This document shows, one piece after another, positions 1 through 64,000 of a stretch of DNA of 64,000 bases. The stretch is from the NCBI GenBank assembly GCA_050014575.1, contig JBEKDB010000013.1, positions 32 to 64,031 of the forward strand, read 5' to 3'. Source of the DNA: Terracidiphilus sp. (GTDB lineage: Bacteria > Acidobacteriota > Terriglobia > Terriglobales > Acidobacteriaceae). The stretch's first letter is position 1. The number at the start of each line of letters is the position of its first letter. Position numbers and translations under genes: made by a program. A model generated the notes under the pieces. The model was not told the DNA's origin. It saw only the letters and a list, made by a program, of their open reading frames with translations, and did no database searches.

Positions 1-406
1 GATAGACCACCATGCAGGGAACGCCCACCTGGCGCGCCAGAAGCACGTGCTCCTTGGTCTGCGGCATGGGCCCGTCGGTGGCCGCGACCACCAGGATCGC
101 GCCATCCATCTGCGCCGCGCCGGTGATCATGTTCTTGATGTAGTCGGCGTGGCCGGGGCAGTCCACATGCGCATAATGGCGCTTGGCCGTCTCGTACTCC
201 ACGTGCGCCGTGGCGATGGTGATGCCCCGCTCCCGCTCTTCCGGCGCGTTGTCGATGGAATCGAACGAACGGAAGAGAATCTTGGGGTTGTGCTTGCCCA
301 ATACCTTGGTGATCGCCGCCGTCAGCGTGGTCTTGCCGTGATCGATGTGCCCGATCGTGCCCACGTTCACGTGCGGCTTCGAACGGTCAAACTTTTCCTT
401 CGCCAT
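1..406 (-). CDS. tuf: Elongation factor Tu, 5' part (runs off window start)
   Basis: Minus strand reads [34 protein letters not shown]...RGITI...[26 protein letters not shown]; lies downstream of the tRNA cluster. Confidence 0.98.
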
Positions 407-490
407 CTTGGTTCCCTTCCGTCGGAGTTTCTTCTGTTTCCTCTTGACGCTCCCGGCAGAGCCGGAAACGCAAAACTTATGGGCGCCGCC

Positions 491-799
491 TCAGTAATAC
501 GCGTACACCTTCAAATACCTCTGCCGCAGCTCCAGCGGCACCGCTTCCACCAGGCGCAGATACCGCTCCCGCGTCAATCCCTGGTCGGATACCGGCAGCG
601 CTTCGTAGACCAGCCCGGCTTCCTTGCCCAGCAACCCGCGCTTCACCACTCCCTCGAAGTCGCGAATCCGCAGCTTGGCCTTGGCCGCGCGGTTCAGAAA
701 GACTTCCAAGTCCCGCGCTTCGAAGGCCGCATCGATCAGAGCATGAAGCTGCGCATATCCCCGCTCATCCCGGACGGCTATCGCTGCCTGCTCAAACAT
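491..799 (-). CDS. Hypothetical protein (102 aa) between tRNA-Gly and tuf
   Basis: Clean ORF with protein-like composition, co-oriented with the tRNA/tuf operon; no motif recognised. Confidence 0.7.
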
Positions 800-907
800 C
801 TTCCGCCAACCTCGCCTTCGCCTCAGGCCGTCTCAGGCCATCCACGCTTGCCGCCAACTCTTTCACCCCAGCGACCAGAACCCGTCGCCGAAGACCCCAA
901 AATCTCT

Positions 908-944
908 CACCCCTGCGACGAAGACCTGTCGCTGGGGGCCCCGG
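908..944. repeat. REP-like short palindromic element (GACCTGTCGC family); related copy at ~1743-1771
   Basis: cacccctgcgacgaagacctgtcgctgggggcccc is an imperfect hairpin; cgcgaccaagacctgtcgccggcgccccc is a similar sequence beside tRNA-Tyr. Confidence 0.5.
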
Positions 945-948
945 AACC

Positions 949-1023
949 TGGAGCGGGAGACGGGACTCGAACCCGCGACCAACAGCTTGGAAGGCTGTGA
1001 CTCTACCACTGAGTTACTCCCGC
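949..1023 (-). tRNA. tRNA-Gly (anticodon TCC)
   Basis: Reverse complement GCGGGAGTAACTCAGTGGTAGAGTCACAGCCTTCCAAGCTGTTGGTCGCGGGTTCGAGTCCCGTCTCCCGCTCCA: cloverleaf, TTCGA T-loop, CCA end. Confidence 0.97.
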
Positions 1024-1030
1024 CCGAACA

Positions 1031-1124
1031 GTTGTCAGTGGTCAGTTGTCAGTAGTCAGCCACTTCATGCTCCGGAAAAGCTATCTCGCTCTCCGCGCCA
1101 AACTGACAACTGACAACTGACAAC
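1031..1124. repeat. Inverted heptamer tandem repeats (GTNGTCA x4 / TGACAAC x3) in tRNA spacer
   Basis: gttgtca-gtggtca-gttgtca-gtagtca at 1031-1058 and ctgacaa x3 at ~1103-1124 are reverse complementary. Confidence 0.75.
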
Positions 1125-1132
1125 CGTATCTC

Positions 1133-1208
<76 letters not shown>

Positions 1209-1298
1209 CCTCGTTTGAAAACTCCACGCTTGCCGAGCCGCTTCGAGCTACTTCCCGCCGGGGTCAAAGCCCGGCCTACCTCTACATCGGCCCTCTTG

Positions 1299-1574
1299 CT
1301 AACTCCTGGGCGCCGGATTCCCGCCCTGATCGCTTGCGCCCCGATCCCCGCTTTGGCGAATCCTCTCCGCCTGCCGGGCCAATACCGTGCGCAAAGCGAA
1401 CACGCCAATCACCAGCAGCGGAACCAGCCGTATATCCACCGCCCTGCCATGGACGAGAAACTTACCCTCGCCCACCGTAAACCAGACCAGTGCCGCCAAA
1501 ACCGCATACAGCGCCAAAGCTACCCAAAACTTCCGGTCCAACTCTGAACCGGTGCTATGAAGGCCCTCAACCAT
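1299..1574 (-). CDS. Small membrane protein (two hydrophobic segments) inside the tRNA cluster
   Basis: RKFWVALALYAVLAALVWFTVG and LVPLLVIGVFALRTVL look like TM helices; start codon uncertain (1574 or 1604). Confidence 0.65.
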   Translation of the reverse strand: MVEGLHSTGSELDRKFWVALALYAVLAALVWFTVGEGKFLVHGRAVDIRLVPLLVIGVFALRTVLARQAERIRQSGDRGASDQGGNPAPRS

Positions 1575-1643
1575 CCGGTCCCGCTCGGAACCAAACCGGC
1601 TCATCCCAACTGCGACCCTTCGCGCATTCCAACCCTCATCTCA

Positions 1644-1731
1644 TGGTGCACAGGGGAGGATTCGAACCTCCGTAGCTCCAAGGAGCGGCAGATTTACAGT
1701 CTGCTGCCATTAACCGCTCGGCCACCTGTGC
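1644..1731 (-). tRNA. tRNA-Tyr (anticodon GTA)
   Basis: Reverse complement GCACAGGTGGCCGAGCGGTTAATGGCAGCAGACTGTAAATCTGCCGCTCCTTGGAGCTACGGAGGTTCGAATCCTCCCCTGTGCACCA, with long variable arm. Confidence 0.97.
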
Positions 1732-1983
1732 CCAGCCACCTCCGCGACCAAGACCTGTCGCCGGCGCCCCCGTCCAACCCTGCCCGCGCCCCTCCGGAAA
1801 TCCGCTTCGGCCCGTCCCATTCAGCGCATCGCGCCCCGTCCGGAAACCCTCCGGCACTTCGGAGCATGCACCTCTGTGGGATCACCGCGGAGGACAGGCC
1901 CGGCGCGCCAAAAAACCGCTCGCCGGTCAACTCAGACAATCTCGATTCTTACAACCTCAGCCCCGTCTCCCGGTTCCCTTGAG

Positions 1984-2059
1984 TGGAGCTGGCGAAGGGA
2001 TTTGAACCCCCGACCCTCTGATTACAAATCAGATGCTCTACCAGCTGAGCTACGCCAGC
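1984..2059 (-). tRNA. tRNA-Thr (anticodon TGT)
   Basis: Reverse complement GCTGGCGTAGCTCAGCTGGTAGAGCATCTGATTTGTAATCAGAGGGTCGGGGGTTCAAATCCCTTCGCCAGCTCCA. Confidence 0.97.
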
Positions 2060-2293
2060 CCTTCCCGCCCGGAGACCACCCCGAAGAACAGCGCGGAGAC
2101 AAATAGCCGTCCCGAAAGTGCAAGCGGACACACTCCCACTACGCACACAACGGCACAGAAATCAAGGTTAGCACACCCCCGCCACCGGAGCAAACCCGGC
2201 CGGCGGCCTCGTCGGCCCGATTACCCTGGCCTGCAAAACCCTCGCTCGTAGCGATCTCCCTGACCAGCCCGCTCCTGGCGCGAGTCTCCCGCC

Positions 2294-4024
2294 CTACCGA
2301 ATCAGGTTGGTGCGGGCAAGATCGGCGATCTCGCCTCCGCGCCCGTTCAGGATCGCCTTGACCATGTAGAGATTGAAGTCAACCACCTCGTCCAGTTTGA
2401 GCGACAGGGGCATGGCCAGTTCATGGCGGTTCACCGCAACATCCACCAATGCGGGCCCCTGGTGCGCGAATGCCTGCTCCAGGGCCGGTCGAACCCTTTC
2501 CGGGTCTTCGACGCGCAGGCCGAGAATCCCCGTACCCTCCGCAATCTTCGCAAAATCCAGATTTACCGGCTCCGCGGCGGGGCTGAGGATGCCGGCCGCC
2601 TTCATCTCCGGCTCCACAAAGCCGAGCGATCCGTTATTGAAGACGACCATCTTCACCGGCAGGTTCAAATGCCTGAGCGACAGCAAGTCGCCCATCAGCA
2701 TGGAGATGCCCCCATCGCCGCAGAGCGTGATCACCTGGCGGCCGGGATGAGAGATCTGCGCGCCAATGGCCTGCGGCAGGGCGTTGGCAATCGATCCATG
2801 ATTGAACGACCCCAGCAGGCGCCTGCGGCCGTTCATGGTCAAATAGCGCGCCGCCCAGATAACCGGCGTCCCCACATCCACGGTGAAGACGGCATCCTCG
2901 GCCGCTACTTCATTGAGCGCCTTGGCCACATATTGCGGATGGATAGGCTGCTGCCCGTCTGCTGTCGCCAGATCATCCAGTTCCCTGCGCGCCTGACGAT
3001 GGTGGTCGAGCAAGGCGTCCAGATAGCCCCGCGCAGGCTTGGGCTCGATCCTCGGAAGCAGCGCGCGCAAGGTTTCCGCAACCCCTCCCACGATCCCCAG
3101 GTCGATGAAAACGCGGCGTCCCAGCTGCTCCACCCGGATATCGACCTGCAAGACGCGCGCCTTGGGCGGATAGAACTGCCGGTAGGGAAAGTCCGCCCCC
3201 AGGATCAGCAGCGTGTCGCAGTCCAACATGGCGCAATAGCCGGAAGAAAGCCCGAGCAGGCCGGTCATGCCCACGTCGTATGGATTGTCGTACTCGATGA
3301 ACTCTTTCCCCCGCAGGGTATGGACGATCGGAGCCTGGAGCTTGCCGGCCAGCGCGATCAGTTCGTCATGAGCGCCCGCGCAGCCGGCCCCTGCCAGGAT
3401 CGTCGTCTTGTGCCCGCGGTTCAGTTCCGCGGCCAGGTCGTCGAGTTCCGCCCAGTGGGGAATCACCTCAGGCCGCCGGTAGCTGTAGATGGCCCGCTTG
3501 CCTGGATCCACGGCATCGGAGAGCGCAACATCGCCGGGTATTACCACCACGGCGACGCCGCCTCTGGAAATGGCCGTTTGGATCGCCATCTCCAGAACGC
3601 GCGGCATCTGCGAGGGATGCGAGACCAGTTCGCAGTAATGGCTGCATTCCTTGAACAAACGCTCCGGATGCGGTTCCTGAAAGGACCCGCTGCCAATCTC
3701 CGGGGACTGAACATGGGCCGCAATGGCCAGCACCGGCACGCGGCTGCGATGACAATCGTAGAGGCCGTTGATGAGACGGAGATTGCCCGGCCCGCAGCGC
3801 CCGGCGCATACCGCCAGCTTGCCCGTCAGCGCGGCTGCGGCTCCGGCGGCGAATGCGGCCGTCTCTTCGTCCCGCACCCCAATCCACGCCATCCCATTGG
3901 AGACCCTTACCGAATCCGCAATCCCGTTGAGAGAATCGCCCGCCACCCCAAAGATTCGCTCCACGCCGGCGGCGGCCAACACTTCCACAAATTGATCCGC
4001 AATTTTCTTTGCCACTGTCCTCAA
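2294..4024 (-). CDS. poxB: Ubiquinone-dependent pyruvate dehydrogenase (pyruvate oxidase, ThDP/FAD enzyme)
   Basis: GVERIFGVAGDSLN, RDEETAAFAAGA, ThDP motif GDGG...NN, GSFNHGSIANALPQAIGAQ; 576 aa. Confidence 0.9.
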   Translation of the reverse strand: MRTVAKKIADQFVEVLAAAGVERIFGVAGDSLNGIADSVRVSNGMAWIGVRDEETAAFAAGAAAALTGKLAVCAGRCGPGNLRLINGLYDCHRSRVPVLAIAAHVQSPEIGSGSFQEPHPERLFKECSHYCELVSHPSQMPRVLEMAIQTAISRGGVAVVVIPGDVALSDAVDPGKRAIYSYRRPEVIPHWAELDDLAAELNRGHKTTILAGAGCAGAHDELIALAGKLQAPIVHTLRGKEFIEYDNPYDVGMTGLLGLSSGYCAMLDCDTLLILGADFPYRQFYPPKARVLQVDIRVEQLGRRVFIDLGIVGGVAETLRALLPRIEPKPARGYLDALLDHHRQARRELDDLATADGQQPIHPQYVAKALNEVAAEDAVFTVDVGTPVIWAARYLTMNGRRRLLGSFNHGSIANALPQAIGAQISHPGRQVITLCGDGGISMLMGDLLSLRHLNLPVKMVVFNNGSLGFVEPEMKAAGILSPAAEPVNLDFAKIAEGTGILGLRVEDPERVRPALEQAFAHQGPALVDVAVNRHELAMPLSLKLDEVVDFNLYMVKAILNGRGGEIADLARTNLIR

Positions 4025-4423
4025 CTCCTTCTCACCGGCTCAGAAGGAAGACGATCCGCTTGCCCTCATTCCAACTGGCTGCGGTAATTTGTCTTATCTG
4101 AATGTCGAGAAATCCCGGCAGCGGCGCAGGCCCGGGGGAGAAGGGCCGCAAACGACCGCCTTCATAACAGCCGCGATTCGATCCGTCCTTTCTAGACGGG
4201 TCCATTTTGAGGTAACGCGCTCGCTCTACATGATCCTTTTCGGCTTGACGGCGCGAGGCAAGCGGGGGATTCTTGCCCTGTTAGCTGAGATGCTGCCGGA
4301 ATACAAAAGGAGCGGGTTTCGCAGGAAAAAATCGATTCCCCGTTTTTCGGGGGAAGGCTGAAAGGCTCTTCGGCGTCGGCCGCGAAGAAACAAAGGCAAG
4401 CTCAATCCGCTAAAATCCACAGC

Positions 4424-4900
4424 ATGAAATGTCCCTATTGCGGCTTTGGGCAGGATCGTGTCGTCGACTCGCGGGAGAGCAAGGAAGCCGACTCCATCCG
4501 CCGCCGGCGGGAGTGCGAGCGCTGCAATCGCCGCTTCACCACCTACGAGCGCATCGACGAGATCCCCTACATGGTGGTAAAGAAGGACGGCCGCCGCGAA
4601 CGCTTCGACCGCCAGAAGGTGCTCAGCGGCCTGCTTCGCGCCTGCGAGAAGCGCCCTGTCCCGGCCAGCAAGCTCGAGGCCATCGTGGACGCCGCGGAGG
4701 CCTTCCTCATCGATGCTCCGGAGCGCGAACGCTCCACCAGCGAGGTCGGCGAACTCATCATGGCGCAACTGAAGAGCCTGGATACGGTGGCTTACATCCG
4801 CTTTGCCTCCGTCTACCGGGACTTCAAGGATGTGCGCGAGTTCAAGGAAGAGCTGGAGGGGCTGCTGGGCGGCCGCGGCAAGGCGAAGAAGCAGGGTTAG
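4424..4900 (+). CDS. nrdR: Transcriptional repressor NrdR
   Basis: MKCPYC...DSR...RRRRECERCNRRFTTYE Zn ribbon, ATP cone, AYIRFASVYRDF. Confidence 0.97.
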   Translation: MKCPYCGFGQDRVVDSRESKEADSIRRRRECERCNRRFTTYERIDEIPYMVVKKDGRRERFDRQKVLSGLLRACEKRPVPASKLEAIVDAAEAFLIDAPERERSTSEVGELIMAQLKSLDTVAYIRFASVYRDFKDVREFKEELEGLLGGRGKAKKQG

Positions 4901-4966
4901 CGGGTCTCCGCTGTTTCTTTCCTGCGGGATTCGTGCTGTACTGCCCTAGCCGCAAGAATACGAATC

Positions 4967-5031
4967 GCAGGTCCTTCGACTCGGTCGCCGCGGCGACCTT
5001 CGCTCAGGATGACAGCGAGGGTGGGGCACCC
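4967..5031. repeat. REP-like element (GGTCCTTCGACTC...CGCTCAGGATGAC family) plus GAGGGTGGGGCACCC element
   Basis: The same core recurs at 37821-37882 and inverted at 59874-59909; GAGGGTGGGGCACCC recurs at ~38712-38726. Confidence 0.7.
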
Positions 5032-5114
5032 ATGGCCTTGCGCGATCGGTGAGAATCCTCTTGCACCCAGCCACCGATCCGGCGCGCCCGGCCGGGCAAG
5101 GAGGCAGACGAGCG

Positions 5115-6470
5115 TCAGGCCGGTTGCGCCAGCAGGATGATGAGTTCCATCTGCGGGTTGAGGAGGTCGGCCGGAGCGTAGACGGCGAAGTTGCGGGCGC
5201 GCTGCACCGACTCCCAGACCGGGCCGGCCTGCTCGATGGAGAAGTACTTGTGGCGCAGCTTGACCGGGATCGACCGGGGCGGCGTGGCCACGTACGTCAG
5301 GCGCAATCCGGGCAGGGCGTTGCGGATGAGGGTTTCGAGCTGGGTCGCGGAGCAGGCTTTGAGCAGTTGCGGGGTCCGCTCGATCAGTTCGGCGTCGCGG
5401 ATATCGGCCGAGATGGCCAGGTAGAAGCGGGAATTCTCGAAGTAAGCGTCCTTGTCGATCGAGGTTGCGTAGATGGTATCCCGGACCATCTTGAGGGGGA
5501 GCGCGACAAAGTTGCTGGGAACCACGGTCTCCAGCATGACCCGGATGAGGCGGTCCAGTTCGCCGAAGCAGGAGCCAAGCTGCTCGTGGTCGTAGGCGGG
5601 CAGGTCGCGGGGGGCGATCTTGCTGGAGAAAGAGGTCAAGGCTCCGGCCAGGTCGGAGAGCTCATTGAAGAGCATCTCGGGCTGAATATTGCTCGATTCC
5701 AGGAAGTGGCGAAGCACGGGGAGATGGCTGTTGATCGTGTAGAGCAGCCAGAAATTGGCCACGTCGGAGGCCGTGAAGTCGGCCAGCGACTGATTCTTCT
5801 GGCGGCGGCCGCCGGCCAACTGGCTGCCGCGGGCCACCAGCAGCTCGACCATATTGCTGAGGATGCGTTTGAGGGCGGGGTGGGCGTGAATATCGATGAG
5901 GGGAGGAATGTAGGCGGGGTCGATCTGGTAGGCGCCCGTCTCCGAGCGGAGGATGCGCAAGAAGGCAAGCACGACGGAGCCCTCGCGGTTCTCGCCTTCG
6001 GCCAGAATCTGGAGGTTCTTGCGCGCCACCTGGACGGGCTTTTCGCCGCTGCCAGTGTTCTCGTCGCGGACCATGAGCAGTTGCGCCAGGAAGCGGGTAC
6101 TGACTCGCCCGCGATCCACCGAGACGTTCATGCCCCCTTGCAGGTACTCGGGTACGGCCAGGTAAAAGGTGCAGCTTTGGCGCCCGTCCAGGAAGCATTC
6201 GTCGAGCAACCGGGCCGGCGGCGGATACTCCGAGGCGGGAATGTCCAGCGGTAGCGCATCGGGGAAGATTCCCGAGGCGCGGGTAATCGCCAGCCGGCCC
6301 TCAGAAAGGGCCTTGGTATCGATCTGAATCTCGCGAAAGCCCCAGGACCGGGCGTTGAGGGAGTCCAGGTAGAACCTGGCGCTGTCTTCAACGAAGCGCT
6401 CCTGCGCCTGCAGGTGCTGGGGTGAGAGAAAGGTGCCTTTGGACCAGATGACGGGTTGAAGCTGTCGCAT
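5115..6470 (-). CDS. tssK: T6SS baseplate subunit TssK (VasE/ImpJ)
   Basis: MRQLQPVIWSKGTFLSPQHLQAQERF N-terminus, GIFPDALPLDIP, YDHEQLGSCF; 451 aa, divergent from tssB. Confidence 0.93.
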   Translation of the reverse strand: MRQLQPVIWSKGTFLSPQHLQAQERFVEDSARFYLDSLNARSWGFREIQIDTKALSEGRLAITRASGIFPDALPLDIPASEYPPPARLLDECFLDGRQSCTFYLAVPEYLQGGMNVSVDRGRVSTRFLAQLLMVRDENTGSGEKPVQVARKNLQILAEGENREGSVVLAFLRILRSETGAYQIDPAYIPPLIDIHAHPALKRILSNMVELLVARGSQLAGGRRQKNQSLADFTASDVANFWLLYTINSHLPVLRHFLESSNIQPEMLFNELSDLAGALTSFSSKIAPRDLPAYDHEQLGSCFGELDRLIRVMLETVVPSNFVALPLKMVRDTIYATSIDKDAYFENSRFYLAISADIRDAELIERTPQLLKACSATQLETLIRNALPGLRLTYVATPPRSIPVKLRHKYFSIEQAGPVWESVQRARNFAVYAPADLLNPQMELIILLAQPA

Positions 6471-6590
6471 GGGCTGAGCAACCTCGGCTGAGATGTGATG
6501 TTAACGGTTGAGTGGAGCGGATGTCCAAACCGGCGGCGGCGGACCGTTCAGGAAACCCCTGAACAAGTCCTTGTTGTGGAGTCGACATTC

Positions 6591-6656
6591 CCTCAGGGGC
6601 TAAAGCCCGCATTCATTTTGGCGGGCTGATGTACGGGCTGAAGCCCGTACCCTTCA
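6591..6656. repeat. REP-like element (GGGGCTAAAGCCC / GTACGGGCTGAAGCCCGTAC family)
   Basis: Two short hairpins; a related copy lies at 30108-30174. Confidence 0.7.
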
Positions 6657-6881
6657 AGACATCGACTTCCTCGGAGGCTCCTTTGGGACGGCGGAGAATC
6701 CACGATCATCGTCGCACAGCTCGGAGGAGGAACGCGAAAATATTTTTCCGCAACATCTCATCCTAGAGCGGGTTGGGGTAATATGAGGCTGTCAAAGATT
6801 CCTCTGGACAGAAGTCCCGGTCTTGTGGTTTCTTTGGATTCATCGGTTGTTACCCGCATCTCCCCGAATTTCAGGAGCAAT

Positions 6882-7409
6882 ATGGCCAGAGAGAGTACAC
6901 AGCAGAAGCTGAGTCGCGTCCGGGCGCCCCGGGTGCAGATTACTTACGACGTAGAGGTCGGAAACGCCATCGAGATGAAGGAGCTGCCCTTCGTGATGGG
7001 GGTGTTAGGCGATCTGACCGGACAGCCGGAGAAGCCGCTTGCGGCTTTGAAGGATCGCAAATTCGTTGAGATCAACCCGGACAACTTCGATAGCGTGCTG
7101 AAAGGCATGTCTCCCCATCTGAAGTTCTCCGTAGAGAACAAGCTGAGTTCCGACCCCAGGGCGGGTCAGGTAGCGGTCGATCTGAACTTTGAAAAGTTCG
7201 AGGATTTTTCGCCCGCCAATGTGGCCGCGCAGGTGGGGCCCATCAAAGAACTGCTGGACTTGCGGACCAGGCTATCCAACCTGCGGGGCAGCCTGCAGGG
7301 CAACGACCAGCTCGATCAGGCGCTCTTCGACGCGGTTTCAAAGACGGATGAACTCAATAAGCTGCGCACCGAGATGGGTGGCGAGCCAAAGGGGGACAAA
7401 CATGAGTAG
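6882..7409 (+). CDS. tssB: T6SS contractile sheath small subunit TssB (VipA)
   Basis: MARESTQQKLSRVRAPRVQITYDVE...ELPFVMGVLGDLTG...FEDFSPANVA; RBS AGGAG before ATG 6882. Confidence 0.96.
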   Translation: MARESTQQKLSRVRAPRVQITYDVEVGNAIEMKELPFVMGVLGDLTGQPEKPLAALKDRKFVEINPDNFDSVLKGMSPHLKFSVENKLSSDPRAGQVAVDLNFEKFEDFSPANVAAQVGPIKELLDLRTRLSNLRGSLQGNDQLDQALFDAVSKTDELNKLRTEMGGEPKGDKHE

Positions 7410-8895
7410 CGCGGCGAACCCGTTGGCGGCTCAGGCCGCCGAAGCACAGACCACTACCGAGGTGTCACTGCTGGATCAGATTGTCTCCCAGGGACGGTTT
7501 GGCCAGGACACCATTGCCCAGGAACGCGGCAAGGACATGGTGAAGGAGTTCATCAACCAGGTTCTTGAGGGGAAGATGGTCCTCAGCCGCGATGCCGAGG
7601 CGACGATCGGCGCGCGCATTGCCGATATCGATCGCCTGATCTCGCTGCAACTGAATGAAGTCCTGCATCACCCCGCCTTCCAGAAGCTGGAAGCCACCTG
7701 GCGCGGGATCAAGCACCTGCTCGACCAGAGCGAAACCAGCGACATGCTCAAGATCAAGCTGCTGAACGTCTCGAAGCGGGATCTCCTGAGAGACTTGCAG
7801 CGCGCGCCGGAGTTCGATCAGAGTGCCTTCTTCAAGAAGGTCTACGAAGAGGAGTTCGGCGTGTTTGGCGGCGCTCCTTTCGCGGCGATGGTAGGCGACT
7901 ACGAGTTCGGCCGCAGCGGGGAGGATGTGGAGTTGCTGGAGAGGGTGTCTCAGGTTGCGTCGGCGGCCCATGCGCCCTTCCTCTCCGCGGCCTCGCCGGA
8001 GATGATCAACCTGTCCGACTACGCGCAGTTGACGGGCATCCGGGATGTTTCCAAGGTCTTCGACAGCACGGAATATGCCAAGTGGAAGTCTTTCCGGGCT
8101 TCGGACGATTCCCGCTATGTGGCTCTCACCCTGCCCCACGTTCTGATGCGCGAGCCTTACGGAATGGCAACCAGGCCGATCGACGAGTTCGCGTACGAGG
8201 AGGGCGTCGACGGCAAGGATCACACCAAGTATCTGTGGGGCAACGCGGCCTATGCCCTGGGTGCGCGGCTTACGCAGTCCTTTGCCAAGTTCGGCTGGTG
8301 CGCCTCGATTCGCGGCGTGGAGAACGGCGGGCTTGTGGAAGGGCTGGCCACGCATAACTTCCGCACCGACGAAGGGGATGTGGCCTTGAAGTGCCCCACG
8401 GAGGTCAGCATCACCGACCGCCGTGAAAAGGAACTCGCCGACCAGGGTTTTGTGCCGCTGGTGCATTGCAAGGGGACGGACTATGCCGCCTTTTTCAGTG
8501 TGCAGACGGCCAACAAGCCCAAGGCCTACGACAAGCCGGAGGCCAATGCCAACGCCAGGCTGTCGGCCCAGTTGCCATACATGCTGGCCATGTCCCGCTT
8601 TGCGCATTACCTGAAGGCCATGATGCGGGACAAGCTGGGCAGCGCGATGAGCCGGTCCCAGGCCGAGCTTTTCCTGAATCAGTGGATTGCCAATTATGTG
8701 ATTGCGGACGATAATGCGTCGGCCGCGGCAAAGTCCGAGAGGCCTTTGCGCGAAGCTCGCATCGAGGTCATGGAAATACCTGGAAAGCCGGGAGCGCTGC
8801 GGGCTGTCGCTTTCCTGCGTCCCCACTTCCAGTTGGATGAACTCACAGTGTCTCTGAGGCTTGTAGCGGATCTTCCCCAGCCGGCTGGTAAATAG
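7402..8895 (+). CDS. tssC: T6SS contractile sheath large subunit TssC (VipB)
   Basis: FQKLEATWRGIKHL, YEEEFGVFGGAPF, YLWGNAAY, CPTEVSITDRREKEL, FLRPHFQLDELTVSLRLV. Confidence 0.97.
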   Translation: MSSAANPLAAQAAEAQTTTEVSLLDQIVSQGRFGQDTIAQERGKDMVKEFINQVLEGKMVLSRDAEATIGARIADIDRLISLQLNEVLHHPAFQKLEATWRGIKHLLDQSETSDMLKIKLLNVSKRDLLRDLQRAPEFDQSAFFKKVYEEEFGVFGGAPFAAMVGDYEFGRSGEDVELLERVSQVASAAHAPFLSAASPEMINLSDYAQLTGIRDVSKVFDSTEYAKWKSFRASDDSRYVALTLPHVLMREPYGMATRPIDEFAYEEGVDGKDHTKYLWGNAAYALGARLTQSFAKFGWCASIRGVENGGLVEGLATHNFRTDEGDVALKCPTEVSITDRREKELADQGFVPLVHCKGTDYAAFFSVQTANKPKAYDKPEANANARLSAQLPYMLAMSRFAHYLKAMMRDKLGSAMSRSQAELFLNQWIANYVIADDNASAAAKSERPLREARIEVMEIPGKPGALRAVAFLRPHFQLDELTVSLRLVADLPQPAGK

Positions 8896-8969
8896 ATCAG
8901 CTCCCTGACTCCTGAAACTTCAATCCCCAACCGGCCTGCAACCCAGGCTAAACACGAAAGGATGCACAC

Positions 8970-9446
8970 ATGGCAGTTGATTTCTATTTGAAACTCGACA
9001 GCATTCAGGGTGAGTCGGTGTCCAAGGGCTTCGAGAATCAGATCCAACTTCTCTCTTTTAGCTGGGGCGGCCACCAGACAACCACGGTTGCCGGAACGGG
9101 CGGCTCGGGCGCCGGCAGGGTCGATCTTGCCGATTTCAGCATCATGAAGCACCTTGACAAAGCGTCCACTCCCATCTTCAAGGCGCTGGTCAGCGGCACA
9201 CACATCAAGACCGGGAATCTGCAAGCGGTGAAGGCCGGGGCCGGCGGCAAGCCGTTTCTCAAGATCGATTTCAAGGAGCTCTTTGTGACCTCGCACCAGA
9301 TCAGCGCGTCGAGCGAGATTCCCACCGAGAGCGTTTCCTTCAGCTACAACGAAATCAAGATTGAGTACAGCCAGCAAAACGAGCAGGGCATTGTCACTAC
9401 GACCGGCGCTGTTACTTACAACCTCAAGGAGAATAAGGTCTCCTAA
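8970..9446 (+). CDS. hcp: T6SS tube protein Hcp (TssD)
   Basis: MAVDFYLKLDSIQGES...IQLLSFSWG...KHLDKASTPI...ESVSFSYNEIKIEY; 158 aa. Confidence 0.95.
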   Translation: MAVDFYLKLDSIQGESVSKGFENQIQLLSFSWGGHQTTTVAGTGGSGAGRVDLADFSIMKHLDKASTPIFKALVSGTHIKTGNLQAVKAGAGGKPFLKIDFKELFVTSHQISASSEIPTESVSFSYNEIKIEYSQQNEQGIVTTTGAVTYNLKENKVS

Positions 9447-9452
9447 GCCACA

Positions 9453-10181
9453 ATGACACCACTTGCGCTTTACCGCGAAGGGAAACTGCGGGAGGCCATC
9501 AAGGCGCTTGGCGAAGAGTTGAGATCCAACCCTCTCGACGCCAAGCGCCGCACGTTCCTGTTCGAGCTTCTGTTGTTTGCCGGAGAGTATGACCGGGCGG
9601 AGAAGCAGCTGGATCTTCTGGCGGGAGCGAATGCCGAGGCAGCCGCGGGGACTCTGCTCTATCGTAGTGCGCTGCACGCCGAGCGCACCAGGCAAGCCAT
9701 GTTCGCCAACCATGAGACGCCTCCCTTGATCGAGGGGGCCGTTCACCCCGGTGAGTGGAACGGAACCGCGTTCAGCGAGTTCAGCGACGCCGACCCCCGC
9801 ATTGGTGCCAACCTCGAGGTGTTCCTGGCCGGCAGTTATACCTGGATTCCAATCCACTATCTGCGCAAGCTCGCGATCGAGCCTCCCGCCAATCTGCGCG
9901 ACCTGGTCTGGGCGCAAGCCCGCGTGGAGACCAGCGCCGACTTTCGCTTGCAAGAGTTGGGCGAAGTGCTTCTTCCCGTTCTTTGTCCCCTCTCTTCGCG
10001 CCATGCGGAAGAGATCGTCCACCTGGGCCGCGAATCGGCCTGGGAGCCGGACGACAAGTATGGCGAGATACCCTACGGGGCAAAGACGATGCTCATAGAT
10101 GGGGTCGAAGTTCCACTGCTGCACATTCGCGGCGTGGAGTGGCACGCGCCGGAGAAGGAGTCTCAAGATGCCTCTGCGTGA
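9453..10181 (+). CDS. tagJ: T6SS accessory protein TagJ (ImpE/SciE family)
   Basis: N-terminal TPR-like ...RTFLFELLLFAGEYDRAEKQL, DADPRIG..LEVF..GSYTWIP, RDLVW. Confidence 0.88.
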   Translation: MTPLALYREGKLREAIKALGEELRSNPLDAKRRTFLFELLLFAGEYDRAEKQLDLLAGANAEAAAGTLLYRSALHAERTRQAMFANHETPPLIEGAVHPGEWNGTAFSEFSDADPRIGANLEVFLAGSYTWIPIHYLRKLAIEPPANLRDLVWAQARVETSADFRLQELGEVLLPVLCPLSSRHAEEIVHLGRESAWEPDDKYGEIPYGAKTMLIDGVEVPLLHIRGVEWHAPEKESQDASA

Positions 10182-11544
10182 GGATTTGCTTACGCCGATT
10201 GCAGGAGAGAATCCATCGGGCGCGGACCTTTACTATGAGAAGGTCTTCGATCAGATCAAGGAAGCGCGCAGGGAAGACGACGAGAGTCTGCCCGAAGGGG
10301 ACATGGTCCTGTCCCAGAAGAAGAAGGCGGACCATCGCCAGGTTGTGAAGCTGGCGGGCGACACGCTGGCCGCCAGGAGCAAGGATCTGCGCCTGGCCGG
10401 CTGGCTCTTGGAATCGCAGCTCAGGATGGAAGGCTACAAGATTCTTGCGCCCGGCATCGAGCTGCTTCTGGCGCTTCAGCAGACCTTCTGGCCCACGCTC
10501 TATCCGATGATCGAGGAAGGCGGAGACCTTGAACTGCGCTCGCTCGCGGTAGAGGCGGCCGCACGGCAGATCATGCTCGCCGTGCGCAAGGCGCCGCTGA
10601 CCAAGAGCGGTCTCAGCTTTGAAGGCTATCTGGAATCCCGCGCCGTCGGCTATGAGAAGGACGCAACGACCAGCGCCAAGCAGGAAACGCGCAGCGATGC
10701 GATCAATCATGGCAAGCTGACCGCCGAAGACTTCGACCATGCGGTGGCGATCAGCCCCAAGAGCCTTTACGCGGAGGCGGACGCCGCGCTTCAGGAAGCA
10801 CTGGCGGCGACCGAGCGCCTCGACCAATTCCAGCGGGAGGCGTACGGCGACCTCTCCCCTAATCTCATCAAGCTGCAGGAAGGGCTCGAAGAAGTTCATC
10901 TGATCGTGGAGTCGCTGCTGAACGAGAAGCGCAAGACCGATCCCGATCCGGTGGCAAAGGTAGACAAGCCTGCGCCGCAGGCAGGCGGCGAAGCTGCTAC
11001 CGAGGGGCAGGCGGAGTTGACGGGGGATGGAGAGCCGTCCGGGGATTCCGTTCGGTCGAGAATTGCCGCGGCGGGGCAATTGGGCGGCGCGGCCGATGCC
11101 TACGCGCTCATTGTCGAGTGTGCGCAGTTTCTCTTCGATCGAGATCCCAAATCTCCCGTGCCCTATCTTGTCTGCGCCGGTTTGCGGCTGGGCGAAACAA
11201 TGATGCAGGGCACGTCGCCGGCGCCGGGCTTTGCGGTGGGGCCGACTCCAGCGGTAAGGCATTCCATGCGGACGCTGGCCGCGCAGGGAGCGTGGCTCGA
11301 GCTGCTGCGGGCATCGCTGCCCGTTCTGGCCGGCGAAGGCTCCAGGGCGTGGCTGGATCTGCATCGCTACATCTGGCGAGCAGGCCAGGAGACCGGAGCG
11401 GAAGCGATCTCAGCGGCGGTGGTGGGCACTGTGAAGGGCCTTCTGGCGACGCGGCCGGAGTTGCGGCAGTGGACGCTAGAAGACGACACCGGCGCCGCCA
11501 ACCCCGAGACACAGCAATGGCTGGACGCAACCGTGCTGCAATGA
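10168..11544 (+). CDS. tssA: T6SS protein TssA (ImpA N-terminal domain)
   Basis: LLTPIAGENPSGADLYY...IKEARRED...SKDLRLAGWL (ImpA_N); C-terminal PKSPVPYL and WLDLHRY. Confidence 0.92.
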   Translation: MPLREDLLTPIAGENPSGADLYYEKVFDQIKEARREDDESLPEGDMVLSQKKKADHRQVVKLAGDTLAARSKDLRLAGWLLESQLRMEGYKILAPGIELLLALQQTFWPTLYPMIEEGGDLELRSLAVEAAARQIMLAVRKAPLTKSGLSFEGYLESRAVGYEKDATTSAKQETRSDAINHGKLTAEDFDHAVAISPKSLYAEADAALQEALAATERLDQFQREAYGDLSPNLIKLQEGLEEVHLIVESLLNEKRKTDPDPVAKVDKPAPQAGGEAATEGQAELTGDGEPSGDSVRSRIAAAGQLGGAADAYALIVECAQFLFDRDPKSPVPYLVCAGLRLGETMMQGTSPAPGFAVGPTPAVRHSMRTLAAQGAWLELLRASLPVLAGEGSRAWLDLHRYIWRAGQETGAEAISAAVVGTVKGLLATRPELRQWTLEDDTGAANPETQQWLDATVLQ

Positions 11545-11579
11545 CCCGGGAATCCTAGCAGCGATTGCGGGAGGACAAG

Positions 11580-12044
11580 TTGGCCAGAACCAAGTCTGAA
11601 GTTCCGATCACGCAGTCGCTGATCGATCGGCTGGTCGATCGGGAGCCTTGGCCGGAGACCCGTTCCGCATCGATCGTCATGTATCGCGAGTCGCTCAAGC
11701 GGGATGTGGAATGGCTGTTGAATACCAGGCAGCCCGTGATTCCGGAGTTGGAATCCTATCCTGCCACAGCCGCATCGGTGTTGAATTACGGATTGCCCGA
11801 CCTGCACAGTTTCGATGGCTCCGCGGGCAGGGAGCACAATGCCCTCGCTCTGGCTTTGGAAAAGTGCATTCGGACGTTTGAGCCCAGGATCACTCAGCCT
11901 CGCGTGTTCTTAACGCGCACGGATCTGCTCAGTCGGAGCCTCAAGTTTCATATCGAGGGGCAGATCGTCTACGAGAACATGGATGAAGAAATCAAGTTCG
12001 ACACCGTGCTGGAGCTGATCAGCGGCGAGTACGAGGTGAAGTAA
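11580..12044 (+). CDS. tssE: T6SS baseplate subunit TssE (gp25-like)
   Basis: SLIDRLVD...LKRDVEWLLNTR...SVLNYGLPDL...IRTFEPRI; TTG start after GGAGG (alternative 11565). Confidence 0.92.
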   Translation: MARTKSEVPITQSLIDRLVDREPWPETRSASIVMYRESLKRDVEWLLNTRQPVIPELESYPATAASVLNYGLPDLHSFDGSAGREHNALALALEKCIRTFEPRITQPRVFLTRTDLLSRSLKFHIEGQIVYENMDEEIKFDTVLELISGEYEVK

Positions 12045-12047
12045 GAG

Positions 12048-13895
12048 ATGCGCGAGGAGCTGCTGGAATACTATGAGCGCGAACTGACCTATCTACGCCA
12101 GATGGGCGGCGATTTTGCGCGCAAGTATCCCAAGGTCGCCGGGCGGCTGTTGCTCGATCCGGACCGCTGCGACGATCCGCACGTGAATCGCCTGCTTGAG
12201 GGATTCGCGCTGCTCGCCGCGCGCGTGCATCGCCGCCTCGACGACGACTTTCCGGAGATCAGCGAATCCCTGGTCAGGATCATCCATCCGGGCTATCTCC
12301 GTCCCATTCCTTCGATGACTATTGTGGAGTGCCAGGCGGACCCGGCCCAGGGAAAGAAGACAGCGGGCTTGCGCATTCCAAGAGGTACGCCGCTGGTTAC
12401 CAAGGCCACCGTCGAGGGGCTGCCGTGCCGCTTTCGCACCGCCTACGACGTGGAGATCTGGCCCTTTACGGTGGCGGCCGCGGAGTGGCGCCAGCCGGAG
12501 CGGATGCAGCGCCCGCCGCGCGCCTCCACGGGAGCTCAAGCGGTGGCCGCGGTTCGACTGCGGCTTCGTTGCCATCAGGATGTGATCTTTTCCGGCCTTC
12601 CTCTTTCGCACCTGCGTTTTCATCTGGCCGGGGATGCGAGCGTGGTGTATTCGCTGTATGAATTGCTCGGCGAGAATTGCATCGAGATTCAGCTTCGCGA
12701 TCCCAAGGATGAGAAAAAGCTGATCGTACTGGAGCGCGACCGGCTGCGCATGGTGGGGTTCGACGCCGACGAAAGCCTGTTGCCCTTTGAACGCCGCTCC
12801 ATGGACGCGCATCGCCTTCTCCAGGAGTACTTTGCGATGCCGGAGAAGTTTCTGTTCTTCGATCTCGAAGGACTGGAGCCGTTGGCGCAGGGCGGTTTTG
12901 GCGAAGAGGCGGAGATCGTATTCCTGTTTTCGAGCTTCGAACGCGCCGAGCGCCAGCAGGTTCTGGAGCTTGGCGTCAACGAGCGGACCTTCCGGCTCAG
13001 CTGCACGCCGGCCATCAATCTCTTCCCCCAGGGCGCGGAGCCGATCCTGCTCAATCAGACGCGCCACGAGTACACCGTGATCCCGGACAATCGCCACGCC
13101 GATGTGATGGAGATATTCAGCATTGAAGAGGTGACAGCTACCAATCCGAAACTGCGGCAATCGGTTGTGCTGGAGCCTATCCATGCCTACCGCCATGAGA
13201 CCCGCAACCGCGAGGGCCTTGCCTTCTGGGCAGCCACCCGGCGCCTGAATGAGCTTGGCGAGCGGGAGCCATCCACGGTAACCATCTCGGTGGTCGATGT
13301 GACCGGCGATTTCACCGACCCCGAGGCGGACGTGCTGATGGTGCGGACTCTTTGCACCAACTTCGATCTGCCTTCGCGCTTCCGCTTTGGCGCCGAAACC
13401 GGCGACTTTGAAGCCGTCGGGTACGCGGCGGCCAAGACGGTGACGGGCTTGCGGCGCCCCACGGCGAGCGTCAATCCCCCCGGCGGGCAGGGACACTTGT
13501 GGCGGCTGATCTCGCTGCTCTCGCTGAACTATCTCTCTCTCAACGAAGAGGGCCGCACCGCCATGCAGGAGATTCTGCGGCTGCATAACCTGAACGACTC
13601 GACGGCCAGCGACAACCAGGTGGGATCGATCCTGAAGATGAACTCTTCGCCGAGCTTTGCCCTGGTCGACTCGGCCTACGGACTTATTCCGGCGCGCGGA
13701 ACCCAGGTGGAGATGGAGTTTGACGAGCAGCAGTTTGCCGGCAGCGGACTGTATCTCTTTGCCGCCGTCCTCGATCGATTTCTTGCCGGTTACGCGGCGA
13801 TGAACAGCTTTTCGCAACTCACCGCGCGGAGTACTCTACGAAAGGAGGCGCTGGGGAAATGGCCGCCGAGAGCCGGGACACAAGCCCTGCTGTAA
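12048..13895 (+). CDS. tssF: T6SS baseplate subunit TssF
   Basis: LLEYYERELTYLRQMGGDFARKYPKVAGRL...DPHVNRLLEGFALL...LQEYFAMPEKFLF...YAAMNSFSQL. Confidence 0.96.
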   Translation: MREELLEYYERELTYLRQMGGDFARKYPKVAGRLLLDPDRCDDPHVNRLLEGFALLAARVHRRLDDDFPEISESLVRIIHPGYLRPIPSMTIVECQADPAQGKKTAGLRIPRGTPLVTKATVEGLPCRFRTAYDVEIWPFTVAAAEWRQPERMQRPPRASTGAQAVAAVRLRLRCHQDVIFSGLPLSHLRFHLAGDASVVYSLYELLGENCIEIQLRDPKDEKKLIVLERDRLRMVGFDADESLLPFERRSMDAHRLLQEYFAMPEKFLFFDLEGLEPLAQGGFGEEAEIVFLFSSFERAERQQVLELGVNERTFRLSCTPAINLFPQGAEPILLNQTRHEYTVIPDNRHADVMEIFSIEEVTATNPKLRQSVVLEPIHAYRHETRNREGLAFWAATRRLNELGEREPSTVTISVVDVTGDFTDPEADVLMVRTLCTNFDLPSRFRFGAETGDFEAVGYAAAKTVTGLRRPTASVNPPGGQGHLWRLISLLSLNYLSLNEEGRTAMQEILRLHNLNDSTASDNQVGSILKMNSSPSFALVDSAYGLIPARGTQVEMEFDEQQFAGSGLYLFAAVLDRFLAGYAAMNSFSQLTARSTLRKEALGKWPPRAGTQALL

Positions 13896-14929
13896 CTGTG
13901 CAGACAACGACAAGCGACGAAAGACCCGAGTTAGCCAACCTTCGTAAGTTATTGGACGAGGAGCCGTTTCGGGTGCAGTTCTTTCAGGCTGTGCGCCTGC
14001 TCCAGAAGATGGAGCGCGAACTCAAGCCGGTGGGGTATTTCATCACGCCCCAGGGAGAGACGATCCGCTTCGCGGCGCGGACTTCGTTCGCGTTTCCTCC
14101 CAGCGAGATTCATGAGTTGCGGCGCGCCGAGAGCGGCCAGATGAACATGACTGTCGAGTTCATGGGACTTTGTGCCGCGATCTCCGTCATGCCCGCGCCC
14201 TACACGGAGTTTCTGCTGGCGCAAACCAGGCGGAAAGACTTTGCGATGGAGGACTTTCTCAATATCTTCAACCATCGCATGATTTCATTCTTTTACCGGG
14301 GCTGGGAGAAGTATCGCTTCTTTATCGAGTACGAGCGGACGCGAGAGGATCGCCTCTCCGCCCGCCTGCTCGATCTGCTGGGCCTGGGCACGGAGGGCCT
14401 GCGCAATCGAGGCGGAATCCCAGACGATGCGTACCTGAATTACGTGGCGCTTTTAGCGCGTCATGTGCGCTCGGCCGCCTCGCTGGAGCAGATCCTGGAA
14501 GACTACTTCGGGGTGGATGCGCATATCCAGCAGTTTGCCGGCGCGTGGCGCAAGCTGGACCCCGCGAATCAGACCTGCTTCTCAGGATTGGGCGGCCCGA
14601 ACGAGCGCCTGGGCGTTGGGGTTGTGGCCGGGGACGAGGTGTGGGATCATCATGGGCGCATCCGCATTGCGCTCGGCCCCATGCGCTTCGAGCAGTATCT
14701 GAGGTTCCTGCCCGGCCAGGAAGCCTATCGGGAGTTAGTCGCGTGGCTGAAGTTTTACTCCAATGGGAGTTATGAAACGGAAGTGCAGCTGGTGCTGGCA
14801 CGCGAAGATGCGCCGGCCTGCGAGTTAGGCTCGGGCGGAGCGACGCGTCCGCAACTGGGGTTGGTAAGTTGGTTGAAAACCAGGCCGCTGGGGCGCGATC
14901 CCGCCGATGCGACTTATCTGGTGCAGTGA
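13859..14929 (+). CDS. tssG: T6SS baseplate subunit TssG
   Basis: FFQAVRLL, SFAFPPSEI, DFLNIFNHRMISFFYRGWEKYR, LEQILEDYFG. Confidence 0.95.
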   Translation: MAAESRDTSPAVTVQTTTSDERPELANLRKLLDEEPFRVQFFQAVRLLQKMERELKPVGYFITPQGETIRFAARTSFAFPPSEIHELRRAESGQMNMTVEFMGLCAAISVMPAPYTEFLLAQTRRKDFAMEDFLNIFNHRMISFFYRGWEKYRFFIEYERTREDRLSARLLDLLGLGTEGLRNRGGIPDDAYLNYVALLARHVRSAASLEQILEDYFGVDAHIQQFAGAWRKLDPANQTCFSGLGGPNERLGVGVVAGDEVWDHHGRIRIALGPMRFEQYLRFLPGQEAYRELVAWLKFYSNGSYETEVQLVLAREDAPACELGSGGATRPQLGLVSWLKTRPLGRDPADATYLVQ

Positions 14930-14960
14930 AAGATTCCGGATACCGAGGAAAGGAAGGGCA

Positions 14961-17657
14961 ATGAGCACAAACCTGAAAGCACTCATCGACAAGTTGAACG
15001 ATACGACGCGGCGCGCGCTGGAAGCGTCGGCCGGCCTGTGCGTTGCGCGCACGCACTATGACATTGAGATCGAACACTATCTAATGAAGACGCTCGATGG
15101 CAGCGACAACGACATCGCCGCGATCCTCAAGCACTTCGGGGTTGATCGCTCGCGCTTGACCAAGGAACTGGAGCGCAGCCTGGATTCGCTGAAGAGCGGC
15201 AATGCGCGTTCGCCGGCATTCAGCCCGACCATCGTCAAGATGTTATCGGAAGCGTGGACGGTGGCCAGTCTCGATTTCAAGGCGGGGAATATCCGCACCG
15301 GCTTCACGCTGCTGGCGCTGCTGGGCCACGACGAGCTGTCGCGGATCGTGAAGGATATCAGCAAGGAGCTGCAAGTTATCAACGCGGAGGGTTTGCGCAG
15401 CTCCTTCTACGACATTGTGGCTAAGTCGAGCGAGACGCAGACCAGCCTGGCCGAGGCGGCTGAAGCAAAAGAGGCGCGTGGCGGCGCGGGTGAAGCTGCT
15501 CCCGGAGCTTCGAGGGGCAAGACTCCGCACCTTGATCAATACACGGTGAATCTGACCGCGAATGCCAAGGCCGGAAAAATCGACCCTGTGCTGGGCCGCG
15601 ACCAGGAAGTTCGCCAGATGATCGACATTCTCATGCGGCGGCGCCAGAACAATCCTATTCTGACCGGTGAGGCGGGCGTGGGCAAGACGGCCGTGGTGGA
15701 GGGCTTTGCCAATCGCGTGGTCAGCGGCGACGTGCCGCCGGCATTGCAGGGAGTTCATATTCACAGCCTCGATCTGGCCCTTTTGCAGGCGGGCGCGGGA
15801 GTCAAGGGAGAGTTTGAAAACCGGTTGAAGGGACTTATCAACGAAGTAAAGTCTTCGACCGAAAAGATCATTCTCTTCATCGATGAAGCGCACACCATGA
15901 TCGGCGCGGGCGGACAGGCGGGACAGGGAGACGCGGCCAATCTGCTGAAGCCGGCGCTGGCACGCGGGGAACTGCGCACCATTGCCGCGACCACCTGGTC
16001 GGAGTACAAGAAGTACTTCGAGAAGGACCCGGCTCTGGCCAGAAGGTTCCAGGTTGTCAAGGTTGAAGAGCCTACGGAGGATGTTGCCTGCACCATGATG
16101 CGGGGCATCAAGGCGTCGCTTGAGAAACACCATAATCTGCGCATATTGGATGAGGCGGTTACAGCGACGGTTAGATTGTCGCATCGCTATATCGCCGGCC
16201 GGCAACTGCCCGATAAGGCGGTTAGCGTGCTGGATACGGCCTGCGCGCGGCTCTCGCTGGGGCAGAACTCCACTCCTCCGCGCCTGGAGGATATTCTGCG
16301 CCGGATCGACGCGCTCGAAGTGCAGCAGCGCATACTCGAACGCGAGACGAAGATAGGCGCCGACCACGCGGAGAAACTCGGGGAGATAGAGACCCAGCTA
16401 GCCGCGGCCAAACAGGAACGCGATATACTCAATGAGCAATGGGAGAAGGAGAAGACTCTGACAGAAAAGATTCGCGCCCTGCAAGAGGGCTTGGAATCTC
16501 CCGAGAAGAAGGACGCCGAGGCGTCGGCGAAGGAGGGCGAAGTACGGGCCGAGTTAGCCCAGCTTGAAGCCGAGCTTGCCGCGCTGCAAGGCGAGCGGGG
16601 AATGATGCGGGTCTCGGTGGATGCGCAGATCGTCGGCGAAGTGATCTCCGCCTGGACCGGAATTCCGCTGGGCAAGATGGTGCGCAACGAGATCGATACT
16701 GTGCTCACTCTCGATGAGCATTTGAAGAAGCGGGTAATCGGACAGGATCATGCGCTCTTCGCCATCGCGCAAAGGATTCTTACCTCGCGAGCCAGCCTCG
16801 ACGATCCGGTGAAGCCGGTGGGAGTCTTCCTTCTTGTTGGTCCAAGCGGAGTCGGCAAGACGGAGACGGCCATCGCGCTTGCCGACGTGTTGTACGGCGG
16901 CGAACGCAATATGATCACCATCAATATGTCGGAGTTTCAGGAAGCCCATACGGTTTCGACCTTGAAGGGATCGCCTCCGGGATATGTGGGCTACGGCGAG
17001 GGTGGCGTGCTGACCGAAGCGGTGCGGCGCAGGCCCTATTCCGTTGTGCTGCTGGACGAGGTCGAGAAAGCGCATCCCGATGTGCTGGAGTTATTCTTCC
17101 AGGTCTTCGACAAAGGCAGGATGGAAGACGGCGAGGGCCGCGAGATCGACTTCAGGAACACCATCATCCTGCTCACCAGCAACGCGGCGACGGAAACGGT
17201 GATGAAGCTGACGGCCGATCCTGAGACCATGCCCGACAGTCAGGGCATGTTACAGGCTCTCAAGCCGGAACTGAATAAGATATTCAAGCCGGCGTTTCTC
17301 GGCAGGCTGCTGATCGTGCCTTACTTCCCGGTGCGCGATGAAGCTCTCAAGCAGATCATACGGCTGAAGCTGGGCAAGATTCAGAAGCGGCTTGCGGAGT
17401 CGCACAAGATCGCTCTCGTGTACGACGACGTGCTGGTGAACGAAGTGGCCGGACGATGCACAGAAGTCGAGAGCGGAGCCCGGAACGTCGATAACATTCT
17501 CTCCAATACGATGCTGCCCGATCTGTCGCGGCAGATTCTCTCGCGGATCGCCGAGGGGGCTGTGGGGGAGAGAGTAACTGTTTCAGTCAAGGATGGCGAG
17601 CTGACTTACGCATGGGATGCCGCTCCTCAAGAGGAGAGCGTCGCGGCGGAGGTCTGA
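14961..17657 (+). CDS. tssH: T6SS AAA+ ATPase ClpV (TssH)
   Basis: Two Walker A motifs (GEAGVGKT, GPSGVGKT), RRRQNNPIL, HYDIEIEHYL N-domain. Confidence 0.96.
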   Translation: MSTNLKALIDKLNDTTRRALEASAGLCVARTHYDIEIEHYLMKTLDGSDNDIAAILKHFGVDRSRLTKELERSLDSLKSGNARSPAFSPTIVKMLSEAWTVASLDFKAGNIRTGFTLLALLGHDELSRIVKDISKELQVINAEGLRSSFYDIVAKSSETQTSLAEAAEAKEARGGAGEAAPGASRGKTPHLDQYTVNLTANAKAGKIDPVLGRDQEVRQMIDILMRRRQNNPILTGEAGVGKTAVVEGFANRVVSGDVPPALQGVHIHSLDLALLQAGAGVKGEFENRLKGLINEVKSSTEKIILFIDEAHTMIGAGGQAGQGDAANLLKPALARGELRTIAATTWSEYKKYFEKDPALARRFQVVKVEEPTEDVACTMMRGIKASLEKHHNLRILDEAVTATVRLSHRYIAGRQLPDKAVSVLDTACARLSLGQNSTPPRLEDILRRIDALEVQQRILERETKIGADHAEKLGEIETQLAAAKQERDILNEQWEKEKTLTEKIRALQEGLESPEKKDAEASAKEGEVRAELAQLEAELAALQGERGMMRVSVDAQIVGEVISAWTGIPLGKMVRNEIDTVLTLDEHLKKRVIGQDHALFAIAQRILTSRASLDDPVKPVGVFLLVGPSGVGKTETAIALADVLYGGERNMITINMSEFQEAHTVSTLKGSPPGYVGYGEGGVLTEAVRRRPYSVVLLDEVEKAHPDVLELFFQVFDKGRMEDGEGREIDFRNTIILLTSNAATETVMKLTADPETMPDSQGMLQALKPELNKIFKPAFLGRLLIVPYFPVRDEALKQIIRLKLGKIQKRLAESHKIALVYDDVLVNEVAGRCTEVESGARNVDNILSNTMLPDLSRQILSRIAEGAVGERVTVSVKDGELTYAWDAAPQEESVAAEV

Positions 17658-17703
17658 CGATCGTCTTTCTCGACAATTGCGGCAAGGGACAGGCAGGTTT
17701 GGC

Positions 17704-19764
17704 ATGGCAGCTTCAAAGCAAACAGACCGGTTAATGCAGTTCTCAAGCCCGCTGGGCAAGGACGTACTGCTGATTGAGTCGCTCGAAGGCGCGGAAGGAA
17801 TTTCGCGCCTCTTCGAGTATCATGCCGAGTTGCTCGCGGCCGCGGGCACGACTATCGATCTCAAGTCGGTCGTCGGTTCCAAGGCCGCTGTTGCAATCGC
17901 CCTCAGCGATGTCCAGGGATCGCGCTGGATCAACGGCATAGTTGCGTCGTTCGAGCAGTGCGCGGGAGACGAGGAATTCGATGTCTACCGGGCGCGGATC
18001 GTCCCCTCAATGTGGCAGATGACCTTGAGCGCCAACTGCCGCGTTTTCCAGAGCAAGACGGTGCTGGAGATTGTCAAGGCGGTCATTGGCGAGTATGGCT
18101 TGTCCCTGTCGGACCAAACGAACGGATCCTATAAACCACTTGAATACTGCACCCAGTACTCCGAGTCGGATTTCCATTTTGTCTCGCGGCTGCTGGAAGA
18201 GAGCGGTATCTTCTATTGGTTCGAGCATACCGATCAGGATAACAAGATCGTATTGGGAGACGGCAGAAGCGCATATCAGGACTGCCCGCTGTCGGCTTCG
18301 GTCCCATATGCCTTGAATGAGAAGGGACGCGAGGGAGCATACGGGGTGCGAGTTACGGAATTCACCGCGGCCTCGACGATGGTTTCAGGCAAACACTCGA
18401 CCGCCGATTATAACTTTCGCGACTTTACCCGCGTCGATGCGCCGGAGAAGGACAGCACAAGTCAGTTCGGCAAGAATGCTTTTGAGCAGTATTTATATCC
18501 CGCCGGTGAGGAAGGCTATCTGAAAACCTCAGACACGCAATCGATCAAAGCTCTTGAGACCGTATTCCTCGATGCGCAGGCGCTGACTACCGATGCGACG
18601 GCGGAGGTCTACCGTGGCAGCGGGAATGCTCGTTCTTTGTGCGCGGGTTACACGTTCACATTGAGCAAGAATCCCCGCGCGGCGTTCAACCGAAAATACC
18701 TGCTGACCGCAGTCACCCACCATGCCAACCAGGTTCCGTCCTATCGATCGGGCGACACGTGGCAAGGATCCGGGTACAGCAATCGATTCACGGCGGTTTC
18801 CTCGGATATCGTTTTCAAACCCGCGCAGACCTTCGTAAAGCCCAGAATCTACGGCCCGCAGACGGCCTTTGTCGTGGTGCCCGCAGGCGAGGATATGTAC
18901 ATCGACAAGTACGGGCGGGTCTGCATCCAGTTCTTCTGGGATAAGTTGAGAAAGCCGAACACGGTGGATAACACCTGGGTGCGCGTGGCGCAGCATTGGG
19001 CCGGGAGTGGGTGGGGAACGTATTTCTGGCCGCGCGTGAAGGACGAGGTGGTGGTTCAGTTTCTCAATGGGGATCCCGATAACCCGGTGATTACCGGATC
19101 GGTTTACAACGGCGTGAATGTGCCCAAGTATGCGCTGCCCGACAACAGCACTCGTTCAGGGATCGTTACGCGGAGCAGCAAGGGCGGTTCGGCGCAGAAT
19201 GCAAACGAGTTGCGCTTTGAAGACAAGATGGGAAGCGAGCAGGTTTACCTTCATGCCGAGAAGGACATCGATGTTTCGATCGAGCACGACCGGCGCGTCT
19301 CGGTGGGAAACAACGACTCGCTCATTGTCACGGGCAACCAGACCGAGCAAGTTACCGGCAACTACAATCGCGAGGTGAAAGGGAACGCGATCGATAAGAT
19401 CGACGGCAAATTGGACCTCAATATAGGGTCCGACCTGACTGAAGCGGTGGGGGGAAGTCATTCCCTGAATGTGAGTTCCAGCCAGAGCGTACAAACAGGC
19501 ACGGCTTATTCCATGAATGCCGGCACTACGGTCTATATTAACGCGGGCACGAGCCTGGTGATTCAAGCTGGGATAGAACTCAGCCTGATCGCGGGCGGGA
19601 ACTTTATCAACATCGGACCCGCCGGCGTGGCGATCTCGGGAACGATGGTGCTGATCAATAGCGGCGGCGCGGCGGGTTCGGGCAGCGCCGGAACGATCAA
19701 TAATCCCGCATCGCCGGCTGCTCCCGATGTGGCGGACGACGGCAGCAAGGGCGGGAAGATGTAA
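17704..19764 (+). CDS. vgrG: T6SS spike protein VgrG (TssI), no C-terminal effector extension
   Basis: YCTQYSESDFHFVSRLLEESGIFYWF, DKYGRVCIQFFWD, WVRVAQHWAG, PRVKDEVVVQFLNGDPDNP, NELRFEDKMGSEQVYLHAEKD, gp5-like repeats. Confidence 0.96.
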   Translation: MAASKQTDRLMQFSSPLGKDVLLIESLEGAEGISRLFEYHAELLAAAGTTIDLKSVVGSKAAVAIALSDVQGSRWINGIVASFEQCAGDEEFDVYRARIVPSMWQMTLSANCRVFQSKTVLEIVKAVIGEYGLSLSDQTNGSYKPLEYCTQYSESDFHFVSRLLEESGIFYWFEHTDQDNKIVLGDGRSAYQDCPLSASVPYALNEKGREGAYGVRVTEFTAASTMVSGKHSTADYNFRDFTRVDAPEKDSTSQFGKNAFEQYLYPAGEEGYLKTSDTQSIKALETVFLDAQALTTDATAEVYRGSGNARSLCAGYTFTLSKNPRAAFNRKYLLTAVTHHANQVPSYRSGDTWQGSGYSNRFTAVSSDIVFKPAQTFVKPRIYGPQTAFVVVPAGEDMYIDKYGRVCIQFFWDKLRKPNTVDNTWVRVAQHWAGSGWGTYFWPRVKDEVVVQFLNGDPDNPVITGSVYNGVNVPKYALPDNSTRSGIVTRSSKGGSAQNANELRFEDKMGSEQVYLHAEKDIDVSIEHDRRVSVGNNDSLIVTGNQTEQVTGNYNREVKGNAIDKIDGKLDLNIGSDLTEAVGGSHSLNVSSSQSVQTGTAYSMNAGTTVYINAGTSLVIQAGIELSLIAGGNFINIGPAGVAISGTMVLINSGGAAGSGSAGTINNPASPAAPDVADDGSKGGKM

Positions 19765-20040
19765 GGCGAAGCGTTCAAGCCCCTAGCGGAGAGTATGGGT
19801 ATGAGTCGGGAGTTCGGGATGATTCGGTCGGCGCACAATCGCTGACAATCCGGTTCGCACTTCGCTATGGCCTTTGAACCAAGAACGAATTGGAACCACA
19901 TTTCCATCTTCAACGGCAGGGTTCTTGCCGTTGGAACGTAGGTGAAAAGAATTGCGAGCCGGCCAATCGGGGGGCATGATCGCGTGGCCGGACAAGCAAA
20001 ATGGAAATCCCCGATGATCCGCGTCGAAGGAGCAGCGACC

Positions 20041-28801: not shown

Positions 28802-30079
28802 TTGCGCATCATTCTCTCGAACATCGGCACCTTCGGCGACATCAATCCGCTGATCGCCATCGCTCTGGAACTGAAGCGGCGGGGCCACGCGCCGGTGATG
28901 GCCGTGCCGGGGGTCTTCGAGCCAAAGATCACGCCTCTGGGCCTGGAGTTTCACGCCATCCGGCCGGATATCGACCCCGAGGACACGCACCGGGCGGAGA
29001 TGATCTACGACGTGCGCAAGGGCACGGAGCGGGGTCTGCGCGAGTTTCTGTTTCCGGTGCTGCGCCAGACCTACGACGACCTGCTGGACGCGGCCACCAA
29101 GCCGGAGCGGGCGGACCTGCTGCTGCTGGGCGAGTTGAACTATGCGGGGCCGCTGGTAGCCGAGGTGACGGGGATTCCGTGGGCGAGCTACGTGCTGGCG
29201 CCGCTGTCGTTCTTCTCCGCCTTCGACCCGCCGGTTTTACCCCCATACCCGCGGCTGGCGCGGGCAGACAAGGCGGTGCCGGGTTTCGGACGGGTGATCA
29301 GGCGGCTGGCGCGGTTTGTGAGCCGCAAGTGGCCGCAGCCGATCTACGATCTGCGCGCCGAACTGGGGCTGCCCAAGGGCGCGAATCCACTCTTTGACGC
29401 CAAGCACTCGCCCTACCTGGTGCTCGCGCTTTTCTCGCGGGTTCTGGGCACCGAGCAGAAGGATTGGCCGGAGAATACTAAGATTACGGGGTTTTGCTAC
29501 TACGATTCGGATGCGGGAAACGGGTCGCTGCCGCCGCATCTTGAGGAGTTTCTGGCGGCCGGCCCGCCGCCGCTGGTCTTTACGCTGGGGTCGGCGGCGG
29601 TGCTGGTGGCGGGGCGCTTCTTCGAGTTCTCAGCCAGGGCGGCCATCAAGCTGGGAGTGCGGGCGGTTCTGCTCATCGGTTCCGATCCGCGCAACCGGCC
29701 GCGGCAGGCGCTGCCTGAGACCATCTTTGCGGCCGAATACGCGCCCTATTCCAAGCTGCTTCCGCGCGCGGCCATGGTGGTGCATCAGGGCGGAGTGGGC
29801 ACGACGGCGCAGTGCCTGCAGGCGGGCAAGCCGATGCTGATCATGCCCTACTCGCACGACCAGCCGGACAATGCCAGGCGAATGCTGCGGCTGAAGGTGG
29901 CGCGGGTGATTCAGCGCGGGAACTATACGCCGGCTAGGGTGGCGCGCAAGCTGAAGGCGATGCTGGCGGAGCCGCTGTTTGCGCGGCGCGCGGAGCAGGT
30001 GGCGCGGCGGCTGGAGCAGGAGGACGGCGTGAGATCGGCGTGCGATGCGCTGGAAGAGCTTTATCGGAGCACGCGGTAG
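28802..30079 (+). CDS. Glycosyltransferase family 1 (UDP-glycosyltransferase)
   Basis: GTFGDINPLIAIALEL..RGH; C-terminal VVHQGGVGTTAQCLQAGKPMLIMPYSHDQPDNA UDPGT signature. Confidence 0.9.
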   Translation: MRIILSNIGTFGDINPLIAIALELKRRGHAPVMAVPGVFEPKITPLGLEFHAIRPDIDPEDTHRAEMIYDVRKGTERGLREFLFPVLRQTYDDLLDAATKPERADLLLLGELNYAGPLVAEVTGIPWASYVLAPLSFFSAFDPPVLPPYPRLARADKAVPGFGRVIRRLARFVSRKWPQPIYDLRAELGLPKGANPLFDAKHSPYLVLALFSRVLGTEQKDWPENTKITGFCYYDSDAGNGSLPPHLEEFLAAGPPPLVFTLGSAAVLVAGRFFEFSARAAIKLGVRAVLLIGSDPRNRPRQALPETIFAAEYAPYSKLLPRAAMVVHQGGVGTTAQCLQAGKPMLIMPYSHDQPDNARRMLRLKVARVIQRGNYTPARVARKLKAMLAEPLFARRAEQVARRLEQEDGVRSACDALEELYRSTR

Positions 30080-30107
30080 AGGGCCCGCGGGATTGACCGA
30101 AGGCCTT

Positions 30108-30174
30108 CCCTCTGGGGCTAAAGCCCGCGATGATTCTGTTGGCTTTATGCGGGGGTTGAAACCCCCGCCTCCCT
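30108..30174. repeat. REP-like element (GGGGCTAAAGCCC family)
   Basis: ccctctggggctaaagcccgc...gcgggggttgaaacccccgc, related to 6591-6656; lies between convergent genes. Confidence 0.65.
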
Positions 30175-30230
30175 CCAGTTCGAGTTTTTTTGCGGCCAAA
30201 CCCTTCATCAAAATGAGGAAACCCGAGACG

Positions 30231-31556
30231 CTATCGAAAGAAGCTGAAGCGCTTCTTCTTTCCCGGCTGCTCGCACATGCCGCAGGCGGCTCGGGCCATC
30301 TGGTGGATCGCTCTGGAGATGGGCGAGTCTTCAAAGGCGATGGGTGTTGCGGCGTTCTGGGTGCGGCGGGCCGTGGCATAGTCGTCGGGGATTCTCCACT
30401 CGGCCGGCCTGGTGAGGGCCTTGGTAATATGCTCCTCATCGAACCCCAGGGCGTGCGGCGCATAGCGGTTGAGCACGATCTGCAGGGTGTGGATGCGGTG
30501 GGCGAAGAAGTGGGAGATCATGCGATTGGCGTTTCTAAGCTCCGAGACGCCGATCTGGGTGACCAGGTAGACGATGGCGGAATCTTCAAAGAGAGTCGAG
30601 CTCTTTAGGTCGACTCTGGAGCCGGCGTCAACGACGACGAAGTCGTAGTTCTGGCGGGCGACGAAGAGAAGCTTGTCGATGACGGCGGAATTGGGCGGGG
30701 TCTTGAAGAATTCGCTGGGAGCGGCGAGCACGTGCAGGCCCGAGGCATGTTCCGTCATCAGGGAGGCGAGGAAGCTGGCATCCAGGCGGTCTGAATCCTG
30801 AAAGGCGTTGGCTGTGGAGTACCTGGGGGACATGCCGAGGTTAATGGCGACGTCACCGAGAGGGAGGCCGAGGTCGATCAGGAGAGTGGATTGTCCAGAC
30901 TCCTGGGCCAGGCAAACGGCAAAATTGGAGGCCAGCGTGGTGACTCCACAGCCGCCTTTCGCGCCCAGGAAGACGAAGGATTTCTTGGCGGTGCTCTTGG
31001 CTGGGCGAGGCACGGGAGGGCGGACCACGACCCGGGCGAGAGCGTCGGCCATGTCGGCGGTGGCGAGCGGCAGTTTGAGGAACTCGCGGGCGCCGGCGCG
31101 CATGGCGCTTATGGCCATTTCCAGATCGGGACTGGCCGAATAGACCATTACGGTTGCCCGGCCAAGGGCGCAGATGCTCTTCAGCATGGCGAGGGCGAGC
31201 GCCGGGTCGGTGTCTAGCTCAAGGATGACGAGGTCGTAATCCTTCGCCAGCGCAATGTGGATGTCGTCGATATCGTTGGAGGGGTAAGAAGCAAACTCGT
31301 GGATGGAGACCCCGGAGTTGCGGCTGTGTGGCTTGGCGAGCGGGCTTTCGGCGGGGTCGTCGTCAACCTTTTGCTCCAGTGCTCGGCTCTCCATCCCAAT
31401 CCGGCACCAAGAGAGAGCGGCGGCAATCGCTTTGCGCTGCTGTTCGTTGGGACCGATCAGCGCAATGGACAATACGCCTGCATCGGGAACGTCGAGAATT
31501 TGAAGTAACACCGGCATTGTGCAGTCGCTGCTCCCACTTGCTTGCAACACTGCCAA
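30231..31556 (-). CDS. CpaE/TadZ-like protein (receiver-like domain + MinD-type ATPase)
   Basis: AMRAGAREFL receiver-like segment; GAKGGCGVTTLASNFA deviant Walker A; LLIDL, YDFVVVD. Confidence 0.82.
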   Translation of the reverse strand: MAVLQASGSSDCTMPVLLQILDVPDAGVLSIALIGPNEQQRKAIAAALSWCRIGMESRALEQKVDDDPAESPLAKPHSRNSGVSIHEFASYPSNDIDDIHIALAKDYDLVILELDTDPALALAMLKSICALGRATVMVYSASPDLEMAISAMRAGAREFLKLPLATADMADALARVVVRPPVPRPAKSTAKKSFVFLGAKGGCGVTTLASNFAVCLAQESGQSTLLIDLGLPLGDVAINLGMSPRYSTANAFQDSDRLDASFLASLMTEHASGLHVLAAPSEFFKTPPNSAVIDKLLFVARQNYDFVVVDAGSRVDLKSSTLFEDSAIVYLVTQIGVSELRNANRMISHFFAHRIHTLQIVLNRYAPHALGFDEEHITKALTRPAEWRIPDDYATARRTQNAATPIAFEDSPISRAIHQMARAACGMCEQPGKKKRFSFFR

Positions 31557-31720
31557 GTTTCATTCGAGAAGGGTGAAGCGTCCGAGCCCTTTCCAGCAGT
31601 GCGCGATATTGCTTTGGTGACTCTCCAACTTCCTTTTGAGGTCATGCTCCGGCGAACGGGTTCGAAGCACAAGGGCGGGCATTCCACGCCGGCTCCGCGA
31701 GCGGCCGGAACGGCAGCCTG

Positions 31721-32116
31721 CTACTGAGATAAAGCGAAAGTGACTTCCACCTTGACCGTGGATTGGGCGTCCGCCGGGACAAATTTCCATTTGCGGACGG
31801 CATCCTCGGCGGCAGGCGAGAGAGCGCGGCTGCCGCTGACGGCCTTTGCATCGGTAACTTTGCCGTCGGGGTCCACGGTTGCCTGGACTGTCACCAAGCC
31901 TGTTATTCTCAAGCGCCTGGCTATCTCCGGGTAAACCGGCGCCACGCGCGACTTGACGGCGCGATCATCTGCCGCCCGGACGGGCAAAGCCAGGGGCAAC
32001 AGCAACGCCAGCGCGGCTGCCTGAAACAGCCAGAAGCCCCCGCGCCGCAACCGGCGGGGACTGATTCCGAAACGAAGTGAATTCATTGACCCTCCTGAAG
32101 ATTGCAGGTCCCTCAA
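31721..32116 (-). CDS. Small exported TonB C-terminal-domain protein
   Basis: Signal peptide then RVAPVYPEIARRLRITGLVTVQATVDPDGKV...AAEDAVRKWKF; start may be 32086. Confidence 0.82.
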   Translation of the reverse strand: MRDLQSSGGSMNSLRFGISPRRLRRGGFWLFQAAALALLLPLALPVRAADDRAVKSRVAPVYPEIARRLRITGLVTVQATVDPDGKVTDAKAVSGSRALSPAAEDAVRKWKFVPADAQSTVKVEVTFALSQ

Positions 32117-32204
32117 TTGTGTTATCGGCGACAGGGAGGGCCGGGATGAGTGAATTCTTAGATTCTGATTACAAAGGGAATCAACCGCTCAGGGGCGGGC
32201 GTTG

Positions 32205-32780
32205 CTAGGAGCCCAGGCCGACGGCGGCGAAGGTGAGGTCTTCGGCGGGCGAGTTGTGCCGCTCCCGCCAGAGGTCGAAGAGGCGGCCGTAGCTGAGGGT
32301 GATGTACTCGGCCGGATCGATGCCCAGGCGGGCGGCGGTTTCATCTATCCAAGTGGCGGAGCCTTCGAGTTCGGCGTAGTTGCCGATGGGAGTCTCATCC
32401 ACCACGCAGTGGCCCTTGCCGTCGGTCCACTCGGCGCGCCACTTTTCGTAGCGGAAGGCGGGAACCAGACCGAGAGACTGAAAGACCTGGGCCAGGGCGG
32501 CGCCGTCGGAGATTTCGGTCTCGGTCTCGATGCGGTGCTTGTGGGTGTCCTCGCCGGGGCCAACGTCGGGCAGGCGCTTGTGGGTGAGGAGGCAGCGCCC
32601 GTTGTAGCTGCGGATGCGCAGAATCTCCGTGCGGGCGCGCATCTGCCGGTCGGGCGTGTCGTAGAGGGTGTTCGACTCGAAGGCGCGCGGGGTTTGCAGC
32701 GTAAAGCCGGCGGCCTGGAGGCGCGCGGCGAGGCCGGGAAGGTCTTCGACGCGGAATTTGATCTCGGTTTCGACGGGCAT
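32205..32780 (-). CDS. CYTH-domain protein (class IV adenylate cyclase-like)
   Basis: ETEIKF (ExExK), LRIR, YEKWR, DETPIGNYAELEG. Confidence 0.9.
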   Translation of the reverse strand: MPVETEIKFRVEDLPGLAARLQAAGFTLQTPRAFESNTLYDTPDRQMRARTEILRIRSYNGRCLLTHKRLPDVGPGEDTHKHRIETETEISDGAALAQVFQSLGLVPAFRYEKWRAEWTDGKGHCVVDETPIGNYAELEGSATWIDETAARLGIDPAEYITLSYGRLFDLWRERHNSPAEDLTFAAVGLGS

Positions 32781-32826
32781 CGGTTGCAGTGAGTATACGG
32801 CAGGTGGCGGCGCAAGCGCGGACTGC

Positions 32827-34712
32827 CTAATTCTTCGGAGTTTGCAAAGGCGCTTGCCGAGCACTGCCCCAAGTGGCGGCGCCAGACCTTCGCCTCACGA
32901 CATGACCGGAGTCTTTTGCCCATGTGCGCGCGGCCTCTTCCAACTTCGCATTTCCGCAGCTCAGAAAGTCGTCAGCCATGGATATAGTTCCGGACTCCTC
33001 GAGTGCGTTGATCAACACATCCTCTGACCCCGGTTCACCGCGTTCGATAAAGAAATTATGAGATCCGACGATCGCTTCCGCATCGCGCCTCTTGAATGCT
33101 GCCTGTAGCGCATTGGCTGCGCGGCGATCCCTGATTTCGCCCAACGCCCTAGCTGCACTATTTCGGTCGCCGGCAGTCCTGCTCTTAAGAAGGGCAATCA
33201 GCGGTCCGACGGCGCGGCGGTCTTTGATTTCACCCAGCGCAAGTGCCGCACTCCCACGAACGCCGACATCCGTGTCTTCGAGGGCGGCGATCAGAGGCTC
33301 GACCGCACGGGGATCCTTTGTTTTGCCCAGTGCCCAGGCCGCACTCATCCGGACGTTGGCATCCGTGTCCTTGAGGGTGGCGATCAAGGGCGCCACTGAG
33401 CGCGGATCCATGAATGTTCCCAACAAGAAAGATGCGGTATCTCGCACATTTGAATCGGTGTCTTGCAGCGCAGCAATGAGGGGCTCGACTGCGCGGGGAT
33501 CCCACGGGCCGACTATCCCAGAGACCGCTACGGCCCGGACTTTGGGGATTCTGATCTCGAAGTGCAGCGACGAGAGGATCAAACGTGCGAGGGTCCCGGA
33601 TGCCTCCCAAAGCGGAAGCTGCCCCTCTTCGCACCTGCCAGTCAGGATCTTTCATGGCAATGATCAGCTGCTCGACGGCTGGGCGGCCGACCTTCATCAA
33701 GGCGCTGGCTGCATTGCCTCGGACAGTACTCTCCTGGTCTCTGAGGGTTGCGATCAAAGGTTCGATCGCGGGCGTTCCGATTCTGGCCAGCGCACTGACC
33801 GCCTGATCCCGGACGTTAAAATCCTTGTTTTTCAATGCGGCTATCAAGGGCTCGACCGCGCGTGGATCTCCGATGTCGCCCAAGGCTTCGACTGCGGCCA
33901 CTTGTGGGGAATGCTGGGTCGTTCAGCGCGGCGATCAACGGGTCAACCGCGCGAGCGTCCTTGATCTGACCCAATGCCTTGGCCGCGCCGAACCGGACGG
34001 AAAGATCCTTGTCCTTTAATGCCGCGACCAGCGGCACGACCGCGCTCGGGTCCTTGATCTTGCCCAGTGCTTCTGTCGCGCCGATTCGGACAAGCCGATC
34101 AGGGTCTTGGAGCGCTGCATTCAGGGGTTCGACCGAGCGAGGGTCTTCGAACTTTCCCAACAACAAAACCGCAGTCTGGCGCACTCTGCTACTCGGGTCT
34201 TTCAACGCGGCGATCACGGGCTCAACGGCCTGCGTTCCGAAGCCTTCCAGCACCGTGACCGAGAAGGCTGCGTATCTGTACGGATCCTTCAGGATTCCCA
34301 ACATTGGTTCGACAGCGCGGGGGTCCTTGATTTCACCCAAAGCACGGAACGCTTCCCAGCAGACCACACTTTCTGAGCTTCTAAGGGCTTCGATCAGGGG
34401 TTCGACAGCGCGCGGATCCTTTGTTTCACCTAGCGCCTTGGCTGCAATTCCGCGCAGGGGTGTGTCTCCCGTATCCTTCAGTGCGGCGATTAGCGGATCG
34501 ACGGCCCGGGGATCTTTGCTCCTGCCCAACGCTTCAGCCGCATGCCACCGGACTTCAGGATCCGCGTCTTTCAAGGCTGCGGTCTCTTGACCAACGTCAT
34601 CGATTTGGCCTAACCCGGCTGGAACGCGTGCGATTCCGTAGGAAAACAGCAAGATGCCCACGACAAGGTTGGGACGCAACTGCCAAGAGCGGCGGACTTT
34701 TAACGGATTCAT
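32827..34712 (-). pseudogene. HEAT/PBS-lyase repeat protein split into three frames by two +1 frameshifts
   Basis: DPRAVEPLIAALKD repeats continue across ORFs 33816-34712, 33230-33901 and 32827-33582; each join needs removal of one base in a GGGG run (33906-33909, 33544-33547). Confidence 0.85.
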
Positions 34713-34871
34713 ACGATCTCCTCCAAATCAGCGATACGGAGGGCAAGATGCGACATTCAACTCCGGCGTAAGGGCAAAGGTTCTCGAAGCGGAGGCCTTC
34801 TTGTTCCGCATCCACTATACCGTGTGGCAATCAGGTGGCGGCGGCTGGCTCAGAAAGGCGACAATGAAAGC

Positions 34872-35939
34872 GTGAAGACGCTGCGATTGGTTGTGGACCC
34901 GGCGCACCTCGATACTGCTGAATCTCGAGAAACACTAGAGCGCGCGGCGCGGATTTTGCGCGGCGGCGGGCTGGTGGCGCTGCCTACCGAGACTGTGTAC
35001 GGGCTAGGAGCGAATGCGTTGGACGCCGCGGCGGTGGGGCGCATCTTCGCGGCCAAGCAGAGGCCGGCTTGGGACCCAATCATTGTCCATATTGCCGGCC
35101 CCGAATGCGGAAAGGCCATGCTGGAGGAACTGGTCGAGGAGGTTCCTGAAGCGGCGCGGCGGCTGATGGAGGCTTTCTGGCCGGGGCCGTTGACGCTGCT
35201 GCTAAAACGCTCGGCGGCGGTGCCGGACGCGGTGACGGCAGGGCGCGCGCTGGTGGGGGTGCGCATGCCGGCGCATCCGGTGGCGCTGGAGCTGATCCGG
35301 CTGGCCGGAGTTCCGGTGGCCGCGCCCAGCGCCAATCTGTTTGGCCACGTGAGCCCGACCACCGCCGCGCACGTGCTCCAGGATCTGGACGGGCGGATCG
35401 ACGCGGTGGTGGACGCGGGCCCGACGGGGCTGGGGGTGGAGTCTACGGTACTCGACCCTTGCCGGACGCCGATGGTGATTTACAGGCCGGGAGCGGTGAC
35501 GGCGGAGCAGATTCGGGCGGTGGCCGGAGCGGCGGAGGTGTTTCGCGGCGGCGGAGAGTTGGCGGAAGCGCCCGGGACTGGGCTGGCGTCGCCGGGGTTG
35601 GGGCTGCGCCATTATGCGCCGCGGGCGCGGCTGGGGCTGGTGGAAGCGCCGCTGGCCGAGCTGGGCGCGCGGCTGGCCGAGGCGGCGTTGGGCTTCCCCG
35701 CGGAGCGGTTGGGGTTCATGTTGCCAGCAGAGGTTGCCGCGCCGGTTGAAGACGCCGCTGTCTTTATGTGGGGGCGGTGGTCCGCGCCAGAGGAGTTGGC
35801 GCGCGACCTCTATGCGGGGCTGCGGGCGCTGGATGCGGAGGGATGCACGGTGATTCTCTGCCCCCTGCCGCCGGATGAAGGGGTTGGCGCGGCGATTCGC
35901 GACCGGCTGCGGAAGGCCGCGTACTCGGCTGCGACGTAG
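34872..35939 (+). CDS. sua5: L-threonylcarbamoyladenylate synthase (Sua5/TsaC with SUA5 domain)
   Basis: VALPTETVYGLGA, KQRPAWDPIIVH, FWPGPLT, APSANLFG..SPT, GVESTV, SPGLGLRHYAP. Confidence 0.93.
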   Translation: MKTLRLVVDPAHLDTAESRETLERAARILRGGGLVALPTETVYGLGANALDAAAVGRIFAAKQRPAWDPIIVHIAGPECGKAMLEELVEEVPEAARRLMEAFWPGPLTLLLKRSAAVPDAVTAGRALVGVRMPAHPVALELIRLAGVPVAAPSANLFGHVSPTTAAHVLQDLDGRIDAVVDAGPTGLGVESTVLDPCRTPMVIYRPGAVTAEQIRAVAGAAEVFRGGGELAEAPGTGLASPGLGLRHYAPRARLGLVEAPLAELGARLAEAALGFPAERLGFMLPAEVAAPVEDAAVFMWGRWSAPEELARDLYAGLRALDAEGCTVILCPLPPDEGVGAAIRDRLRKAAYSAAT

Positions 35940-35942
35940 AAC

Positions 35943-36287
35943 CTACTGTCCGGCGTCGCCCACCTTGTACATATACTTGATGGCGGACTTGTACACGAGG
36001 GTCTTCTGGCGGCCGCGGACCTTGAGGGCATAGCGGTCGTACCACTCGATGCAACCGTCAATCTGTTCGCCATCCTCCAGGATGATGACCATGGGGGTCT
36101 GCGACTGGATCTGCTTTTGCAGGTAGAAGAGCTCGGCCTGGCGCTGCGCGGCCTCGTCGAAGACGGCGAGCGCCGCAAATCGGAAAGGAAGCGGAGCGGG
36201 CGCGGCGCGGCGGTTGCGCGAAAGCGGCTGGCTGGCTCCTGGGCCACTGTTGTTTCGGACGGTGGGAAGTGTGGCTTGACTGCTCAT
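35943..36287 (-). CDS. Hfq-like (Sm-fold) RNA chaperone paralog with N-terminal extension
   Basis: LFYLQKQIQSQTPMVIILEDGEQIDGCIEWYDRYALKV...LVYKSAI aligns by eye with the Hfq Sm1/Sm2 motifs. Confidence 0.78.
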   Translation of the reverse strand: MSSQATLPTVRNNSGPGASQPLSRNRRAAPAPLPFRFAALAVFDEAAQRQAELFYLQKQIQSQTPMVIILEDGEQIDGCIEWYDRYALKVRGRQKTLVYKSAIKYMYKVGDAGQ

Positions 36288-36651
36288 GGGAAACAACCCT
36301 TCTGGAAAAACGTGGAACGTGAAAACGCCGCCGGCGTTGGCAGGTGGAGATGGGATGGCGGCAGGGCCGCTTCAGCACCCCGGTTCCTACTTGATGACGT
36401 TTGCCGCAGCCGGAAAAACTCTTTGAAAACGGAAAAATCTCTGCCCAGCGGTTGAGGAGACGCCAGACACCGGGCACCTATGGCTGAGACGGCCCGTCGT
36501 GTACCGGAGTGGAACTATTGCTGGGATTACTTGTAGAAACAGATGCCTGGGATTGCGCGCGGGTTGCACTTAATTTCGAATCGGGGAGGGCTGGTCCGGT
36601 TGCCGGTCGATTGCGGACCAGTTGCGGGTCGGGTCGCCGGTCAATCTCGGG

Positions 36652-37752
36652 CTAATTGCGATCCAGGCTGGCGGCCATGGCGTCGAGGGAGAGCGAGCGG
36701 AGGAGGTTGCGGCGCATGCCTTGCTCGACCTGAACGAGGGCGCGGGCGGCCGAGTCGATCCAGTCGATGCTGAGGCCCTGGGCAAGGCGGGCGAGCTCTG
36801 CTTCGAGGTCGATATTGCGGATGAGCTGGGGCGTTCCGGCAACGATCAGGAGCAGATCTTCAATAAGGCTGCCGAAGGCGCGGAGCAGGTTGATGGTCTT
36901 TTCCTGGCCGTCGGCGCCGGCGCGGTAGCTTTCGGTGGCGTGGAAGAGCCGCGCGTAGTCGGGCTCGCTGAGGGAGGTGCGCAGCAGGATGAGGGCATCC
37001 TGGCGGCTGGCCAGATAGACGTCGAGGTCGAGGGTGAGCGCGCGGCCCACGGCCCCTTCGGCGAGGCGGGCGGCGAGGGCGCGGTCGGCGGGCTTGAGTT
37101 GGGGGCGGCGAACTGCCAGCAGGGCTTCAAGCTCGGCGGCGGGCAGTGCGCCAAGGCGGTGGATGACGGCGCGGGAGCGCATGGTGGGAAGCATCTCCTG
37201 CGGGTTCTCGGTGAGCAGGATCAGCGAAGTGTGGTCGGGCGGCTCTTCCAAAACCTTGAGCAGGCTGTTGGCCGCCTCCCTCATAAACGCTGAAGAAGTA
37301 AAGATAGTAAAAGCACGAAGTGCCTCGACCGGCGGGCGGTAGTAGGCGGCGTGAATCGCCTGGCGGACCTGGCCCACCTTGATGAGCAGTTGCGGCGGGT
37401 CGGGCGGGATGATGAGTACGTCGGGATGGGTCTGGATGAGGATGCGGGTCTCGCGCTTGTCGGTCTCCCGCAGGGCGTCGCGGGCTTCGACGGCCTCGTC
37501 CACCAGCGCCTCGAGGCCAGCCGCGAGGCCGATGCGCGCGCAGTTGCGGCAGACACCGCAGAAGTCGGGCAGGCCGTCGGTTTCGCTGGGTTGCAGGCAG
37601 TTGACGGCTTTGGCCAGCATCAGGGCCAGGGTGTACTTGCCTGCCCCGCGCGGCCCGGCCAGGATGAGCGAGTGGGGAAAACGCCCGGCGCGAATGCTCT
37701 CGCGGAGATGGGTGACGGTCTGCGCGTTGCCGAGGAACTCCTGAAAGCCCAC
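36652..37752 (-). CDS. holB: DNA polymerase III subunit delta'
   Basis: HSLILAGPRGAGK, CGVCRNC Zn site, HPDVL, EAANSLLKVLEEPP, LPTMRSR. Confidence 0.92.
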   Translation of the reverse strand: MGFQEFLGNAQTVTHLRESIRAGRFPHSLILAGPRGAGKYTLALMLAKAVNCLQPSETDGLPDFCGVCRNCARIGLAAGLEALVDEAVEARDALRETDKRETRILIQTHPDVLIIPPDPPQLLIKVGQVRQAIHAAYYRPPVEALRAFTIFTSSAFMREAANSLLKVLEEPPDHTSLILLTENPQEMLPTMRSRAVIHRLGALPAAELEALLAVRRPQLKPADRALAARLAEGAVGRALTLDLDVYLASRQDALILLRTSLSEPDYARLFHATESYRAGADGQEKTINLLRAFGSLIEDLLLIVAGTPQLIRNIDLEAELARLAQGLSIDWIDSAARALVQVEQGMRRNLLRSLSLDAMAASLDRN

Positions 37753-37820
37753 GGATTGAGTTTAGAGCATCGCGCGGGAGCGGAGGCTCGTGACTTCTCT
37801 CGGATGCGGCGGAGGAAGCC

Positions 37821-37882
37821 GCAGGTCCTTCGACTCCGCTTCCCCTTCGCTCTGCTCAGGGTCCGGTCGCTCAGGATGACAG
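37821..37882. repeat. REP-like element (CTTCGACTC...CAGGATGAC family)
   Basis: gcaggtccttcgactccgc...cgctcaggatgacag matches 4967-5015. Confidence 0.7.
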
Positions 37883-37967
37883 GGAGGATGGAGCGCGGCG
37901 CATTCTCGCGCATCCCGCACCGTGTCCGCCGCGGCGGACGAGACCGGAAGCGCCTCGGAAAACAATT

Positions 37968-38008
37968 TGTCAAGAAAACTTGACATTGTCTGACCCATTG
38001 TGTAAAGT
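37968..38008 (+). promoter_or_regulatory. Sigma-70 promoter with an overlapping palindromic operator
   Basis: TTGACA (37980-37985), 17 nt, TAAAGT (38003-38008); perfect inverted repeat TGTCAAG-AAAA-CTTGACA (37968-37985) covers the -35. Confidence 0.7.
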
Positions 38009-38038
38009 AAAGCTGTCTTTAAGTAAAGGAGACCACTC

Positions 38039-38443
38039 ATGAACTGCTCAACCAACAATCCCGCTGCCCGCCGCTATATGGGTCGCTTTTCCGTAACCAT
38101 GCTGCTCTACGTCGTGTTCCTTGTTCTGGCCGTATGGACGTTTGTTCATTGTCACCCGACCGGTCCGTTGGCCTGGCTGCTGGCGGTCCTTCCGGCGCTG
38201 GCCATCATCGGGCAGATTGCCGCCTTCGGCATGTACCTGCGCGAAGAGAAGGACGAGTTCCAAGTTGCCCTCGGAGTTCAGTCCATGCTCTGGGGCATTG
38301 GAGGAACGCTTGCCGTGACGGTGACCTGGGGATTTCTGGAGAACTTCCTTCAGCTCCGGCACCTGGATTTGATCTGGATTTACCCGATCTTCTGCGCCCT
38401 GAGCGGCATCGCCTACGGGCTGCTCCAGTTGAGGTACAAATGA
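38039..38443 (+). CDS. Four-TM membrane protein
   Basis: Four hydrophobic segments, YLREEKDEFQ loop; RBS AAGGAG; ATGA overlap with the XRE gene. Confidence 0.8.
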   Translation: MNCSTNNPAARRYMGRFSVTMLLYVVFLVLAVWTFVHCHPTGPLAWLLAVLPALAIIGQIAAFGMYLREEKDEFQVALGVQSMLWGIGGTLAVTVTWGFLENFLQLRHLDLIWIYPIFCALSGIAYGLLQLRYK

Positions 38444-38634
38444 AAAACCGACTGCGTGTTCTTCGTGCTGAAAGGGACTGGTCGCAGGCCGACCTTGCCC
38501 AGCGGCTGGAGGTTTCGCGCCAGTCGGTGAATGCCATCGAGACGGGGAAGTTCGACCCCAGCCTTCCCCTGGCCTTCAAGGTGGCCCGTCTGTTTGAGAC
38601 CACCATCGAGGCCATCTTCACGGACGAGAGCTAG
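38440..38634 (+). CDS. XRE-family helix-turn-helix transcriptional regulator
   Basis: MKNRLRVLRAERDWSQADLAQRLEVSRQSVNAIETGKFDPSLPLAFKVARLF. Confidence 0.93.
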   Translation: MKNRLRVLRAERDWSQADLAQRLEVSRQSVNAIETGKFDPSLPLAFKVARLFETTIEAIFTDES

Positions 38635-38846
38635 GTCTCTGTCCGCGTGATCTCGTACTTGGCGATTGGGTGCTGAGGATCCCACTCTAGGCGCAAAAAC
38701 AGAGGCGCGCCGAGGGTGGGGCACCCAGTTTTGGTACAACGACAAGCGGTCAAAGGCTTGGGCGTGGTGTATCCTCGTGGACGAAGTGGAATGCTGCCGG
38801 GCGCGGCACGAAAATGCGCCGCGGTGAAGCGGGGAGAGAGTCTCGA

Positions 38847-39824
38847 ATGAGATTGAAAGCGGCGATCGTTTTGGCGGTTTTGGGAGTTTGCGGTGGAGTT
38901 TATGCGCGGGCGCAGGGCGCGCCGGCCGAGCTGCCGGGCAAAGGGCTGGCTCAGCACGACTTTGTGTATTCCGGCGAGTCGCACGACCGGTATATCTACA
39001 TCGTGCGCGGCGGCAAGATTGTGTGGAGCTACACGGACCCGGCGGGCAAGGGCGAGATCAGCGACGCCGTGATGCTGTCCAACGGGAACATTCTCTTCGC
39101 GCACCAGTTCGGCGTGACCGAGATTACGTCGGAGAAGAAGGTGATTTGGAACTACGACGCTCCAGCGGGCCACGAGGTGCACACCGCGGTGCCCATCGGC
39201 AAGGACCGCGTGCTGTATATCCAGAACGGCGATCCGGCGCTGCTGCGGGTGGTGAACATCGTGACCGGCGCGACGGAGAAGGAGCTTGTGCTCAAGACCA
39301 AGCAGCCGCCCAGCACCCACGGGCAGTTCCGCCACGCGCGGCTGACCGCGCAGGGCACGCTGCTGGTGGCGCACATGGACCTGGGCAAGGTGGTGGAGTA
39401 CGACTCGAACGGCAACGAGCTATGGTCGTTTCCGGGCAACGGCGTCTGGGGAGTGGAGCAGCTGAAGAACGGCAATGTGCTGATTACCGACCGCGAGGGC
39501 GTGCGCGAGGTTACGCGGCGCGGCGATGCGGTATGGAGCTGGAGCCCGGCCGATGCGCCCGGCTACAAGTTTGCCAACCTGCAACAGGCGTGGCGGCTGC
39601 CGAATGGGAACACGGTCATCAATAGCTGGATGAACGAATGGAATGTTGCGCCCAAGGATATGGTGGGGACGCTTCAGGCCGTCGAGGTCACTCCGGCGAA
39701 GCAGGTGGTGTGGGCGCTGGCATCGTGGACGGAGCCCGCAAAGCTGGGACCGGCGACGACGATCCAGTTCCTGGACGATGGCGCGGCGCCGGCCGAGGAT
39801 GTGCACTTCGGCGAGATCAAATAG
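38847..39824 (+). CDS. Exported beta-propeller protein (PQQ-like / arylsulfotransferase-like repeats)
   Basis: Signal peptide MRLKAAIVLAVLGVCGGVYA; repeated xLxNGNxLI and EvxxxGkvvWsy motifs. Confidence 0.7.
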   Translation: MRLKAAIVLAVLGVCGGVYARAQGAPAELPGKGLAQHDFVYSGESHDRYIYIVRGGKIVWSYTDPAGKGEISDAVMLSNGNILFAHQFGVTEITSEKKVIWNYDAPAGHEVHTAVPIGKDRVLYIQNGDPALLRVVNIVTGATEKELVLKTKQPPSTHGQFRHARLTAQGTLLVAHMDLGKVVEYDSNGNELWSFPGNGVWGVEQLKNGNVLITDREGVREVTRRGDAVWSWSPADAPGYKFANLQQAWRLPNGNTVINSWMNEWNVAPKDMVGTLQAVEVTPAKQVVWALASWTEPAKLGPATTIQFLDDGAAPAEDVHFGEIK

Positions 39825-40006
39825 CGGGCGAGCGCAGCCGCTCGGCGACGGCGGCGACGATTCTCTCGTGGACTTCTTCGATGGAAAGGTCGCCTTCAAT
39901 GAGCACGACGCGAGCCGGTTCGCGGGCGGCGATCTCGCGGTATTTTTCCCAGACGCGGCGGTAGAAGGCGTCCGTCTCGGTCTCGAAGCGGCCTTCGTCG
40001 AGGCCC
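39817..40006 (-). pseudogene. Orphan duplicated 3' end of tmk; 39836-40006 is a direct repeat of 40995-41165
   Basis: 171 bp with 5 substitutions; encodes GLDEGRFETETDAFYRRVWEKY...VAERLRSPAI*. Confidence 0.9.
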
Positions 40007-40087
40007 TTGCCGGGCGACTCCGGATCTAGTAGAGTGGCAGCCATCCGCCGGGAGTTGTTGACCGGCTTCATACGATGGGAGGAAGCA

Positions 40088-40957
40088 ATGGCAATACAAA
40101 TCAAGAGGATGTATTTGGACTTCATTGCCCGCGACTACGCGACCAACCATCCCCGACTTGAGATCCTCTCAGGAGGTCGCAAGCCTCTTGGCGGAGGAGC
40201 CCCAGCGGGTTACCTTGCCTGGGTGAAAGGCAAGGAGTTCACTCTTCGTTGCTACTTGAGCCTGCAAGGGGAAGATGGCCCGATGGGCGTCTGCAAAACG
40301 GAATCGCCGGAAGGGGTTCCATCCAATTGCGCGGAGCAAACGGTATATCGATACGACTGGGCATTTGGAGTCACGCTCATCGAGGGATTCCACTGGAACT
40401 GGAGAGACGAATTCCCCAAAAATGGAGCTTTGGCCATTCACCTGATTCTGCAGCCCATTCCTTTCGACGATGGATTGGAAGCGATTCCGGTTGCGGCGGT
40501 ACTCAGCGCGCTGCACCCTTCAAAAAACACCCGGAGCCTGATGGAGCAGGTGATGCCGGCACTCCTGAAAGGCTCTGCGGATATAGCCCAGGCCGGCTCT
40601 CATGCTCTCCCGCCCCTCGACTATCTGTCCAGAACGTTGACGCTTGGCTCCAACGTTCTCGATTCCGTCTCGGGCAACCAGAAGAACTGGTTCCTCTATC
40701 AGTTTCTGGATGGAGACCTGAAATGTCCAGTGGTGGAATGGAGGATAAACAAGGAGGTTCTGATCGAATATGGGCCCCTGATCCGCGGCTCGCTCTTTCT
40801 CGCCTTCCAAAAGCCGATGCAGCCGAATGACGGCAAATTGCGCATCCAGTTACGACCCCAGCTCCACTACTGTGAAAGCGACGAATTGTGCTACATCATT
40901 CCGACGAATGAGTTAGAACCGGGGAACCCGGTGTTTATCGATGTCTGTCCCGCATAG
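40088..40957 (+). CDS. Hypothetical protein (289 aa), sole cargo between the tmk direct repeats
   Basis: RBS GGAGG then ATG 40088; no motif recognised; less GC-biased codon usage than its flanks (by eye). Confidence 0.8.
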   Translation: MAIQIKRMYLDFIARDYATNHPRLEILSGGRKPLGGGAPAGYLAWVKGKEFTLRCYLSLQGEDGPMGVCKTESPEGVPSNCAEQTVYRYDWAFGVTLIEGFHWNWRDEFPKNGALAIHLILQPIPFDDGLEAIPVAAVLSALHPSKNTRSLMEQVMPALLKGSADIAQAGSHALPPLDYLSRTLTLGSNVLDSVSGNQKNWFLYQFLDGDLKCPVVEWRINKEVLIEYGPLIRGSLFLAFQKPMQPNDGKLRIQLRPQLHYCESDELCYIIPTNELEPGNPVFIDVCPA

Positions 40958-40969
40958 CGCAGGTTCCTT

Positions 40970-41647
40970 TCAGGCCTCTTGGCGGGAATCCGTGAGCCGC
41001 TCGGCGACGGCGGCGACGATTCTCTCGTGGACTTCTTCGATGGAAAGATCGCCTTCAATGAGCACGACGCGAGCGGGTTCGCGGGCTGCGATCTCGCGGT
41101 ATTTTTCCCAGACGCGGCGGTAAAAGGCGTCCGTCTCGGACTCGAAGCGGCCTTCGTCGAGGCCCGATTGCTGGGCTGTGCGGTGGTTGCGGCGGCGGGC
41201 ACGGGCCAGCGAGGATTCGAGGCTGGGCAGCAGCAGCAGGGTCAGGTCGGGCTGGAGGTTGGCGCAGACCAGGCGGTGGAGTTCGAGCACCGGCGCGGAG
41301 CCGAGCTGACGGCCGCCGCCCTGGTAGGCTTCTGTCGAATCCGTGAAGCGGTCGCAGAGGACAATCTTGCCCGCGTCGAGAGCCGGCAGGATGACTTGGG
41401 CGATGGTCTGGGCGCGGTCGGCGAACATGAGGGCCATCTCGGCCATGGGAGCCAGACCGGCGGAGCGCGAATCGAGCAGCAGGGCGCGGATGCGGTCTCC
41501 GATGGCGGTGCCGCCGGGCTGGCGGGTGACGATCACGCCGCGGCTTGCAACCTTGCGCTTCTTCAGCCAAACGGCCAGGCGCTCGATTTGGGTGGTCTTG
41601 CCGGAACCGTCGAGACCTTCGAGGGTGATGAGGAGACCGCGCGGCAT
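40970..41647 (-). CDS. tmk: Thymidylate kinase (dTMP kinase)
   Basis: LITLEGLDGSGKTTQ, RQPGGT, LMFADRAQ, CDRFTDST.AYQG, PDLTLLL. Confidence 0.95.
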   Translation of the reverse strand: MPRGLLITLEGLDGSGKTTQIERLAVWLKKRKVASRGVIVTRQPGGTAIGDRIRALLLDSRSAGLAPMAEMALMFADRAQTIAQVILPALDAGKIVLCDRFTDSTEAYQGGGRQLGSAPVLELHRLVCANLQPDLTLLLLPSLESSLARARRRNHRTAQQSGLDEGRFESETDAFYRRVWEKYREIAAREPARVVLIEGDLSIEEVHERIVAAVAERLTDSRQEA

Positions 41648-41765
41648 GGGCTGAGTTTACCACTCCAATAAAGTTGAAGACGAAGCCGCGGCGATTGTGT
41701 TACAAGGGGTTTAATCTCAAACGTCGCCGGAGGCAGGCCCGCCGCGGTGGACCGCTCCACTGGAG

Positions 41766-42881
41766 TTGAACTTGAATCTCCGCACACTTAGCAAACTGAC
41801 CGTTTTCGGCCTTGCTCTGGCCGCTCTGCCCTTCGCCAGCCGCCTGATGGCGCAGAACCTGACGCTGGAAGGCCAGACCGGCGGATTTCTGACCCCCACC
41901 GCCTACGTCGTCTACACGGAAAAGGGCCATACATTCTCCCACCCGGCCGTCGGGGTTCACTTCATCGATGCCGCCAAGGTCATCGGCGATATCGAGACCG
42001 TGAGCATCACGGAGGCCTTTTTCGGCCGAGCGGAGGCCGGCTACACGCGCAGCTTGCATCAGTTCGGCGACAGCGGCACGGGCACCACGGTGTTGGCCAA
42101 TGCAGTGTTGGGATCCACCTCGTCGGCCACCGCAGTGCCGGTCACACCGGATTTCAGCCAGCTTTGGAACGCGAACGGCATGAACGTCTTTCACGGCAAA
42201 GTGGTGGGGATCAAGGATGGGCAGTTCGGTCCGTGGACGCCGGGGGTGGCGGTCGGCGGCGTAGTGCGCACCGGCGACAAGTTTGTCACCGGCGAGGGGG
42301 GCGTGACCGCCGTCGAACTCTACGATCAGTACTGCCTTGAGACCAGTTTGTGCGCGCCGGTTGCAGTCCCGGCTGCCAAGTCTTACAACAATGGCGACAT
42401 CTACATAGCTGTCACCAAGACCTGGGCCAAGAAGCCGGTTCCCTTCCTGGCGAACTTCGGCTGGAAGGCCACCAATGCCACCATCTTCGGCATTGGCGGC
42501 CAGAGCACGCGGTTTGGCGGACGGCTCTTTGGCGGCCTGGGCATTCCGCTTCCCGTCGGCCATGGAATAGTGGCCGTGCCTTCGGCGGGCTTCACGCAGG
42601 AGCCGCCCACGTCCAAGGGCCTGGGCCCGAATCCCCCCAACGGCATCCCTCTGGTGGCCGGCAAGGCCGACCTGCCCACCACCATGGACTATGCGGTGCG
42701 CGTGACCCAGCGCGAGCATCCGCACTTCGCCTTCGATATCGGCGTCGGCCAGGTGGCGGGAAATATCGGATCGATCCCGTCGCCAACTTACCTGCCCTCA
42801 CCCTACCCGCCGGTCGTCTACATCCCCGTGAATCTCCAGGCGCGTCACGTTGTAGGCATGGGGCTCAGTTACCGCTATTGA
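41766..42881 (+). CDS. Exported, probable outer-membrane protein resembling DUF3034
   Basis: Signal peptide; LEGQTGGFLTPTA, PGVAVG, DIYIAVTKTW, KATNATIFG resemble DUF3034 from recall; ends in YRY. Confidence 0.55.
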   Translation: MNLNLRTLSKLTVFGLALAALPFASRLMAQNLTLEGQTGGFLTPTAYVVYTEKGHTFSHPAVGVHFIDAAKVIGDIETVSITEAFFGRAEAGYTRSLHQFGDSGTGTTVLANAVLGSTSSATAVPVTPDFSQLWNANGMNVFHGKVVGIKDGQFGPWTPGVAVGGVVRTGDKFVTGEGGVTAVELYDQYCLETSLCAPVAVPAAKSYNNGDIYIAVTKTWAKKPVPFLANFGWKATNATIFGIGGQSTRFGGRLFGGLGIPLPVGHGIVAVPSAGFTQEPPTSKGLGPNPPNGIPLVAGKADLPTTMDYAVRVTQREHPHFAFDIGVGQVAGNIGSIPSPTYLPSPYPPVVYIPVNLQARHVVGMGLSYRY

Positions 42882-43011
42882 GCAGAGAGGCTCCGCTTGC
42901 CGGGAAAATTCCTTGCCGCGCAACTTCCACTGTCCGGAGGGGTTGTTACCGGCGTAGAATGGGTGCGCATTTGTTCTTGGGCCCCGAATTCAATTTGCGT
43001 CATCGCAAACC

Positions 43012-43036
43012 TCCTCCGCGGCAAACCCGCGGAGGA
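43012..43036. terminator. GC-rich hairpin, probable terminator
   Basis: TCCTCCGCGG-CAAAC-CCGCGGAGGA downstream of the DUF3034-like gene; no clear U-tract. Confidence 0.45.
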
Positions 43037-43182
43037 TTGCTCTCGTGAAGAGATGCCGGAGGTAAATGGCCGGCGCCGGCGATGGCTGTGAAAGTGGAGT
43101 AACCTACCAAGCCCTGGCCCCGCACGACGCAAGTCGCTTGCCCTCATCGGACCAGGCACGAAAGGATCGAGAGGGTCTTCCC

Positions 43183-44946
43183 ATGAAAATGCTTCGCGCT
43201 TCGCGCTGGCTCCTGCTGGCGCTTCTTCTCTCTGTCATTCCCGCGTTTTCGCACGCACAATTGGTGGTCAGCGTGGGGATTGCTCCTCCACCGCTGCCTG
43301 TCTACGAGCAACCCCCTTGCCCGGAACCCGGCCTGATGTGGACGCCCGGCTACTGGGCTTACGACCAGGACAGCGGCTACTATTGGGTTCCCGGCACGTG
43401 GGTTCCCGCGCCCGCGCCCGGCCTGCTGTGGACGCCCGGCTACTGGGGCTGGTCCGGCGGGCGCTATTTCTTCCACGATGGCTACTGGGGTCCGCACGTG
43501 GGCTACTACGGCGGCGTGAACTACGGCTTCGGCTATGGGGGCATCGGATTTGCCGGCGGCGAGTGGCGCGGCGGAGTCTTTGCCTATAACACCGCGGTCA
43601 TGCATGTGGGCGTGGGCTTTCACTCGGTTTACGTGGACCGGGGAGTTGTGGAAAGAGGCTACGTCTCCAGGGACAGCCACGTAGGTTATAGCGGCGGTCC
43701 GGGCGGCATTCATCACGACCCGACACCGGGTGAGGGAGCCGCCAGCCACGAGCATCATCAAGGTCCCACCGGGGTGCAGACACAGCACCAGGGCGGCGCC
43801 AAGGCCGATCCCGGCTCATGGTCCTCGCACAATGGCGGCAAGCCGTCGAATCCGGGTGTGGGCAGGCCGATTCAGAGCGGATCGACTACGCGCACGACTT
43901 CTACCTCAACCTCAACATCAACCACGCACACCGTCTCCGGAGCGACCTCGACCACCAGCGGCGGAACTGGTACCCATGCCGGTGGCGGCACTACGCCAGG
44001 AGCCGGAGCTGGAACCGGTATGCACCCCGGTGGCGGCACGACGCCAGGTGCCGGTACCGGGACAGGCACGCACACGGGCACCGGGGCAACGCCGGGCACG
44101 GGCGCGAACTTGGGCGCCGGGACGCATCTGCAGGGGCCGAATCCGCCGAAGATCGGCGGTACGACGGGCGGAACAACCGGAGGCACGGGCACAAACCTGG
44201 GCGCCGGGACGCATCTGCAGGGGCCAAATCCGCCGAAGATCGGCGGTACGACGGGCGGAACAACCGGAGGCACAGGGACGAACCTGGGCACCGGGACGCA
44301 TCTGCAGGGGCCGAATCCGCCGAAGATCGGCGGCACGACGCCCACGACTGGCGGCGGAACGACCGGCGCGGGCGCGCACCTGGGCGGGACGACAACGCAT
44401 GGACCGACGACCGGCGGGGCCACCTACATGAACACCGGCGGGGGTGGGACGACAACGCACGGACCAACAACTGGCGGTGTTACCACGCATGGACCGACGA
44501 CTGGCGGGGCCACCATGCAGACGCACGGGCCGACGACCGGCGGAACCACCCGCATGAACACCGGCGGGGGTGGGACGACAACGCACGGACCGACGACTGG
44601 CGGTGTTACCACGCATGGACCGACAACTGGCGGGGCCACCATGCAGACACACGGGCCAACGACCGGCGGAACCACCCGCATGAACACCGGCGGGGGTGGG
44701 ACGACAACGCACGGACCGACGACTGGCGGTGCTACCACGCATGGACCAACCACAGGCGGGGCCACCATGCAGACGCACGGGCCAACGACCGGCGGGGCAA
44801 AGCCGATGGTGACATCGAGGACCGGCGGCGGAACCAGTGGTTCCGTTACGCACTCGACGCAGACATCGCACGCCACAGCCTCCACGTCGCACGCAACCTC
44901 TACATCGCACGCAGCATCCACAAGCGGGGCGCACAACCGCAAGTAG
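43183..44946 (+). CDS. Exported YXWGXW-repeat protein with long Gly/Thr/His-rich repetitive tail
   Basis: Signal peptide ...AFSHAQ; WTPGYWAY, YYWVPGTW, WTPGYWGW, HDGYWG repeats; low-complexity C-terminus. Confidence 0.88.
   Translation: MKMLRASRWLLLALLLSVIPAFSHAQLVVSVGIAPPPLPVYEQPPCPEPGLMWTPGYWAYDQDSGYYWVPGTWVPAPAPGLLWTPGYWGWSGGRYFFHDGYWGPHVGYYGGVNYGFGYGGIGFAGGEWRGGVFAYNTAVMHVGVGFHSVYVDRGVVERGYVSRDSHVGYSGGPGGIHHDPTPGEGAASHEHHQGPTGVQTQHQGGAKADPGSWSSHNGGKPSNPGVGRPIQSGSTTRTTSTSTSTSTTHTVSGATSTTSGGTGTHAGGGTTPGAGAGTGMHPGGGTTPGAGTGTGTHTGTGATPGTGANLGAGTHLQGPNPPKIGGTTGGTTGGTGTNLGAGTHLQGPNPPKIGGTTGGTTGGTGTNLGTGTHLQGPNPPKIGGTTPTTGGGTTGAGAHLGGTTTHGPTTGGATYMNTGGGGTTTHGPTTGGVTTHGPTTGGATMQTHGPTTGGTTRMNTGGGGTTTHGPTTGGVTTHGPTTGGATMQTHGPTTGGTTRMNTGGGGTTTHGPTTGGATTHGPTTGGATMQTHGPTTGGAKPMVTSRTGGGTSGSVTHSTQTSHATASTSHATSTSHAASTSGAHNRK
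44107..44795 (+). repeat. Intragenic tandem repeats: 87 nt (29 aa) x3, then 126 nt (42 aa) x3
   Basis: GACGCATCTGCAG at 44121/44208/44295; ATGAACACCGGCGGGGG at 44428/44554/44680. Confidence 0.9.
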
Positions 44947-44981
44947 CGCGGAATCTCGCTCCAAACCAACGAGGCCCACGG

Positions 44982-46862
44982 TCAGCCGTGGGTCTCGTCG
45001 CGTTGCGGGGCTTCCCGGTAGAGCCTGATACCGGCGATCTCGACCTCCAGGCCGCCGAATTCGGGGTGATCGTTTTCGCGAATGCGGTAGGCAAGGTCGA
45101 TCAGGCTTCCCTTGGCGAGGCCAATCTCGGCGGCGCGGGCAGCCAGATCCCAGCCGATGGCGCGGATGGCGCTGCTGGAGCCGGAGAGAACCGGTTCCTG
45201 GGCCAGTTCGAGGCGGGTGTGGCGTTCCTTCATGATGCGCGGCGCGGCGAGCAGGCGCGCCTTGCGAGCTACAAAGATGGGCTCGGGGTTGCCGTGGCCG
45301 AGGGGTTCGAGCTTGCGCAGCCAGCCAACCAGCACCGGCGTAATGCGGTCCAGCGGCAGTTCTGCGTGAATGCGGAGCAGGCGCTCGGGCTCGCGGGCGG
45401 GCAAATGGTCGTTGGCGTAGAGGCGCAGGCGGCGCTTCAGTTCCGGCAGCGCATCGGCGGGCAGGGCAAAGCCGACCGCGAAGGCGTGGCCGCCGAAGCG
45501 GGTGAAGAGATCGGCGCAGCTTTCGATGGCGTTGAGCAACTGAAAGTTGTCGACTGAGCGGCCGGAGCCGTGGGCAATTCGGCCGTCGGGGCCGTCCTCG
45601 ATGCTGACCACGATGGCCGGCTTTGCGGTGCGCTCGACCACGCGGGAGGCGAGAATGCCGATGACGCCGCGATGCCAGCCGTCGCCCTCGACGACCAGCA
45701 GGCGGTCGGCGGCGAGCTCCGCATCGGTCGCCAGGCGGGTTTCGATGGCGATGAGCGCGGCGGCCTCGATGTCGCGGCGCTCGCGGTTGAGGCGTTCGAG
45801 CTTGGCGGCCAGCTCGGCGGCTCGGGCCGGGTCGCGGGTCGAGAAGAGTTCGATGACCTCGGAGGCCACGTCCATGCGCCCGGCAGCGTTGATGCGCGGG
45901 GCCAGCCGGAAGGCGACGTCGAAGCCGGTGAGCTGCTTGGCGGCGGGGTCGAGGGCGGCGGCGGCAAAGAGGGCGCGCAGGCCGGCGCCGACAGGCTTGC
46001 GCAGCTCGCGCAGACCGAGGGCGGCGATGACGCGATTCTCGCCACTGAGGGGCACGGCGTCGGCGATGGTGGCGATGGCGGCCATCTTCAAGAAGCTCGG
46101 CAGGGTCTTCTCGCGGGTGCGGGCGGGGTCGCGGCGTTCGAGGACGGCCTGGGCCAACTTCATCGCGATAGCCGCGCCGCAGAGGGATTTCTCCGGGTAG
46201 GGGCAGCCGGGCTGGTTGGGATTGAGGACGGCCAGCGCGTGCGGAATCGCGTCGCCAGTCTCGGGCAGATGGTGGTCGGTGACGATGAGATCGAGGCCCA
46301 GCCGGCGGGCGGTCTCGGCTTCGGCGAAGGCCCTCATGCCGGTATCGACCGTGATCACCAGGCGGACTCCGTCGGCGTACGCGGCTTCAAGGACGCTGGA
46401 TTGCAATCCGTAGCCCTCGCGCAGGCGGTGGGGAACGTGAAAGCGCGCCGTGCCGCCGAGCATCTCGATGGCGGTCTTGAGCAGGACCACGGCGGTGGTG
46501 CCGTCCACGTCGTAGTCGCCGTAAAGCAGCACCGGCTCGCGAAGAGCGATGGCCCGCTCCAGCCGCTCGACGGCAGCGGTCATGCCCAGCATGAAGAAGG
46601 GATCGTGGAGGTGCGCCGGCTCGGGATTCAGGAAGGCAAAGGCTTCAGCGGGCTGGGTGACGCCGCGGGCGGCCAGCAGTTCGGCCAGCACCAGGGGCAG
46701 GCGGGCTGCCTTGGCCAGGGCCGCGGCTGCCTCGGGATGCGGCTCAGCTAGGGTCCACCTTTGGCGGGGCCGCTGGTGGATTCCCAGGCTGGGAGCCGGA
46801 CCGCCTGAGCCGGACTGGACCGGGGAGCCTGATGAGGGGCCTGCCGGGCTGGCTGGAGTCAC
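44982..46862 (-). CDS. recJ: Single-stranded-DNA-specific exonuclease RecJ
   Basis: YGDYDVDGTT, REGYGL, ITVDTG, VTDHH, TIADAVPL.GENR, PRINAAGR, GSGRS, FGGHAFAVG. Confidence 0.95.
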   Translation of the reverse strand: MTPASPAGPSSGSPVQSGSGGPAPSLGIHQRPRQRWTLAEPHPEAAAALAKAARLPLVLAELLAARGVTQPAEAFAFLNPEPAHLHDPFFMLGMTAAVERLERAIALREPVLLYGDYDVDGTTAVVLLKTAIEMLGGTARFHVPHRLREGYGLQSSVLEAAYADGVRLVITVDTGMRAFAEAETARRLGLDLIVTDHHLPETGDAIPHALAVLNPNQPGCPYPEKSLCGAAIAMKLAQAVLERRDPARTREKTLPSFLKMAAIATIADAVPLSGENRVIAALGLRELRKPVGAGLRALFAAAALDPAAKQLTGFDVAFRLAPRINAAGRMDVASEVIELFSTRDPARAAELAAKLERLNRERRDIEAAALIAIETRLATDAELAADRLLVVEGDGWHRGVIGILASRVVERTAKPAIVVSIEDGPDGRIAHGSGRSVDNFQLLNAIESCADLFTRFGGHAFAVGFALPADALPELKRRLRLYANDHLPAREPERLLRIHAELPLDRITPVLVGWLRKLEPLGHGNPEPIFVARKARLLAAPRIMKERHTRLELAQEPVLSGSSSAIRAIGWDLAARAAEIGLAKGSLIDLAYRIRENDHPEFGGLEVEIAGIRLYREAPQRDETHG

Positions 46863-46868
46863 GCGGGC

Positions 46869-47351
46869 TTACTCGTCCTCGTCGATCTCGGCGCTGTCGG
46901 CGTCGTCGATGACGATGTCGTGGAAGTCCTCGAGGTCTTCAAGCAGCGCCTGGTAGCGCTCATACCACTCGGTGGTGGTTTCATGCAGAAAGACAAGCCC
47001 CTGATAGACAAAGCCCAGTTGAATATAGCCGAGATTGCCGGCGTACTTGCGCAGCCATTCGGCCTCGGTCAGCTCGCTGCCCTCTTCGTCGGGAAAGTTC
47101 ATCTCGCCGGCTTCTTCGATGAGGGCGTCGAGTTCTTCGCGCTCCAGCGTCATCTCGCTGAAGGTGACAAAGGGAGCGCCGGCGCGCTTGGCCATCTCCA
47201 CAAAGTCTTTCCACGAGTCGGGGTTGTCCTCGCCCTCCCAAACGATGGAGGGTATGTCTTCGGTTACGTATCCGGGCAGGCGGTGGAGTCCATGGCCTTC
47301 AATGAAGGCCACCATGTCGTCTTTCAGAGGGAGGAGATTGTCAATGCTCAT
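46869..47351 (-). CDS. Acidic hypothetical protein
   Basis: Co-oriented immediately upstream of recJ; Asp/Glu-rich; no motif recognised. Confidence 0.75.
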   Translation of the reverse strand: MSIDNLLPLKDDMVAFIEGHGLHRLPGYVTEDIPSIVWEGEDNPDSWKDFVEMAKRAGAPFVTFSEMTLEREELDALIEEAGEMNFPDEEGSELTEAEWLRKYAGNLGYIQLGFVYQGLVFLHETTTEWYERYQALLEDLEDFHDIVIDDADSAEIDEDE

Positions 47352-47484
47352 AGTCAAGTACACATTCTCTCAGATGCGGGCGGGTGGGGGGCGGGGAATG
47401 TGGAAACTTCGCGGTTTGAGGGGGAGAAGACCGGGCGGCCCGGCGCTTTACTCTGGAATCATGCGCACCTGGAGGGCGCACCGC

Positions 47485-47835
47485 TTGCCCGCATTTGAGC
47501 GCCACGTATTTGTCTGCCACAACGCACGGCCCGCGGACGCGCCGCGGCCCTCCTGCACCGCCGACGGAAAGAGCGATCTGCACGCGCTGCTGCAGCAATT
47601 GACCAAAGCGGCGGGGCTGGGGACGAGGGTGCGGATCAACAAGTCCGGCTGCCTGGACCAGTGCGAGCACGGGCCGACGATGGTGGTCTATCCGGAGGCG
47701 GTGTGGTACGGGCACGTGCAACCGGCTGACGCAGAAGCGATCGTCGAGGAGCATCTGGTAGGCGGGCGGCCGGTGGAGCGGCTGCGCCTGGCCGAAGAAT
47801 GCCTGAATACGAAGAGCTGCCCGCACCGAAGCTGA
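47485..47835 (+). CDS. Thioredoxin-like (2Fe-2S) ferredoxin
   Basis: HVFVC...SC...SGCLDQCEHGP.MVVYPEAVWY; TTG start after GGAGG (alternative ATG 47461). Confidence 0.9.
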   Translation: MPAFERHVFVCHNARPADAPRPSCTADGKSDLHALLQQLTKAAGLGTRVRINKSGCLDQCEHGPTMVVYPEAVWYGHVQPADAEAIVEEHLVGGRPVERLRLAEECLNTKSCPHRS

Positions 47836-47888
47836 GTCTCGGGCCTGGCAGCGAGACGAAAAACTCGCGCAGTCAACGGATTCCGGCC

Positions 47889-48593
47889 TCACAGCTCATT
47901 CAGAATCAGGGCGATGCGGCCTGCGAGCAGGTCGCTGGGCGATTCGTTCGGATCGACCTCGATCAGGTCCACCGGAAACGCGATGTTGTGCGGGCGCAGG
48001 ACCAGCCGATTGGAGAGAAAATCCACATAGCGCAGGGTCAGGTGAGCGCCGTGGCGCACGGCGTAGAGGTTGGACCGGTTGGGGCGGTACGGCGTGAGCG
48101 AAGTGTAGTGGCGATCCAGCAGCGCGATGGCCTCCGGCTGCACCAGCGGCTCCATCGGCAAGGCGTCGGCGGCTGGAATCCGTACCGCGACAAACCGCTG
48201 CCAGGCGCGGCGGGGATTGGAAACGCGGGTGCGAACGGTCTCCAGAGCCCCGGCAGGCAAGTGCAGCATCGCCTGAACCGCGGAAGGACGGATGAAGGGC
48301 TCGAAGAGCGCCACCGCGTGCGACACAATGGGGACCGTGCTTCTTTCCTCGTCCGCCGGCAAAGCGAAAGCCTGGTGTGTGGCAGGCAGCAGGTCGGCTG
48401 CCGCCAGATGCTGGGCAGCCAGCACGCGATCCATGGCCTCCAGCGAAAGCTGGCGCCGGCTATGCAAAAAATTGGAGAGATGAGGCTGGCCCAAACCGGT
48501 TTGACGCGCCAGCAGGGAGACGCTTACCGTCCCCCGCTGAATCCTGCGCAGCAGTTCCAAGCGGAGGCGCTCGTGCATTTGGGTAAAGTTCAT
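47889..48593 (-). CDS. CI/LexA-like regulator: XRE HTH plus degenerate S24-like domain
   Basis: SVSLLARQTGLGQPHLSNFLHSRRQLSLEAMDRVL HTH; C-terminal FVAVRI...PMEPLVQPEAIALLD...YAVR...LTLRYV...LVLRPHN S24-like pattern. Confidence 0.75.
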   Translation of the reverse strand: MNFTQMHERLRLELLRRIQRGTVSVSLLARQTGLGQPHLSNFLHSRRQLSLEAMDRVLAAQHLAAADLLPATHQAFALPADEERSTVPIVSHAVALFEPFIRPSAVQAMLHLPAGALETVRTRVSNPRRAWQRFVAVRIPAADALPMEPLVQPEAIALLDRHYTSLTPYRPNRSNLYAVRHGAHLTLRYVDFLSNRLVLRPHNIAFPVDLIEVDPNESPSDLLAGRIALILNEL

Positions 48594-48732
48594 CTGTGGA
48601 AAATCCGCCACAAGCAATAGGAAGGCATGGTCTCCGATTGCCGCAAGAAAAACTATAGGGGCTGGTTGGCCTTCATTCTCTGCGCTTGCTCGAAGAATGG
48701 AAAGCGGCGGGCGAGAAATCCACCGGGGCGCG

Positions 48733-48761
48733 TTGACCTAAAAGAATCATTTTTCTACATT
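48733..48761 (+). promoter_or_regulatory. Candidate sigma-70 promoter, 370 nt upstream of the Zn-finger gene
   Basis: TTGACC-17 nt-TACATT in an AT-rich tract. Confidence 0.55.
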
Positions 48762-49137
48762 GGTTTTACTTAATCTCGCAGTGGCTTGTGGGAATCTTTT
48801 GGAAATCGTTTCTTTGCCGCAAGGCTGAACGGGGCGCATTGCCGCCCTCCTTTAGCGGCCAATGAACAGTTGCCAAAGGAGTTTGGGCCAGTTCGATTCA
48901 GTCCGGTTTTTCCCATCTCCTCCCCAGGGCGCTCAGCAGAGGCGTCCGGGGCAGGTCAGTCGAGAAGATTCCAGGATCTGCGCGCTATGAGCATGACAAA
49001 AGACGAGAGAGCACGGGTGGCAATCCCTTATCGGGACAAAAGAAACCTGAGTTGCCGTGCCCGGTTCTCTTCACCCCGCGGAACAACAATCGACGAGCAA
49101 GTCCGTCGGGCGAAGACAGGAATACGGAGAAACAGTC

Positions 49138-49347
49138 ATGGAATTGCGCGTGCAATTGAAGGTTTGCGAGGGGTGCGGCTGTCTTTGGTACCGTGCCCAG
49201 ACCATCGGGGGTGTTTATTGCAAGGAATGTGAGGTAAAACTGAAGGACTTTCCCTCGCCGGAGAGCCGGAAGCGGCGCGGGCGGCCTTGCCGCAAGCCGC
49301 TCACCAAGGTTTGGGCGGTGGCTGAGGCGGCAGGAGGTGCGCAATGA
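49138..49347 (+). CDS. Small Cys-rich (Zn-finger) protein with AT-hook-like motif
   Basis: CEGCGC...CKEC followed by RKRRGRP; RBS GGAG; ATGA overlap with the next gene. Confidence 0.72.
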   Translation: MELRVQLKVCEGCGCLWYRAQTIGGVYCKECEVKLKDFPSPESRKRRGRPCRKPLTKVWAVAEAAGGAQ

Positions 49348-49859
49348 GCGCAGCTCTCCAGTTGCCAGTTTTTTGGGGAATAAGCAATTCACAGGGATCA
49401 CGGCAGGACGATCGGAGGATATGCCAAGAAGAACCGGCGGAGCGATGTGAAGCTAAGGCGGCGGTAAGAGCGGCCGCGGATGGGCCGGAGATCAGCCTGG
49501 CTTTCTACAGGAAGCACACGGAGAGCATGCTGAGGCGCTATCTGTATGCCTCAATGCAAGTGGGCAGGGCGCCCTCCATCCTGGGCGAACCGATCGCGCG
49601 GGGATGGGCCTCCAGCCGGCCGATCCGCACCTTCGAGGACGCGGTGATCTTCGTCCTGGACGTGGAAACATGCCTGAACCAGTTGGGTTCGCTGGACCGC
49701 CAGTTACTCTGCCGGATCGTGATTCAGGAGTACACGCAAGCAGAAGCGGCAACGTTGTTGGGAATGAGCGTGCGAACCATCTCCTATAAGTTCCCGCTGG
49801 CCTTGGACCGACTGACCCAGAAACTGCTGAAGACCGGGTTGCTGGTGTTGCCGCACTGA
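49344..49859 (+). CDS. Sigma-70 region-4-like HTH protein lacking region 2
   Basis: CLNQLGSLDRQLLCRIVIQEYTQAEAATLLGMSVRTI...ALDRL matches the sigma-4/RinA-ArpU HTH pattern. Confidence 0.72.
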   Translation: MSAALQLPVFWGISNSQGSRQDDRRICQEEPAERCEAKAAVRAAADGPEISLAFYRKHTESMLRRYLYASMQVGRAPSILGEPIARGWASSRPIRTFEDAVIFVLDVETCLNQLGSLDRQLLCRIVIQEYTQAEAATLLGMSVRTISYKFPLALDRLTQKLLKTGLLVLPH

Positions 49860-49881
49860 TTCTCCAGGAAGCCAGTCAATG

Positions 49882-49913
49882 AAGGGGGAGCGCGCAGCAG
49901 ACGCTCCCCCTTT
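49882..49913. terminator. Intrinsic terminator hairpin, probably bidirectional
   Basis: AAGGGGGAGCG-loop-CGCTCCCCCTT-T between convergent genes. Confidence 0.75.
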
Positions 49914-49943
49914 GGACTTGAGTAGATCCAGCCTCTCAGGCCG

Positions 49944-52817
49944 TCACATGGGCAATTGAATCGTCTCCCGCTCGCCCTTGTACAGAATCACCTTGTCCGG
50001 ATTGTTAATAGCTTCCACACCAGTGCCATGGCCTTTTCCCACGATTACAACATCGAATAACCGGGTCTTCAGCATGCCGGGAAACTCGCCCTTCCGGGCA
50101 TCGATTGTGAGCTGGCGTTTCGCGTCGTCCCAGTGAAAGGCTATCGTTGCATAGACGCCCTTTTCATAATCGTAGTTATCGTTCTCGTCCTCGTACAGAG
50201 TGAAGCTGCCGTCGGCTCCGGGATAGATGCGCAACTCGATGGGGTCGGTGGGCTTCTCCGTGGAGTATTGAACCAGCGGCCCCATCGGCACAATCGATCC
50301 TGCTTTGACCATGAGCGGAATCTTCTCGATGGGGGCATCCGCGACCACCGTCCTGCCACCGTCGAGCTTCCCTCCTGTCCAGAAATCTATCCACGAACTC
50401 CCGGCCGGGAGATAGACACTCCTTGTCTTCTCCCTCGGCTCGATAACTGCTTCCTTGGCGTGAATGGCCGGAGTCTTCCAGTAAAGCTGAGCCCTGAATG
50501 CGCCCAGCGAAGCATTGGTCGTCTCGAACTTGAAGTCGTATTCCTTTCCTGCCACAAGCTCGACCGGCACGGTGTAGGACTCCATCGATTCGTAGTTATG
50601 CGCCAGTTCCTTGCCGTCCAGATACACCCGCCTCTGCCCGAAGCTCTTCAAATTGAAGCGATAACTCCCGGTCTCGGAGGGAATCAGCTTGCCTTCCCAG
50701 CGGATCGAGAACTTGGGGTCGTGAATGAAACTCGCCCAGCCCGTGTACCAGTACAGGTCGATGTCCGGTTCCGTCTCCTCGTGGCACAAGTTCTTGAACT
50801 CGTCGTCGCAGAAGTATTGTGCGCGCAAGCCCGGCTTCCCGTCCGCAGTCTTGAAGTGCTCGGGAGTTACAAGCGTGCTGTTCTCCGGCGGGCGGTGATA
50901 CATGTACTCCGTTATGGGCGATACCATGATCGCCGGGCCGAACATATACTGATCGTCGATCGAATAGGTCCTGCGGTCGGCGGTGAAATCCATCGCCAGG
51001 CCGCGCATGATCGAGTACCCGCTGCTCGTAACCTGCCAGCCCAGCGAATAGATATAAGGCAGCAGGCGGTAGCGCAGATTGTCAAACTTCTCCAGCACGG
51101 GAACGTATTCGCCGAACTCATAGATCTCGCGCGGAGTCTCGGAACCGTGCGCCCGGAAGATGGGCGCAAATGTGCCAAACTCGAACATGCGCGTGTAAAA
51201 CTCTTGGTAAGCCGGATCCTTGCCGCCGTTCATGAAGACGCCGCCCTGGCATCCAAGCGAGTAACCCCCGATATCGAAGGTCCAATAGGGAATGCCCGAC
51301 ATGCTGTGGTTGACCCCTGCGGCTATCTGCCGCTTGTACACTTCCCAACTGGAGCCGATGTCTCCCGACCATGTGGTTGCCGCGGCCCTTTGCTGGCCGG
51401 CGAAGGTCGAGCGGGTGAGAATGTAGACGCGCTTCCGGTCCGTCTCCTTTCGCTGGTTCGCGTAAACGGCTTCGGTATCCATCAGCGAGTAAGTGTTGAG
51501 GTATCTGGCGAAAGTGCCGAGATGATTGTCCCGCTCTCTCTTCATCTCATATTCTTCTGACTCCTGCGTGAGCGCGTTCACGATGTCCGGCTCGGTCGAA
51601 TCCATCCACCAGGCGTCGACGCCCTTCGAGAAAAGTCCCTCGTTCGCGTACTTCCAATACAGATCGGTGGCGGCGGGGTTGTATACATCGAAATATCTGA
51701 ACCCGGCCCAGCCCACGGTCGGAAACAGATACCCGCGCTTGTCCATATCCTTGTAAATCTCCGAAGACGGCCCAAGCCCGGCCCAAATCGAAATCATGAG
51801 ATGAAAGTTCTCGGCATGCAGCTCGTCGATCATTTCCTTGGGCCGAAGATACTTCGTATCATCGAAGATCATCCCGCCCCAGTTATCGTTGTTGCCCCAG
51901 TAATCCCAATCCTGCACGATGTTATCGATCGGAATCCGCCGCTTGCGATACTCCTGCGCAATGCCCAGCAGTTCGTCGCGCGTGGCGTAATGTTCCTTGC
52001 TCTGCCAGTAGCCGTAGGCCCACTTGCCGTACATCGGCGCTTGGCCCGTGAGCTGCCTGTATCCCGCGATTTCCTGGTCGATCGTGGGTCCGTAGAAGAA
52101 GTAGTAATCGACGTTGTCGGCAACCTCGGACCAGAAAGACGTCTTGCCGCCACTGTCGTCGAAGATCGTCTTGGAATAGTTATCCCAGAAGATTCCATAT
52201 CCCGCAGTTGAAACCAGGACGGGCGTAACAGCCTTGGTGTTGGCTTGCACGATCTTCACCGTGTGCCCGCGATAGTTCATCACTCCGAGTTGCTGTTGCC
52301 CCAGGCCGTAGACGCCTTCATCCGCGCTCAGCGTAAAGTTCTGCTGAATGCTGAAGGCCTTCTCCTCTCGCTCGATATGCGTAGGCGCAAAGGCGGCCCG
52401 CCCCTGCTCCTTCAAAAGCGCGCGGCCATCGCTATCGAGATACTGGATTGAGCCATCGCTCTTGCTCAACAGAAGATTGACCTGCCCGGAGCTGAGAATA
52501 ACTCCCGCTTCGTTCTCGGCGAAATGCACGTCCAGCTTGGGCAATTCCTTCTGGATAACGGAGAGGCTCACTTTGTTGGACGTGCCGCCGGCCGGCCATT
52601 TCACCACGCGGACGATGCCCTCCGAATAAAACTGCACCTTCACATTCAGATCGCCGGCCGTCAGTTGAACGCCGTTCTGAATGCGCTCAATCTTCGCCGG
52701 CGCTGCCTGTGCATCCTTCGATGCCGGGGAGTTATCCTGGGAAACGGCCGGCAAAGCGCTCGGGCAAAGCACCAGACTCAGTGCCCCGAGCCGCAAAGCA
52801 GAAGTGAAATGGGCCAT
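49944..52817 (-). CDS. Exported glycoside hydrolase family 31 (alpha-xylosidase-like) with PA14-like insert and C-terminal DUF5110-like domain
   Basis: Signal peptide from MAHFTSALRLG; GYWQSKEHY, IDNIVQDWDYW, WWMDSTEP nucleophile motif, WSGDI, WTFDIGG; FSIRWEGKL PA14-like segment. Confidence 0.9.
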   Translation of the reverse strand: MAHFTSALRLGALSLVLCPSALPAVSQDNSPASKDAQAAPAKIERIQNGVQLTAGDLNVKVQFYSEGIVRVVKWPAGGTSNKVSLSVIQKELPKLDVHFAENEAGVILSSGQVNLLLSKSDGSIQYLDSDGRALLKEQGRAAFAPTHIEREEKAFSIQQNFTLSADEGVYGLGQQQLGVMNYRGHTVKIVQANTKAVTPVLVSTAGYGIFWDNYSKTIFDDSGGKTSFWSEVADNVDYYFFYGPTIDQEIAGYRQLTGQAPMYGKWAYGYWQSKEHYATRDELLGIAQEYRKRRIPIDNIVQDWDYWGNNDNWGGMIFDDTKYLRPKEMIDELHAENFHLMISIWAGLGPSSEIYKDMDKRGYLFPTVGWAGFRYFDVYNPAATDLYWKYANEGLFSKGVDAWWMDSTEPDIVNALTQESEEYEMKRERDNHLGTFARYLNTYSLMDTEAVYANQRKETDRKRVYILTRSTFAGQQRAAATTWSGDIGSSWEVYKRQIAAGVNHSMSGIPYWTFDIGGYSLGCQGGVFMNGGKDPAYQEFYTRMFEFGTFAPIFRAHGSETPREIYEFGEYVPVLEKFDNLRYRLLPYIYSLGWQVTSSGYSIMRGLAMDFTADRRTYSIDDQYMFGPAIMVSPITEYMYHRPPENSTLVTPEHFKTADGKPGLRAQYFCDDEFKNLCHEETEPDIDLYWYTGWASFIHDPKFSIRWEGKLIPSETGSYRFNLKSFGQRRVYLDGKELAHNYESMESYTVPVELVAGKEYDFKFETTNASLGAFRAQLYWKTPAIHAKEAVIEPREKTRSVYLPAGSSWIDFWTGGKLDGGRTVVADAPIEKIPLMVKAGSIVPMGPLVQYSTEKPTDPIELRIYPGADGSFTLYEDENDNYDYEKGVYATIAFHWDDAKRQLTIDARKGEFPGMLKTRLFDVVIVGKGHGTGVEAINNPDKVILYKGERETIQLPM

Positions 52818-53321
52818 TCTTCGTCTTCCTTTCTCGTTCCTCCCGACATCGATATGCCTCACGCAAATCGCTGGTTGGGGGCGACACAACATTATGTCAC
52901 ATGGCCCGGCTCCTCTGGGATAGGGGTGCGGCCACAGCGGAGCAACCCCATGAACGCCGGCTGAGCGGAGCATTTGCGCGGTAGAGGGCAAAGGGACCGC
53001 AGGGCAGGATTCGCCGTGGCGATCGGCACACCGGCCAGACCTGCACGGCACCCGCAATGCGCTTCGCGGCCATCCCGCCTTATGCCTTTCATGTATACTT
53101 GCACGCGGGAAGCGGCTGCGCGGCGCAGCATCACTATCGCCCTGAGGCAACTTGTTCGGCTTCCCAGAACACGATCCTGGCAGGTCGCCCGATACGACAA
53201 GCCGGGCACGAACGGCCTTGGCGGGCCATGCTTGAAGCCGGGTTCATAGCTTCCGTCTGATCCTCGACCGGCGCAGTTTGTGCATGTTTACCAGAACCCC
53301 TGAAGAAGAGAGATACGATTC

Positions 53322-54746
53322 ATGGAACCGAAAACTCAAAAACTGACGTTTGCCGAGAAGACGGGTTATGCGTTCGGCGATGCGGCTTCCAATCTGTTTT
53401 GGATGACCTTCATTTATTTTCAAAGCAAGTTTTATACCGACGTTTTCTTCTATACTCCCGATGCCGCGCTGGAACGCACGCTGCTGGAAAAACTCGCAGC
53501 GCTGCTTTTGCTGACGCGTGTATTCGACATGGGGTTTGACCTATTCATGGGTGTGATGGGAGACAGAACCCGGACGCGATGGGGAAAATTCCGTCCCTAC
53601 CTGCTTTGGTTTGCTGTTCCCTTCGGCATCATCAGCGTGCTGACCTTTACTACGCCAGGGTTCAGCCCGAACGGAAAGCTGATCTACGCCTACATCACGC
53701 TGTGCCTGATGATGATGGTCTACTCCGCGATTAATATCCCATATTCCGCATTAATGGGCGTGATCTCTCCCGATTCGCAGGAGCGCACCAGTGTGTCGTC
53801 GTATCGCTTTGCGTTTGCGTTTGCGGCAGGCCTGGTCGTTCAGTATTCGACGCTCTATCTAGTGGATTACTTCGGAAGAATCAAGCCGGAGATGGGCGGG
53901 GTGCTTTTGGCCGCGGCCAAAGCCCATGGCTATCAACTCACGATGGGCATCTATGCCGTTGCGGCAACCGCGCTGTTTTTCCTGACCTTCGCGCTCACGC
54001 GAGAACGGGTGCAGCCAGCTCCACAGAAGACCTCGCTAGGACGGGACTTGGTCGATTTGGCGACCAATGTACCGTGGCTTATTCTTTTCTTTACTGGGAC
54101 GCTGACGGTCTGCGCGGTCGCCATCCGCAGCGGCGCCATCCTCTATTACTTCCAATACTACGTGGGCAATGAAAAGCTGGCCGCCTCCTTCATGGTGGCC
54201 GGCACGCTGTTGTCGCTCCTGGGAACCATCGCAATTCAACACATCACGCGATTTGCCGGAAGGAAAGCCACCTACATCGGCTTGGCGGCACTGGGTTCAG
54301 TCTTCCTGGTTGTATCCTACTGGGTCAGGCCGGAGCAGATAGCGCTGATGTTCATATTCCAGGTGCTATATAGCGCGGTTACCGGGCCGACCTCCGCAGT
54401 GCTCTGGGCCATGTTCGCAGACTCCGCCGATTATTCCGAGTGGCGCACCGGCCGGCGGGCCACCGGGCTGGTCTTCTCGGCGGCGGGTATGTCGAACAAA
54501 CTTGGCTGGGCTATCGGCGGACCGGTGACCGTCTGGTTACTCGCGATGTTTGGATACCAGGCCAGTGTCGCGCAGACGCCTCATGCCTTGCATGGCATCC
54601 TGCTTCTCTTTACCGTCATTCCCGCAGCCGGATTCTTGCTGACCGGATTGGGCATGATTCTCTATCCCCTCAACGAAGCCAGAATGAAGAAACTGCAGAG
54701 CGAGTTACAAGCGAGACAAACGGGGAACCAAGCGGCTCTTGCATGA
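53322..54746 (+). CDS. Glycoside-pentoside-hexuronide (GPH/MFS) sugar:cation symporter
   Basis: EKTGYAFGDAASN, DRTRTRWGKFRPYLLW, NIPYSALMG, ADSADYSEWRTGRRATG. Confidence 0.92.
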   Translation: MEPKTQKLTFAEKTGYAFGDAASNLFWMTFIYFQSKFYTDVFFYTPDAALERTLLEKLAALLLLTRVFDMGFDLFMGVMGDRTRTRWGKFRPYLLWFAVPFGIISVLTFTTPGFSPNGKLIYAYITLCLMMMVYSAINIPYSALMGVISPDSQERTSVSSYRFAFAFAAGLVVQYSTLYLVDYFGRIKPEMGGVLLAAAKAHGYQLTMGIYAVAATALFFLTFALTRERVQPAPQKTSLGRDLVDLATNVPWLILFFTGTLTVCAVAIRSGAILYYFQYYVGNEKLAASFMVAGTLLSLLGTIAIQHITRFAGRKATYIGLAALGSVFLVVSYWVRPEQIALMFIFQVLYSAVTGPTSAVLWAMFADSADYSEWRTGRRATGLVFSAAGMSNKLGWAIGGPVTVWLLAMFGYQASVAQTPHALHGILLLFTVIPAAGFLLTGLGMILYPLNEARMKKLQSELQARQTGNQAALA

Positions 54747-54856
54747 GTTTCACCGGCACGGAAGACGGCATCGATCTGAAGAACGCGGTCCGCGGATAAC
54801 CCGCTCCGCACTCTCGCCTTGCACAAGTTATAAGGTCATGGGAGGAAGATCATCCA

Positions 54857-57250
54857 GTGCAATTCGGACATTTTGACGACGCGAACAAGGAATATGTGAT
54901 CGATCGGCCCGATACTCCCCGGTCGTGGAGCAACTATCTCGGCTCGACGGAATATGGCGCCATCATCACCAACAATGCAGGTGGATACAGCTTCTACAAG
55001 TCAGCGGCCATAGGGCGTTTTACGCGGCTGCGCTTCAACTCGCTGCCCATGGACCAGCCGGGCCGCTATATTTATCTGCACGACCACGATAGCAGGGACT
55101 ACTGGTCCGCTTCGTGGCAGCCTGTGGGCAAGCCGCTCAACCGGTATAAGTCCGAGTGCCGCCATGGCAGCGCCTACACGGTCATTGCGTCGGAGTATGA
55201 CGGCATAGCAACCGAGACCACTTATTTTGTTCCATTAGGAAAGACCTTCGAGTGCTGGCATGTGAAGCTCTCCAACCTGAGCGGGAAGCCTCGCCGGCTG
55301 AGCGCATTCACTTATGTGGAGTTCGCGGGAAACTGGGATGCCTGGAACGATCTCATCAATCTGCAATACACACAGCACACGGTGAAGATGGAGGTCGAAG
55401 GCTATATCATCGACCACGGGACCAATGTCAACGTCCCATCCGTGCCGGACGACTTTGCCGAAAAGGACCAGGGCCGCCATACTTTTCTGGCATTGGCGGG
55501 CGCCGAGGTGGTTGCCTACGACACCGATCGCGAGGTTTTCATCGGGAGTTATCGCGGTTATGGCAATCCCAAGGTCGTCGAGCAGGGACGATGCACAAAC
55601 TCTCTTGCCGTGGGCGACAACGGCTGCGGAACGCTGCAGGCCAGGATAACTCTTGCGCCCGGAGAGACGAAGGAGTTTCTCGTGCTGATGGGCATTGGCC
55701 GGGGGCGCGATGCGGGCAAGACCGCGGTGGCGGAATTCGCCAGCATGGCGACGGTCCGCGAGGAGCTTGCCAAGGTCAAGAGCTATTGGCATGAGCGCAT
55801 CGCTGGGCTCGCGGTGGAAACTCCGGACGCGGAGTTGAACAGCACTCTGAATATGTGGGGCCCGTTCAACGGTTTGATTACTTATGCCTGGTCGCGCGCG
55901 GCGAGCTTGATCTACGCCGGTGAGCGCGATGGGTTGGGATATCGGGACACCGTCCAGGACATGTTAGGTGTCATGCACGCCATTCCCGAAGAGGCCGGCC
56001 AGCGGCTGGAGTTGATGATCACCGGACAGGTCTCGACCGGTGGGGCTATGCCCGTGGTGCGACAATTCGATCATCACCCAGGGAGTGAAAATGCTCCGGA
56101 GGAAGAAGACTACCGCTCCGACGACTGCCTGTGGCTTTTTAATGCTATCCCGGCCTACGTGAAGGAGACCGGCGACCAGCATTTCTATAACAAGGTATTG
56201 CCCTATGCCGATAAGGGCGAAGCTACTGTGATGGGCCACATGAAGCGGGCTATCCAGTTCAATCTGGAGCGTTCCGGCGCCCATGGCCTGCCCTGTGGCT
56301 TGTCCGCCGATTGGAACGATTGCATCCGTTTGGGGCAGCGGGGAGAATCGATCTTCGTGGCCTTTCAATTGCGCTACGCCCTGCGAGTCTATCTTGAGAT
56401 ATCCGGGCTCCTGGCCGAGAAAGAGGAAGAAGAGTGGGCAAGGGAGCAACTGGCTAAGTTGGACGCTCGCCTGGAACAGGATGCGTGGAACGGAGAATGG
56501 TACCTCCGCGCCTACCGTGCCGACGGTTCCAAGTATGGCGCGAGAGAGTGTGGCGAGGGAAGCATCTTCCTGAATCCGCAGTCCTGGGCGTCGATCAGCG
56601 GACATGCCGACTCCGAAAGGGCAGCGCGGGCGATGCAGTCGGTGCGCGAGCGCCTGGCCACGGAGTTCGGACTTATGATTTGCGACCCTCCCTACAGGCA
56701 GACGGACTTCCGCGTGATGAGGGCCGTGCTGTTCAATGAGGGATTGAAGGAGAACGGCAGTATCTTTACGCATACCCAGGCCTGGGCAGTTATGGCGGAG
56801 ACGCTGCTCGGCCACGGCGATCTGGCTTACCAATACTTCAGGGCCTATCTGCCGGCCGCCTATAACACGCGCGCGGAACTGCGGCAGATCGAGCCTTACG
56901 TTTACTGCCAGTTCACCCATAGCAACTACAGTCCGCGATTCGGCGCCTCGCGAGTTCCCTGGCTCAGCGGTTCCGCCGCATGGTCTTACTACGCGGCCAC
57001 CCAGTACATCCTCGGAGTTCAGCCGGAGTATGGCGGCCTTAGAATCGATCCCTGCATTCCTTCCGCGTGGAAGGAATTCAAGGTAACTCGCGTCTTTCGC
57101 GGAAGGAAACTGGCTATAACAGTCAGGAATCCAGCCGGAGCGCAAAAGGGCGTGAAGAAGCTGGTTCTCAACGGGGCGCTGTTGGAAGGGAACTTTATTC
57201 CAGCCGAGACGCTGCTGGCGGAAAACCAGGTGGAAGTCGAGATGGGGTAA
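54857..57250 (+). CDS. Glycoside hydrolase family 94 phosphorylase (cellobiose/cellodextrin/chitobiose type; specificity unresolved)
   Basis: FGHFDDANKEYVI..PDTP..WSNYLG, GYRDTVQD, ADWNDC catalytic Asp, ENGSIFTHT, WLSGSAAW. Confidence 0.92.
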   Translation: MQFGHFDDANKEYVIDRPDTPRSWSNYLGSTEYGAIITNNAGGYSFYKSAAIGRFTRLRFNSLPMDQPGRYIYLHDHDSRDYWSASWQPVGKPLNRYKSECRHGSAYTVIASEYDGIATETTYFVPLGKTFECWHVKLSNLSGKPRRLSAFTYVEFAGNWDAWNDLINLQYTQHTVKMEVEGYIIDHGTNVNVPSVPDDFAEKDQGRHTFLALAGAEVVAYDTDREVFIGSYRGYGNPKVVEQGRCTNSLAVGDNGCGTLQARITLAPGETKEFLVLMGIGRGRDAGKTAVAEFASMATVREELAKVKSYWHERIAGLAVETPDAELNSTLNMWGPFNGLITYAWSRAASLIYAGERDGLGYRDTVQDMLGVMHAIPEEAGQRLELMITGQVSTGGAMPVVRQFDHHPGSENAPEEEDYRSDDCLWLFNAIPAYVKETGDQHFYNKVLPYADKGEATVMGHMKRAIQFNLERSGAHGLPCGLSADWNDCIRLGQRGESIFVAFQLRYALRVYLEISGLLAEKEEEEWAREQLAKLDARLEQDAWNGEWYLRAYRADGSKYGARECGEGSIFLNPQSWASISGHADSERAARAMQSVRERLATEFGLMICDPPYRQTDFRVMRAVLFNEGLKENGSIFTHTQAWAVMAETLLGHGDLAYQYFRAYLPAAYNTRAELRQIEPYVYCQFTHSNYSPRFGASRVPWLSGSAAWSYYAATQYILGVQPEYGGLRIDPCIPSAWKEFKVTRVFRGRKLAITVRNPAGAQKGVKKLVLNGALLEGNFIPAETLLAENQVEVEMG

Positions 57251-57588
57251 GGCGGGCGCCGGTCTCGACTGTTCATCTTCCGTTTCGAGCCCGCGCCGGC
57301 AACGCTGGCCGGTCGGCAACCGGCGGCCGCCGCCCCGCGATCTCCGGTCTTTCTTTGCCCGCCCGTGCGGCCTGTCACAGGACGTTCACACGCCGCCTGT
57401 GATAGCATCCGCTTTTCAGCGATAGACGCCGGGCAGATTCATCCTACCTTCCCCTGCGCGGCGCCGGCCTGGACCTTAATGGATGAGGCAGACGGCAGAC
57501 CCGGACACGTGGCCCGACAATCCGGCCACCTGGACGCCCTCCCGGACGTTCCCGCGTTCTCCCTGCGCCTCCCTCATTCCAACTCTAT

Positions 57589-57620
57589 GGGTGCCCCAGG
57601 TCTCGCCTTTGAGACCTGGG
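57589..57620. repeat. REP-like element GGGTGCCCCAGGTCTCGCCTTTGAGACCTGGG
   Basis: Hairpin CCCAGGTCTC/GAGACCTGGG preceded by GGGTGCCCC, which is also seen inverted near 5020 and 38715. Confidence 0.6.
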
Positions 57621-57681
57621 AGACCGCTGCCTTTTCGCGCTCAGGCGCCCGTCTAAAGCTTGCAATTTCAAGGAGAAACCG

Positions 57682-64000: not shown

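What the first reader, a model, noticed from the sequence alone, without database searches (positions are those of the whole stretch)
47889..49859. Phage-switch-like regulatory trio without any phage: protease-dead CI-like repressor versus Zn-finger/AT-hook plus sigma-4-only activator
Seen: an XRE-HTH + S24-like gene is divergent from a coupled (ATGA) pair across a 544-bp, partly AT-rich spacer. The pair encodes a 69-aa CxxCxC...CxxC protein with an RRGRP AT-hook core and a 171-aa protein with only a sigma region-4 HTH. In the S24-like domain the expected GDSM serine reads ALPM, the lysine position reads LRY, and the Ala-Gly cleavage site is absent (VPIVSHAVAL). The flanks are a ferredoxin and GH31; no integrase, att site or virion gene is visible, and a terminator closes the unit. 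Known: cI/cro divergence with RinA/ArpU-type late activators is the lysis-lysogeny design, and RecA-stimulated cleavage needs the Ser-Lys dyad. Inference: a domesticated, SOS-uncoupled bistable switch that may control a host programme (cell differentiation, T6SS or stress state). This is a strong candidate for an undescribed system.
Basis: partly seen in the sequence, partly recalled or inferred. Interest (0 to 1): 0.72.

Follow-up and report, generated by a model that had tools for sequence, protein, structure and literature searches.

The report
Conserved acidobacterial repressor–sigma-like regulatory cassette
A three-gene regulatory unit is kept as a single copy across one family of soil bacteria (Acidobacteriaceae): a LexA/lambda-CI-like repressor that has lost its self-cleaving residues, facing a small zinc-ribbon protein and a protein holding only the promoter-binding end of a sigma factor. 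It is not part of any phage, and what it controls is unknown.

Summary
Window 47889-49859 encodes:
- a 242-aa (or 234-aa) XRE-HTH protein whose C-terminal domain has the LexA/CI (S24) fold;
- divergent from it, a 69-aa four-Cys zinc-ribbon protein;
- a 171-aa protein with only sigma region 4, joined to the 69-aa gene by an ATGA overlap.

Here the catalytic Ser is Pro154, the Lys is Arg196, and the Ala-Gly site reads Ala-Leu. Orthologues in other genera keep GMSM, TVK and AAGE, so this is a real loss and not a misalignment.

The cassette is not phage-linked.
- It is single-copy in this genome.
- It occurs in 54-55 of 61 sampled Acidobacteriaceae genera and in none of 131 genomes from other families of the class.
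- The two sides lie divergently on one contig in 50 of 54 genera, while flanking genes differ even within the genus.
- The sigma-like protein found no match in 50,697 phage records.

New points:
- Most genera carry a fourth small gene, and its presence tracks the intact dyad.
- The RRGRP "AT-hook" and the third Cys are genus-specific.
- Terracidiphilus genomes share a sigma-70-type promoter and a structured 5' leader supported by covariation.

Best reading: the repressor gates a two-protein, RNA-polymerase-directed factor with a dispersed regulon. "Domesticated phage" and "bistable" remain untested. The closest design analogue is Tn916 Orf9/Sig7-Sig8.

The parts
47889..48617 (-). A242: XRE-HTH plus LexA/CI-fold (S24-like) repressor, 242 aa from TTG 48617. 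Alternative starts are GTG 48611 and ATG 48593 (234 aa).
   Evidence: ORF. 2660 homologue clusters. AF2 and Foldseek matches to LexA, lambda CI and the 186 repressor. Single copy in this genome.
48384..48587 (-). HTH DNA-binding domain of A242 (residues 11-78). The recognition-helix motif QxHxSNFL is nearly invariant.
   Evidence: HTH_26 matches 18 of 18 orthologues. A profile search finds HipB and XRE structures. Helices 11-76 in the AF2 model. Invariant columns.
47898..48341 (-). S24-fold C-terminal domain of A242 (residues 93-240), catalytically degenerate.
   Evidence: Foldseek TMt 0.6-0.67 to LexA and CI C-terminal domains. PF00717 matches 7 of 18 orthologues, best E 3e-10.
48156..48158 (-). 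Pro154 codon (CCG) at the position of the S24 nucleophile Ser (ALPM here, GMSM in orthologues).
   Evidence: This position is P, A or Q in 70 of 70 Terracidiphilus-like orthologues.
48030..48032 (-). Arg196 codon (CGC) at the position of the S24 general-base Lys (TLRY here, TVKY in orthologues).
   Evidence: Arg in 70 of 70. The Lys of the L015 orthologue aligns with the TVK of M. tuberculosis LexA.
48306..48311 (-). Ala103-Leu104 at the position of the Ala-Gly cleavage site (VALFE here, IAAGE in some orthologues).
48618..49137 (.). Divergent control region, 520 bp (544 bp from ATG 48593), with lower GC than the flanks.
48733..48761 (+). Sigma-70-type promoter candidate TTGACC-17-TACATT, reading towards Z69 and S171.
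   Evidence: TTGAC-N17-TAGATT is found at the same place in 76 Terracidiphilus-like loci. TTGACA-17-TATAAC is found in genus g5.
48783..48793 (+). Conserved box TTGTGGGAAT just downstream of the promoter, role unknown.
   Evidence: At least 90% conserved GGGAA core in 76 loci. Pairing with the 48968 box is not supported by covariation.
48968..48985 (+). Conserved box ATTCCAGGATCTGCGCGC, a candidate protein-binding site or internal promoter, role unknown.
   Evidence: Nearly invariant columns in 78 sequences.
49005..49111 (+). Structured 5' leader element: a long hairpin 49005-49071 with apical stem UCGGG/CCUGA, then a second hairpin 49075-49111.
   Evidence: 88.5% of cells paired against 35-51% when slid. 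23 of 31 pairs have changes on both sides. 0 of 500 shuffles reach the observed values. RNAalifold finds the apical stem and the base of the second hairpin on its own. The covariance model hits only this site in the genome, E 5e-25. No Rfam match.
49138..49347 (+). Z69: 69-aa zinc-ribbon protein (Cys10, 13, 28, 31) with a basic tail (RKRRGRP).
   Evidence: 693 homologue clusters. dN/dS 0.08-0.34. Lies directly upstream of S171 in 19 of 19 family loci and 79 of 80 Terracidiphilus-like loci.
49344..49859 (+). S171: sigma region-4-only protein. ATGA overlap with Z69, and the SD GGAGG lies inside Z69.
49497..49562 (+). Conserved N-terminal helix of S171 (residues 52-73, YRxxTxxLLRRY), followed by a GRxPS loop. 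Specific to this family and not sigma-2.
   Evidence: AF2 helix 52-73. Invariant Y55, R56, L63, R65, G74, R75, P77. It does not align to this genome's ECF sigma factors.
49632..49835 (+). Sigma-4 (-35-binding type) HTH domain of S171, residues 97-164.
   Evidence: Foldseek to M. tuberculosis SigL sigma-4, TMt 0.89, rmsd 1.3. hhalign probability 94% to sigma-4 of this genome's ECFs. Pfam PF08281.
49884..49915 (+). Terminator-like hairpin GGGGGAGCG...CGCTCCCCC followed by TTTGG, between the convergent S171 and GH31 genes.
   Evidence: dG -31.8 kcal/mol, z -3.17. Sequence.

Best explanation
This is a vertically inherited chromosomal regulatory cassette specific to the family Acidobacteriaceae. 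It is not a prophage remnant in any recognisable sense.

Shown:
- A LexA/CI-type protein (XRE HTH plus S24 fold) is divergently paired with an operon for a four-Cys zinc-ribbon protein and a protein made of one conserved helix plus a sigma-4 domain.
- The pairing, the single-copy state and the ATGA coupling are conserved across the family.
- In this lineage (Terracidiphilus and its sister genera) the repressor has lost Ser, Lys and the Ala-Gly site. The rest of the domain stays strongly conserved.
- A consensus sigma-70-type promoter and a structured leader precede the zinc-ribbon gene.

Inferred:
- A242 binds in the 520-544-bp spacer. It represses the housekeeping-sigma promoter of Z69-S171, and probably its own.
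- Because it cannot cleave itself, it must be released by something other than RecA-stimulated autoproteolysis, such as a partner protein, a ligand or an external protease. In dyad-intact genera the ancestral self-cleavage route may still work.
- Once made in 1:1 amounts through translational coupling, Z69 and S171 act together on RNA polymerase. The sigma-4 domain supplies recognition of -35-like DNA and beta-flap docking. The N-terminal helix and the Zn-ribbon/basic-tail protein supply the second contact.
- Together they switch on a dispersed regulon that is not encoded next to the cassette.
- The genus-specific leader adds post-transcriptional control.
For: Architecture and folds.

Loss of the dyad on a proper alignment, with Ser and Lys kept together in other genera.

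A canonical LexA exists elsewhere in the genome, so A242 is an extra regulator.

Distribution and synteny:
- Single copy in this genome.
- Restricted to the family: 20 of 20 family genomes against 0 of 131 from other families of the class.
- 54 and 55 of 61 genera carry S171 and A242; 50 of 54 are divergent on one contig.
- 73 of 75 Terracidiphilus-like loci have the canonical spacing.
- The repressor gene tree groups by genus.

Coupling of Z69 and S171:
- Z69 always accompanies S171.
- The four-base overlap of the Z69 stop with the S171 start recurs in at least 10 of the 20 family loci (coordinates).
- Z69 has dN/dS 0.08-0.34.

Control region:
- The promoter is conserved in 76 loci and in other genera.
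- Leader covariation.

Design precedent: Tn916 Orf9, Sig7 (region 4) and Sig8 (bioRxiv 10.64898/2026.10.01.756105).
Against: - No binding site for A242 could be identified. No palindrome is shared across the family.
- Z69 has no similarity to sigma region 2, to RsoA or to any known RNAP-binding factor, so its role is a guess.
- Some genomes keep Z69-S171 without A242: G199 and G249, G415 and G417. Two (G427, G434) keep A242 without a detected S171. The two sides can therefore exist apart.
- No target genes are known.
Confidence: 0.55

Rival explanations
1. True two-subunit (split) sigma factor. S171 provides region 4, and Z69 replaces region 2 by binding the beta-prime clamp and stabilising the open complex. 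The pair would replace the housekeeping sigma at its own promoters, as SigO-RsoA does in Bacillus subtilis and Sig7-Sig8 in Tn916. A242 plays the part of Orf9.
For: S171 has a bona fide ECF-type sigma-4 domain and no sigma-2. It is always encoded with a small, translationally coupled partner. Tn916 Sig7 (region 4-like) plus the small Sig8 bind RNAP and drive Psig7, with a proposed repressor Orf9.
Against: Z69 is a zinc ribbon with no detectable region-2 or RsoA similarity. The gene order is small-then-sigma-4, opposite to the order orf7 (sig7) then orf8 (sig8) that I recall for Tn916. The promoter in front of the operon is a sigma-70 consensus, not an obvious autoregulated special promoter.
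Confidence: 0.2
2. One reading: a domesticated, SOS-uncoupled phage lysis-lysogeny switch. It would be bistable, with a CI-like repressor opposed to a late-activator-like pair, and re-used for a host programme.
For: The layout resembles cI divergent from activators. The best fold matches of A242 include the lambda and 186 repressors. A dyad-intact orthologue hits the PHROG 'transcriptional repressor / CI-like repressor' families. Small sigma-4-type proteins exist in phages. Non-cleavable CI-type repressors released by antirepressors are known in 186 and Gifsy phages (my own knowledge).
Against: No integrase, att site or structural gene lies next to the unit in the loci whose flanks were examined. 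S171 has no tblastn match in 50,697 phage records. No PHROG family matches the window's A242 or Z69. Inheritance follows the genera, and presence is confined to one family. LexA-type cellular repressors explain the fold equally well. No Cro-like gene is present, and nothing was tested about bimodality.
Confidence: 0.15
3. Partner-switching or decoy module. S171 is a sigma mimic, like the sigma-like domain of PhyR, that titrates an anti-sigma factor or another regulator and does not bind DNA. Z69 is its zinc-dependent binding partner.
For: Sigma-like domains without promoter function exist: PhyR appears among the weak profile and fold matches. Zinc-binding small proteins often act as anti-sigma factors (my own knowledge).
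Against: The best matches are DNA-binding sigma-4 domains of real ECF sigmas, at TMt 0.89. Z69 lacks the HxxxCxxC anti-sigma motif. There is no receiver or sensor domain.
Confidence: 0.1
4. The genes are independent neighbours: an orphan XRE regulator next to an unrelated small operon, with no regulatory link.
For: Each side can occur without the other in a few genomes.
Against: The divergent adjacency is kept in 50 of 54 genera while all other neighbours change. When the two are separated, the gap holds an obvious insertion (IS66 transposase, resolvase, DruA-like).
Confidence: 0.05

Closest known systems
LexA / lambda CI family (MEROPS S24, Pfam PF00717) autoproteolytic repressors
   Same: An N-terminal HTH plus the C-terminal S24 beta fold. 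Orthologues in other Acidobacteriaceae genera keep GMSM, TVK and AAGE, exactly as in LexA.
   Different: In this genome Ser is Pro, Lys is Arg and Ala-Gly is Ala-Leu. The HTH is XRE-type, not the winged helix of LexA. A conserved DRHYxSLxxYR motif is specific to this family. A canonical LexA is encoded elsewhere in the genome.
Non-cleavable CI-type phage repressors (coliphage 186 CI, Gifsy repressors) released by antirepressors
   Same: A repressor with a CI-like C-terminal domain that is not inactivated by self-cleavage. The 186 CI structures are among the top fold matches.
   Different: Those are prophage genes. No antirepressor candidate was identified here, and the cassette is chromosomal and family-wide.
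Tn916 regulatory region: Orf9 repressor with the split sigma factor Sig7 (region 4-like) and Sig8 (RsoA-like); B. subtilis SigO-RsoA
   Same: A helix-turn-helix repressor set against a co-transcribed pair made of a sigma-4-only protein and a small partner.
   Different: The small partner here is a zinc ribbon with no region-2 or RsoA similarity. The gene order is reversed. There is no mobile element. RNAP binding is untested.
Phage late activators with sigma-4-like HTH (RinA, ArpU, DUF1492) and Ogr/Delta zinc-finger activators
   Same: Small proteins with a sigma-4-type HTH, or a roughly 70-aa zinc finger, that turn on a gene set behind a CI-type repressor.
   Different: The BFVD fold matches are weak, best E 2e-3. 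No PHROG match is specific to these families. Z69 has CxxC-x14-CxxC, not the Ogr CxxC-x22-CxxxxC, and has no Pfam hit to that family.
ECF (group 4) sigma factors
   Same: The region-4 domain is ECF-like (PF08281; TIGR02937 C-terminal part).
   Different: There is no sigma-2 domain by Pfam, NCBIfam, profile-profile comparison or structure model.

Membership tests
S24 LexA/CI autoproteolytic repressors | N-terminal DNA-binding domain | tested here: met
   XRE-type HTH. HTH_26 matches 18 of 18 orthologues. Profile hits to HipB and XRE structures. AF2 helices 11-76.
S24 LexA/CI autoproteolytic repressors | C-terminal S24 beta-fold domain | tested here: met
   Foldseek probability 1.0 to LexA, lambda CI and 186 CI. 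PF00717 matches 7 of 18 orthologues.
S24 LexA/CI autoproteolytic repressors | Nucleophile Ser in the G-x-S-M motif | tested here: not met
   Pro154 (ALPM) here. P, A or Q in 70 of 70 close orthologues. Ser is present in other genera.
S24 LexA/CI autoproteolytic repressors | General-base Lys (the TVK of LexA) | tested here: not met
   Arg196 here, and Arg in 70 of 70. The Lys of orthologue L015 aligns to the M. tuberculosis LexA TVK.
S24 LexA/CI autoproteolytic repressors | Ala-Gly (or Cys-Gly) scissile bond in the linker strand | tested here: not met
   Ala103-Leu104 (VALFE). AAGE is present in some dyad-intact orthologues.
S24 LexA/CI autoproteolytic repressors | Self-cleavage stimulated by activated RecA or high pH | not testable with these tools
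   This is a biochemical assay.
Sigma-70 family / ECF sigma factors | Region 4 (-35-binding HTH, beta-flap contact) | tested here: met
   PF08281 E 3.4e-6. Foldseek to SigL sigma-4, TMt 0.89. hhalign probability 94% to this genome's ECFs.
Sigma-70 family / ECF sigma factors | Region 2 (core binding, -10 recognition and melting) | tested here: not met
   No Sigma70_r2 hit. Only one helix lies N-terminal of sigma-4 in the AF2 model. The N-terminal part does not align to this genome's ECF sigmas.
Split (two-subunit) sigma factors (SigO-RsoA, Tn916 Sig7-Sig8) | Sigma-4-bearing subunit co-transcribed with a small partner | tested here: met
   The ATGA overlap, and constant co-occurrence of Z69 with S171.
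Split (two-subunit) sigma factors (SigO-RsoA, Tn916 Sig7-Sig8) | Small partner with a region-2-like core-binding motif | tested here: inconclusive
   Z69 has no NCBIfam hit and no hit to any sigma family in Pfam, and only generic zinc-ribbon similarity. I did not verify that an RsoA model is in the libraries.
Split (two-subunit) sigma factors (SigO-RsoA, Tn916 Sig7-Sig8) | Both subunits associate with core RNAP and direct promoter-specific initiation | not testable with these tools
   Needs pull-down and in vitro transcription.
AT-hook DNA-binding motif | Conserved GRP core within a basic stretch | tested here: not met
   RRGRP occurs in the window and 2 of 3 genus relatives. Other genera have GGRK, GGRR, SRT or none. 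Only the basic character is kept.
Prophage or ICE lysis-lysogeny module | Linkage to integrase, att sites, replication or virion genes; relatives in phage genomes | tested here: not met
   The flanks are RecJ, a ferredoxin-like gene and GH31. Flanks differ between genomes and are cellular. No phage tblastn hit for S171. No PADLOC hit.
Ogr/Delta zinc-finger late activators | CxxC-x22-CxxxxC zinc finger, Pfam Ogr_Delta | tested here: not met
   The spacing is CxxC-x14-CxxC. No such Pfam hit at E up to 1.
Known RNA families (Rfam 15) for the leader | Covariance-model match | tested here: not met
   No match at E up to 1 in 47500-50200.

The most novel reading that the evidence does not exclude
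Z69 and S171 form a new kind of RNA-polymerase specificity factor. In it, a zinc-ribbon protein with a basic tail takes the place of sigma region 2 beside a free-standing sigma-4 subunit. A LexA-like repressor gates the factor, and that repressor is repeatedly turning into a pseudo-protease. Together they would be the master switch of a still unknown programme shared by almost all Acidobacteriaceae. In Terracidiphilus a new cis-regulatory leader RNA would add a further layer.
Probability: 0.15. Interest if true: 0.8.

Novelty: new variant of a known kind. Interest (0 to 1): 0.55.

Why it matters
Acidobacteriaceae are among the most abundant soil and peat bacteria, and almost nothing is known about their gene regulation.
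- A single-copy regulatory cassette kept in about 90% of the family's genera, and found nowhere else, is likely to control something central to their biology. It gives a defined entry point: three small genes and one promoter region.
- It is also a natural series for studying how an autoproteolytic LexA/CI-type repressor becomes a non-cleaving one. The catalytic residues were lost in one large clade and several more times elsewhere, while the fold stayed under selection.
- If the zinc-ribbon/sigma-4 pair binds RNA polymerase, it would widen the short list of split sigma factors.

Tried and rejected
- Direct sequence comparison of the A242 profile, and of single orthologues, with this genome's LexA (hhalign, phmmer) gave nothing usable. 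The fold search, Pfam on orthologues and one PDB alignment settled the homology.
- A search for a family-wide palindromic operator and for shared 9-mers found nothing convincing. Genus g5 has clade-specific candidates: TTGACA-N7-TGTCAA over the -35 element, and an ACGAAKAT...GCGAA site.
- The alphaproteobacterial-type LexA box GTTC-N7-GTTC, which I recalled as the one reported for Acidobacterium, is absent from the whole window.
- A small upstream ORF in the leader was rejected: no conserved peptide in genera g1 or g5.
- Long-range pairing of GGGAAU (48788) with AUUCC (48969) was rejected: only invariant pairs, and the extension is mostly unpaired.
- Pairing of CAUGAC (48992) with the start-codon region GUCAUG is almost invariant, so it is uninformative.
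- The whole 378-nt leader does not fold better than shuffles, z -0.96.
- The conserved box TGTGGAAAAT next to the A242 start is coding in this genus (the N/D-F-P-Q residues), not an operator.
- The three conserved genes downstream of S171 in genus g5 looked phage-like by eye. They have no significant PHROG or Pfam match and no homologue in this genome.
- PADLOC found no defence-system match.
- X74 has only a weak DUF2292 hint (E 0.12) and no PDB or NCBIfam relative.
Full report
**1. What is in the sequence**

The window holds three ORFs at the stated coordinates.
- A242 lies at 47889-48617 on the minus strand. It is 242 aa from TTG 48617.
- Z69 lies at 49138-49347 on the plus strand (69 aa).
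- S171 lies at 49344-49859 on the plus strand (171 aa). Its ATG overlaps the Z69 stop (ATGA).

The spacer has GC 0.47-0.55, against 0.60-0.70 in the flanking genes. The flanks are RecJ, an unknown acidic protein and a Suc_Fer-like ferredoxin on one side, and a GH31/PA14 glycosidase on the other. A stable hairpin followed by TTTGG lies between the convergent S171 and GH31 genes.

**2. The repressor**

Alone, A242 gives only a weak HTH_26 match and weak XRE-family matches in PDB. Three independent lines show it is an XRE HTH fused to a LexA/CI S24-fold domain.
- An AF2 model built on 18 orthologues (pLDDT 83.8) finds the lambda-186 hybrid repressor, LexA from four species, lambda CI and 186 CI at probability 1.0.
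- Seven of the 18 orthologues match Pfam Peptidase_S24, best E 3e-10.
- One orthologue aligns locally with M. tuberculosis LexA across the catalytic TVK.

In the family alignment the window protein has Pro154 where orthologues have the Ser of GMSM. It has Arg196 where they have the Lys of TVKY, and Ala103-Leu104 where several have AAGE. GMSM and TVK are what I recall as the E. coli LexA motifs; the window's own canonical LexA reads GDSM and TLKRF. The loss is therefore real and not an alignment artefact.

That complete canonical LexA, with AAG, GDSM and TLKRF, is encoded on another contig. A242 is thus an additional regulator.

**3. The activator side**

S171 has a single Pfam domain over threshold, Sigma70_r4_2.
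- The AF2 model shows a disordered N-terminus, one long helix (52-73), a disordered conserved loop (GRxPS) and a four-helix sigma-4 domain.
- The sigma-4 domain superposes on M. tuberculosis SigL region 4 (TMt 0.89, rmsd 1.3 Å).
- A profile-profile comparison with 12 ECF sigma factors of the same genome aligns only residues 105-161 (probability 94%).

So there is no region 2.

Z69 is a generic zinc ribbon. The invariant residues are K8, C10, E11, C13, G14, L16, W17, R19, Y27, C28 and C31.
- Cys15 and the GRP core of the supposed AT-hook occur only inside the genus.
- The conserved C-terminal Gly-Gly is the GGAGG ribosome-binding site of S171.
- Z69 is a real gene. It was called in 693 protein clusters, it lies directly upstream of S171 wherever S171 was examined, and dN/dS within the genus is 0.08-0.34.

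**4. Distribution**

- Each gene is single-copy in this 99%-complete genome.
- In 250 genomes spread over the phylum, S171 is in 20 of 20 genomes of the window's family, with only one marginal hit elsewhere. A242 is in 18 of 20.
- A profile search of 150 genomes of the class gives 20 of 20 in the family and 0 of 131 outside it, apart from two sigma-4-only hits near E 1e-6.
- With one genome per genus for 61 genera of the family, S171 is present in 54 and A242 in 55.
- In 50 of the 54 the two lie divergently on one contig, 47 of them within about 1.7 kb. The three larger gaps include one with an IS66 transposase, a resolvase and a DruA-like gene inserted.
- A scan of species-representative genomes found at least 561 genomes with an S171 relative. 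The best 80 are all Terracidiphilus or Acidobacteriaceae MAGs from peat and soil.
- In 73 of the 75 loci with an A242 match, the arrangement and the ~0.5-kb spacing are the same as here.
- The library of 50%-identity representatives holds 827 S171 relatives at E up to 1e-10.
- The repressor tree follows the genera.

This is vertical inheritance of a family-specific cassette.

**5. Not a phage**

- None of the window's flanking genes is found next to the cassette in 19 other genomes, not even in the same genus.
- The flanks that are conserved within sub-clades are ordinary or unknown cellular genes: alpha/beta hydrolases, a dual-specificity phosphatase and a LysM-SLT transglycosylase.
- S171 has no tblastn match in 50,697 phage records.
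- The window's A242 and Z69 match no PHROG. S171 matches only generic sigma and regulator PHROGs, and a dyad-intact orthologue matches generic repressor PHROGs.
- There is no PADLOC match.
- Fold matches of S171 to viral proteins are weak, best E 2e-3.

**6. Evolution of the cassette**

Most genera carry a fourth gene, X74, between the repressor and Z69. It encodes 74-92 aa with the motif FxEFRRKV...NGRVLKSGYEEGYF, and in the six clade II loci aligned a terminator-like hairpin follows it. It has no family assignment beyond a weak DUF2292 hint and no homologue in this genome.

Over 68 orthologues the states are as follows.

| Catalytic dyad of A242 | X74 | Number |
|---|---|---|
| Ser and Lys both intact | present | 28 |
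| both lost | absent | 25 |
| partly or fully lost | present | 11 |
| other combinations | absent | 4 |

- The window belongs to the clade that lost X74, Ser, Lys and the Ala-Gly site. This clade includes Terracidiphilus, genus g5 and others.
- In 70 Terracidiphilus-like species the Ser position is P, A or Q, and the Lys position is always Arg.
- The rest of the domain stays conserved: W139, RF141-142, M155, P157, DRH168-170, YR177-178, YAV185-187 and GR233-234.
- The catalytic residues have therefore decayed several times, while the domain is kept for something else.
- The link between X74 and the dyad is mostly one phylogenetic event, so it is only a lead.

**7. The control region**

- A sigma-70-type promoter, TTGACC-17-TACATT at 48733-48761, is conserved as TTGAC-N17-TAGATT in 76 Terracidiphilus-like loci.
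- The same promoter appears as TTGACA-17-TATAAC in genus g5 and in similar form in other genera. It leaves a leader of about 370 nt.
- Two boxes are at least 90% conserved in the genus: TTGTGGGAAT at 48783 and ATTCCAGGATCTGCGCGC at 48968. Their role is unknown.

The last ~140 nt of the leader form a long hairpin (49005-49071) and a second hairpin (49075-49111).
- On 77 distinct sequences, 88.5% of cells pair, against 35-51% when the partner is slid.
- 23 of 31 pairs show changes on both sides, for example AU 43 / GC 19 at one pair.
- No shuffle out of 500 reaches the observed values.
- The structure was derived from the window sequence, which favours it. RNAalifold on its own recovers the apical stem and the base of the second hairpin, with covariation.
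- A covariance model finds this site only in the genome (E 5e-25) and nothing in 60 other genera. Rfam has no match.

This is a genus-specific cis element of unknown mode.

**8. How it most likely works**

Shown: the architecture, the folds, the residue losses, the conservation, the promoter consensus and the leader structure.

Inferred: A242 represses the Z69-S171 promoter from sites in the spacer. Without Ser, Lys and the scissile bond it cannot respond by self-cleavage, so induction needs another route. Z69 and S171, made together, act on RNA polymerase through the sigma-4 domain.

The nearest worked-out design is Tn916. There the region-4-like Sig7 and the small Sig8 form a split sigma factor that drives the element's main promoter, and Orf9 is the proposed repressor. 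B. subtilis SigO-RsoA is the other precedent.

Z69 has no region-2 similarity, however. A true split sigma is therefore only one option (0.2), beside an activator of the housekeeping holoenzyme. No targets can be named, because the neighbourhood is not conserved. Proximity gives no support for a link to the T6SS cluster 26 kb away.

**9. Limits**

- No operator was identified.
- No complex prediction was possible.
- One earlier first-reader note describes the same Zn-ribbon/sigma-4 pair in another genome. It agrees with the observation but is not independent evidence.

**10. Verdict**

The phage-switch analogy is reasonable as a description of the design, but a phage origin, bistability and the AT-hook are not supported. 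The cassette is a family-wide, undescribed variant of the design in which a repressor gates a sigma-like factor.

Noticed in passing
window 49000-49114 (+): A structured 5' leader lies in front of the zinc-ribbon gene. It has good covariation in 77 Terracidiphilus-like sequences, occurs once in the genome, was not found in 60 other genera, and has no Rfam family. It is a candidate new cis-regulatory RNA.
   Followed up: yes
window 48783-48793 and 48968-48985: Two sequence boxes, TTGTGGGAAT and ATTCCAGGATCTGCGCGC, are at least 90% conserved across 76-78 genomes of the genus. They contain inverted GGAAT/ATTCC cores about 175 bp apart. They may be protein-binding sites, since RNA pairing between them is not supported.
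   Followed up: partly
L013-L019 and many of L104-L155 (e.g. L017:4277-4498): A fourth small gene, X74 (74-92 aa, FxEFRRKV...NGRVLKSGYEEGYF), lies between the repressor and the zinc-ribbon gene in most genera. A terminator-like hairpin follows it in the loci aligned. Its presence tracks the intact Ser-Lys dyad of the repressor. It has no known family.
   Followed up: partly
L013:4600-14800: In one genome a 10.9-kb insertion separates the repressor from the rest of the cassette. The insertion carries a DruA-like (Druantia) gene, an IS66-family transposase and a resolvase.
   Followed up: partly
L021:3015-3841 (-): In a genome that lacks the repressor, a pair of genes that by eye resemble a Gp49/HigB-like toxin and an XRE antitoxin sits upstream of the zinc-ribbon gene, where the repressor normally lies. 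This was not checked against a family library.
   Followed up: no
L006:5632-7486 (+) and the same place in L007-L011, L020: Three conserved genes of unknown function (about 245, 128 and 148 aa) follow the sigma-4 gene in genus g5, in the same orientation. They have no Pfam or significant PHROG match and no homologue in the window's genome. They may be clade-specific targets.
   Followed up: partly
genome contig C6:7031-7369 (L022:1474-2283, -): The canonical LexA of this genome has intact AAG, GDSM and TLKRF motifs. No GTTC-N7-GTTC box occurs anywhere in the 64-kb window.
   Followed up: partly
L153 (G414:C32:47779-48459): One genus carries a second, diverged copy of the repressor gene away from the cassette.
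   Followed up: no
window 46869-47363 (-): A 164-aa, very acidic protein between recJ and the ferredoxin-like gene has no Pfam match.
   Followed up: no
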